Source of the DNA: Zygnema circumcarinatum SAG 698-1b
Taxonomy: Eukaryota; Plantae; Zygnematophyceae
Assembly: GCA_037447605.1 (NCBI GenBank)
Contig: CM074809.1
Coordinates: 610,689-674,688, forward strand
Direction: 5' to 3'
DNA: 64,000 nucleotides
The notes below the pieces were generated by a model. That model saw only the letters and a list, made by a program, of their open reading frames with translations. It made no database searches and had not been told where the DNA came from. Positions 1-64,000 of this stretch are shown here, piece after piece. The translations under genes were made by a program, and so were the position numbers. Each line of letters opens with the position of its first letter. The stretch's first letter is position 1.

Positions 1-205
1 CAAGGTGGAGCTTTTAAGGTTTCTGAACAGAAATTCAGGGTTTATGGTTTTAGGTTCAGGGTCCAGGATTTAGGGTTCAGGTCGTTAGGGTTCAGGAAGG
101 TGTAGGCAATCATTGGTCACTTCCAGACTCAGGGTTCAGAGTTTTGCCCTGACGCTGACGTGGCTGCTTACGTCAGGTGGCGTCCATGGGCCGCTGGCGT
201 GGCGA

Positions 206-3200
206 ATGTCGATTGGCCGGAAGGGATGGCGCATGAAATCCTCGGTGGTGACGTGTGCGGAGGTATTCTATGACGTAAGATAACTGTGCGCTGTTCAGTT
301 TTGTTCGGGCTCTAGAAGAAGTCAATTTATTGATTTGTTTGACTTGTTTGCTTGACTTGACTTTTTGGACTTGGTTGACTTTGTTGACTTGACCGTGAGG
401 CTTGGTTTACTCGACTGACTTAACTTGACTTTGCAGGGCGCATTTGTTGTTGTTGCTGTTTTTTTTTTTTTTTTCACACAAATTGTTGTCGATGATGACA
501 TATTTGACTTACATGAACTTGAAATTGGCATTTTTTTTTTTTCTCTCTTATCTTTAGATTATGACCCATCTTTTCTTTTTTTTTCTTTCTATTTCTTCCG
601 TCGCCATTGCCTGCAGGATGTTTTCTATTCGACAGTGGAGTTAGATCGAGCAGCTGAAAAGAGGTCCGATGAAGCATGGCAAACTGAAGTGCTTTCTAAT
701 CCGGAAACTGCAGTAAGAACTTTCAAACCACCTTTTCTTTTTAAGTCTTTTCTTTTTCGGAAGTTGGAAGTTGTACATTTCATTTTCAAAGCTAACTCGG
801 AAGGGTTCAAGCATCGTCCCGTTTCTTTCTCTCCTGCAGATTATTCCAGTTTGGAAGGGAAAGAGTTTGGTGAGCAATGAAGGGAGTGGTGTTTTTCTCA
901 ATGGAGAGGAGACTCAGAGCATGCTCAAAGAGGGCCTGCTCTCCTCTCCCATCTTTTTGGGAATAAAGCGCGGAACAGATGCGGCAATTTTTGTTTCTGA
1001 GGTCTGCTGGAATGAAAGGTGCAGAACAGCTTACTCTCTCTCCGGTTTCGCTTCTCCTTTTCTCGTCTACCTTCTCCCACCTACTCCATCTCCCTCTACT
1101 GTCGCCTTCCTCGCTCCTCACTCCCTTCCCTTCCCCTAAGAATCGCCCACTTTAATGCCCCTCCCTTTTCCCTCCTCTCACCTCGCACTCCCCCAACCTC
1201 TCACCCATCTCCTCCTCATCCCACCCTCCCCGCTCTCCGTCATCCTTCCCCTTTCTCCCTCTTGTCCCGCCTCTTCCACCCCCTCCCCCTCGTCCTGCCT
1301 GTACCCCCTTCCCATTCCCCTGCCGCGCTTTCCGTACTCCTCCAGCGCACTTCCCCTCCCTTCCTCTCTTCTCCCTCGCTCCCAGCTTCCCTCCTACCCC
1401 CACCATTCTCCCCCCCTTTCCTCTCCCTCTGCCCTCTCCATTTTTCCCCCACTCCCCCTCTCCCCGTCTACCCCTCTCCCCTTCTCCCCTTCTCCCCCTC
1501 CCTTCCCATCTTCCCCTCTTCCCCTCTCCCCTTCTTCCCCTCTACTCCCCCTCCCCTCTCCCCATCTCCCCCTCTTCCCTCTTCCCCTCTCCTCCCCCTC
1601 CCCTCTCCCCGTCTCTCCCTCTTCCCTTATCCCATTCTCCCCTTCCCTCCCCCTCTCCCCCTCTCCCCCCCTCTCCTCCCCCTCCACTCTCCCCGTCTCT
1701 CCCTCGTCCCTTATCCCATTCTCCCCTTCCCTCCCCCTTTCCCCCTCTCCCCTTCTCNNNNNNNNNNCCTCCCTCCCCCTCCCCCTCCCTGCCCCCCTGA
1801 CAGGCCTCCCGCTGTGCCCGGCGCAGTGCAGTGCAGGCGGCTCGGAGCCCCCCCTCTCCCTCTCTTCGGGGCGCGTCTGGGCGGACCTCCGCCGCGCGGG
1901 GCCGGCGCTGCCGCCCGGGGAGGCGGCGCTGCTCGCGTACGGACGGGGGCTGGGGGAATGGCACGCGCGGAATGTGAGGAGGGGGCATGCATGCATGCAT
2001 GGGGGGGCATGCATGCATCATGACATCATGGCCATCGTTGACTTCATGGTCCAACATCGTCATTGCTACCATCATCATTGTAGACATCAAGCATCGACAT
2101 CATCATGATTGGCATCATCATTGCCTCCAGCAGGTTCTCAAAGTATGGGTGCTTGTTTTTCCCATGCAATCTATAGTCAGTACACTAAGAATGTTGGCTC
2201 TAAGAATTCTGCGGAATTGCTCTGATTCTGCCTAGTTTTTGGTTGTGATGATTTCCTGCTACACACATGTGTGAAAATGTAGATATTTTGCGCTCGCTGC
2301 GCTGCAAAAATGGTCATTTCTGACGGCGGGCACTCGCGAAAATGCTCGTCTCCTTCTTGCGGCTTCTCCATACACCCGCGTCTGGTGAGTGTGTAGAGAA
2401 GAAGATAAGGGAGAGAGAGGAGAGAAGCTGAGAGAGGGGAGAGAGGGAGAGAGAGTGAGAGATAGATAGAGAGCGACGTTTCTTTCCTGTCGGCTCTTGC
2501 TCCGTATTTCCATCGATTTAGATTTTTGGATTTTTGGAGTTCTAGGAAGGATCCTACCCCACCCCCTTTATTTTGTTTTACCTTTTTAAATGCATATTGA
2601 TCTGTCATTTTGCAGGACCCGGCAGTCATTATGCTCATAACATCTGGGGAATATGTACTCCTCGGTCGGCAGGTCATTCTCTGTGAAAACCTTTTCTTCA
2701 AAATCTATAACACAGAGGCCAAAAAAACCCATCAAGCCTTGAGTGTTTAATTCGTTGACTCGGAATTTTGATAATTTTCATGTCTCCTCTTGAAAAAGGT
2801 GCCAATCGGTGTTTTTGCAAAACTTGAAGTTGTAAGTTGGCTCTGAGAGAGAGAGAGAGAGAGGGTGAGGGAGACGGGTCTGCAGGAGAGGTGGGCGACG
2901 GGTCGCTTTTCGCTGCTTGCAGGATTCATGGAGGTGGGAGAGACCTTCGAGATGGCTCTCTGTAGGGAAGTGGAGGAGGAGGCAGGCATCCATGTGCAGC
3001 CAAACTCAATCAGGTCTCTCCCTCTCCCTCTCTTTCTCCCCTCCCCTCTCTATCACTCTCTTTCTCTCTCTCTCTCGCTCTCTTTCTCCCTCTCCCCCCC
3101 TCCTCTCCTCTCCCCCTCCCTCGCAAGGTCACCACTGTCACTGAGTTCTGCCGCTTCTGCGCTATAAAAACGCAATCTGCCTGCACTCCTCCTCAACCCC

Positions 3201-3211
3201 ACTCCCCTCTC

Positions 3212-3295
<84 letters not shown>

Positions 3296-3307
3296 CCCCT
3301 ATCTCTC

Positions 3308-3353
<46 letters not shown>

Positions 3354-4874
3354 CCCTCACCCCCCTCTCTCTGCGCTCCCCCACACATGCAGGTACATTG
3401 CCAGTCAGCCATGGCCTTTCCCTTCCTCCCTCATGATCGGCTTCACCGGTGAAGCTGCTCCTTCTTCAGAGCTTCGAAAAGATGCAGCCATGGCTGCCGT
3501 GCCTGCGGGAGGCACTGTGGATGAGAGAGGCCGCCCAGTGGCCTTAACAGCCGAGGAGAGGGAGAGGGCTTTAGGAGAAGCAAGAGCTCTCCAATCACCA
3601 ACTGTTGACAAGAATGAACTGGAGGTATAAGGACTGAAACATTTGTTTTCAATACTCCAGAATCCTAAAGTGCTGAAATTAGAAAATATCATATTTTTCA
3701 AAAAGTTCAAACACCTTGGCTGTCGACTCTAGTCAACTATGGAAAGTGTCGAGTTATGAAATGCGAAGAGAAAAATCAAATGACGAAAATTTGAATCCTG
3801 CAAAGGTTTTCGTTTTGCAGGATGCGCGGTGGGTGCATAAAAATTTCATCAGGGCAGCGGTAGGATTGGGTAATGTGCGGCTGCCCGAAGAAACAAATTT
3901 TAGCCTGCCCGGAAAGTACGCCATAGCCCGCATTTTGCTGGAAAGATGGGCGGAGCTTCCACCAATGGGGTGCGAGAGATGGGCCGGTGACGATATTGCT
4001 GACGTCATCATTGACACGGGTGAATTGCCGCCCCTCAAACTCAAACTTTCCAATGAGCATAAAAATCTCCGAAAGGGTAGTGGGTTTTTTCATTCGTTTT
4101 TTTGGGGTCTCTCCGGATTTTTTTCTTGCTATTCCTGCTTCAGGGCACTTCGAGCGGGCTGTAATTTATTTCACTTCTCTCAGTTATGGGCTACTTTTTT
4201 TTTTTTCATTCACCAATTAGAAGTTCACATCTTATTCAAATTTGAAATTGCTCGCTTTCAGGGCGGTTCAAGTACGTCCTCTGCCGTGTTGCAGATGGGG
4301 ATGGAAATTCCAAATTGGTACTGTTCTCAACACCCCCTCCCCCTCACTTCTTTTTTTTTTGGTATAATGTGAACCTAAGACCTTGTAGACTTTTAGGTGC
4401 TGTGATTTCTTTTGCTTTTTTATGGTCTGGGGTCTCTATGTATAGAACGTTCAGTTGTGTTTTGTGTGCAGGTGGTGAGGGGAGACAGACGGAACGCTTT
4501 CCACATGGACGTCTTGGAGGGGCTGCGTCAAGCCTGCCAACCTCTCGGGCTGATAGTGAGNNNNNNNNNNCCTCCCTCTTCGCCCCTCCCCCTCCCAAGT
4601 TCACCAATGAGCAAGGGAGAATATGTTGTCCTCCACGTGAGAGGTGCAGCTAACTGCGGGGCTCCGCCTGAGTGCCGTTTTCTTACCAACTAGGGTTTCC
4701 ATGCAGGCGGTTCCGTTGGGGGGCGGACGGATGGAGCACCTTTTCGAAGAGGGCACAGTCAGCATTTACGGATATTCGCAAGCATTCGGGCAGGCGGAGC
4801 ATGACGTCAGCGCAGCCCTTGTCCGAAGGTGGTATCCGTTCCATGACATCAGCACTTCCAATGAGGGCTATTGA
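206..4874 (+). CDS. NUDX19-like: NudC-family NADH pyrophosphatase (NUDX19-like; Zn ribbon + Nudix) fused to a C-terminal Janus/Ocnus (PHPT1-like phosphohistidine phosphatase) domain; 5' end uncertain
   Basis: Phase-consistent exons: 617-712, 840-1001, 1827-1973, 2283-2384, 2616-2672, 2886-3013, 3393-3624, 3821-4019, 4262-4317, 4472-4555, 4707-4874, plus a probable transit-peptide exon ending at 262 (in-frame ATG at 206 or 233, or further upstream). Motifs: LDRAAEKRSD, WADLRR, GEWH, zinc ribbon FCARC...RKCSSPSC, HPRLDPAVIML, Nudix box GFMEVGETFEMALCREVEEEAG, SQPWPFP, ELEDARW. These are followed by IADVIIDTGRFKYVLCRV, VVRGDRRNAFHMDV, LGGGRMEH, IYGYSQAFGQAEH and SNEGY-stop. Confidence 0.9.
322..432 (+). 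repeat. (TTGAC)n-type degenerate array in the presumed first intron of the NudC gene
   Basis: Repeated ttgac/ttgact units read directly from the sequence. Confidence 0.85.
1140..1790 (+). repeat. Long C/T-rich low-complexity intronic tract with an internal ~60-bp duplication
   Basis: Almost pure pyrimidine. The segment ...tcccttatcccattctccccttccctccccct... occurs twice (~1600-1670 and ~1685-1755). Confidence 0.85.
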
Positions 4875-6029
4875 AAATAGGACTCGTCCCTTTGTTTTGC
4901 TGCCCCTTCCCATTTCCCGCTCCTGTTGTTCCTCCTTTGGGGTAAAAATCGCCCTTCCTTAAATTTACAGTTGACATTGGTACGGTTTTCAAAGGGTTTT
5001 AAGGTAACGTTTATAGAAAGCAAACGGAGCAGGATATGATGACTCGTGGTGATGGTGTTTTCGGAACTCTGGGGAGGAAGCTGGTTTTTAGTGATTACGT
5101 TATTGGTACTAATGTTCATGATCCAATCACGAAAGTCCACGTGGGAATAGAAGCTTACGTGGCAAGCTTGGATTGGCTGATACAATCGCTGGCACCCCCT
5201 CCCTCTCCCATCTGTCCTCCGGACTACATCACACATGGAACCAAATGGGAGCGCACTGAAATGTTCACTGAAAAAGAAAACTATTTCGTAGCGTATCCGG
5301 CAAACCCGTTGGTACTGGTAACGTCCCAGAATGCATCTTCATTTGTTCGTTTCGGCGCGTAGTGGAAATTGTCAAATTATGAGTTGAGGATTCGTACGGC
5401 AATGTGTACGAAAATGTTCGAAAACGTACGGATACATATGGGTAGGGTTGAATCTGGATCGGGGCGTACGGTATCGGCCCGTGAATCTTGTGATCATGTC
5501 AGACGGAGACAAATCGAACTGAAGATGCTTCTTCAGTAATACTGAAGATGGGATAGATGGAGCACTTTTTTGCAGTCATATGGCGATATCTTCAGTGTAC
5601 TCGTTTGGATTTAAGCTACGAAGGATTTTCTTCAGTAATACGGAAGATATGCATCGCTGTTTTGGTACGTGGCAGCAGGACTTACCGATGACGTCGCTTC
5701 GTCAGATGTGACGTCACCATCTCAGGTGTGACGTTGAGGGCAACGGCCCCTGTCAAGGATTATGTCGGTGCAATGTCGGTGGAAATTTTGGTTTGTCGGT
5801 TGTACGTCAGTAATCGTCAGCATGATGCTGAAGTATTCAAATGCTGTCATAACCGCGTGATGGCGAAAAAGACAAGAGGCACCGACTGCCACGCGTCGGT
5901 CTGTGCGCGTTGTTCGGTAGCAGCGTGGGAACTCACTTCACGACAAATGTGGTTTCAAGATTTTAGGATCTCTAAAACCCTTAATCGGTCCACACGGACG
6001 ATGACTGGCAAATGCCAGGGCGGAATTCG

Positions 6030-6425
6030 TTGACGCGTGTACGGCCTTACCGTGTAAACAGCCTGGCGCGCCACGTGGACTAATGACGTTCGTTGGACCT
6101 ACAGTACCAGGGGCGAGAAGCGCGTGTACGGCTTTCTGCCACGTGTACATCTGCCGACTCGACACGTGGATCAATGAAATTCGTTGGACCTGCTAGGGGC
6201 ACGTTGACGTTGACATTTACATTGGCATTGACTTTGAAGTTGACGAACACGTTGACGTTGACGAAAACATTGACTCGTGAACGGCCGCCTGCCACGTATA
6301 CAGTCGTTGGCGCACTACGTGGACCAATGATATTTGTTGGACCTGCCAGGGTCGCGGAACTCTAGTTGACGGGTGAAGGGCTGCCTGCTACGTGTACAGC
6401 CGTCGGCGCGCCACGTGGACTTGAC
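6030..6425. repeat. Four degenerate ~85-145-bp units, each with paired CACGTG-like boxes and (units 1-3) CCAATGA...GTTGGACC; probable TE remnant
   Basis: Units near 6035-6110, 6120-6200, 6285-6350 and 6385-6425 share gccacgtgtac..cacgtgga; the first three continue (c/t)caatga..ttcgttggacct..aggg. Confidence 0.6.
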
Positions 6426-8996
6426 ATTCTTGGGCCAGCCCCGGCCAGCCTGTGCCGTACTGTCCTGTCCCATTTTGTTACCGGCCGGCGGCGGCCGTCA
6501 GCTCCGTCAGGCTTTGACCGTCGTTGACCGGCAAGACGCGGTTTTACCCGGTTTGACGATGCGACCTTCCTTCCTTTGGCTCCTGGGGTGCGGCGGAGCC
6601 TGGAAGCTGCGCCCAACAGCAACCGCCGTCCCGTCCAGTTGGCAGGGCCCAATATGGGGATCAAGGTAATGAAAAGCAATGGCAAATCAAGCATTCTCAA
6701 ACTGAGCTCTACAGAGGCCCTCAGAGCTCCTGCTTGTGGCGGGTGTGTGTGTGTGAAGGCGCCAAGAGGAGGGGGAGCAGCTGCAGGCAGTTGGTTCTTC
6801 TCGTGAAGGAGGAGCAGCTGCCACGCGTCAGAGCTAACGCAGATGGAGGTGCTGCGCCTCCTCTTTCTCCTTTGCGTGCTCTGCTGGGGAGGGCAGGTCC
6901 GCACTGTGGTCTGCGCCAGGTCTGCACCGCAGGTGCTGCCGGCCGCATGCCGACCGTATTACACGTGGCAGAAGTCAGACACGTGTCGAGTTGTGATTCA
7001 GAAATTTTGTGGGGTGACATCGCAGGCCACGTGGCAGCAGTGCATGGGCCCCGGCATGAGCCCGTGCGTCGGGTCGGGGTGGCCCGCGGGCACCGTCCTC
7101 TGCGTGAAGCGGCCGGCGGGGTGCTTTTACAACAATGCGAGGGTGCCAAACTGCGTCGGCTAAAGACTACTGCGCAGACTGGTCCCTGTGAGCGAACCGG
7201 GGTTTATGATCCGAAGGAACGAGGGGTTCAGAGATTTGAGGGAGGCTTCAGGCGCGACTTATCATGCATGCATGCATGGTCAGTCGCGCAGGAACTGTTT
7301 TGGAGAATGTTGTCTGGATAATAGGAGCTGTCCAATAGCATGCTGCCACGTGGCTGCTGAGAACAAGTCTTGGCGCCACGTGGGCTGCTGGTGCCACGCT
7401 GGCTCGCATGCAACTGAGGATGCCGGTTGTGTCTTATGATGGATGAGGGAGGGGGGCTCTAGGGGTCTAGAGGCCTAGGGGTCCAGAGTGAAAAAAACAG
7501 ATTAGAATTAGAATGTACAAACACGAGCCTATGGGGGGGAGCCTACAAGTACCAACTGCTACTTTTGGCGATAGGAGTTAATGGGAAACGGTGAAGGACG
7601 TTGGTTTAAAAAATTAAAGCTGAAGTTGAAGTTGAAGTTAAAGACGTTTCGCAGTTGGTGCTTGTAAGCATTCTGCCACTCTGAATTGTTAAAAAGGAAA
7701 AAACCGAAGGGTTTCAGTCCAGCTGACTCTTATCATTGAGGTATATCACCAGCTTCGTGTGATTTGTCAGTTTAAAAAAAAATGTAGTGGCCCAGGTCGC
7801 TACGATGTATCCGGACTTTCAGACTTGAAAAAAAAAAGTTTGTATATTTTTTAAAATTTAATTTTTATTTAGAACCAAATTATGTCCTTAAACACTGATA
7901 TTTTTGTGAGTGCTTCACATTTTGGCTTTGGCCCAGACGAATGGTGAGGTCCGCTGTCGAGCTCTGGCATGAACTGCGGCTCTTTGCGTTCTGTCAGTTC
8001 CGTTGTGTAGAACGCTTTCTTTCACATGTGCGCGCCGTTCCGTTCCGCATGCGAACTCCGCCGGCCGGCGAAATCACGGAGCCGGCGGCGACGCAACCGA
8101 TACGACGGCGATATCACGATATATCGGTGCTTTTTAGGGTCGAGGGTTTTTAGACCCTAAAACCCTCACATTATCGAAGGTATGTTTGCATTACACGCAC
8201 ATCACTGTGCATCACTGTGGCCATCGGTTGGCCTTTTGATGTGAGGTGGAGGCCATTGAAAAACGAACCAAGTTTCCTTTCTCCATCCCCCTCTTCAAAG
8301 GAGCTTTAAGAATGATCTCTCGCTTTCCATGACAGTTTGAATCAGCCTGACTCAGTTACAGTTCCGTTCTTCAATCACACAGCCACATGGAGCACACTCT
8401 ATGAGCTGTTCCTTGCACTGAACTTTGTTCAACTGAAATAACGCCCAACAGAGGCACACAGAGACAGCACATGAAGAGTACTTTGACATTGATCTCCACT
8501 GCTCAGATGCGCTAGTAAACAAAACCTTGTAACAGCAAAGACCTCCGCAAATGCCTTAATTTCCATATTAAACCCTAATTCCAGATCATAAAACCCTAAA
8601 CCCTAAACCCTAACCTCAGGACAGCTACGCACGAGCCATACATACTTTCCTTAAAATGCAGAGCTTGCCATAAAAGAGTAAACCCAGAAACACCCGAATA
8701 CCCTTAACTCTTCCCTCATTATCAGAAATATTTTCACCCCCAAAATGCAGCCTATGATGGGGGTCCACGTGTCCCCTTCTCGTCCTTTAGCAGACCATCC
8801 CTGTCTTCCGTAGTACATACAAACTTGGAGCTTAGATCCTCCACCTTCTCCAAGCTTCATTGATTTATCCATCCACTGATCATTCCGAAAGGCCCAGCAC
8901 CTGGGTCCAATTGAGTTTTTAGGATTTAAGGGTTTTTAGGGTTTTTTGGGTTTTTAGGGTTTTTAGGATTCTCCAATTGCAGGTCCAATGCAGGAA

Positions 8997-11900
8997 TCAA
9001 TCCACCACTTCCAGAGGGGCCGCCTCTCTCCCCAACAGTTGGTGGTAGTGAATTTCCCTCTGAAAGCGTAGCCTCTCACGGAGAAGCGTTACCAAAAGGG
9101 TGAGGCTTATAGCCGTCATAAGGCCGAGCCCCGTAGCCAATAGCGGAGCCGCTCGGTCCCCATCACCTGAAATTTAAACCAAACCAGTTGCCCCCACCCC
9201 CCCATATTGGTTTCTGCCCTTCTCGATTTTCTTTGGGGATGTGACCAGGGATGGCCGTAAAACTAATTTACGGGCCACTTTCATAACACTTTTATAACAG
9301 TTTATAACACTTTAGGATGATGTCACATGACGTCATGACACGTGACGTCATGGCAATGGCAATGGCAGTGCCGCGGTTGGACTGCGGCCAATGGTTGGCG
9401 AATGGCGACCCCACCATGGCACTTGAACCGTCCGTACGAGGCCGTACACTCACCCGTATCGTTAGAAAAGAAAATTAAGTTTTCAGCCCTCCTTTTATAG
9501 TTCTAAAAGTCCGAGTTTCATAACGAAATATAAAAAAAAATATTAAAAGATAGCACGTGCGACCATCCCTGGATGCAATTATCGACCAATGGCCCTCCTC
9601 ACCTCTATAAAACCAACCGCTCCCCTTCACCGGTTGGCACGTGTGAGCTGCCTCGCTGGGAGTGGGAGGGGAAGGGAACAACGAATTCAGCATCGCAGCG
9701 AGCCTGTTGCAGACCCCCCACAGTCCTCCCTCTTCATTTCGCTTATGGCAGCAGTAGGAGGCAAAGGGAGAGGGGAGGGAGGGAGGGAGGGAGGGGGTGA
9801 AGAGGTGGTGTGACAACGGGAGAGGGAGAGGGAGAGGGAGAGGGAGAGGGAGAGGGAGAGGGGGAAGGAGAGGTATGAGGGAGGAGGACTGACAGAAGTG
9901 ATAACGATTAACGATTAATCATACTCTGACTTCCTAAAAGTGAACTCGCAATGGTGAAGGAGTAGACAGGCTTGCCACTTGACAAATTGAATGGAGACTT
10001 GCAACAACTTCACTAGAAGGGGCATAGTCCCAAGTGGACCGGATGCTCAACATTACTGAAAGCAAAATCTTTCCATACAGGGTCAGCCTAAGATGCAGAG
10101 TGACTCATGCTAAAGCCTAAGTTGATAAGGGCTGTTAAAGAGCACTGTCGAATTATTAAGCTGAGATCTCATTCTTTCTTTTCATTGCTTCCTATAGACA
10201 TATATGCCCTCTCACCTGTACCCTCCCAGCGCGAGCTGAATCTTCACTGCCCTCTGCACATATGTTAAAAAGAGGACGTGAAGTCAACGACTTTGACAAG
10301 GAAGGGTAGGCATAGAGTCGATTATAGAGTCGGATGGAGTAGGATCAGGTAGTCTATGGTGGAAGATATTCAACATATTCCTTCAACATTGATTCTAAAA
10401 AGGGAAGAAACTGAGTGCAGTGTTCGCAGAAAAGCTCTAATGTTTAGACGTGTCTTAAGGTGCTTCAAAAAATTTAGGGTTTCAGGGAAGCTATGAAAAT
10501 ACCTGTGCTTGCGCAGCATATGATAAGGTAACCTCCACATACTCCTTCGGTCCGATATCCTTCGCAAAAGGACCCGTATAGACACTCTGAACACGTGGTA
10601 AAACACAACAGAAGTTGAGAAAAGTTTGCAATTGGTTGTATACTGCGTTTAGTTTCTCCCCCCAATGAGAGGACAAAAAAAGACAACTTCCTGCTGAATC
10701 CATAACTCTATCGACATAGAACTTCTTCACAAGTATTGGTGTTCCCAGAGATTTTAAGCACCTGTACGGCCACCTGGTAGCTCTCTTTTGCCCAAGCCGT
10801 GATGTTTGCATAGTTTATCTGCAGCAAAGAAAACACATAGTAATAGGGAAAAATCAGAGTCGACGAACTGAACACGCAATATCCCCATAAATCTGCTCCT
10901 TTTCCGAGTTACCGACAGACCCGCTAAGTGACTAAACCCTGCAACCTCACCCTTGCTTCCCATTGCCATAATCCAAAGATTTCAAGATTGAAAAAATGCA
11001 TCTTAAAAGCTATCAATAGTATAGCCACAAAAAACTCATACTTTTGAAGCATCAAAGCTTGCTTCCGGCCACTCCACCGTGAGAGCCTGCACCATCGCCT
11101 GCAGGTCCGCAGTTTCCAGAACATAGTTTTCGTCGATGTCATTCGGATCCCCGCGACTGCTCATTTCCTCCATCAGGCCAGCCCCTCCATCCCTGCATTT
11201 TTTTTTTTGCCACGTCAGCATGTCACGTCAGCATGCCACATCAGCATCCGTGTCAACGTGCCACACCAGCATCCGTGTCAGCTTGCCACATCAGCATCCG
11301 TGTCAACATGCCACGTCAGCATCCACATCAGCATGCCATATCAGCAAACAGAGAAATGAAAAAAAGGCATGACAAACCCAGACGAAACTTAGAAACACTG
11401 TGCAGGCGGTAGCTACAATGTGCCGTGACAGGAGTCACGTGGTTGCATGCACACCAGAACGCGTGCAGGTTCTCGGCTCCGTCCACAACGTTGCGTTCGA
11501 GGCGGATGGAGTTTCCCCCGCGATCTCCCGAAGGGACTTTGGGAGAGTAGCGCTCAGCACAGTGGAGAGGCTGGCCAATAGGACGAGAGGAGGGAGGGAG
11601 GGAGGGAGTTGGGAGGGAGGNNNNNNNNNNAGGGAGGGAGTTGGGAGGGTGGGAGGGAGGGAGGGAGGGAGTTGGGAGGGAGGGAGGGAGGGAGGGAAGT
11701 TGGGAGGGAGGGAGGGAGGGAGTTGAGAGGGAGGGAGGGAGGGAGTTGGGAGGGAGGGAGGGAGGGAGGGAGGTAGATAGGTAGTGGGGGAGTTTTCAGG
11801 CTTTTGGTGTGCTCTATTTAGGCGGTTTGAGTTCATGGGATTATGGCGACTTAAGGGCAGTTCTAGACTTTTGGGGGTCCAATGCTTTTCTGAAAGTGAG

Positions 11901-14471
11901 AGGGATGATGTTTGACAGAAATGCGGGGCAAATGATGAACATTGAATACTTCATGGCTGTACTGTATGACAGTATGCATAGTTGTGCAAGTGTATGATGA
12001 TTTCACCTGATGGAGGTCTCCAACAAAGTGCAGGAGAAACCGGGCAGCCAAAGCTCGTCCCCACCTGCAATACATTTTGAAATGGGAGGAAAGGGAGAGA
12101 GTGGGAAGCAAAGAGAGAGAGGGGCAACAGAACAAGAGAGGAAGTAACGAGGAAGGGAGAGGGGAGAAATGGGAGAGAGGGAGCAGTGAATGGAGAGGGC
12201 CAGAAAGAGAGCGAGGGGGGAACAGCCGGGGTGAGAGAGAGAGAGAGGGAGAGAGCATCTGCAATGAAAGGGCACAGTCGACCTCACGCATCATTATGTT
12301 TGGAGAGGAGCAAACTGTAGGAGTGTTGCACAGCCCACACAACGTTCTCGGCCTCCTGCACACACTCCGCAGATCTGCAAAAAAGTCAGGTCAAGTCAAG
12401 TCAAGTCAAGTCAAGTCAAGTCAAGTCAAGTCAAGTGAAGGCATCTCTGGTCAGTCATACTTTTCGACCTCCTGCAGCAAACTTTCTTTGTAACTCTGCG
12501 CGGAAGGTCCGTCCACTGTTTAAAAATCTCAACAGGAGAAGAAGGGATGATTACAGCAGGCACATTCACGAGGTCAACATTGGTCAATAATAGAACTCCA
12601 ATTTGCAATTTGCACTCGACATTTGGAGAGCAGAGAATGTACCAATGTTGGAGGTTTGACGTTGCCAAGGACAACCGGATAGTCCACATAATGCCTGAAG
12701 GGGGGGAAGCAAGCGGACCAAGCTCAATAGACATATAAGGAGGCCTAAATTCAACCCTAAATTCCTTTCTTCTTGATTAGAAGAATTTACATTCACGGCA
12801 TTTCAACCGGCGCAGTTTAACGCTCACCAGGCGCTGAAAAATCCGATGCCGTACGATTTGATCAAATCCGCCCATCTGAATTGCAAAAGAAAATACGAAT
12901 GCGCGCGGAAGGGAGGAAAGGGGGAAGGGGGAGAGAGAGAGAGGGAGAGAGAGAGCGAGAGGTAGAGAGAGAGACAGAGAAGGAGAGGAATGAAAAGAGA
13001 CCGCGGGAGAGAGGGAACGAGAGAGCGTGCAGGAAGAGAGTGAGAGGGAGACGGAAGCGAGGTCAAATTAATCTTCCAAACAAATAAAGCAATGACACAA
13101 CAACAGCTCTGTGAAGGACGGAGAGAAACAAAATACAACTGCCTACAAATGCCCTTTCAATCGATAGGAGTTTCCAGGAATTTTATAGGAAATATAAATA
13201 ATTACTATTTCTCTGAAATCAATGGCGGAGAGGTCTGGACTCACATAGCACTGGAGTTCATCCCAGTGCCCCCTCCATAATATGCTGAGAATTCACTCAA
13301 GTACTGTCAGGAACAAGAAAAGAAAGAATCAGTTGCAGGGAGCATAATGCTCTTCACTCGACTTTCAGTTCTGTTAAGGTTCTGGTCTTTCTATGGCTGC
13401 TGGTCATAGGGATTCGGGCTGCTTCTGTCCTCTTCGCAATATCTACTTCATGCCCATATTAAACATCTCAAAGTACTCAAGAATGGCCGCGTTTTTTTAA
13501 GTAATCTTGAAGAGAAAACAGAACGGCGGCATGGAAACAGAGCACACCACATCCATGTGGGCTTTTGCAGAGGGAGTTAAACGCGTTCGAGCGATCTCGG
13601 CCACGATCTGTCACAGCCACAACAATTTAAGGGGTTGAGATCCACTGGATGTTGTACAATATGTTGGGAGTTTCAGGATTTCGTAACTTGGTCAAAAAAT
13701 ATAGAATTAGCAGAGAGGAATGTAGCGAAAGGAGGTGCAGAAAGTTTGGAACGACAATGCACTCCGAGAGGGTAGTGTGCATGGGAGACAATGTGAGTTA
13801 CGCATGGCAATGGAAGTCAATGCGAGTCTATCGGAGTAACTGCGAGTCAATGTGGGTCACACAGGGCAATAAGGAATAAGAAAGAGGCACTGTGATGGGG
13901 TACAGACACATGTCGAAGCACTTTCAAAAAAATATGATGTGGGGCGAGGAAGAGAGGCACACAGAGAGAGAGAGAGAGAGTGGGAGCGAGTGGCGAAAAG
14001 AGAGAGAGAGAGAGGTGAGAGAGAGGGAGAGGGGGAGGGGAGAGAGCGGGAAATCAAGAGAGTGGAGTGAGAGTGAGCGGATGAAAGAATAAAGAGAGAG
14101 GCAAGTGATGAGTTGCAGACACATGTGGAAGATCAAAACAACTTGAGGCGGGGGGGGTGGAGTGCGAGAGAGACAGAGAGTGAGAGGATGAGAGAAAGAT
14201 AGAGAGAGAGAGGCGAGAGGTTTCTGAAGGAAGAAAGGACAGGGACAGAGCAGGAGATAGAAAGAGAGCGAGAGAGAGAGAGAGAGGGGAAGAGAAATAT
14301 AGAAATGGAGAGGGTTGGGGGGAAGGGAGGAGGGAGGGCCCGCACCATATGCCCTACCGCCCACCATGCCGTGGACGGCGGAACGCGGGCGAGCAGAAGA
14401 AGCGCAAAAAATATGCCTCCTCCCTGCCGCCATGGCCTGCCCGCAAACCCTAATCCTCGCCTGCCCGCCAT
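8997..14471 (-). CDS. S1/P1 (class I) nuclease / 3'-nucleotidase with signal peptide and C-terminal transmembrane anchor
   Basis: 14 phase-consistent exons: 14471-14346, 13607-13551, 13303-13245, 12875-12828, 12694-12643, 12355-12288, 12064-12007, 11570-11455, 11192-11042, 10818-10762, 10586-10503, 10253-10216, 9703-9603, 9166-8997. Motifs: AWWAVGHM, WADLIK, AWHYVD, LLHFVGDLHQPLH, GDRGGN, NLHAFWD, WAKESY, LALGGYRLAAMLN. The C-terminus reads LLATGLGLMTAISLTLLVTLL-RERLR...YHQL. Confidence 0.92.
11210..11345. repeat. Intronic tandem repeat of ~12-24-bp units (tgccac[a/g]tcagcat[ccgtgtcaac])
   Basis: About 7-8 degenerate GCCACGTCAGCA-like units seen directly. They resemble TE subterminal repeats. 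Confidence 0.7.
12386..12436 (-). repeat. (TTGAC)n array (gtcaa on the + strand) just upstream of an acceptor in the nuclease gene
   Basis: About 9-10 gtcaa units. The acceptor is at 12357-12356 on the minus strand. Confidence 0.9.
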
Positions 14472-14869
14472 GGCTGCCCTCTCCTGTCAGCAGCATAAGC
14501 TTTGCAAAAAGATGGACGTTTAGGGTTTCCATGTGAGCATTCCAGCCAGCTGCTCCGTTCGCCGTTCAACTGCAGAATTCAAGCGCATATGTGTGGTCCG
14601 CAGTCGTGAATCTAGTAAAGCGTCGGTTACATTTGTTTAAATTTTAGCTACAACGGGAACTGTGACTGAGAATGCAGCGACATTATACATCATCATACAT
14701 CATCGGTACAGAAATCGCATCCATATCGTAAAGTATCGAGTTTAGTGTAGCATATCGTATCTCAAATCCTGTCATATAATATCGATACGATATATTCTAA
14801 ATATCGGTGGTATCGTCTGTATCGATTTGTCCCCCCCTCTTGGAAGGGCTAAAACCCTACGGGCACCCC

Positions 14870-15490
14870 TGTAAGCCCCTGAACCCTAAATATGAAGCCC
14901 TGGGAAAATTGCCTAAACCCTAAACCTTAAACCTTAATCCTGAGCCCTAAACCCTCAAACCCTAACCCTAATCCTGAGCCCTAAACCCTAATCCTTAATC
15001 CTGAGCCCTGAATCCTAAACCCTAAACCCTAATCCTGAGCCCTGAACCCTGATCCCAACCTCTGAGCTTTCCCCCCCCCTGAGCCCTGAACCCTGAAAGC
15101 CCCACGTTTGGAGCCCTGAACCCTAGCCGTGACCCTGGAAGTCGGAAACCCTATTTTTTTCTAAAACCCTAAACCCTATGCATGGCCATGGCGGCGGTGG
15201 CGTGCAGGCGAGTGGGAGGGTGGGCGAGCGCTCTGCAGAGGGTTTGGCTTCCACCTTCACTTTTTCAGCTCAAGTAGTAGTAGGGTTTATGGCGGAGGGT
15301 TTGGAGTCTTATTTAGGGTTCAGGGTTTAGGGTTGAAGGGTAGGTATTCCCTGTTTAAGTTTGGGATTCTGGTTTTTGTTTCAGGGTTTTTCGCTGAAGC
15401 ATAAACCTTAAACCTTAAACCTTAAACCTTAAACTTTAAACCTTTAACCTTAAACCCTAAAACCCTAAACTCTAAATCTTAAACCCTAAA
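14870..15490. repeat. Interstitial telomere-like / telo-box arrays between the divergent nuclease and EMB1381-like genes
   Basis: Degenerate (C)CCTAAA/CCTTAAA units at 14870-15180 and 15400-15490, with TTTAGGG-type units at ~15280-15390 between them. Confidence 0.8.
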
Positions 15491-15581
15491 CTCCCTTTAT
15501 CAAAAAAAGGAAAATTGAACTTCCTAGACCATTTGAAAATGCAATGTACCATTCTGATACATTTTTCAAGACCCATTTTCT

Positions 15582-17986
15582 ATGCAGAATATTTCCGTTC
15601 AACTGACAGAAACCACATTTCTTAAAAGATGCCAATACACTTCCTCCAGCATTATTTCAGCAAACCACCAAGAAGGCAAAAATAGTGAAAAAATTGAAAA
15701 CGAATCTCGAATTTCCGTCTGGCCGGACTCTCTGTCCCCTGAGAAGCTCCGTGGAACGGAGGCAGTTCAACGGAAACGGAACGGAAACGGAAACGGAACG
15801 GAATGGTCCGTTGTACCGCAACCGGTGTCGCGCATTGTGGTTGGGACTTACGGCGAAGTTTCAAATCCGCAGAGAATTATGATTTTTCACGGGCCGCGAG
15901 GCATTGGGAAGCGCGTGTTGGTAGAAGGTGAGTTAAAAAAAAATACATATATATATATATAGGTTGAAACAAAATTAATTAAACTCTTGCATCGAAGCAT
16001 GAATGGCAGATTTATATCCGTTAGTAAACTTTTTTGCTCACCTCCATCTTAAAATTCAGAGCTTTGACGTAACAACTTCCACGCTTCTTGAAATCTTTGA
16101 CCTTGAACTTGACTTTTGAAATCCGCTTTGACTTGACTTTGCTAGACCAATCTTGAACATTCTGAGCCTTGACTTGACTTGACTTGACTTGACTTGATCT
16201 TGACTTCGCTTTTGCTTTCAACGTTCTTATGACTCGTTGATTTTAACATTAATATTAGACTTTAACCTTCAACCCTGACTCCGACTGTGACTAACTTTCA
16301 CTTTTACCCGGTTTGACTTCGACTTCGACTTTGACATCGGTTTGACTTTGACTTTGACCTTGGTTTGACTTTGACTTTGCCTTTGACTTTTTTTGTGATG
16401 ACAGAGCTGGTGGAAGAGTGGAGAAGGCCTCCTCATGCAGTCGCATATCTCGACCTCGAAGCAGAAAATTTTGGAAACCATAAAATTTTGGGGCATCCCT
16501 CCTGGCTGCCCGTTCCCAGTTTACAGAATACACTGAAATTTTCTATGCTGCCCGAGGAAACCGGCACGCCAGGCGAAATTCAAGAAGGGGAAAGTCTTGA
16601 AGGGCAGAATAAAGGGGAATTTAGCGTAGAAAATTTCAGAAATAGGCTCGAAAGTGAGCTTGAAACACTCGCTTTGCAAGCCATTTCAAAAAAGCGGTTG
16701 AGTGGGATCACCATTTTTTCATCGTTAACGACGAAATATAGCATAGATGTGGCCCTTAAGCAGCTATTGAAGTCTTGCGGAGTTGATATGGTCGAGGGAG
16801 AGAGAGATTTTTTGATAAAGTTATGGAATTTAGGGTTAGGGGAGGTAGGGAAGAGGGGAGTGCTGAAGCCGCTGAAGGAGGGGAGGGAGTGGATGGATGT
16901 TGTGTTGAGTGAGAGAGGTGAGAGGGGTCCTTCAAATGGAGGGAGAGAGAGGGAGAGAGTAAAAGGACAGCTAGGCGTAGAGAGGAGAGGGGGGAGGAGG
17001 GAGAGAGTAGAAGGTCAGCGAGGCGTAGGGAGGAGAGGTAGGAGGGAGGGAAGGGAGGTGGGAGAGAGAGAATTGGAGTGGGAGGAGGAAGCTGTTTTGA
17101 GCCTTGCTTTGGCTAAGGAAGTTCTGAGGGTGCAGGAGGGATGGAGGACGAGAGAGAGAGGGGAGGGAGAGAGTGGGAGAGGAAAGATTTGGGGGGGAGT
17201 TGCGGATTCTGCGATTGCGTGGTCGGAATTTTTGATTCAGCTTCTCGGGAGGGCAGCCCTGCAGGGAGTGTTTCAGGTAACTCTGACCTACATAATTTTA
17301 TAATGAATAATAACTCTGAAAACCTTAAAAAAAATAATCGAAAGGCCCTGAAAGTTGAGGTGCGAGGAACGTGTAGAAAAGAGGTAGAAAATCAATGACT
17401 TTAATTCTCTTGTTTGGTAATGAAATTGGCCTTGTAGGTAAAGAGCCTAAAGCACTCCATAACCAAAGGAAGGCTTACAAAGGAATGTAAAGCTTGCATT
17501 GTGAAGGCCTCGCCTCTCCCTTCATGACAAAGGGTAGGAGAGAGACATAGAGAGAGAGAGAGATATAGGAAGAGAGAGAGGGGGAGGCCAAGGAGACAGC
17601 GGAGAGAAAAGAGAAGAGAAAGAGCGAGAGAGAGAGGAAAAGAGAGGGCATGGGACAGAGGAACGAGAAGAGAAGAGAGAGAGCGAGGGGGGACAGCGGC
17701 CGAGGGGAGAGGGAGAGAAGAGAGAGAAGAGAGAGAGCGTGAGAGGGACACAGAGAGAGAGAGAGAGAGAGAGCCGCGCTGAGCGCCTTCCCTCCCTCCC
17801 TCTCTCCCCCCCTCCCTCCCTCCCTCAGCCCAAGCTCGTCCTCCGCTCCCTCGAGGCCCTCCGCCGCGCGGCCCCTCTCCGTCACGACGCTCTCCTTCTC
17901 TCTCTCCGCCGCTGCGCGAAACTGCCCGTCCTTCTCGTCACGTCCGACAGGCAGGACCAAGCTCTCTCTCNNNNNNNNNNGCAGGA

Positions 17987-18034
<48 letters not shown>

Positions 18035-19842
18035 CTCCACTCTCCCGCTCTCTGTGTCTCTGTCTCTGTTTGTCTCTTGCTCTCGCTCTTGTTCTAGCTT
18101 TGGCTCTCCCCACCTCTCTCTCTCTCTTTTCCTCCTTCCTGCCATTCTCATCACATTTGATTCTGATCCCTTCCGGCGAGGTTGAGGTCGCTGCGCTGTG
18201 AGGGCGGCGAGGGGATGTTATTCGCTGTATTGTTGTTCTGTGTTTGAAAGGGCTGCGTGGATTGATTCGCAGAAGTCTGGGGAGTGGGTAGAGGAGAGGG
18301 AGTGGGCTCGCAAGGTGGGAGAGAGGGGCGGGTGGGAGAGAGAGGGAGAGAGAGGGAGAGGGAGAGAGAGAGAGAGAGAGAGGGAGAGATAGAGAGAGAG
18401 AGAGAGAGAGAGTGGCAGAGAGGGAGAGAGAGAGAGAGAGTGAGAGAGCCGGGTGGGTCCTGGGTCCTCTTCTGAGTTGAGGTGGGAGGGTTTGGGAGCA
18501 CAGCTATTACTCGGAGCAGGTCCACGTGGATACGGGCTCGTCTTTGCGGTTTCAGCCCTATGAGGTGTGGCAAGTCAACCTTGACTTGACTTGACTTGAC
18601 TTGACTTGACTCGACCTGACTTGGTTTGACTTACTTGACTTGACGTGACATGGCCTGACTTGACTTGACTTAACCTGGCTTGGCTGGACCTGACTTGACT
18701 TGACTTGGCTTGACCTGGCTTGGCTTGACTTGACTTGGTTTGACTTGACCTGATCTATACTGACATGACTTGAGACAGTATGAGTATTGATTCTCGATTG
18801 TCTCCATCTATCCCTTCTAAAGGGCATATTTTTTCAAACTCTATTTTTTTCAGAAAATCATATAATCGTCCTTACTCCTCGTTGAAACCACCAACACCAT
18901 GAAACTTCCTGAAAAGTTGAACTCGAAGCATGAATAAAACCCTAACCCTACACCTCCCCCCTTTTTTTCTTTTTTTTTAAATGTTAAATTTGTGGTGCAG
19001 GTATTCGGGTGGAGTGTGGACGAAGCCGCCATGTATTTGGTGCCTCATGTCTTCGATCCTCTGCAGGTACATTCTGCCGATAGGTATTAGAGTTTTTGCT
19101 TGGGAGAGGGAGAGAGAGGGCGAAAGAGGGAGGGAGGGAGAGGGAGCGCGGGGGGGGGGGNNNNNNNNNNGACCTACATAATTTTATAATGAATAATAAC
19201 TCTGAAAACCTTAAAAAAAATAATCGAAAGGCCCTGAAAGTTGAGGTGCGAGGAACGTGTAGAAAAGAGGTAGAAAATCAATGACTTTAATTCTCTTGTT
19301 TGGTAATGAAATTGGCCTTGTAGGTAAAGAGCCTAAAGCACTCCATAACCAAAGGAAGGCTTACAAAGGAATGTAAAGCTTGCATTGTGAAGGCCTCGCC
19401 TCTCCCTTCATGACAAAGGGTAGGAGAGAGACATAGAGAGAGAGAGAGATATAGGAAGAGAGAGAGGGGGAGGCCAAGGAGACAGCGGAGAGAAAAGAGA
19501 AGAGAAAGAGCGAGAGAGAGAGGAAAAGAGAGGGCATGGGACAGAGGAACGAGAAGAGAAGAGAGAGAGCGAGGGGGGACAGCGGCCGAGGGGAGAGGGA
19601 GAGAAGAGAGAGAAGAGAGAGAGCGTGAGAGGGACACAGAGAGAGAGAGAGAGAGAGAGCCGCGCTGAGCGCCTTCCCTCCCTCCCTCTCTCCCCCCCTC
19701 CCTCCCTCCCTCAGCCCAAGCTCGTCCTCCGCTCCCTCGAGGCCCTCCGCCGCGCGGCCCCTCTCCGTCACGACGCTCTCCTTCTCTCTCTCCGCCGCTG
19801 CGCGAAACTGCCCGTCCTTCTCGTCACGTCCGACAGGCAGGA

Positions 19843-19890
<48 letters not shown>

Positions 19891-22381
19891 CTCCACTCTC
19901 CCGCTCTCTGTGTCTCTGTCTCTGTTTGTCTCTTGCTCTCGCTCTTGTTCTAGCTTTGGCTCTCCCCACCTCTCTCTCTCTCTTTTCCTCCTTCCTGCCA
20001 TTCTCATCACATTTGATTCTGATCCCTTCCGGCGAGGTTGAGGTCGCTGCGCTGTGAGGGCGGCGAGGGGATGTTATTCGCTGTATTGTTGTTCTGTGTT
20101 TGAAAGGGCTGCGTGGATTGATTCGCAGAAGTCTGGGGAGTGGGTAGAGGAGAGGGAGTGGGCTCGCAAGGTGGGAGAGAGGGGCGGGTGGGAGAGAGAG
20201 GGAGAGAGAGGGAGAGGGAGAGAGAGAGAGAGAGAGAGGGAGAGATAGAGAGAGAGAGAGAGAGAGAGTGGCAGAGAGGGAGAGAGAGAGAGAGAGTGAG
20301 AGAGCCGGGTGGGTCCTGGGTCCTCTTCTGAGTTGAGGTGGGAGGGTTTGGGAGCACAGCTATTACTCGGAGCAGGTCCACGTGGATACGGGCTCGTCTT
20401 TGCGGTTTCAGCCCTATGAGGTGTGGCAAGTCAACCTTGACTTGACTTGACTTGACTTGACTTGACTCGACCTGACTTGGTTTGACTTACTTGACTTGAC
20501 GTGACATGGCCTGACTTGACTTGACTTAACCTGGCTTGGCTGGACCTGACTTGACTTGACTTGGCTTGACCTGGCTTGGCTTGACTTGACTTGGTTTGAC
20601 TTGACCTGATCTATACTGACATGACTTGAGACAGTATGAGTATTGATTCTCGATTGTCTCCATCTATCCCTTCTAAAGGGCATATTTTTTCAAACTCTAT
20701 TTTTTTCAGAAAATCATATAATCGTCCTTACTCCTCGTTGAAACCACCAACACCATGAAACTTCCTGAAAAGTTGAACTCGAAGCATGAATAAAACCCTA
20801 ACCCTACACCTCCCCCCTTTTTTTCTTTTTTTTTAAATGTTAAATTTGTGGTGCAGGTATTCGGGTGGAGTGTGGACGAAGCCGCCATGTATTTGGTGCC
20901 TCATGTCTTCGATCCTCTGCAGGTACATTCTGCCGATAGGTATTAGAGTTTTTGCTTGGGAGAGGGAGAGAGAGGGCGAAAGAGGGAGGGAGGGAGAGGG
21001 AGCGCGGGGGGGGGGGTGAGAGAGTGGGAGGGACAGGAGAAGAGAGAGAGAGTGAAAGAACCGCAACCACTTATCACTCAAACTCTGTAGAGGTGCGAAG
21101 ACCCTGAAGGTTACCTCACTCCCTCTCCCCTCCCTCTCCCCGTCCCTCTCCCTCTCCCCCTCTCTCTCTCTCCCTCTCCCCTTCCTGCCCCCCTCCCTCT
21201 CCCTCTCCCTCTCCCTCTCCCTCTCCCTCTCCCTCTCTCTCTCTCTCCCTGTCCCTCTCTCCCTCACCCTCTCACTCTCTCTCTCTCCCCCTCTCCCTTT
21301 CTCTCTCACTCTCTCTTCTCCCCCTCTCCCTCTCTCTCTCCCTCTCTCTCTCCCCCTCTCCCTCTCTCTCTCACTCTCTCTTCTCCCCCTCTCCCTCTCT
21401 CCCTCTCTCTCTCTCCCTCTCTCTCGCTCCCCCTCTCCCTCTCTCTCTCGCCTCTCTCTCTCGCAGTGGGAAGTCGTGACCGGAGTGGTGGGCGGAAATC
21501 CGCGGCACTTGGCGGAGCTCTGCTTTGTGTGGCGGCGCTACCAGCGATCGCATTCGTGAGCAAAACCCTAATTTCTTGAACCTTCATATTGTAACGTCGA
21601 ACTGAATGCTTAAACCCTTAAACCCTGAAACTTGGAGCTAAACCCTATCCGTATCCAAACTTTTGAACCGACAACATTCGTGTATTAAATTCGGCCCATT
21701 CAGCCCCTTCATTCATATCATTTTGAATATATATCTTCATATTCCTATATATTCCAATCTTCGTGGCTCATTAACTTAGCAGCTTTTTACTACATTTGAC
21801 ATTTGAAAGTTTTGAAAGTAAGCCTTAGTGTTGTACGGATCATTGTACGGTTATTGTACGGATTACCAGAATATCCCCAAAGACCTAAACATGTAAAACA
21901 TGGAAACTCTAAAAAAGAAAACGGGAACCAAAGTTGGGCGAATTTTGAGAGCATGTACGGAGCCATTCAGAGGCCGACTGTGATTGGCAGATGTTCGGTG
22001 AAGAACTGAACTGAGAACTGAGAGCGCATGGAACGCACCGTTGGGGAGGGTCAGAGAACAGGATCAAGTAACCCTCGTGGATAATTTCTTGGACCATTAT
22101 CTCGCCTTTCTCCAGGTGCCATTCTCCCTCTCCCACTCTTTCTCTCTCTCTCTCTCTCTCTCTTGACTCTAACCTCTACCTCTCTCTCTCTCTCTCAACT
22201 TTAAACTCTCTCTCTCTCTCTCTCTCTCTCCCTGCTTTCTCCCTCCTGATCCTAAACTCTCCCTCCTCTATCTCTCTCTCTCTCTCACTCTCTCTCGACT
22301 TTAAAGTCGGAAAGCTGAAACGTTGCGAATTTTGAACCCTAAAATTCTCCACTCTTGCAGGCGAGTGAGGTGGATCAAACC
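15582..22381 (+). CDS. EMB1381: EMB1381 (At2g31340)-like P-loop-containing protein; start uncertain, 3' end lost in a 100-N gap, three exons duplicated in the assembly
   Basis: Exons ~15588-15927, 16405-17276, 17829-17950 (GC donor), 18504-18564, 19001-19066, 21467-21555, one ending at 22115, and 22361 to the gap. Segments match my recollection of EMB1381: IFHGPRGIGK, EWRRPPHAVAYLD, LALAKEVLRVQEGW, LLGRAALQGVFQ-PKLVL, LPVLLVTSDS-YYS, FGWSVDEA, VVGGNPRHLAEL, DHYLAFLQ. Confidence 0.8.
16090..16390 (+). repeat. (TTGAC)/(TTTGAC)n arrays in an EMB1381-like intron, ending just before the acceptor at 16404
   Basis: ttgacttgac and tttgactttgac runs seen directly. Confidence 0.85.
17285..21015 (+). 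repeat. Near-identical ~1.87-kb tandem duplication (17285-19160 vs 19171-21015) split by a 10-N gap; probable scaffolding artefact
   Basis: Identical ORFs appear offset by 1886 and 1856 bp. Copy 1 also carries a 20-bp overlap duplicated around its own N gap (17951-18000). Confidence 0.85.
18570..18770 (+). repeat. (TTGAC)n array in an intron (duplicated at ~20425-20625)
   Basis: About 35 degenerate ttgac/ctgac/ttggc units. Confidence 0.9.
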
Positions 22382-22481
22382 NNNNNNNNNNNNNNNNNNN
22401 NNNNNNNNNNNNNNNNNNNNNNNNNNNNNNNNNNNNNNNNNNNNNNNNNNNNNNNNNNNNNNNNNNNNNNNNNNNNNNNNN

Positions 22482-23978
22482 GCCGGATGTCCCGGAGATT
22501 GTGGTGGGAGACCCATTAAGGCTCCGCCAAGTGCTGCTGAATCTCGTCTCAAACTCCATCAAATTCACTCCCAGGTGAGACAAGTTCACGGCCGGAACGC
22601 AGGAACAATCGTTTTGAATGTTTTCAGAAGATAGAAACAATATATCCCCTGGTATTATCTGTCAAGCTGAGTACAGAGAATGCTCTTTTTTTGTACGGTG
22701 TGCAGAGGCTCCATCTCAGTGAGAGTGAGACTATCCGACTCAGAGCAGGAGAGTGCATCCGGCAGCGAAATTTTCCACAAGGACAGGAGAAGGACTTTCT
22801 CTCACACCTCTACTCTCTGCTACTCTGTGGTCGACACAGGCGTCGGAATTTCAGAAGAAGCGATTCAACGCCTGTTTCAGGCATTCATGCAGGTAAAACG
22901 CGCTTAAATCCGGCCTGTTTTTACACAGATTTTGCTGTTTTATGTTTGCTCTATGTGAACAATATGTGTTTGCCATAACTGTCTCCTCCTTCCCTGATAC
23001 TCCTCTCCCTCCCTATCTGCCCCTGCAGGCAGACGAATCCACAAGCCGCAAGTATGGCGGCACAGGGTGAGTCAGCCCCCCTCTCTCAGTCTCACTCTCT
23101 CTCTCATTCTCACTCTTTCTCCCGCAGTCTCTCCTATCTTCTCTCGTCAACTTTTGCCAATCGATGGAACCCTAACCTCAAGTTGATAAGGCGTTTGTGG
23201 AAGCAGGTTGGGGCTCACAATTTCTAAGTCCTTAGTGGACCTCATGGGGGGCAATTTCCACGTAGAGAGTGAGGTGGGCCAGGGCTCTACCTTCACATTC
23301 AGTGTGTGTGTGGGAGTGAATGAGCGGCCCACCCTCCCCGCTCTCACTCCCACTGAGAGGCCTCTCTTTGTCTCCGAGGAGGGGCTGAGAACTCTGCGCG
23401 TTTTGGTAGCAGAAGACAACAAAGTGAACCAAATAGTCATCAAAAAAATGCTCAAAAACTTGGATGTTCATTGCGATCTTGTGGAGAATGGGGTCCAAGC
23501 GGTGGAGGCATGCTTAGCCACAAATTATGACATCATCCTCATGGTAAGTTGTTGCCCAAAAACCCGAAAAACCCCTTAAAACCCTAGGATGGGGTTTTCG
23601 AGTTGGAACTTAAGAGGTGGGACTTAACCATAACTCCCTACCTTATAAGCCTGTTACTGAAGCGCCTCCCTCCCTCCCTCCCTCCCATCCCTTCCCTTCC
23701 AGGACTGCCACATGCCTGAAATGGACGGCTTTGAGGCCACCCAGAGGATCCGACGGCTGCAGCCCTCCCTCTCCTCTCCTGCATGGACTCAGCCCCTCAT
23801 AGTCGCTCTCACTGCGGGAGCACTTCGCCACGAGAGGCAGCGTTGTGAAGATTCCGGAATGGACGTGTTTCTCACCAAGCCTGTGAGGCATCAAGACTTA
23901 AAAGAAGTCTTCTTGGGGGAGCTGGAGGGAGCCTACGGCTCTAGGAAGATGCCTTGCCTTCCAAACGAGGAGAGTTGA
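22482..23978 (+). CDS. Hybrid histidine kinase, C-terminal part (HATPase_c + receiver domain); N-terminus lies in the gap
   Basis: Exons 22482-22574, 22706-22892, 23029-23066, 23207-23543, 23703-23978. Motifs: [21 protein letters not shown] (N box), DTGVGI (G1), LFQAFMQAD (F), YGGTGLGL (G2), [18 protein letters not shown] (phospho-Asp), ALTA, FLTKP. Confidence 0.93.
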
Positions 23979-24772
23979 ATTTTAGGGTTTGAGTAATTTC
24001 TGGTTCCCATTGTTTTTTCGCCGGGAGAGCAGCTGTCGACGTTTACAATCACCAACTGCATGCCAAGCAGTTCGCATATTTGAGGGGAAGGGAAGGTGAA
24101 CAGGCAGTTGGTTATTGTAAAGTTGACCTTCTCCCCTCCCCCCCACCCTCTCTCTCTCTCTCTCCCTCTCTCACACCGTCTCTCGCTCTCTCACGACATT
24201 TAATTTTATCTGTAGCTTACGTTAGCTACGGTGAAGTTGGTGCTCGACGGGCACTTCACGGATATGTGGCTTTTCGCCTCCGTTTGGGTACTTATTTTTA
24301 CGCTTTCTAGGCTGTATAGAAACACGGGATAGTCTCAGATGGAAACTTCGGCATGTAAAGTGACCGGTAGGAAGAGAGCCGGTAGCTGTGTTTTCTTTCT
24401 GTAAAAATGGATCGATATTCTCCTATTGTAATTTCCACACCACACTATGTGGGTGAATTTGGTGTGAAGGATATATTAGCTGAAACATTTGTAGCGTTTA
24501 AATAAGCTTTTAGACTGCACCACAGGCACAAGCCTGAAGGTCGCACTTCAGTACATACAAACATTTGGTTCATGTTTTGTTTCCCTTCAGTTTCAACTGC
24601 CTTTCGGAAATTTGCCAAAGAGATTTGAGTATTTTGTTATAAAACTGGTCCTCGAGAGACATGGATATTACTATACAGAGGTCGCTTGCATGCCATTCCA
24701 AGAACCAAAATCTCTATGTTGACTTGCTTGGCAGTCTCCAAAAACTGTACAATAGAGGAAGCAGTGCAGGCC

Positions 24773-27335
24773 TCAGAGCGCCTCTTTGGGGTCCTTCCCG
24801 AAGCCCATCAAGCCGTGCGTGATGACCATGTTCACTCGCCGAAGCCCTCGGGCCCACCCACTCAACGGCTTCGAGTTCCACCTGCAGTGGGCGCCACAAG
24901 TAGAGTTTGACGGGAGGGGGGGGGGGGGGAGGGGGGAGAAGTGAGGACGGGAGGGGGAGAAAGTGAGAGTGGGAGAGGGAGAGAAGGGAGTGGAAGAAGG
25001 GAGTGGGAGAGGTGGGGGAGAAGGGGAGCAAGGGAGAGGGAGGGAGAGAGGTGAAGGGGAGAGAGAGAGGGAGAGGGGGAGAGATGAAAGGGAGATGGAG
25101 AAGGGGAAGAAGAGGGGAGAGGGAGAGGGAGAGCGAAGGGGGCGAACGAGGGAGTGGGAGAAGGCGAGAGCGAAGGTGGGATTGGGTGGGAAAGTTTTGA
25201 CTTGCCTGTCTTCATGAAGGACAACTTTTCCGTCGCTCATCTGCAGCACAGAGGGCAAGCGAAGCAATGAAAGATTCATCTCCCAAACTCCTCAGCTACA
25301 TGACACCAAAAGGGTCCCAACTTCCCTCCCAATATCTACGAGCACCCCGACACCAACCCTCCCACATCTTCCCTATGGGGCATACTGGGGAAGGCAAAAC
25401 CGTCACTGTTCTTACAAAGGACGCATCATTTAAACTCTGCATAGTATTTCGTAACGTATCCACGCTCACTACAACACAGACCCAAGTCCCTTTCCGAAGT
25501 CACCTTCACAGACCTTTCAGAACACATTATTCACAGACACGCTCTCCATGTATTCCTGTACCTCAATGATGATGGTCGTGTCTGTGTCGAAGGATCGACC
25601 CATCGTTTCGTAGTGCTGCTTGTTAACGACGGTTATCTGCCGAATTCAAAAAAATAATTTCAGATCAGGGCCGCCATGAAAAACACCTCCATCCCCTCCA
25701 CACCATCTATCCTCTTAGATAAAAAATACCTTGACATGTGCAACTATCTCCTCTGCTCCCTAAACGAGAACCAAAAATACGAAATGAAATGACACCTCAA
25801 CTTTTTCCCTAAAGTTCTAGTACAGGAAAAATAGTTAAAATAGACATAGGGATAGTTAACACCTTTCCGGTGCCCGGAGAATCTTCCTTCTCCTCCAACT
25901 TATATTCCACAATCTTCGCAACTTTGAAGAGCTGCATTGTCACAATGTCACACACCGCTCAGTATGGTCCTCCTCAAGGTGCGCCCCCTGCTGTTCTCAC
26001 TTTCCTGATTTTTAATTTATCTGACATTCTTCATTTTTATCATACACAAAGAGATTATCAGATCATTACATTATATATCTACTTAACCTAATCTACATAT
26101 GTACGTGTTGGAGAGAAGGGGGAGGGGAGAAGAGGAGAGGATTCGGGGAGAGGTAAGAGAGTATGTGGTAAAACTAATGTTGTGATTGCTGAACACACGC
26201 CTTGAAGTCCAATAAGGTAGCATTCTAGTCGATGTTCAATAAAGTCACGTGATATTTGATTGCAAAAAACACAAAATAGGCTAGAAGATGATCTACTTCA
26301 TTCTGCCATGCAGGATTCAGAGATAATTCAAGAAAGTTACGAAAGGTCACATCAGGAATCACTCTCACCTTTGCCAAGGAGTAAAATGCGGATTTAATCT
26401 GCGGAACTCTGCAAAGCACACAACAAGTGAAGTACTCATGTTTTTAGCCCTAAAGCAGACCTCTCCAGACTCTCGAACTTTTAACAAAATTGATCCTATA
26501 ACAAGCGACAGAATCAGTCGGTGGAACTCTCGTGAAAACATCCCTTTGCTTTATTTTATATAGAATGTGAATGTTGTAACGAAAATCCTGTTTGTGGAAT
26601 TAAACGTCGGATAAAGCCGAGGAGAAGTTACCCTTGCGCTCTCATGAGTGGATCTTCAAAGACGGCATTTGGAGCGTAGATCTCAAAATCAACCGCCTTC
26701 GGCACTCCTCCATAGCTGCAAAGCGAAAAATTCTAATGAAATACGAGAGAGAGCGAGAGAGAAAAGGGGGGAGGTGAGGGAGGAGAGGGTAGAGAGTGGA
26801 CGACTGTGTGTGCGTGTCAAAGAGAGAAAGAGAGGGCGAGAGAGGAGGGAGAGGAAGAGGGTGGGGAGAAAAAGAAAGGAGACGGAGACAAAGAAAGCAG
26901 GGGAGAAAGAGAGAGGAGAGGGGAGATAGAGAGAGGGGGAGAGAAAGTGGGAGAAAGGAGGGAGGGGTGAAAGAGAGAGAGAGAACATACAGCCTCAAAA
27001 TTTGCGGCCAAACAGTTCTGGCCAGAGGACCGAGAGGCATGTCTTTTCCAGGGCCTGCATCTCCCCAGAACGAAAGGAAGAAATCAATACACCTCACTTC
27101 CACCTTGGACAGTGCAAGATACGCTTTTCGAGTTCAGAATAGAAAGCCAAAGCACAGTAGAGGACTAGTCATTTGAAAAAAAAAAGAGAAGGGAGAATAC
27201 GAAAAATAAAGAGTGTTAAAAAAAGTGTTTACGTGTCTCATCCTAATCTTTAACATTTGATAAAAAGTAAAAGTCGCTTTTTATTTTCTCACCGTCGGGA
27301 AACGTCTGCCCAATGAAAGCGCTTTCACTCGCCAT
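24773..27335 (-). CDS. SnoaL/NTF2-like domain protein (conserved plant uncharacterised family)
   Basis: Exons 27335-27293, 27054-26991, 26715-26632, 26408-26369, 25931-25863, 25636-25562, 25240-25206 (GC donor), 24881-24773. Sequence includes LYGG..DFEIYAPNAVFEDPLMRAQG, IKSAFYSLAK, NKQHY, VVLHEDRWNSKPL and THGLMGFGKDP. Confidence 0.85.
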
Positions 27336-28760
27336 CAGAGGTGGGAGACCTGGGAAGACCGAAAAATCCAAAAAAGAAAGATTCGAATAAGAACTGCAAT
27401 GAACAGCTTTCGTCTAAATAAGGCGAATAGAATAGACGGAATAAAAACGATTCAAACAATTAGAAAATTGAGGAAGCTTAAGTCTGCCCATAAACTTTTC
27501 CCATTTTTCAGCACAAATTTGACGAAAAACAAACGAAGTAGACGGAAAAATAAACCGAACCCAATTCAGAACGCAAAAAGCCCATCTCAGAACACTCCTC
27601 AGAAATAAAATTCCGCTTCTAAAAATCTCTCAAGATATGAAGGAAACAAGGGAAGTTCAGCACACCTTGCTCTCGCTCGAAAGTGGCGAAGACAGAGCAC
27701 CTTCGTTCAACTCCGTCTCTTTATTTTATTAAAGACTCCTTTGGAGAGAAGGACGACTAAAGGATCGCCACATGGCAGGTGCCAGGGATCGTACGGTCCT
27801 CGAGGAGCCACGTGGCAGCATCGCAGCGTGCCACGACTTGACAGGCACAAAGGAGCTTGCGTTTCGGGCAGATTAAACGCATTTGTTGACGCAAACAGCA
27901 ATGGGACTGTGCCACGTGTACATTCAACACTTGCAAACGTTTTTTTGGGCAGTCGAGTACAGGTCCTGGGACAGGGAACGTGACGAGACAGTGGCACTTG
28001 TGAGAGAGGGTTCGCGGCAACTTCGTGGTAGCTACGTGGCAGTTTGGCATGCGCAGATGACAGTTTTTCGGGCAGGAATATTTTTTTTTTATGTGACACT
28101 TGTAAACTCTACGTTTGATTGGTTCATTTTACATTGTCCATTCCATGCTCGACTTGCCACGTGTGAAGACATTTTCGGGCAGCCTGTAAATATGAAACTT
28201 TTGTACGCGTGCGAGTAGAGGGTGCCACGTGTCACGCAACTAGAGCTCGGAGACACGTGTGACGAGGTAAAGTGACTGGAAGATGGACTGGCATGTGTGA
28301 GGAGGCGACGTGACTGGGAGATGAACTGGCACTTGTTAGGAGACAAAGTGATTGGAAGATTCGCACGAGACTGAAATTGTGGTTTGAATTTTTTTCTTTC
28401 GCAAATTTCTTAGTGTAAATATTCCGACTTGGGAGGCCCAATGCAAATGACAAAAACATTTTGGGCCAATTTTTTTACTGGAACAAGAAACTGACTTCTT
28501 ATAATGCGAGTGACTGGACGTACATTTGAAAATACTTCAAAAAACATCAAAATTTTGCCGAAGACGAAAAAGAAATTGTGAAGCGAAGGTGCAGACACAA
28601 CACAGAAAAAAGCAAAAAGGGAAAGGAAGCAGATATTCTTCGCAATTTTTTTTTTTTTTTTTTTTTTGTAATATCAGCAACAAACATGGCAACCATTTAC
28701 AAACCACAAACTCGAAGTTTAGTTTCGAATTTGTGCTCGGCCCGCTGCTGAACCCCTCGC

Positions 28761-28816
<56 letters not shown>

Positions 28817-29303
28817 CAGGCAGCAGCGCCAACCCTGCAAACCCTAACCCTAAAACCCTACAACCAAGTTCCTCGGCAAAAACCCTAAACCGCCTGGAAG
28901 CTTTGAAGGCGTTTAAACCTCGACACGGATCCAATCCTTTGCAGAAGATGCAAAAAAAAAAAAATATGAAAGGGGAGTGAGGCCCCGCCCTCCTCTGCTC
29001 TCTATCGCCCGCCTGGTCAACGCGAGTCAACGTCAGTCAACGCTGGTAAACGATCGAAACAAACCCTAAAAACCTTGGCAGCAGCAGCAAGGGCAAAAAA
29101 AAGCACCTACGAAAGCCTCCCCTGCTCTGCACTGCACTTGATTGCTTCATTGATTGATTGATTGGTTGATTGCAGAAAAAGGGGCTCCGAATTAAAGCAA
29201 TAGTAATAATAATTATTAAAAAAAAAGGGAGAAATTCCCGAGCACGCGGAACGTCACTCTCCTGCTCCGTCCGTCCGTACGAAAAAAAGGCTACGCTGCT
29301 GAG

Positions 29304-29807
29304 TTAAGCTCGGGCGCTTAGCCCTAACGGATGGTGAGGGCGAGCGGCGGGCGGCGCGGGGTGCGAGGGCGTGACAGCGCAGGCGATGAGCGCCGCCATG
29401 GCCAGCACGGGGAGGAGGAGGACCGCGGCGGGCGGGGGGGGGAGGGGCGGGAGGAGCGCGGGGAGGGCGAGGACCAGGAAGAGGAGGGCGGCGGCGAAGA
29501 GGAGCGAGGACGAGGAGGACAGCAGCGAGGCGCGCATCTCCGCCTCCATGCGCTTTTCCTCGCGCCACCAAGCTTCGGCCATGGCGGCGGCGGACTCGGC
29601 GGACGGCTTGTCAGCGAGGCAGGGGAAGGGGTCCATGGCGGCGGCGGGGGAGGGAAAGGGGAGGGTAGGACGCGTGTCGAGCGCGGAAGCGGCGCGGGGT
29701 AGGGACGGGGCGGAGGGGGGTGGTTCGGGGGAGGTTCGGGGGAGGGAGGGGAGGGCGGCCATGGCGGGCAGGGGGGCGAGGAGGGCGCTGAGGGGAGGGC
29801 GCTCCAT
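29304..29807 (-). CDS. ARGOS-like: ARGOS/OSR-like small membrane protein (single exon; start ATG could be 29807, 29762, 29636 or 29582)
   Basis: LLFLVLALPALLPPLPPPPAAVLLLPVLAMAALIACAVTPS shows two hydrophobic segments around the PPLPPPP motif that defines the OSR domain. Confidence 0.75.
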   Translation of the reverse strand: MERPPLSALLAPLPAMAALPSLPRTSPEPPPSAPSLPRAASALDTRPTLPFPSPAAAMDPFPCLADKPSAESAAAMAEAWWREEKRMEAEMRASLLSSSSSLLFAAALLFLVLALPALLPPLPPPPAAVLLLPVLAMAALIACAVTPSHPAPPAARPHHPLGLSARA

Positions 29808-31836
29808 GGCGTAAAACAGAGGCTCGGTTGGCGGCACGGATCGGAAGACGGGAGACTCACGGAACGCGCACATTGGCGGGAGAGGGAGAGAGGAGTGGGA
29901 GGGAGAGGCAGAGGGAGAGGGAGAATGCGAGGGAGAGCGGGGGAGGGAAAGGGGGAGAGAGAGAGAGAGAGGGGGGGAAAGGGAGCGAGGGCGATGGCCG
30001 TGTGAGAGGCGGGCGGCTATGAAGGGAAGCGAGGGGTTCCGGACAGTTTTTCTTGTCGTTTTCGGGAGGAGACGCGGCCGTTGCGCGACGCGTGGCAGAC
30101 TTTGGCGCGTAGTGGGGTCGGGGGTTTGTGCGGGCCTTGTCGCGACGCGGCGGATTGGAGAAATCGGATTCCTTAGCGGTTGAATATGTACGATATCGTA
30201 CGGCATCCGTGCTGAGTCGGATGAGCGCTGGCCCATAAGACAAATTAACATTAATGAGGGTGGCTTTTCTGTGGTCGAGGAGGCCGCCGGCTGCCACGTC
30301 GCGCCAGCGCATGGCTGCGCTGGGCGGGAGCATTTAATACGCCGACAAGCGCTGGCTGACGCGGCCCGGCGAGGTGATACCACGTGTAGTGGAAGCAAAT
30401 CGTGTGCTCCCATTCGTGGAATGGCGTGAATGAGACAAATCAGGGCTGGACTTGGGGGAAAAGTTCCAAATGGAGGAGCAACTGTAGCCGGCGCAAAGGC
30501 GTTCGTCCAGAGATCGGTCGTACAGATTCGTACTTGCACAACCGACAAAATGGAATGTACGTGCAGAGAATTTGGAGCTTGGCCTTATTGTGACGTGGCG
30601 GACAGAGAGTGGTCAACACTATAGGCGTCCGTACAGCACAGCTCCACGTCTCCAAGTCCAGGGATTTAGGATTTGCGGCAACATGGAACTAAAGTTACAG
30701 TCCAGTTCGGACGACCGAGAAAACGGTTCACATGCTACCTTACAATCCTACTTTACTGGGAATTTCTGCATGAAAATGGTTGAAGTCAAGAAATCTAGGC
30801 CCGTAGAAACAGGAAATTTAGGAAATTTTTGTAAAATAGTTCCTCACAGAATTGCTACAGAATTTGTACAGCTACTACCGTAAAACCGAACAGGTTGAGA
30901 AATTGAGAAACGAGTTTACGTCATTTCTCAATTCTCAATCTTATTACTGAATAGGTTGGACTTTGAACACTGGAGGTCGAAACTTTTTCGATTTAAGAAA
31001 GCGAAAAGTTTTAAGGAAAAAGTTCAAACACTCAATGTCTTTGGTCGCATGTGTGGATTCCAGTTTTTGCCACGTTGGTTCTGTTCAATTGGTTCTCCAT
31101 AAAACTTCAACAAAAAATATTGAGAATAAGAATTAGGAATTCATTTCGCATTTCTCAAAATGAATCGTGTTCACATATATAGGGTTTTTTTTTGAGAAAC
31201 TGGTTTTGAAAGTTATATTTTAAATTGAGAAGCCAAAAAATCTTTAATTTCGTTTTTTCTCAACCTGTTCGGTGGTACGGTAATGCCTCGCCACGTTCGT
31301 GCCGTACAAACGTACGAGGACCGTCCATCTGCAGATCTGACGGCAGTTACGCGGAGAGGTTGGGCAGCGCTACAGCCAACAGGCTACAGGCTGCTGGCCA
31401 CCACCTACAGCGCCGGGCTGCAGGCTACAGCCCGCGCCATTGGACCCGTCCACGAGCCGGTTCCATTCTCGGAATCTCGGGTAGAGTCCCGACCGTTTGG
31501 GCCGCCAGCCCTCGGATCTCCACCAGATCTTTCGCGTCCAGAAACAGTACTGGCTGCCACGTGGGCTAATCATATGAGCCAACCACGTCAGCTCCCACCT
31601 GAAAAATCTGATTCGATCAGATCAAATCAGAATCTGCCTCGTAAAGTCCGTGCAGATCCGCCCAGATTCTTGACTATGCTCCATGTCAACAGCGTCCCTG
31701 TGCACCAGTAACAGTATGGAAACGGAACGGCGTGGGTGACTGGGCACATGGAAACCCTAATCTTTTCTGCCGGCGCCCCGACCGTTTCCTGAATCCTGAA
31801 GTGTGTGTTTTCTCTGAGCTCGCTCTCCCGCCCGCC

Positions 31837-34770
31837 ATGGCTGCCGCAGCCCTCTGCCACGTGTCTCCTGCCGCTTCGCTAGAGGGCGTGCTCCACCACC
31901 GGTCACTGCCACGTGGCTATGCGTACTCAACGCCACGTGTCAGCAACCTCTTCTCTTCCTGCGGGCTGCGAGGGAGGATGGTGGCTGCGAGAGCTCCAGG
32001 GAAGGAGGCGTTGCTATTTGGAGGAGGAGGGGAAGGGGGGGGAGGAAGAGGAAGGAGAGGGGGAGGGAGAGGGGGAGGAGGGAGAGGGGGAGGAGGGAGG
32101 CCATGGGGGAGTGGCGGGGACTCCCATGGCGGCGATGGGAGCTCGAAGGGTGAGGGCTATGGCGGCCGCTCTTTCTCACTCTGGGAGAGGTGAAGGAGAG
32201 ACATTCCAAAAGCCTGACTAGTTGAAAATGTGCTTTTTTTAGCTCGTTGTTTTTAAAGTCTTTATTTTTTATTTTATTTTTAATTTGTTTCAGTTCTGCG
32301 CCTATTGTCCGGAGGTGGGCGGGGGGTTGGGCAGGGCGGGGCAAAGCTTTAAAATTTCTTTTTCTGTTTGTGGAGATTGTCTTATTGCTTTCCGGAGGAC
32401 TTTTTTTGTCATTGAACCACTTGAATAGAATCATTGATTTCTTAATTAAAAAAACAAAAAACCTTAAATTGTTGCAGTCGTTCATCTTAACCTTGAACGA
32501 CAGGTGTATATATATTTTTCTCTCTCTCTCTCTCTCTTAAATTCGAATACTTGAGCAGCTTGAAAATGTGGAGTACCTCAAAAGAGTTTTTAAATGAACA
32601 TGAAAAGAGTGCAAACATTGGCCATTAAAAAGGGCAACTGCTACCCTCACTCTATCCCCAACTCAATCCCTCTCTTTCTTACTCCCTCTCTCTCCCTCTC
32701 ATTCCCTGTCTCTCTCTTCTATCTCTTCCTCACTTCCCCTTCGTTCCTTTCCCTCCATTTGTCCACCTCTCTTGTCCTCCCGCCACTCCCCCCCTCTCTC
32801 CTTCCCTCTCCTCCACTCTCCCTCGCCGACTCTTCTCTCCCTCTTCTTTCTTTCTCCTTTCCCCTCTCACCGCAGCTTCCGTCGAGTGTATATGCTGCCA
32901 CAGGTACCTCGCCCTCCTGGAGAGCTCTCCCCTCTCTACAAAGGCCCTCACTTCCATGCTCATCAACATGCTTGGAGACCTCTTCTGTCAGGTACCCTCG
33001 CCTCTCCTCTCCTCTCCTCTCCTTCTCCGCTCCCTCTCTTCTCCCTCCTCTCCTCTCGTGTCCTTCTCCTATCCCACACTTCTCCCTCTTCTCTCCCCTT
33101 TTCTTCGTCTCTTCTCCCTCTCCTCTCTTTCTCATCGCGCACTTGTCTCCCCTTCCCCTTCTCTCCCTCTCTTATCTTATCTCTTAAACCTCTTCTGCTA
33201 CAACGTTAGAGTTTGAAACCCGTTAACTCTCCTCATTCTGCATTTCATCACTCGATTCTTTGGAGGTGTTTACACCTTCAGAAACTCTTAGTGAATTGAT
33301 CTCCTGAAAACCAAATCGGGGCTACCAGGTGGCAGTGGAGGAGAGATCGACTCCGGACCGAAAGCGCTTAGGAATATCGGCACTTCTTGGACTGCTGCTG
33401 GTGGGGCCCACCCTCCACTTTTGGTGAGGGGAGCTTCAGCCATAGAGAGAGAGCTTCGCAATACGACGGTCTGATCTGCCAAGAGTTTGACTGCTTCAAC
33501 AATTGCCGCTATGGTGAATTCCCTTTTTTGTGTATTTTCACTTTTTCCCTTTCCTTGTTGTTTCCTTTTCATATTTGTATTCCGTGCCAAAAAAATGTTC
33601 CTACTCGTTTGCAGGTATTCGAGCTTAGGTCGAATTGTCACTGTTGGGGGTAATGCTGGAGCAGCCGGTCAACTGATCTTGGATCAGGTGCTGTTCATCT
33701 TCCATTCCTGATTTCCCGCCCCTTTTGTTTTTCTTCATTTTCTCCATGCACAAACGCATTAGTTGAATCCGTGGCATTAAGCAAATATTGGATCAGCAAA
33801 TAAGCAATCCGTTTTGAATAAAGGTGTTGTGAGATGTCTGCAGTTCGTATTTTCTCCTACTTTCATCTGCGTTTTTTTCGCTGCCCTCCTCACTCTTGAA
33901 GGGCGGCCGCAAGAAATTTTGCCTAAACTCAAGCAGGTGAGCGATCTGCCCCTTGATTTCTGTCTCCTCTTCTTTCTCTTCCTCTGCCTCGCCACCACGC
34001 CCTTCTCCCCCCCTCTTCCCCCACTCCCCCATCCCCCACTTCTTCCCCCTCTCCCACTTCTCCCCCCCTCCCCCTCCCTCCTCCACCCTCCCTCCTCCCT
34101 CCTCCCCCTCCCACCTCCCTCCTCCCCCTCCCTCCTCCCTCCCCCCTCCCCTCCCCCCTCCCCCTCCCCTCCCTCCTCCCCCTCCCCCCTCCCTCCTCCC
34201 CCCTCCCCCTCCCCCTCCCCCTCCGTCCTCCCCTCCCTCCCCCCTCCCTCCTCCCCCTCCCCCACTCCCTCCTCCCCCCTCCCCCTCCCTCCTCCACCCT
34301 CCCTCCTCCCCCTCCCCCTCCCCCTCCCTCCTCCCCCTCCCCCCTCCCTCCTCCACCCTCCCTCTCCCCCTCCCCCTCCCCCTCCCCCTCCCCCCTCCCC
34401 TTCCCGCGTACAGGACTCAGAACGTGTGGCTTGAAGGTGATGGCTGCAGGATTGGGGCACCACAGTGGTCACTAATTGGAAGATTTGGATTCCCTTCCAG
34501 TTCCTGAATTTCCGCCTCGTCCCGCCGCCTCTGCGGGTGAGAACATATCTTATTCCTCAACCCTAAACTCCGCCATCCCATTTGTAGTATGGCCACAACC
34601 TTCAGAAAACTAAAATTAAGTATAAGATGCTTCTCTTGCATAACTTTCTATTGAAATTGTCTTATTGATTTGTGCAGGTTGGTGCTGCCAACATAATCGC
34701 CCTCGCATGGAACGTGTATCTCTCCTTCGCCAGTCACACCAAACTGAAAACGTCTCAAGTCCCCTCCTGA
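31837..34770 (+). CDS. Mpv17/PMP22 family membrane protein with a plastid-type transit peptide and Gly-rich linker
   Basis: Exons 31837-32189, 32904-32991, 33329-33423, 33615-33687, 33844-33936, 34450-34536, 34678-34770. Motifs: PLSTKALTS...GDLFCQ, LVGPTLHFWY, LILDQ-FVFSP, NWKIWIPFQFLNFRLVP, WNVYLS. Confidence 0.92.
34020..34400 (+). repeat. C-rich (CCCCT/CCT)n low-complexity intronic tract
   Basis: About 380 bp of almost only C and T. Confidence 0.9.
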
Positions 34771-35343
34771 GCTGCAATTCAACACATCCTAAACACATCT
34801 TGTCGCCATCGTGTCACGTCACGTCATGTAACGTCTCCTTTTGATTCTGGAGGTAAACAGCAGATTGCAAAAGACCACCAAGGTTGGCCGTTTCTGTTTC
34901 TGTTGTTTTTTTTTTTTTCTTTCTTTTTTGCGAGGATCGGAAATTTTGCCCTATTTCACTAGGCACGGGATGTTGTTCAAACTTCACGTTTTTTTCCTTG
35001 TTCGCGGAATGACATTTTTGTCCTAATGAAATTCGAAAAAAAAATATATATTTGAAGAAAGCCTGTGCAATCTGATCCCTTCATTTCGTGCACAATTCAA
35101 GAGAAATTTCATTTTTTGGCCCCTCATTCCTTCGTGTTGGAGCCTCAGAAAAGGTAACTCAACATAATCTTCAAAAGAGATCCATAATGACAACGGCGCA
35201 TTATTGGTTGAAAAATTAAAACATGACATCGTCGTTTATTTTACAAGGCACGGAATTGGTTGCAACGCCACAACTCATATTCAAAGGGGGCAGAGAGAGA
35301 GAGATAGACGAAGGGAGAGAGAGAGTGAGAGAGAAAAAGAGAA

Positions 35344-38300
35344 TCAGACACTCTCTACAGCCACCGCCGGGCTTCTAGTTGGTTCCAATATCGCCCTCGT
35401 CAACTCATCTTTATTGGTAGGACTATCATCGCCCTCGACCCCATCTTCATCGACATTATCTTCGATGTCGACATCATCATCGTCGACATCAACATCCTCG
35501 TCTTCAACATCATCAGCGGCATCAGACTCATCATCGTCTGCCCCGACAGCCGTCGCCTTCTTGGACTTAGAAGCAGCCTTTTGCTTGGCCGCTTGGCTCC
35601 TCTGGAGAGCGGCTTTGTTGGGCGTCAAGATCATCTGCATTTGACGACCCTCCATTTGCGTCTTCCCCTCCACCACAGCGAGCTGAGAAGGAGAGACAGA
35701 GGGAGGGTGAGATACGGAGAGAGGGAGAGAGAGAGAGGAAGGGCGAGCGAGAGAGAGAGAGAGAGCGGGAGAGAGAGAGAGGGAGGGGACGAGAGGCGCA
35801 TGCATGCAAGGGTGAAAGGAGGAGCCGCAGCAGGGTGGGACGACCACAGACGCAGCGATCACTGGATGTATGTGGTAGGAACGAAACGAGAGGGAGAGTG
35901 GGGCAGGTGGAATGGTAGAGGGCGAGGGGGCGGAGGATGGAGGAAAGTGGGGGGGCATAAAGGATCGGGAAGATAGGGAGAGGGGGAGATAATGCGAGAG
36001 GAAATGGATGGCGTGCGATAAATTGAGGGAAGAAGGAGACATACAACGAGAGGGTGGGGGACGAGAAGGGCCATTACGAAGGGAGTTACAGAGGGTGGGA
36101 ATGGAATGAGGAGAAGGCCGAACTCAGAAATTGTTTGCCGACAGCAAAATTACATGGGAAATGAAGAGAGAGATGACAGAAGCGATAGTTGGAAAAATCA
36201 GACGAGAGAAGGAGAAAGGGGAATGAAGGAAAAGTGGGACAGAGGAGGTAGAGAGAGTGAGGGAGAGGCAAGGAGTTTCTCACTTCGCCAAGATCATTCC
36301 GGAACCGATCAAAGAGTTTCACTACCATGTCCTTAAACTCCATCTCTCGGCCTCTGAATTGCACTGTCACCTTCACCTGCCATTGGCTCACACTCAACAA
36401 CTCAATCACACAACTCTCTTTTCTGCGGCCTTAACAGCACATTGCTTAACATTAGACTGTCTTGTAAGCCAACATTCATAAAAACCCATTCGAAGAAGTT
36501 GTTTCAAGGTTTTTTGAGCGTTAGGTGTATGTGCGTGAGAGGGAGAGAGAGAGAGGGCAGAGGGGAGAGGGAATGACTTACTCGATCACCGTCGTTGAGG
36601 AAGTTCTGCGCAGCTCTCAGTTTTACCCCATAGTCGTGGGTGTCTATGCTATACCTGTTGACAAAGATTAGATTCAGAACTTCAACTTAGAATCTAAAAC
36701 CATCAGCATGAGCCCAGGAACTTCGTACAATGTACATCAACTTTCTACCGGGAAAAACAAACAATTGCACGAGGAAAATGAAGCCTCGTGAGGGCGGATG
36801 CATACAGTAAATGGATACCGCCAGAAAGCTTTGAATTCCCCACAAGGTATCATAAGGGTCATAGATGTAATTAGGTCGAACTTGTTCAGGAGTCCAACTT
36901 AAAGACATCACTCTTTGAGTTTTTAACGACACCCCTTCCGCTAAGCATTTCGATCAAACCTTTCTCTCACCTCATCTTCAACTCCTTGGTCTCAACTCGA
37001 TTGGCTGCAAAAATACATCAAAAAGGAGTATTCTTTTCTCATTAGCGAAGCTCCGAATCTATAGCACATCAAAAGAAAAGGAGGGGGTGAAGGGGGGGGT
37101 GTGGTCTCTCGTTGCTGGGAAACGTGATGAGATGAGTCACTTAAACTTGTTCACCAGAAGGAGGGGAAGGTACGGACCTGCCGCCTTCTTCAGTTGCAAT
37201 CGTTTCTTCTTTTGTTGCTCAAACCGGAATTTGCTGCAATATCCCCAAGCTCCTGCTAGATCCAATCAGATTCTGGCAGCTTCCTCTCTCCTTTCTCTCG
37301 CCCTCTCTCCTTCGCTCTCTAGCTCTCTCGCTCTCTGTGTCTGTCTCTCTCTGTCTCGCTCTGTCTCTCTCTTTCTCTCACTCTCTCCGGAAAAGTGACT
37401 GACGACTTAAAGCGCGCATTCGTGAACAAATTTTCTGTACGACCTTTAACAGCTCCTTGATAAACTCAGCATAGGAGAGATTTGGCTCAAAGAGAAAAAT
37501 TCAGCTTACCTATAGTCAACTAGCCTAACTACGGGCGGGTCAGCGTCAGCAGATATCATCACCTGCATTTGAACCCCCCAGAAACGAAAGGAGGAACACC
37601 GTTCAACAGTACTTTTCAAAACCAAACACTAAGTTTCAATCTGGTTCCTTCTGCCCCGGGAAAACTGCAGAATTTCACTATACGATAGCCACGTTCTCAA
37701 TTTCAAGCTAATTTCAGTAAAGCACGTTCAATATATGGTTTACTGTCCTTTAAAAACAACCCATGTAAAGACTGATAGCCCTATGATAAAGTAAAAGGCG
37801 GCAACCGTAGAAATTGGACATCGCAACAACAAAACAGAGCTTTGGACCATAGCAAACGAGAAAGGAACTCACCAGATCAAGCTCCGCTTCGCGTGCCATA
37901 GCTAAAGCGTCTTGTCGAGAGAACTCTCCAAGCTGCAAAAACCCAATGAGACCCATTCCAAGGTTGAACATCACCCCGTTGGTTAGTTTCCAAACACGGA
38001 ACAACACGGAGGCGAGGCAACAAGAAATGACATGAGATTCAGCAGAGTTTGATGGAGAGCAGGTCGAGATTCCGAGATTTCAAAAGAGGAAAAGTGGGTA
38101 TTAGAAAGAGAGAATAGGACAAGGCTTGCGATGTGGAGAAACACCGGGGTTAAACTGATATATCATGACAGTGAACTCAATTAAGTCTTAGGCTTTTCAT
38201 GGAAACAGAAGCAAGGGAAGTAAGGAAAGAGATCCCACCATTTTTTGATCTTCCGACAACAATCGCACTACCGGCACCCTAAAAATCCGGACAGAGAGAG

Positions 38301-38891
38301 ATAGAGGTAGGCATAGAGAGAGGAAAGGCGACAGAGAGAGAGAGAGAGAGAGTGGGAGAGAGTCAGAATTGGGAATAGTCCGTCTAGGTCTTCAGCAACT
38401 GATGCAGAACCAGATCAGTACAAATAATAGAACCAATGAAAACGAGAATCAATATCACATTTCACAACGATGACTACAATAATGACAGAAATAAGGATAA
38501 ACAAAAACCTTATTTGTTCGTTCATTGGAGGTCCTTCAGCCGCCTGCCCAAATTCAGGCCTTCCTGAAACGAGGCGTGGCTTCGGCCTGTTCGTGGAAGG
38601 GGGGCGGTAGGAGCTCCCCCCTCGCCCACCTCCTCTAGCAGAAACTCTCAATACGAAGGGGAGGGAAGAGATGGCGGGTTCGGGGAGAGAGCGGGGAGAG
38701 AGTGTGAGCGAGGAGAGGCTTCTTTCCTGCGAGAGAGACGACATACAGGAGCTGCATAGGGCAGCTGCAGCTTGGCTTAAGCCTCCAAGCGCCACGTGGC
38801 ATGATGGCAGAGCGGAGAAATCTGCTCGCCGTGAAGGCGGGCAGCCAAGGGGGACGTGCTGCGAGGAGATGGCCATGGCGGAGCAGGCCAT
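35344..38891 (-). CDS. IF3: Translation initiation factor IF3, plastid-type, with acidic C-terminal tail
   Basis: Exons 38891-38509, 38278-38239, 37932-37873, 37562-37510, 37233-37178, 37004-36971, 36654-36582, 36376-36284, 35682-35344. Motifs: [81 protein letters not shown]. Confidence 0.95.
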
Positions 38892-39966
38892 GGCTGCCCG
38901 AGGGAGAACGCGAGAGGGAGGGAGCAGGGACTTCGGAAGGAGAGGCGAGAATTAGGGTTAGGGCCAAAGGGACAGGGCCGAAGGGAAGGACAAAAAGTAC
39001 GACAACAGTGAGAATTTAGTGTTCCATGTGGGACAGTTCGAGGCAGCGTTGGGAGGAGAGGTCACACCGTCACACACATCACCGTTATTTGGTTTTGTAG
39101 GGTTTTTTGGGACTTCAAATTGAAAATTTAGGTTTTGACTATGCTACAAAAAGTAAAGTAAGATGTCAAGGTGTCAAGGTGTCAGAAAAGCTTTTAAGTT
39201 TGCCCACATGAAAACAGACTCTTATAGGGAATGTATGTCTTTGATTGACCTCAAGTTTGTGTGGCTTTGCACACTTTTTTGTACTCCTCCAATGACAATC
39301 TTGATCTTGCTATGCCTTCTTCACAGTTTCACTTCAGCTCAAGCCCAAACATTTGTTGGGACCCTCGCCCAACAGCGCGGCATGAAGGGCCTTCTTGAGC
39401 TTCGTTCTCACAAGGCAACAGGGAGAGAACCCTACTCCCCTGTGCAGTCTGAACACGACCACTGCACATGCTTTAACGCGTTGACTAAGATCGGTAGCTC
39501 AAGAGCACGTCGGGGTCAGAGGCATGCAAACACATGGTTCAACATTGTTGCACGCTTTGGTGACTAACTTATTTCAATGGGCTGCACAGCCTGCATAGAC
39601 AGAAGGCAGCACTACAGCCGCTTATGCTCTAAGTTACAACACAAGCGTGAAAGACTTTCACTTTACATACAAAGCCATAAAAGTGAGGCAAAGCGAACCC
39701 TTCTTGAAGAGCTTCTTTCGGACCCTTCGTCTGCATATACATGAGGGATTCCCCGGGGACCATCAACAGCCTACATGTGTACACTACAGTTAAGGTTGTG
39801 CTAACGTACAAGGAGCAACCCGAGTGTGCGAGTGACCTATAAACACACTTCACATTAAGGAAAGGCGGTATAGAAATCCGGCCCTTACTGCTTAGAAGTC
39901 TATACACACATCGGGAGCAAGTCTCTGTGCTACTTCATTTACTTCCTCAGCACTTGGTTGGAAGGT

Positions 39967-41446
39967 TTAGGGAAGGGCCAAGCGGAGGTTGAGATCGAAG
40001 TTGTTCTCATGCGTTATTATGGATGTTCGTTCAGCTTGCCCGAGCTCAACTTCATTGCTCATACTGTCATGGTTAGTGGGGGAGTCGTTGGAGTCAGAAT
40101 GATGGGAGGCAGCTGAATCACTTTTAGGGCTTGGTGGTAGGAGACACATCTCTTCTGGTACAGTGTTTGTTCGAGGGAGTAAGTATACACGGGGCATTCT
40201 CTGACCATTCTGAAAATAGCACACACCACAAACACTCGATCATTTCTGTAATGGCTAATAACACAACGAAGCTATGCTCCAATGAAGAGCACAAAAGCTT
40301 TCAATCACTCAATGTATGAGCAATCCATGCGAAAGCAAATCGAGTCACGTCTGCAGCCCTAAAGGTGGCGCAGAACTTTGACCATAGATCCTGAAATGAG
40401 GTTGACCGCAGTAGGAAGCTCAGAAAATAGGACAGAGTGGGAAGCTGCATTAAGTGTGTGTCCACAAGAGGGAGAGGGAAAGAATGCAGGGGAGAGGCAT
40501 GGAAGGTTTGGACACAGAGAGAGGGAATAAACCGGAAAATTGAAAGAAGAAACGGGAAAAAGGGAAACGATGAGAAACAACGAAAGGGAAGGGAGATAAG
40601 GGCAAGCTTCCCGAGGAGTGGAGATATAAAGAATGAGCAGAGGCGAGGGGGCCAGGGAGCGATTCAGGACGAAGGAGAGAGAAAGGGAGGAGAGAGAGAG
40701 GAGAGAGGCAGCGGAGAGGGAGAACGGATAAGGGAGAGCCCACCTCGCGAGACTTAAGGACTGTCCAATGTTTCCTTGCATCGTCCCGCGTGCGACCAGG
40801 AAGGAGAGTCGCAATTTTGCTCCACTGATTGCCATAAGCACGATGCGCTGCACGTAGCTGCCTCTCCTCCTCGGGAGCCCAAGCCTCCTGCAGAGAGGGA
40901 AGCAGGCAAGCCAAGGAGGCTAAATACAAAGAGAAAAGGAAGCGGGAGAGGTTCTCAATTGGCCCATATACTGGACTCACAGAATGAGCTGCTGCTTGCT
41001 CTCAGAGTGTCGAAATTCAGCAGAAGTTTCCTTTTCTTAGCTTGCCCTTGCGGGCCAACTGATGGGGGAGGGAGGGAGGGAGAGGGCGAGAAGTGGAGAT
41101 GCTTCCTTTTTACCTTTTTAACTCCCGGAGCAAGATGATTTCGCCAGCGGTCTCTACATCCCCTCCCATTTCGCCCCTTGAATGCTTCTGCAATCAGATT
41201 CCAGTTTCTCCTCCTGTTCACTTCCACTAGGCGGCGCAGCAGCATGTCTTCATCCTGCATAGAAATTCCTTTCAGCTACAGATTGAAAAGAGACTAATAT
41301 AAAACTTAGCAGGGCTTCCACTCGCGCCCATCAAACGCCGTTCAGATGTGCACAGAATTGCCCTATTGCCCTATGCACAAATGTAGCTGACCGACTGGAA
41401 TTAAACCTTCCAGCCGTTCATATTCCGCCCACTCCTCCCTCCCTCC

Positions 41447-41477
<31 letters not shown>

Positions 41478-41924
41478 TCCAATCAATCGAATGACGAAGG
41501 AAAGCCTGAAATGGATCATAGGATTCTGCGACGGTTCCTACTCAAACGAAGCTCAGCAATTAAGCAGATTTGTAGAATACTGCAATGCCATCATTCACAA
41601 GATGTAATCAACGTCAAAATTCCAACAGAGGGCGAGTGGAAGGGGGGTCTACTGACAGGGGTCCAACTCCTCCTTGAAGGAGCCTCCTGCGGGTCCTGCT
41701 CCGTTGCTTGCCCGTCACGTCGCTCTGACGTCGCAGCTTGCTGTCGTGAAAAGCCCAATGAAGGCCACCTCTGCTGCAATGGGAAGTTGACACCTGGAAG
41801 CAGAATCAGCAACATCAGCAACATCAGCAACATCAGCAACATCAGCAAAGACACAGGCAGGGAGGGAGGGAGGGGGAGAGTGAGAGAGAGAAAGGGAAGA
41901 AGAGGAGAAGATGGGACGGCAAGC

Positions 41925-41955
<31 letters not shown>

Positions 41956-42770
41956 CCTGATGGCACTGGCAACACGGGGGGTACTGTTGTTGCAAGCCGA
42001 GGCTTCAAAGGTTTCAGTCTTGGGCGTTCTCCAGGAATAACCGCTGCAGCTTCTGAGCTATAAGGAACTTGAGGAATTTCAGGTGGAGAAAGCATGTGAG
42101 GAGTCTGGACTTCTGCCATTTGCTGGTGGCTAAGGTGGCCAAGAGTTGCTTCTCCTGACAAACGACGACTTTGCTGAAGTGTGGAGGGTAAGGGGAACTG
42201 AGGCAGAGACTGAGACAGAGACTGAGGCATAGACTGAGGCAGAACTGAGGCAGGTGGACACGCGCGCATATGATGAAATTTGTTAAGCATGGACTGCAGG
42301 CCTCTAGGATCAATCTGAGCTTCCTGTGCGTCCTGATGACCCGTCGGTTGTGTGATTCCGGAATTAGCCTTCTCCCACTGCTGAAATGCTGCAGCATCCC
42401 TTCTGTCTGAAAAAACTGCCTTTCTGTGTTCTGAAAGTTTTTCAGCCTGCCATTGCTGCAGGGAGGGGGTCTCCGATGTGACCGGATTATGCTGTACCTC
42501 CGGACACTCACCATTTCCTTGTTGGTTGTCAGTCTGCTCTATTCCTATGCTGCGTATAGGGCCATCGACTTTTCTAACAACCTGAAAGCCCTTTTGGCTT
42601 GCTCCGAGAGTCAAACCATCCTGCTTTCCGGCCCCAACTTGAAAATACTCAAAACCTCTTTTGCTAATGCCTTCACGAGAGGGGCTCATCAGCGAGCAAC
42701 GCGCAGCATCATTTTCGAACAATTTCGATGGGTCCCATTGCTTCGTGGCTTTTGGCCGTACGAGACACAT
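39967..42770 (-). CDS. R2R3-MYB transcription factor with a long N-terminal extension and a C-terminal EAR motif
   Basis: Exons 42770-41957 (GC donor), 41793-41657, 41254-41114, 40887-40744, 40209-39967; an extra small exon near 40390-40350 is possible. R2 reads SWTPDEDMLLRRLV..NWNLIAEAFKGRNGRGCRDRWRNHL and R3 reads AWAPEEERQL..GNQWSKIATLLPGRT..ARKHW. The protein ends FDLNLRLALP. Confidence 0.85.
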
Positions 42771-45700
42771 CTTGAAGGAGCTCAGGGGGACACTGTTGCA
42801 GCCTGCTTACACCAGAAAACCCACAACCCATAAATAAGAGGAGGTTCCACTCACTGCTTCATATTCAAGGCCAGCCACTTGCGAATTCCAATTAGAATTC
42901 TGAATGCCCATTCGTCCCTCTGCCATCACCCTGAATACACGCGCTGCTCGGTAGCTCTCCCTAGGCTCATTCTCTCGCCCTCTCTATCACGAGCTCCTTC
43001 TCGCCAGCTCTCGCAATTTCTCAATATCCCTCATCCTCTAGCTCTTTCCTTATCTCTAATAGCCATGTTCTCACTTTCCTCTCACCCCACATCTCCCACT
43101 CGCTGTTTTCTCACTTCCGAACTCCCGCTTGCCCTCGTTCTTCTCCCTTCTCTCTCTTACACCCCCCACACACCAGAAGCTCCCTCTCTCCTTCCTAGAT
43201 ACAACGCTTTACTGCAGAGGCCCCAGCATATGTTTTTCTTTCAGCTTTCTGTCTCATAACAACCCGAAAAACTCCGCCCCTCATCTACCGCCATATCCGT
43301 TTTCATCACTCCTCTCTCTATCCCAGAACCTAGCCACCCCTCCCTTCCTCCCCATCCCTCTATCCCACTGCAAGCGCAAAAATTAGGGTTATTCGGCAAA
43401 GGCAAAGGAAGCCGTCCGTACCTTTTACTCGCAGAGCTCCCAAGAAGAGCTCCCCTACATCCCGGACGGATGCAAAAAAACCCAAACCCTACACCCTAAA
43501 CCCAAATCCCGAAACCCTAAAAAGAAACGAAGTACTCCCGCTTGCAGAAAGTATTAAGCAGAAGCTATGGCGGAGAGGGCAACAAGGATGTGCAGTGACG
43601 GAAAGAAGACGCCTGGGGGTGGCTTTCAGGGCCTTTCTTCACTCGCCATCAGCCAATCTCCAGCCGCCATGTGTGCACTTTTGTACACGTGGCACATCGC
43701 CATTGGAGACACTCGACTGCAGGTCGCTGTGAAGGGCCCTCTAGGAGGTCCTGTCCGTACATGTGTACGAACGCGACCAGACGGTACGGTCGTCACGTGC
43801 TCACTTCCGACAGCTCCATAGAACGGTGCGCCATAACGGCTGTCGCCGTGATAAACAACTGTGACTGCTGCATGTGTAGGACCAAGAAGGTACAAAGTTT
43901 TCCAAATTGTACGAACGACGCTCCGCGATTGTGGGGCCGTCGAACCGACGTGTGGCGGAGCGGGCCGCCCAGCGCCAGCCGCGTTCTATGCTGGATGACG
44001 TCGCCAATCTTCTGAAAATCGTACATTGGTCCACGTAATCAGTGCTTTCGTAGTATCACCACTCACAGAGCGCCACGTCATGCAGCTGAGATGCTCCGTC
44101 ACGTGGCGGGCCGGGGATGACACGCGCGAACCGGCCCTCTGTCCCCCCTCCGCGGGAGCCGGAGCTCCCTCCCTCCCTCCATCCCAGCAAAGGGGCGCGC
44201 GGATTGGCGGACGAGCGGACGGGGCGGGCGGAAGCCAATAGGGAAGTGCCACGTCGGCCGTTATCTTACCATGGACGAGCCAAGAGAAATTTTGACATGT
44301 ACAAACCCAGCGAGAGGGTCTCAGTTAACGGGCTAAACACTTCTATGCTCCACTTAGGATATATCTAGCGTTCATCGTTTGCAGTTAGACGGCATAACTG
44401 GCGGTGCGTTATGGAATCCGTAGCTGAGACTGACCGACCTGAAACCGGCGTCTTGATCCATCGCGGGAAAAAAAAGTTGGAACGTAAAAAGAAACCGCGA
44501 AGGAGAGAGGAGAGGATCCAAGGGATTGAACCATTGCCAATCTCAACCAATGGTCTGAACCAACGCCAACGGTTGCTAAGGGTTCATCCCATGGTTGGCT
44601 ATGAACCAACCAATGGCAATGGCTGTCTACGAGTACGTCCAATTGTTGGAGCCATAGGAAATGATTGTCTAATAGTGAACCCAATGGTTGGAATCACTGC
44701 CAATGATTTATTCTCTCCGGTTTCATAACAACAGAGCAAGGTTGCAAGAACCTTTTACTTTGGGAAAATTGATGTTCAGTTTGATGCTTGCATGGGCCTA
44801 TGCAGGAAGAATCTTTTGACTCCATGGATTTTGCCTCCGCCACCTTCACTCGCGCCCCAAAACTATGACGCTGAGTTTCTTCATGTTCTTGATTGCCGCT
44901 GTCGACAGCCCCTCCGTACAGGGCCTGCAAGCGGCAGTCCTTGGCACTGTGCTCGACGGCGAAGCCATCATCGGCACATGGACAAAACCAACATAGAGAA
45001 CCATGAGGAACCGGCCACAAAGCCATTTGTTTGAAGGACGAGCGAAAGAAAAGCGGAAGCAAATTTCTACTTTTGTAAAAAGCTCATGTTTGGAGGCGAT
45101 GTGACTTAATCAAGGCCGTTACTTGCTTTCGACTTTAGCAAGTGACCTTAACGAGTGTTGTGTTCGGGCGTGCTTTGGTTTCCGCCAGCCCCCCTCCGCA
45201 GATATCCAAAAAGTGGGGCGGCTGTATCATTTTCCTAGAATTTTCCATCCCAAATCCTGTCTTGCTTACCGTACGCCCCAAGGCACACCCCTATTCCTAC
45301 GTGGACAATACAAGCTGGACCAAACGCCTCTAGCTACACCCCAAATCATACGTGGACGTTGGAGCAAACGCCTCAAAGCACATCCCAAATCTTACGTGGA
45401 CAAGCCATGCTGGACTGTACGTACGTCAGGCGCGAGCCACCTGGCAGAACGGGCGGCAATTCGGGCAGCGATTGCCGCATGCGGAGTTTGCCCGGCGCAA
45501 CTGCACTTGCCGGCGGAACTAGCCGGCCGGCGTCTGCCAGACAGGCAGCTATTGCCGGTGTATCGCGATTCGGCTGGCGATATTCGCGATCTAAAAGCTG
45601 CAACCCAAAGGGCGTTTTGCACCATGCATGCAACAGCATGTCACCTTCGCACAGTACTTGTTCTCGGATTTCTCATCGTTTTGATTTCAGAATGAGTACT

Positions 45701-46673
45701 TTTCACAGAAAACGTCACTTTTGAAAGTACGGATGTTGATTTTTCTTTGCTCCCTCTCAAACAAAGATGATAAAATACCTTGCAGAGCGCCAGTTCCTGC
45801 AGCCGATGGCACATGCCACCGGCGCATGCACACATGCATATGCATGGGTCGGCCGCAGGGCAAGAACGGAACTCAGCGCAAGGCGCTAGGCGGCCGACCA
45901 ATCACAGCGTACCACGTCTGCGAGTTTGTCCACGTGGCAAATGCTGACTGGGTCCGTTCGGCCTTGGTAGCGCACGAAGAAGGGTGTTACCGTCAAAGTG
46001 CCGCTTCTGCAACGGATGGCACCCTCCNNNNNNNNNNNNNNNNNNNNNNNNNNNNNNNNNNNNNNNNNNNNNNNNNNNNNNNNNNNNNNNNNNNNNNNNN
46101 NNNNNNNNNNNNNNNNNNNNNNNNNNNTAGAGGCAGATGCACTCACTTAAATTGACAGAAGGGAAAGAAGTTTGATCATGTAAGTGATGTCAAGTCTAAC
46201 CAACAATTTACCATGGGGCTTCCTTCACATGGAAACGTGGGAAGTCAGTTCAGATAGAAATGGCCTTAGTTAGTACTTTTTGCTTGGTGTTAAGACAAAG
46301 AGTTGGGACATTAGACGATTATATTGTCGAGTTGTCTGTTTTGAAGTAGGATCTGGACATTCGGAATGCTGTTCGTCGTCAGTCAGAAGTCAGGCCTCCC
46401 CATTCAGCAATGCCCTCAGTCACCTTCACACCTTCTGATCTTTCTTGACTGTAGCACAGATGATGCTTCTTTTCTCTGCAGGCAACGGAGCCTTTGAGGA
46501 TGCTTTAACTGGTTCCTGCAACTTTTTTAAACTTCCAGTGTGCAAATGTGAACCTAGAGGAGAAGCCGAACAGTCCAGTAAAGATTAAGATGGAGAGGAA
46601 ACTCATGTTCTGGGAGGGGCTTTATGAAGTACAAAAAAATGCCTAACTAGAATGTGCCTTGTGGCACCTGCAG

Positions 46674-47998
46674 TTTGCTTGTCATTCCAAGAAACGACCA
46701 CATAATTTGGTGTTAGGTCGAATGTTTGACCATCACCTTTACGACATGGTTGAAGTTGGAGTGGAGAGCTTCACATCTATTCGAGAACTCGGGGGAGGAG
46801 GCAAATATGCTCCACGAGTTGGATCAAAGCCGTGCTTAGTTTTTATTGGAGAGGAATTCGAAACGAAGCCAGAGTTGACCCAGTTGAAGAGTCTATTAGC
46901 TGACTTGTTTCGAGGAGAGGTAAGAGTTGCCCGTTTTGTCTCGCCCACTTCAACTTTCTGCTTATCCAGTCTCACCCTCGCTCTACTTTTTTTCTTTCCC
47001 CTCCAGCCGCCCTTCCTTTTTCTGCTCTCACTCCCTCCCATCTTTGCCCTCCACCTGTTTCCTCCCTCTCGTTTTACCTACTCCAACCCGTTTCATTTCT
47101 TTCTTCTCTCGTTGTGTTTTTCTCTCATATTTGTTTATGTGACTTGATCCTGAATGTTGAGCAGATTGTAGAAACTTTGAACTTGGCGGGGCTGGACCGC
47201 GTCTTCGTTTGTGTTGCAGCTGCGGGAAAGGTAAGATCCTTCTCTTTCCGGTGGATCAGAATAAGCTTTCTTTCACCTAAACTGCATCATCTGTATCCGT
47301 AAGGGAGAAGCTGGGACGGTGGCACTGTTGTTGAAATGCTTCTCGTAAACAATCTGAAAAATGAAAGCTCATCTGTTGCTGCTTGCGAAGGCCAAAACTC
47401 TAAGATTCGTGAAGGAATGAATACTTGCAGGTGTGGATTCGTCATTGTGCTATCCGCCTGAAGAAGTCAGGAACAAAGATACCCAAAATTGAGCTGGTGA
47501 AGGCAGGGCCCATGCTAGACCTCACTGTACGGAGACACAGAGAGCCCGGGCAGGAGCTTGCTAAGGAGGCCATGAAGTCTCCGAAAACGCTTGTCAAGAA
47601 AAAGGTGCGGTTCATCCGAACGTTGGAAATGTCCATCTTGTTATGCATAAGGTGGAAGTGGGAGCGGTGGAGGTTATCTGCTCATACTGGTTTTAAAACA
47701 TGGGAACCATCTTTTTATTTTTGGTTTGCAGATTAAGAACGTGTCGACAGACTCTCTGGCCGGCAAGATTGGGCGGATCTACATGCCGAAGCAGGAGGTT
47801 GGCGAAATGGCGCTTGCGAAAATGAAGGGATTAAAGAATGAGAGGAGGGCGAAGGCAGCGCTGAGGGCTGCAGGCGGGTCGCCGTCTGAAGGGAGTGCGA
47901 AGAAAACTGGGAAGAGGCAGATTGCTGGAGGGGGGGAGGGTCCTAAGGCCCAAAAGGCAAAGAAGAGGAGGAGAGAGCAGCCTGAATTGGATCAATGA
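46674..47998 (+). CDS. RPF2: Ribosome production factor 2 (Brix domain); 5' part lies in the upstream 100-N gap
   Basis: Exons 46674-46919, 47165-47230, 47431-47604, 47732-47998. Motifs: HSKKRPHNLVLGRMFDHHLYDMVEVGV, GSKPCLVFIGEEF, LKSLLADLFRG, LKKSGTKIPKIELV..GP.LD, KNVSTDSLAGKIGRIYMPKQ. Confidence 0.93.
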
Positions 47999-48416
47999 AT
48001 ATGGAGAAGTTTTAGGGCTTGTGTGCAGGGGATAAGGAAATGAGAGAGAGAGAGAGAGGGAGAGGGCGAGGGAGAGTTCAACATGTGTTTCAATGAAGTG
48101 GGAGAAAGATGAAGCATGATGAGAAAAGTGCTCCTGAAGCACTTTCCGGAACGTTCCAACTCTTGTTTTCAAGGTTTGATTCACATGATTGATTGAATGG
48201 TTTCAGCGTGCCTTGCGAAAGTTTGGTTGCAGCTCTCCTCTGTGAGCAGCCCTCACTTAATAAAATAAGCCATGACCTCAAAACAAAAAAAATTCAAAAA
48301 TTGGGATTAAGCCATGGATTTATTTTGTCAGGCTAGTGATGATGACGACGATGGGGTGATGCACTAAGGCACATGTACGGTCGTGTAGTCCGTATGAATG
48401 CACGGAAATCACCATA

Positions 48417-49003
48417 CACTAGGACCCCGTCATATTTTCCACCATCAAAAGTGCGTCCCCAAGAAATTCGCCCCGATTTTGCCGAAACCACCTTTTTGTA
48501 CGGTAACTTGTGTTAGCCGTACTCCCCGTACTATTCGTACTATCCGTATTAACCGTACTGTTCGTACTAGCTGTACTAGCCGTCACGGGCTTACGAAAAA
48601 CTCACCTATTCTCCCCCCTCGTGCCGCCGTAAGAGGCGCTCGCTCTTCTCCACGTCTTCTTGGCTTCGATACGATACGATACGCCCCGATACGGTACTAT
48701 CCATACTAGCCGTATGAGCTGTAGTAGCCGTTACGGGCTCGAAGCTTTTTGGTTTGCTGCCTCAGTAAACGCTAAGGCGTGCTTCATGTACTGTATGCGG
48801 TTTGCCGTGATACGATACGGTACGATGCGGTGCGATATGACAGCAAACGATACGATACAATACGATACGATACGCATGGACATACATGAACTCTAACATA
48901 ATTCCGCTCGCCTATTGGTAACACGGACCTTATATTTGCCAAATACAATATTTTCGCCCGATTTTTGCCAAATGTAGGTGGAAAATATGACGGGGTCCTA
49001 CTG
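48417..49003. mobile_element. Tc1/mariner-type non-autonomous element (MITE), 587 bp
   Basis: 27-bp TIRs: CACTAGGACCCCGTCATATTTTCCACC (48417-48443) and its reverse complement with 1 mismatch (48977-49003). TA lies on both flanks. Confidence 0.8.
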
Positions 49004-49269
49004 TACGGGCTCACCGACTCTTCCCGCACGTGCCGCCGTAAGAGGCGCTCGCTCCTCTCCTCTTCTTCTTGCTTCGATGCGATAGGATACGATACGATAC
49101 GTACGGACAAACAGCAACTCTAACATAATACCGCCCGCCTATTGTTAACACGGACACCCTTATATTTTCGCTACCCAATAATTTCGCCCAATATTTTCCG
49201 AAACCATGGCGAAAATATTGGTGGGGTCTACTGTACTTGCATTTGTAGGTACATTTCTGTACGGCACTA

Positions 49270-52200
49270 CAGTAGGACCCCATCATATTTTCCACCTACA
49301 TTTGGCAAAAATCGGGCGAAAATATTGTTTTTGGCAAATATAAGGTCCGTGTTACCAAAAGGCGAGCGGAATTATGTTAGAGTTCATGTAAGTTCGTACG
49401 TATCGTATCGTATCGTTTTCTGGAATATCGTACCGCATTGTACCGTATCGTTTAAATTCGAGCGCGTAACGGCTACTACAGCTCGTACGGCTAGTACGAA
49501 TAGTACCGTATCGGGCCGTTTCGTATCGTGTCGTATCGTATCGAAGCCAATAACAAGGGGAGAGGAGTGAGCGCCTCTTACGGCGGCACGTGCGGGGAGA
49601 TTAGGTGAGTTTTGCGTAAGCCCGTGACGGCTAGTACAGTTAGTACGGATAGTAAGGATATTGTACGAATTGTACGGAGTGTACGGCTAACACGAAGTTA
49701 CCGTACACAAAAGTGGTTTCGGCAAAATTGGTGCGAATTTATTGGTGACGCAAATGTTGGGGTAACTCTACTGCACCCCCGCGTTTTGTCTTTCGCACCC
49801 CCGTTTTGAAAAATTTTCCTGCCCGTTTTCGTTACCCCCCAGTTTTGAATATTTCGGGAAAAAATCTTTTTCCCGCCCCTTTCGTCCCCTCGCTGCCCCC
49901 TGTTGCGAAACGCGATAAAACTAAATGTATGAACGTCCGTTTATGTCCGCGGTTGCCTTTTAACGGTAAAGTTTATGGGTGGGTACCGGGAGGTGTCGAG
50001 TTCGGTTGTTTCATTCCCCCTCCCTTCATTATTTTTTGGACATTCCATCCCCTCGTTTTCTCCTTTTCTCTATTGACTTCCAACAATGTGCGACAAAAGA
50101 AAAGGGGATTTGCATTGGTCTCAAGTTGGTGAGGCCATCAAATAAACATGGACAAAGTCAACATGGGAACCACAAGAAATTAGTCGCAAATGAAACAAGC
50201 ACAAAATAAAAAAACTAGGAACAAAAAACTAAACTAAACTAAGCTTAAGTACAAAAACGCAACCTTAAACACAACTGCAAAGGTCACCAATGTTGGGCAA
50301 CTGTTACTCTCTGTCTTCAGGTTACCCCTAATTAAGGCAAGGTCTTAAATTGTGGCCTACTTGCTTGCAATTGGAACATTTTGTTGGTGGAGGGACTCCT
50401 CCACTGCTGCCGGCTTCTCCACTCGCATCACCTTCCATCGGAGTTCGCGTTCCAATCGATGATGACATTTCCCAAACTCTCACATTCACTCATAGCCCAT
50501 TTTACTCACAGAGTGAACCTCTCAGAATATGCACAGCGGAATAACAGAGAGAAAAGGATAGGAGAAAGCTCTCGGNNNNNNNNNNCCACAATTGAGAGAC
50601 CCCCTCTCAACTAGCCCAATAAACTCAAAAGCCCACTACCTCGCAGCACAAGCAAGTGTAGTGTTAAGCAACACGAGCAACAGCTTCTCAGAGTCTACAA
50701 TAGCTACGCTGGTGATCCAGAAGTTAAGATAAACAACCAAACAAAAACAACACACTATATACTATGTCACAACATCCGTGACACTACAATACAACGAAGC
50801 TCACAACATCGGCTAGCGGCCCGCAAGGGCCCTATCCCGATCCTCATCCTGCGCCGTCGGATCCTCGTCGGCTCACACGGATCCCGTACGTTTCCTCCGT
50901 CAGATCCGACTCGGCCTCTAAGCTAATCCACGTCTTGCGCCGTAGGATCTGACCGCGCCTCCAAGATAGATGACGCGTCAAACTCCGCGTCGTCGCACGC
51001 CACCGACATTTGACGCCGCTCCGTACAATGATGAATCGCGCGCCGACATTTTGACGTTGCATCGTGTCAAGTCCGAATCGTCCAATCCAAAGGTTGACGC
51101 CGCGCCGCGTCACTTCNNNNNNNNNNCCATTGTCCGAACGGAAAGCCTTCAGCTTCAGTCCCGTCTCTGTCTCCGCCTGGTTCAGCCAGTCTCGAAAGGC
51201 TCCGAAAGCCTCTGACTTGTTCTTCAGGAGTGTAATCCAAATCTTCCTCGAGTAATCGTCAAGGAAGGTGACGAAGTACCGCGCTCCGCCACTGGTCGCC
51301 GGTGTAACTGGGCCACACAAGTCAGAATGTACCAATTCCAACTTTTCTCGCGCTCGATAGGACTCGTCTCCACTCTTCACGAATGGTCTCCTGTGCGCCT
51401 TGCCCTCCACACATTCACGGCAAACCCCAAGCTCCTTCTCCACTACACCCGGGTCTAGCCCACGGACTAGCCCCCTCTCAGCCAAAAGCTTCATGCCTCT
51501 GTGGTGTAAGTGTCCAAGTCTACGATGCCATACATCTACAGCATTCTCTGAAACTGCATTCACCTCCTCATGATTCTCTCTCTTATAATCAAGATAATAC
51601 AGCCCTCCTCTCTCATAACCCCTGAACAGCTGTCTCCCAGTTTCTGAATGGATAGCCACGCATGACTTCTCCTCAAACAGAACACTGTATCCCTTCTTGC
51701 ACACTTGGCTCACAGACATGAAATTCTGCATGAGGCCAGGGGTGTGAAGAACATCACCAATGTGCAGTTTCTCCTGAACATCGTCTTCGTGATGGCTCGA
51801 CCGTCTCCGGGCCGTTCTCACGCTCCACTCTGCGTCACAGTGGCTCCTTCGCGGTTTCCTGAGGTAAGCTTGGCGGCCTCCCAAGTTGGGGGCTTGGAGA
51901 ACATCGATGTGTGCTCCGCACATATGCCAAGGTGGAAGCAGAGATCAATCAGCCAGCGGCGCTTCAGGGTGTATCCTGGAGTCCTCCCTCAAAATCATGT
52001 CGGTATCTCTCCAGCATGAGGTTGCTTTCAACTGCTACCTTGCAGTCTGAACTCTTGTGACCTCTCTTCTTGCACTTGAAACAAGTGCCGCTGAACGCCT
52101 TCTTCTCCTTCTTGCCGGATAAAGTCGCGATTTGCCTTCTCTTCTCCTGGACTGCTCTTTTTGTTCTTGAAACAGTCGATTTGGATAATCACCAACCTGC

Positions 52201-55200
52201 CACATGTGAAGCATGTCACATTCGAGCGTTCTCCTCGGGCTGACTTCAGGGCGCCTCCTCCTCTTCGATTCGGTCGAGTGTGCAACGCGAGCACCTTCTC
52301 TTCTTGGCCGCCGACATCCTGAATCGAATCCTCCTCCTTTATCCTACGCTTTAGCTTATTCAAGCGTGGTGGTGTTGGTCAGACTGCCCTGACTCCACTG
52401 AAACTTCGGATCTCCGGGCAGACCCCCTGGAGCCTCAACTATGTCTTGGTGTTCCATCTAACAGTTTCCTAAGGCTATGAACCTCTCCATCAATGCATCA
52501 AATCTGACCATATAAGCTTCTAGTTTCTCCTCTGAAGTCATCTTCATCTTGCCTAGCTGAGGGTAAAGACTGACTATTGTCACATTGTCTATCACATCAT
52601 ACGTCTCCTCTAGACACTTCCACATAGCATGAGAGGTTTTCAGATCATACAGCATAGAGGATGGACTTCCTCTTACGCTCATAACAATCTGCGTCAGGGC
52701 TTTGTTGTCCTTGGCCTTCCATCGTGCGAGCGCCACGTCGTGCTCCGACTGCTGCTCCGCTGAGGCTCCAACCGGTAACTCCGGCGCCTTAATGCTGCCC
52801 ATGCAAGGGTACCCCAACAGCACTTTCCAAGCAAAGGGCACAATCTCTTCCCATCTCGGCTTTGTAATTGCTGCAGTGAGCAACCAATATGCTGAAACTA
52901 ACGTGGTCCCTGCAATTCACCATAACTTGGATGGCTGACTCAGTGGAGGGACTCCTCCATGCTGCCAGCTTCTCCACTGGCATCACCTTCCATCGAAATT
53001 GGCGTTACGGTGCGATGATGACATTTCCCAAACTCTCACATTCACTCATAGCCCATTTTACTCACGAGTGGACCTCTCGAGTGTGCACGGCGGATAAAGA
53101 GAAAAGGATAGGAGAAGCTCTCGGCTGAAACTCCTTAATAATGATCTTATCAACACATAATGAGAGACCCCCTCTCAAAATAGCCCAATAAACTCAAAAG
53201 CCCACTACCTCGCAGAACAAGCAAGTGTAATGTTCAGCAACACGAGCATCAGCTTCTCAGAGTCTACAATAGCTACGTTGATAATCCAGAAGTAAAATCT
53301 ACCAAACAAAACAACACACTAAATATTATGTCTCAACATCCGTGTCACTACCATGCTACAAAACTCACAACATCGACTAGCGGCCCGCAAGGGCCCTATC
53401 CCGAGTCCTCATCTGAGCGTCGGATGTCGTTCACTCACACGGATGCCGTGCCATTGCTCCGTGGGGTCCGACTCGGCCCTCTCAGCTGACCACCGTCTGC
53501 GCCGTAGGGATGTGGCCCCGCCCTGCAAGAGTGATGGCACGTCAAACTCCACGGGTGAGTCGCGCACAGCCACCGACATCTGACGCCGCTCGTACAGGTG
53601 ATGAATGGCGCGCCGACATTTTGGCGCCGGCAGTCGCGCATGCTCGATCGTCGAATCCCAGAGGTTGACGCCGCGCGCACCATCAGCTCCCGACTAGCGC
53701 GCGGGTCGCGCATCGCCACATCTCGTGCGCTCGCGGCGCGTGCGCGCACGTCTGCTTTCCCGATCGTGGCGTCGCAACCTCGTCACTTCTGACTCCGCCG
53801 CGCCGCGCCTCTTCCACGGACCATATGTCCGTACTGCCGCCTACTAACTTAGGCGCACACCGCCGCCAAGGAAACACACAACACAAACACACAAAACTAA
53901 TGTTCCAACAAAAGCATACTAACTATCATACACTAACAATCCCCTCTTTGGAACTTCTAGTTTTGCGCAGGCCCCAGCCCAATCAACCTCCCGTTGACTA
54001 ATAGTGTTTCCCCACTAACTCCCTTTGTTAGCATATCTGCGGCCTGCTCCTTGGTGCCTACGAACTTCACCTCAATCAAGCCCTCCTCGACCAACTCGCA
54101 AATGCGTAATGAGTGCGCGCCCAGATAGTAGCGGTCACTCTTGTGGGTTTCTGAGGGTTTCCCCACGGAACTGTCGGCGATTGATTATTAGGTAAACAAG
54201 GTATCGATTCGTTGGTCCCTCTTGCATTCTTCAAAAGAGCGCAGATTACACTCCTTCCTTCGAGCATGACAAGCACCGTAGCGCACCGCCCTCGCGTTAA
54301 CAAATGCGCCACGAGTCGCGGCAGACTCCCACGCGAGAAATGCGGCTCCTCACTCCATTAGAATGTAAAGCGGGAAACCCGAAGTCACGGCGTGGCGATG
54401 TCGACATCTCCTCCCCAATGCAGTGCGTATAGCGATCACTGCGGTTGGCCCCTCATACGTTAAAGCGGCCAAATTACACCGCATATGCGAAAATCCTCTT
54501 CACTTTGCTCCCAGTACTTTCCGGGCAGGATTGTCTCCATGAATCGGTAGAGCTCAAAGCTTTAGCCCAGAGATGGGGCCCAGCGTTAGATCACATCAAT
54601 AAAGTACATTAGACTCCCGATCACGGCCGGATGCGTATGGCACTCGAACATCTTTTGTGTGCCTCATCCGGCGGTGACATCTCGCCGAAGCCTGATCACC
54701 AGATCTCCATGGAAATTTCCGGAACCGCGGCCCTAGCGTCGATCCTCCATTCGAAATCGGGCAAGCACATCTGAAGCATACTTCCTTTGACATAGAAACA
54801 AGCTTCCATCCTGCCCCCTCTTCAGCTGCATTCCCAGCACATACTGCGCCTCTCCCAGACCTGACATTTTGAAATTTGCCTGTAGCAACTCCTTCAAAGA
54901 TCTGATTCTTTCAAGGGATAGGCTCACCATGATGAGATCGTCGACATAGATCCCAACGAACATGATGTCTGCCCCCTCTCCTTGACGGTACACTGAATGA
55001 TCTGTCNNNNNNNNNNGCCAAACTGCGCGCGCCAGAAGGTCGACCTCGTTCCTTCATAACCGGGTGAGGGTTTTGCAACCGCAATGGTTCGAGGGGGGGC
55101 AGCGGAGGGGACGAAAGGAGCGGGAAAAAGGTTTTTTCCCGAAATATTCAAAACTGGGAGGTAACCAAAACGGGCAGGCAAAATTTTCAAAACGGGGGTG

Positions 55201-55273
55201 TGAAAGACAAAACGCGGTGGTGCAGTAGAGTTACCCCAAATGTTGAGGTGGAAAATATGATGGGGTCCTACTG
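49270..55273. mobile_element. Second element of the same Tc1/mariner-type family, expanded to ~6 kb by internal copia sequence
   Basis: Perfect 27-bp TIRs CAGTAGGACCCCATCATATTTTCCACC at 49270-49296 and 55247-55273, flanked by TA. The left part is an inverted copy of 48460-49003, and 49760-49890 is inverted at 55090-55235. Confidence 0.7.
50382..55006 (-). mobile_element. Degenerate Ty1/copia LTR retrotransposon sequence (RT-RNaseH-PPT-LTR-gag-PR-IN-gap-LTR)
   Basis: RT with IYVDDL (54733-54993). RNase H with EQAADMLTK (53957-54166). PPT AAAGAGGGG (53941-53949) then TGTT at 53938. UBN2-type gag (52458-52880) and zinc knuckles (~52050-52220). Pre-integrase WHRRLGH and rve LVHSDLCGP..FLDDYSR..FRSDN (51127-51600). 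The LTR-like direct repeats are 52943-53938 and 50382-51116, the latter ending CAACA. Frameshifts are present. Confidence 0.9.
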
Positions 55274-55619
55274 TATACGGCACTGTACGGCGTCCTTCAG
55301 TGCCGTAATTTTAAACGCCCGGTCCGGACCTCTCTCTACTCGCCAATGCATAAAAAATCCAATTGAGACACGCCACGTGTACAAATATTCACACGTGGCG
55401 GATTACCATTGGCTAAAGGTCAAAGCCCGACGCCACGTGTGCACCCGTTTAACGGCCGTTCTATGGTCCCACATTCTAGTTGAACTTCCCTACGGAGCGA
55501 GACCAAAAACTGACAAAGAACAGTCCAAGGTTGCGAAACTGGCTCGTGGGTTGCATATTCTATGGAAATTTCCAGTCAGGCCGACAGGGGGGCAGGGCGG
55601 ACACACTCTATAAGGTTTC

Positions 55620-56140
55620 GACCTTTTTTTTTTAAATATAATCTGCCCGAAGGAAAAAGGTGTGTATCGATTCCTAAAAGGTGTGAAAAAAGCATTTTCC
55701 GCTTTTGAACCTTTTTAAAATCTGCCCGCCGGAAAAAGGGGTGTGTCGATCCAAAAAGGAGTGGATTTATCACTACCCTTTTTTTTTTTGAGAGAAAAAA
55801 ATATCGGCCTGCCCGAATCCGCTCAGAGCAGGAGATCCGTCCGCCACGAGATCGTCCGCGGGTGTGCGTCCTTCACATGTCGGTGCATCGCAGCCGTCGA
55901 TTTCCTCATAGACTACACCACGGAAACCGTTAGATCTGCACTCGGGCTCGGTTCCAGCGAATGACACGTGCCCACGTGTCCCGCCAAAGCCGTCTCGCTC
56001 GTGCGAGTGCGTGCGTCCCTCGGAGATCTCCGCAAAACAACGAGTTGGACCGGCCAGTTTGCGGCGGTCGCAATTGACAACTTGCAGTCAACCACCTTCT
56101 GCCACGTTTTTTTTTTTGTACAGCGTGGCAAAAAGTCCAG
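55620..56140. repeat. Dispersed modular repeat, related to 63240-63890 (blocks in both orientations)
   Basis: 55620-55780 matches 63730-63890 (direct), 55790-55990 matches 63450-63660 (inverted), and 55990-56110 matches 63240-63350 (direct). Confidence 0.75.
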
Positions 56141-57094
56141 GCTCCAAATGTACGGTATTTCGCTTCGACCATACGACTTTTGACTTTCGGAGACTAGGAG
56201 CGGAAACCTACGCCTAGGCTTAACAACACTTCAAGCCCTCCCTAGAAGCAGCCGCGAAGGTCCCGATGTGCGGCACATCGCGGGGAGGGAGGGAGCGAGG
56301 GAGGGAGGGAGCTGTCAGAGTTAGTTCCCCCTTCGGATGTGCCCTCACTCACAGCGGAAGACATTACAGACTGAGAGAACACACAAGGGAAACACGCTGA
56401 AAAATATGGAGAAAGCTCTCAGGCCTAAAACTCCATTAAATAAAAGGCAGGATGATTACATAGAGTATATTCAGCACTAAGCCTAGCACTACTCTTTAAA
56501 CACCCCCCCCCCTTCTCTCGGTTCAACACACAGTCTCTAAACAGCCTACACAAGGCCTGTCAGACACTGTAAACTACAGAGAGTAATTCTAAGCTAAGCA
56601 CTAAGCACTATAAATGCCTAAGCACTGAAGGGAGCCGCAGCTCCTCATTCGGCCGCACTCCCACCGCTCCAATAAGCCTCCATGTCTGCCGCGCCTTGCT
56701 CGCTTCGACGCCCGCCCTGGCTCCCGCCCTGGATCCCGCCCTGGCTCCCGCCCTGGCCACCGTATTGTGCTAGCTGGCTGCCCGGCAGGCCATGTCCTCC
56801 GCCCAATGAGCCTGGGAGCTCGCCATTCCTGCGCTGCCTCCTTGCAATTCCTGTAACCCTAATTGCCAAGTGACGGCCCCCGATTGGCTGCCCCTTCGGC
56901 CCAGCCAACCGGTGGTATACCGCACCACCCGCCATACAATAAGCGTTCAGTACTATTGTCCGTACATCCGTACAGTTCGTATACTTCGTCCAAATCCCAC
57001 AACTCTCAGCTGTACGGCTATCCGTACGCTGACAGGAGCGGCGGAAGGCCACTGAAACGGTCTTTCCTTTTCGTTTTCTCAGTCGCAGGAAGCC

Positions 57095-59370
57095 ATGGAT
57101 CTGCCCATTGCAACCTCCCATACTTCACCAACTCGGCGCCTCTTATCCGTCCGCCAAGCGCCTGCCGGGTCCTCCCCGGGGCCCGGCCATGGCTGGCAGC
57201 TCCCTCCTCGCCTCCTCTCCCTTGTTCTCCTCCTCTCCATCGCTCGCCGCCATGGCGGGTCCTGGGCAGCCGCTGCAACACCTGTCCTGCGAGGATATGA
57301 CACCAGAACGCTCCCTGGCCCTCCCACGGAGGTGCCGCGAGGCACTTCTCCGCCGCCTTTCCAAGGCGAGGCTTTACACTCCGACACATGGAGTTTGGGG
57401 AATCGCACTTCTAGTTCTTCACAGCGGAGGGGAGGTTCAAAGGAAGGCCATGGCTTCCGGGGCTTAGAGCGGAAGGGCTCAGGGCGGAGGAAGGAGCTAG
57501 AGGCGAAAGAGGAGGAGTGCTGGGAGGGGGTGGCCGAGGGCTGGAGGGAGGGAGGCGATGATTTAGAACACCACGTTCGAATCGCAGGTGTGCTCGTCTT
57601 TCTCTCACACTGCCCCCCCACCCTCCCTCCCTCCCTCCCTCTCCCTCTCCCTGTCTCTCTCTTTCTCGCTCTCGATCTCGCTCTCGGTCTCTCTCTCTCT
57701 CTCTAACTCTCGCTTGCTCTCTATCGGTCTCTCTCTCCCTCTCTCTCGCTCTCTTTCTTTTTCTCTCGCTCTCCTCTCGTTCCTCCCCTCCTGTATGTGG
57801 TCCTTATGCTTCACGTATGCTACCAGGCCGCCGTTCATATGAAGATGTTAGGATGCATTTAAGCATTAATCTCATTTTTAACGGCCTCCAGGTTCCTAGG
57901 TTCGGGAAAATGATCGCCATTGCATCGCATTTGAGCAAATTCATTTCAATGATGAGATTCTCATATGGTGACTAGGGTCGAATTTTGATGACTTTATCAG
58001 AGTATCGTTTGACGTTCCATCCCCTCGAAGGTTTCCTCATGTCTTGAGAATTCTAACTCCTTATTTGCGTCTCACAGGGGACGGCTGCCGGAGGTGTTCA
58101 CTTGGTCAGCGCTGTTCCTTCATTCTCCAACTTGGGAGTCCGACTATTTTTAGTGAAGATGGCGGTCCTAAAAATGGAGTCGAAGTGATTCCACGTGATC
58201 GGGAAATAATGGCAATCATGACCGGTGACTTTGACTTCCCCCTTGTATTAATGTTATATTTTCGTTTTTGGGTTTGCAATCACTTTGATGATCATTGAAC
58301 ATGCAGTGATGGCTAAATTGTTGGCAAATAAGTAATGCATCCGAGTCGTGGGGGAGCAGGACCGACGAAGCATGCTGCGGAAGTTTTACCCCATGAGAGG
58401 GAACCCGGAGGCCCCCGATACAACGTTTCTTTTAAGGTATCTTATCGAGTGTGGGACGCTGGAGAGTATGAAATGGAGATTTTCTCCGACTGTTCAATGT
58501 GAGTGAACGTCCTAAGTTGGAAGTAAGATGAGTTTTCGATCCGTTACATAGAGCTGCAGTTAGCTGTTCACGGTCTACCGTTTTAATCCGCGCTGGAGTC
58601 CTAAGCTTGTGGACTCCATCTCAAACCTTAAAATCACGTCCCCGCCCGCTCCCTCTCTCTCTCTCTCTCTCTCGCTCGCTCTCCCTTCTCCCTGCTCTCT
58701 TGTCCTCTTCCCTATCTTGAACAGCGGGCCGAGAGCAGATTTTGGCTACCACACCATCGCTAAACTCTCGATAAATGTCGTTATTTCCGCTCAAAACTCC
58801 ACTGCAAAATTGGTGCCTTGCACCTTTCGGCAGTTTGGACGGTGGGTCGACAGCACGTTGGGGGACGGAGTCCAAGGGAAAGAGGAAATCGTAGATGTAA
58901 GAAGTTCTACGTCGAAATGGAAATTTCAGTCATATGAATGTCAGGGTCAATGGAGCCACTCCGTTTCACAATTTGTCCGGCGAATGCATGCGAAGGGTTT
59001 GAAAGAAATCTTTTTGGTGGGGGATTCCATGACTCGAGTGTTGGCTCATCATCTCCACTTCCTCATGGCAGGTAGAGCACTTCCTTTGTCTTTTTGCCTT
59101 GTCTTTCTCTCTGTCTCTCTTCCTCTCTTTCTCTTCTCTCCCTCTCCTCCCCCTCTCCCTCACTTCATCTTCCTTGTTTTCTTCCTCTCATCCTCGTGCT
59201 CTCTCTCTATATCTACTTTTGCATCCCTTTTTCTCGTTCTTCAATCTTCCCACTTTCGTCCCATTTGATCACTTTCCCTTCTCGCTGAACTTCTGTTTTC
59301 CTCTTCCACTATCACTCTTTCCCATTTTCTGTCCCCTCTCCCTCCCTCTCCCTTCCATCCGCCCACCCCC

Positions 59371-59403
<33 letters not shown>

Positions 59404-60928
59404 TCTCCCCTCTCTCTCTCTCTCTCTCTCTCTGTCTCTGACTCCACATCCCCCAGTTTCTGAGCTTTCTGAATCTCTTCCGTAGCCACTAACACACCCC
59501 TCTTGCCATTGAATCCAGGACCGGATCAAAAGCCAATTCAGCTACACTTGCCACAAGTGTGGGAGATAACTGATCGCAGTTCAAATCTGAGCGTTCGACT
59601 GGACTTTCATTTTGTTGGCGCAATTTATGAAAACAACGAACATGGATGCAGCAGTCAGGACCAACATGAGTCTTATCGAACTCTTGTTGTCGTACCGGAA
59701 ACAGCCGACTTGATTGTTTTGGGATCGGGCACATGGGCCGCCAAGGTAAGCACTTCAATTTGCTTTACTTGAAGGTTCTTTTTTTTGAAGGCTTGTGGAT
59801 ATGCATCATGCTACGTGGGAAGCTCCTTTTACTTGGCGATGTAATGACCCAACACGGGGATGATTTCTTGTCAACTTCAATTCAGCTTTGTGCGCGGGGG
59901 GACCTTGCCTACTCGAAACATCTTCCTGCATTCGTGGATTTTATTTTGAGCCAACCTCGAAAACCGACAGCGCGAGTATTTTGGAGAAGTATCCCCCCTT
60001 ATCCAGTGCGGGGCAGATCTTGCCATGTTCACAATAGCGAGATTCGCTGGATGAATGCTTTTGCCAGGTATTCATTTGTGGCCCATTCCGTGAACCTGAA
60101 ACCTCTTCAGCATCGAGATGTATGCTTTCTTCTCTTTTCTTTGTTCTTGAGACTTTCGGCCCATTCCGCATCGTTCCTATCTGCCAAAACGCAGCGTTAA
60201 TGAGTCAAACGTTTTTGAATGAAGCTTCAAAAAAAGCAAATGACAAGCCCGCAGAGCTGTTCGCCTCCATGAAGGCGAGAGAGAGGGAGGGACGGGGAGT
60301 GGGAGGGGGAGGGGGAGGGGGAGGTGGGAGACAGTGGCGGATCTACATATACAAGTTGGGGGGACTTTGCCCCCCCTCAAACTTTTTCTTTATCTTATTT
60401 TATTTTATTTTACGTATATATTTTACGTTTTTTATGCTGAAGGGGGACTTAACCCACCCCCCCCCCAGCAAATATTCAAATAAAAAATATATATACATAT
60501 ATATATATTCAAATAATAATAATAATAATAATAAATAATATATATATATTAATATTTGCTTTTTTAAGCAAACATTCTGGATCCGCGACTGGTGGGAGAG
60601 GAGGATGTTTGAGGCCAGCTCACTTCACTGCCTCTCTGTCAGAGCCTAAACGCGAAACGCCTTCATTTGCCCATTTTTTTGCACAGCCTTGATGTGGATT
60701 ATTTACTCCGATTCGTGCAGGCGGTTGATGGAAAAGCGTGGCGACGTTAAATACATGGATTTTTGGCCTATTGAAGCTGCGAGATATTTAGACACGTGCG
60801 AGCGGCAGGAGCAGCTGAGGTGGGTGAAGGACCTGCACTACTCCTGCCTCCACTCCGACCAGAAGGCCATCCACGGCGATGTGGGGGAGGCCGTGGTGCG
60901 CGCATTCGAGCATTACCTTCTCGCGTAG
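57095..60928 (+). CDS. TBL/PC-esterase (GDSL-SGNH-like acyl-esterase/acyltransferase) family protein with an N-terminal hydrophobic anchor
   Basis: Exons 57095-57587, tentatively 58078-~58184 and ~58360-58435, then 58725-59071, 59519-59745, 59886-60067, 60721-60928. Motifs: WKFQSYEC, EIFLVGDSMTR (GDS), DLIVLGSGTW, VFWRS, KDLHYSC. Confidence 0.7.
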
Positions 60929-60933
60929 GCGGC

Positions 60934-61110
60934 ACTTGCATGGACTTGCATGGCCTTGCATGGACTTGCATGGCCTTGCATGGACTTGCATGGCCTTGCA
61001 TGGACTTGCATGGCCTTGCATGGACTTGCATGGCCTTGCATGGACTTGCATGGCCTTGCATGGACTTGCATGGCCTTGCATGGACTTGCATGGACTTGCA
61101 TGGACTTGCA
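60934..61110. repeat. Tandem array of a 10-bp unit, (A/C)CTTGCATGG, about 18 copies, immediately after the TBL-like stop codon
   Basis: Alternating acttgcatgg/ccttgcatgg units read directly. Confidence 0.95.
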
Positions 61111-62005
61111 AAGCATCCCTCAGAGAGTCGGTTCATTCATTTGCCTTACAGTTGCAAGGGTTTGGTGAAACCACCGTTGATTTTGGATACGGAGATTGAA
61201 GGTCAGGAGAGGGAGGCCACTGGGTTGTCAACGTTCAAGATTTTTTTTTCCAAAGTATTTTTTTTTTGTTTCGAAACAAGGAGAAAGTTTGATATAGGGG
61301 GCTGAATAGAGAAAAAGATAATAAGGGGAAAGCGAATACATGAGAATCATCAGCGGCAGAAGTCCAAATTATGGAAATGCTACCCCCAACACCTGCGCAT
61401 TGCTTCGCGTGTAATGATCGTAATGTTGTAAAACAACAAATAAATATATATCAGCTCTCATACCACTGCCAGTCTTTAGGCTTTAATCCACTGTTAATGG
61501 TCTCGTCTCTACATGCTGATGCCTCATCTCTTAGAGGATGACTCTGGGCAGATTGCATTCAGACTGACTCCAAATAAAATATGCAAAGACATATAAGCAC
61601 AGAGAGAACATACAGATCCAAAATTCGTAATATATGGAGAAAGCCCCAAGGGCCTAAAACCCCATCAAGGATAACCAAGAAAGTACAGCTCAATAGTTAA
61701 GCCCACAACCCTCACTACCAGCCTTTACAAACCCTCTATCCCCCTACAGGCTACCTTACAAGCCTGGACAACTCTCCTCACTCAGCCCCCACACAAGGGA
61801 CTGATCCCTTAAATGGAACAGAGAAAGGGTGTTTGTTTCTCCAAACCCTAATCCTATTTACCCTACGCTCTACTTGCGGCTGCTCCTACTCAGTGCCTGC
61901 TGCACGACTCCATGTCCTCTGCGACCATGCCCTCCATGCCCCGCCCGCCGCCCGGCCATGGCGCCATGGCGGCTGCCTTCGCTGCGTGGCTCTCTGAAGG
62001 TCCGC

Positions 62006-62366
62006 ATACTTGCAGGTGTGGGTTCGTCATTGTGCTATCCGCCTGAAGAAGTCAGGAACAAAGATACCCAAAATTGAGCTGGTGAAGGCAGGGCCCATGC
62101 TAGACCTCACTGTACGGAGACACAGAGAGCCCGGGCAGGAGCTTGCTAAGGAGGCCATGAAGTCTCCGAAAACGCTTGTGAAGTAAAAGGTGAGGTTCAT
62201 CCGAACGTTGGAAATTTCAATCTTGTTATGCTTAAGGGGGGAGTGGGAGCGGTGGAGGTTACCTGCACATGCTGTTTTAAAATTTATACGCAGATCTTGA
62301 AAGTGGATGTTAAACATGGGAACCATCTTTTTATTTTTTGTTGCAGATTAAGAACGTGTCTACAGA

Positions 62367-62373
<7 letters not shown>
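62006..62373 (+). pseudogene. RPF2: Duplicated RPF2 fragment (one exon, its intron and the start of the next exon) with a nonsense change
   Basis: Highly similar to 47421-47759. AAA has become TAA at 62184-62186, the intron has an indel, and the copy ends in a CT microsatellite. Confidence 0.9.
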
Positions 62374-62400
<27 letters not shown>

Positions 62401-62869
62401 GACTCTTTGTCTCTGTTAAATTGAGCCTGGTCCTTCCCACTACCTTCACTCTCTGCCACGCTTGCAGGTCTGAAACAAAACACCCCTCATGTGCACACAC
62501 TGAAAAGAAAATGATTCAAAGCACAAAACACCGAAAGAATGGAAGTAAGGAGAAAGCCCCCACGGCCTCAAAGCCTCCTTCACAAGGAATGGGAAAGTAA
62601 CAAGCAGTAAGTGTAGCTCTTAAGCTTCCAATACTGCTCTGACTTACTGCCCCAACTTCCTGCTGCTGCCCATACATGTAGATGTAGTGTACAATAGGGG
62701 TATAGCCTAGAATAGTACAATGTACGGTCCTTACCTGTTGTCGGCGGTCAAGGAGATTCGGTCACTGTCTGAACTAGACCGAAAAGTTCCGTCGGGTAGT
62801 GGGAAGCACGGGGAGTCGAGATTGGCTACGTGGCGGGCGGCGATAGGCTGCACCGACACGAGACTAATT

Positions 62870-63210
62870 TAGAATGAATGTGTAAGTTGTGTCACGTGGC
62901 GTGCAGCGATAGGCTGCGTGGCCAGTTTGTGTACAGTACTTCTTATTGGAGCTGCGAAGTTTCGCGGAAGGCTGGCGCGTGGAGGGAGGACGTTTCCGGT
63001 ACGGACAGTCCCCAGTGGCCATGGCGGCCCTAGGCTGAGCTCCAGCGCGGCGCGGTCCCCAGTGGGACTGTCCGTACCGGAAACGCCCTCCCTTCCACGC
63101 GCCAGCCTTCCTCGAAGCTTCGCACCTCCAATAATCAGTACTAAGCTAATTTCCTGACCGTGCGGCCTATCACCGCACACCACGTGGCACACCTACACAT
63201 CGATTCTAGA
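62870..63210. repeat. Long imperfect palindrome / fold-back (MITE-like)
   Basis: Arms ~62870-63014 and ~63060-63210. For example ggaaggctggcgcgtggagggaggacgtttccggtacggacagtcc pairs with ggactgtccgtaccggaaacgccctcccttccacgcgccagccttcc. Confidence 0.85.
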
Positions 63211-63239
63211 CAAGTCAAGAGTCTTCTATCGCCGCGCGC

Positions 63240-63890
63240 CTCGTGCGAGTGCGCGCGTCCGAGATCTCCGCAAAATTATGAGCTGGACCGGCCAGCATGT
63301 GGCGGCTCACTATTGAACAACTGACAGCCAATCAACATGTGCCACGTGTTATTCATATGTCGTGGTACATTGTGATTGGTCCAGGTCACAATGTAGGTAT
63401 TTCTCCTTTCCTCGAAACTGTGACCGGGCAACATTTATACGGACATCACTTTGAGCCGGCTTTGGCGGGACACGTGGGCGCGTGCCATTCGCTGGGACCG
63501 TGCCCGGCTGCAGATCGAACGGTTTTTGTGGTGCGATCTGCGAGGGAATCGACGGCCATTTTTACCGCACGTGTGAAGGACGGACACCCGCGAACGATCT
63601 CGTGGCGGACGGATCTTCCGCTCCGAGCAGATTCGGGCAGGCCGATATTTTTTTCTCCCAAAAAAAAAATTTGAGGGGACTGAGATATTCAAAATGAGGT
63701 GACGGGGTATCATTTTCCGTGTTTTGCAAAAATAAAATCTGCCCGACGGAAAAAGGTTGTATCGATTCCAAAAAGGTGTGAAAAAAGCATTTTCCGTTTT
63801 TCTAACCTTTTTTTGTCGATTTTAAAACCTGCCCGGTGAAAAAACGGGTGTGTCTATCCAAAAAAGGAGTGGATTTATCACTACCCTTTT
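63240..63890. repeat. Dispersed modular repeat, related to 55620-56140
   Basis: See the 55620-56140 entry. Confidence 0.75.
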
Positions 63891-64000
63891 TAATTCAGAC
63901 TTGTGATGATGATGATGGAGATGCACAGGGGAAAGCACTTGTACGGACGTACAGTCCGTACACTCGTACGAAAACCACCGAACGAGTGAGTACGACAAAG

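Follow-up and report, generated by a model that had tools for sequence, protein, structure and literature searches.

The question raised by this locus of Zygnema circumcarinatum is whether one gene encodes a NudC-type NAD(P)H pyrophosphatase that continues in frame into a phosphohistidine phosphatase domain of the PHPT1/Janus type, and whether such an architecture is new. The window, a stretch of 64,000 nucleotides of contig CM074809.1, contains at positions 206-4874 of its + strand a 12-exon gene with a product of approximately 503 aa, in which a NUDIX-like domain, a NudC zinc ribbon, a NUDIX domain and a Janus/Ocnus (PHPT1) domain follow each other from the N-terminus to the C-terminus. Very probably, the locus represents a single expressed nuclear gene of a streptophyte (zygnematophyte-like) green alga, whose product is a NudC-type NAD(P)H pyrophosphatase with a C-terminal PHPT1/Janus domain, orthologous to the subgroup II "SQPWP" Nudix enzymes and predicted to be bifunctional. 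The exons named in the preliminary description are all present, and their ends were refined by means of GT..AG boundaries (Table 1).

Table 1. Exons, and introns with assembly gaps, of the gene at window positions 206-4874
Feature	Position	Strand	Content and support
Exon 1	206..274	+	First in-frame ATG at 206; donor GTAAGA at 275; N-terminus provisional
Exon 2	617..712	+	NUDIX-like region begins; AG/GT boundaries, open frame; alignable to homologues
Exon 3	840..1018	+	NUDIX-like region; canonical donor AAAG/GTGCAG at 1019; collinear with homologues
Intron 3	1019..1831	+	Low-complexity, CT-rich; holds assembly gap 1758-1767
Exon 4	1832..1973	+	End of NUDIX-like domain; Pfam PF09296
Exon 5	2283..2384	+	NudC zinc ribbon, four Cys (CxxC...CxxxxC); Pfam PF09297
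Exon 6	2616..2672	+	First strand of NUDIX domain; aligns with the conserved DPAVI...LLGR block of homologues
Exon 7	2886..3013	+	Nudix box GX5EX7REUXEEXGU; Pfam PF00293; NCBIfam NudC match; RNA joint to exon 8
Exon 8	3393..3624	+	SQPWPFPSS motif, then subgroup-specific insertion of ~45 aa; RNA joint 3624/3821
Exon 9	3821..4019	+	Fusion point: NudC C-terminal helix LPGKYAIARILLERW and first PHPT1 residues IADVIIDTG; RNA joints at both ends; linker conserved among homologues
Exon 10	4262..4317	+	PHPT1 strand with K21 equivalent (FKYV); RNA joint 4019/4262
Exon 11	4472..4555	+	PHPT1 R45 and catalytic H53 equivalents (VRG......H); codes for VVRGDRRNAFHMDV...; RNA joints on both sides
Intron 11	4556..4706	+	Holds assembly gap 4561-4570; excised as GT..AG in four runs
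Exon 12	4707..4874	+	PHPT1 C-terminal half: GGGR, YGYS, H102 equivalent, terminal GY; product LGGGRMEH...YGYSQAFGQAEH...SNEGY, then stop codon

The 5′ end of the gene approaches the edge of the window. In-frame stops at 71-73 and 86-88 lie upstream of the ATG at 206, and an RNA contig extends approximately 261 nt to the 5′ side of this ATG, where only 205 nt of the window are available; therefore, either transcription starts outside the window or an additional 5′ exon is located there. The model has approximately 24 residues ahead of the conserved core, and by alignment the homologues, including the members of subgroup II, have an N-terminal extension of 60-90 more. The shorter N-terminus is possibly due to truncation by the window, and the N-terminus of the full protein may be longer than that of the 503-aa model.

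An intron after exon 3 is required because the frame of exon 3 meets a stop at 1137-1139. A joint of 1020 to 1804 with a GC donor at 1021 was rejected for its poor, non-canonical donor and for ten residues that are unmatched in all homologues, whereas the predicted pairing of the GT donor at 1019 with the acceptor at 1832 matches the homologues without insertion. An in-phase acceptor at 1346, by which the CT-rich stretch would become coding, was also rejected, since it needs approximately 1256 nt of mRNA upstream and the RNA contig has 1031 nt. Alignment to ten full-length homologues revealed no conserved segment missing at the gap in this intron, and the gap is probably harmless. A 317-aa open reading frame that holds exon 4 (in its region 218-273) was used as a word-search query against a protein collection that does not seem to include the proteome of this alga, and retrieved 231 candidates, none of them significant.

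From exon 7 to exon 12, every junction is present in spliced RNA contigs from four runs belonging to three studies; the runs carry no record as RNA, and their RNA nature is deduced from the clean GT..AG splicing of the contigs. The joints 3624/3821, 4019/4262, 4317/4472 and 4555/4707 are each of the GT..AG type and each present in all four runs, a single contig of 2045 nt spans exons 8-12, and at the exon 7/8 joint the loose contig end that precedes exon 8 is identical to the 3′-terminal sequence of exon 7 (window 2981-3010). The fusion claimed in the preliminary description is thus borne out, including the junction at 4019/4262 for which RNA support had been sought: the two domains meet inside exon 9 in a continuous frame, and the codon split at 4019/4262 receives one base from exon 9 and the rest from exon 10 (...IIDTG/RFKYVLCRV...). 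The second assembly gap is immediately 3′ of the donor GTGAG (4556-4560) and harmless, being within a spliced-out intron; across it, the domain is exactly as long as in human PHPT1, and no residues are missing. Two adjacent genes could in principle have been joined over the two gaps that interrupt the span, or by a chimeric contig, to which short-read assembly is prone, but such an artefact of assembly or gene modelling is effectively refuted by the location of the domain junction within a single exon of continuous frame, the intronic position of both gaps, the recurrence of identical joints in all four runs of the three studies, and the collinear orthologues in many independent genomes.

The RNA contigs also bear on whether the fusion is the main functional form of the product. 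Unspliced contigs of 300 nt cover 3991-4290 in three of the four runs at depths of 6.8-15.5 (approximately 7-15 for intron 9, versus 68-89 for the spliced form), and retention of intron 9 may yield a minor isoform that lacks the PHPT1 domain. An internal ATG (PPMGCERW) is located approximately 20 residues ahead of FKYV, where stand-alone PHPT1 has its start methionine. Separate NudC-only and PHPT1-only proteins, produced by intron retention or internal initiation, are nonetheless a very improbable substitute for the fusion: by contig depth, a rough measure, the spliced form exceeds the unspliced one by a factor of 5-10; low-level unspliced contigs occur at other introns too, as from pre-mRNA; the internal methionine is not conserved among homologues; and the fused architecture is conserved throughout the green lineage.

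Compared with Pfam exon by exon, the gene matched all four of the expected families (NUDIX-like, Zn_ribbon_NUD, NUDIX and Ocnus), in agreement with the domain content first proposed. In the NudC half, exon 4 alone matches the NUDIX-like domain PF09296 with an E-value of 1.1e-4 (23.3 bits, cut-off 22), and the homologues to which exons 2-4 align collinearly reach 8.6e-17 for this domain. Exon 5 matches Zn_ribbon_NUD PF09297 with 8.2e-9 (35.5 bits, cut-off 24.8), all four cysteines of the ribbon being kept at residues 165-188 of the model (CARC...CSSPSC), and exon 7 matches NUDIX PF00293 with 1.3e-7. The Nudix box GX5EX7REUXEEXGU is intact at model residues 228-249 (GFMEVGETFEMALCREVEEEAG); downstream of it, SQPWPFPSS at residues 262-270 lines up with its counterpart in the NudC/NUDT12 structures 8zb3, 5iw4 and 6scx. 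The NCBIfam NudC profile is matched by exon 7 at positions 155-191 (1.7e-13) and by exon 8 at positions 195-223. Against the NudC equivalog NF001299, exons 7 and 8 taken singly reach 50.6 and 33.2 bits, their matches following one another along the profile, while the cut-off of 158 applies to whole proteins, and the orthologues P0039 and P0001 (the latter from Mesotaenium) score 189.7 and 162 bits, above that cut-off. The catalytic Nudix residues E/RE..EE are kept in all 27 fusion representatives.

In the PHPT1 half, exon 12 alone matches Ocnus PF05005 with an E-value of 1.1e-11 (45.2 bits, cut-off 23) at profile positions 65-105, and exon 11 represents the adjoining positions 34-60. Among PDB sequences, exon 12 matches residues 74-125 of human PHPT1 (4e-10), and exon 11 alone gave only a chance match; the Spirogloea orthologue served to map the N-terminal half of the domain onto human PHPT1. 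Both domain types belong to families with solved structures. The catalytic histidine, which the preliminary description considered to be kept, is indeed H431 of the model, within VRGDRRNAFH; it corresponds to human H53 and its spacing from R45 is as in human PHPT1. The active-site residues of PHPT1 include Lys21, Arg78, Ser94 and Ala96 (PMC4817053), which are present as K405, R456, S472 and A474, and equivalents of R45 and H102 are present as well.

Conservation of these residues among the fusion proteins bears on what the domain may do. The equivalents of K21, H53, S94 and H102 are found in 27 of 27 fusion representatives and that of R78 in 26, a near-complete invariance across distant green lineages that fits PHPT1-type catalysis (PMC4817053). 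The R45 equivalent is kept in 20 of the 27 relatives and replaced by W in seven, and the position of human A54, whose reported contribution is limited to its backbone NH, is Met in the window protein; by residue comparison, these two substitutions would count against PHPT1-type catalysis. The tryptophan replacements, together with the lack of any known protein substrate in plants, would suit a real fusion in which the substrate of the PHPT1-type domain is a small phosphoramidate or another metabolite linked to the Nudix reaction, or in which this domain is a regulatory or oligomerisation module of the NudC dimer. A further argument for that alternative comes from mycobacterial MutT1, a protein with a Nudix domain and an RHG histidine-phosphatase domain that acts on phospho-NDK (PMC11784022, PMC12407098): its phosphohistidine phosphatase activity has been assigned to the Nudix domain itself, the second, histidine-phosphatase-type domain supporting Nudix activity without being a phosphohistidine phosphatase (PMC11784022). 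With the invariant residues on the other side, a small substrate or purely regulatory role is considered unlikely, and PHPT1-type catalysis is the preferred reading.

The architecture proved not to be the novelty that had been thought possible. It was listed in 2016 as subgroup II of the "SQPWP" Nudix enzymes (Maruta et al. 2016, Sci Rep 6:37432, PMC5118724), with members in Klebsormidium (kfl00032_0450), Physcomitrella (Pp3c14_12120), Coccomyxa, Chlamydomonas (Cre13.g582476) and Volvox; the seed plants sampled in that survey are without the fusion, and the extra domain was called only a Drosophila testis protein family, not a phosphohistidine phosphatase (PMC5118724). In public proteomes the fusion is common, being found also in Mesotaenium, Spirogloea, Mesostigma, Chlorokybus, Psilotum and other green-lineage species. 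NUDIX is also carried by 30 of the 36 long Ocnus-domain representatives, and every named fusion member belongs to Viridiplantae. The window gene is a new orthologue of this already catalogued architecture. Mesotaenium P0001 (47% identity over 536 columns) can be aligned with its model from one end to the other, as can more than 25 further full-length fusions, and its best identity to any 50%-cluster representative is at most 47%. In a quick maximum likelihood tree of fusion proteins, with the subgroup I outgroup left out, it groups with Mesotaenium and Spirogloea (SH-aLRT 88) within a streptophyte clade (98). Zinc-ribbon cysteines are lost in most chlorophyte fusion members. The fusion is probably old in the green lineage and vertically inherited.

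No functional work on the fusion emerged from literature searches on PHPT1 or phosphohistidine phosphatase in connection with Nudix, Arabidopsis, Chlamydomonas, algae or moss, and a 2019 phylogeny of NADH diphosphatases does not mention it. The earlier view that PHPT1 homologues are not characterised in land plants stands in part: no characterising paper was found, but homologues do exist there, in the moss Physcomitrella. To our knowledge, neither plants nor algae have yielded a characterised phosphatase of the PHPT1 type.

AtNUDX19, E. coli NudC and human NUDT12 and NUDT13 are NAD(P)H pyrophosphatases, and NudC and NUDT12 also strip NAD caps from RNA. They have in common with the window protein the NUDIX-like domain, the zinc ribbon, the Nudix box and SQPWPFPxS, but they stop after the NUDIX domain, whereas the window protein has an insertion of approximately 45 aa after SQPWPFPxS and continues into the PHPT1 domain. 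AtNUDX19 and NUDT12 bear a C-terminal peroxisomal signal; the window protein ends in EGY, and a PTS1-like tripeptide is absent. Human PHPT1 (14 kDa, PDB 2ai6) is a stand-alone protein of 125 aa related to Drosophila Janus/Ocnus; the domain of the window protein is collinear with its residues 9-125, but forms the C-terminal part of a Nudix enzyme. The subgroup II members (Maruta et al. 2016) share the domain order, the ...GY C-terminus and a similar size (533-551 aa in streptophytes) with the window protein, and a mitochondrial or chloroplast location was predicted for published orthologues (PMC5118724). MutT1 likewise unites a Nudix hydrolase and a phosphohistidine-related phosphatase module in one polypeptide for nucleotide-pool control (PMC11784022, PMC12407098), by analogy and not homology: its second domain is of the RHG/SixA type, with a fold unrelated to the Janus/PHPT1 type found here, and its Nudix domain is of the MutT rather than the NudC subfamily.

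By comparison with characterised relatives, the Nudix module would cleave the pyrophosphate bond of NAD(P)H by means of the metal-binding glutamates of the Nudix box, and may accept NAD-capped RNA as a further substrate. The PHPT1 module would hydrolyse P-N bonds, such as that of protein phosphohistidine, by means of the H53-equivalent histidine together with the K21, R78 and S94 equivalents. The enzyme is predicted to be bifunctional and may be organellar, in line with the location predicted for its orthologues, and a reasonable guess at its target would be nucleoside diphosphate kinase or another enzyme with a phosphohistidine intermediate. When a fusion is conserved, this is classically taken as a hint of cooperation between the two activities, and in this protein a phosphohistidine phosphatase activity may be coupled to NAD(P)H turnover.

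The fusion will be no surprise to specialists who use Pfam or InterPro architectures. Because the catalytic residues of both halves are invariant from green algae to moss and fern, the protein is a cheap and well-defined biochemical target, for example in Chlamydomonas or Physcomitrium. A tentative and rather doubtful extension is that the green lineage may rely mainly or solely on this fusion for phosphohistidine phosphatase activity of the PHPT1 type, and that hydrolysis of NAD(P)H or NAD caps would be physically coupled to the removal of phosphate from a phosphohistidine enzyme of an organelle, for example nucleoside diphosphate kinase; the fusion would then be a convergent counterpart of the mycobacterial MutT1-NDK circuit, and would represent a branch of phosphohistidine signalling outside two-component systems that was later lost in seed plants.

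The gene at 206-4874 on the forward strand is eukaryotic, its introns are short and bounded by GT..AG, and the frame-consistent model that best fits its homologues (model B, with a donor at 1019 and an acceptor at 1832 around intron 3) consists of 12 exons encoding 503 amino acids. The codon at 4019 is split, one base being supplied by exon 9 and the other two by exon 10, so that ...IADVIIDTG/RFKYVLCRV... reads through without a stop; the in-frame fusion of NudC to PHPT1 claimed in the preliminary description is borne out by this frame across 4019/4262. The boundary between the two domains is not at an intron: the last NudC helix (LPGKYAIARILLERW) and the beginning of the PHPT1 fold are both encoded within exon 9.

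Exons of model B and the Pfam profiles matched by single exons
Feature	Coordinates	Strand	Pfam match	E value
Exon 1	206-274	+		
Exon 2	617-712	+		
Exon 3	840-1018	+		
Exon 4	1832-1973	+	NUDIX-like PF09296	1.1e-4
Exon 5	2283-2384	+	Zn_ribbon_NUD PF09297	8.2e-9
Exon 6	2616-2672	+		
Exon 7	2886-3013	+	NUDIX PF00293	1.3e-7
Exon 8	3393-3624	+		
Exon 9	3821-4019	+		
Exon 10	4262-4317	+		
Exon 11	4472-4555	+	Ocnus PF05005 (profile 34-60)	0.079
Exon 12 (stop included)	4707-4874	+	Ocnus PF05005 (profile 65-105)	1.1e-11

The stretch is contained in seven public runs from the source organism, of which four, from three studies, were examined. The runs carry no RNA label; their contigs lack introns at exact GT..AG boundaries and therefore derive from spliced RNA. 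The joints 3624/3821, 4019/4262, 4317/4472 and 4555/4707 are present in all four, so that the RNA check across 4019/4262 proposed with the original claim gave the predicted joint in each of these runs. In run X1, one contig of 2045 nt spans exons 8, 9, 10, 11 and 12 with 1031 nt more upstream and 246 nt downstream, approximately the size of a complete mRNA. The sequence of the loose end 5′ of exon 8 equals that of window 2981-3010, which belongs to the 3′ end of exon 7. A 108-aa orf at 5036-5362 (+) begins within the 3′ UTR suggested by the RNA contig (to about 5146).

Intron 9 (4020-4261) also appears unspliced, in 300-nt contigs over 3991-4290 in three of the four runs, at depths of 6.8-15.5 versus 68-89 for the spliced form (~10-20%). 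These contigs are most simply explained as pre-mRNA. They are more consistent for intron 9 than for introns 8 and 10, and retention might conceivably give a minor NudC-only isoform: the retained form, if translated, is open through the intron but shifted in frame, and so loses the PHPT1 domain. Exon 9 also contains an in-frame ATG (3968-3976, PPMGCERW) that precedes FKYV by about 20 codons, a spacing equal to that of the start methionine in stand-alone human PHPT1. Because homologues do not conserve this ATG, its position is probably due to chance.

Two assembly gaps fall within the gene. The gap at 4561-4570 follows the donor GTGAG (4556-4560) from the next base on, and it is intronic and harmless because in four runs the RNA contigs connect 4555 straight to 4707 and the residue count from the catalytic histidine to the GGGR motif is the same as in human PHPT1. 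The gap at 1758-1767 lies within the CT-rich intron 3; no conserved block is missing between exons 3 and 4 in an alignment with ten full-length homologues, and the length of the RNA contig rules out a large coding insertion. Introns 3 and 7 (1020-1800 and 3010-3370) are full of CT-rich low-complexity sequence with long (CT)n runs, in which several frames run for over 300 codons without a stop (orfs 1019-2023 and 1155-2108) and could mislead gene callers.

The ATG at 206 is the first in-frame ATG past stop codons at 71-73 and 86-88. Homologues have 60-90 additional N-terminal residues, and the RNA contig needs ~261 nt 5′ of this ATG versus 205 nt in the window, so that the transcript start or an additional exon lies outside the window; on both grounds the true start may be further upstream. 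Degenerate plant-type telomere-like repeats (TTTAGGG / GTTAGGG, then TTCAGG) occupy 30-110, just 5′ of the start codon, in the 5′ UTR implied by the length of the RNA contig.

Pfam profiles were scored exon by exon, and at that level the Ocnus, NUDIX and Zn_ribbon_NUD profiles all found their expected matches. Exon 12 matches human PHPT1 residues 74-125 (4e-10), exon 8 matches solved structures of NudC and NUDT12 in their SQPWPFP block, and exons 7 and 8 fall on consecutive positions in the NCBIfam equivalog for NudC, the cut-off of which is passed by two full-length orthologues. Conservation was counted in 27 fusion representatives. The Nudix E and RE..EE residues and the equivalents of PHPT1 K21, H53, S94 and H102 (human numbering) are conserved in all 27, the SQPWPFPxS positions in 23-26, the R78 equivalent in 26 and the R45 equivalent in 20, with W in the other seven; the scored PHPT1 residues define the active site of the human enzyme (PMC4817053). 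By these residues, both catalytic centres are intact in the window protein and strongly conserved in the family. All four zinc-ribbon cysteines are present in the window protein, but only about five of the 27 relatives retain them: most chlorophyte members have lost them, and streptophyte members have kept them. An insertion of ~45 aa after SQPWPFPxS (model residues about 277-325, window 3440-3600, exon 8), absent from E. coli NudC, is common to most members of the fusion family with a loose G..A...GL..EE pattern.

With exon 12 as the query, an exhaustive HMMER search gave 266 proteins at E ≤ 1e-3; among the best 150 of these, 32 are at least 370 aa long, nearly all matched at the C-terminus. 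When 36 long matches were scanned with Pfam, all contained Ocnus and 30 also contained NUDIX. The window model can be aligned over its full length with the long fusion relatives, with the highest identity (47% over 536 columns) to a protein of Mesotaenium endlicherianum. The named members, all of them Viridiplantae and automatically named NAD(+) diphosphatase in UniProt, are from Mesotaenium, Spirogloea, Psilotum, Mesostigma, Chlorokybus, Myrmecia, Volvox, Gonium, Chlamydomonas, a pedinophyte and Nannochloris. A quick ML tree places the window protein with the two zygnematophytes Mesotaenium and Spirogloea, then Psilotum, within a streptophyte clade, a pattern that indicates vertical inheritance. 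The Psilotum nudum protein (P0039, EukProt transcriptome), a complete NudC-PHPT1 fusion from the fern lineage, stands beside the zygnematophytes in the tree; unless it is a contaminant, it stretches the published range, which covers algae and moss, to vascular plants. In P0001 (ME000056S08357), a fusion orthologue from M. endlicherianum, VEPLGGGRIEHRLDEGAIH occurs twice in tandem at residues about 505-543 of the public gene model; the repeat is absent from every other family member and so probably reflects an error of annotation or assembly in that genome.

The fusion is real and expressed, but its architecture is already published and widely distributed. Plant "SQPWP" Nudix hydrolases were split by Maruta et al. 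2016 (PMC5118724) into two subgroups, and nearly all subgroup II enzymes, with examples from Klebsormidium, Physcomitrella, Coccomyxa, Chlamydomonas and Volvox, were reported to have an additional Ocnus domain (spelled "Oncus"), which that paper presents solely as the testis-specific Janus/Ocnus family of Drosophila. Domain coordinates and predicted mitochondrial or chloroplast locations were given for subgroup II, which is reported to be absent from higher plants (PMC5118724). Nothing was found in later literature on the fusion or on any plant PHPT1 homologue. The window gene is a new orthologue of this known, widespread architecture, and the ~45-aa insertion may be a hallmark of subgroup II.

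The best-supported reading of the fusion is a putative bifunctional enzyme, in which the Nudix half would act as a NudC-type NAD(P)H pyrophosphatase, possibly also on NAD caps, and the other half as a PHPT1-type P-N phosphatase; the two activities might be coupled. Mycobacterial MutT1, in which a Nudix domain is paired with a histidine-phosphatase domain of unrelated type, controls phospho-NDK (PMC11784022); it is a functional analogy, not a homologue, and suggests NDPK as a first candidate substrate. The interest of the window gene is confined to the biochemistry of the fusion.
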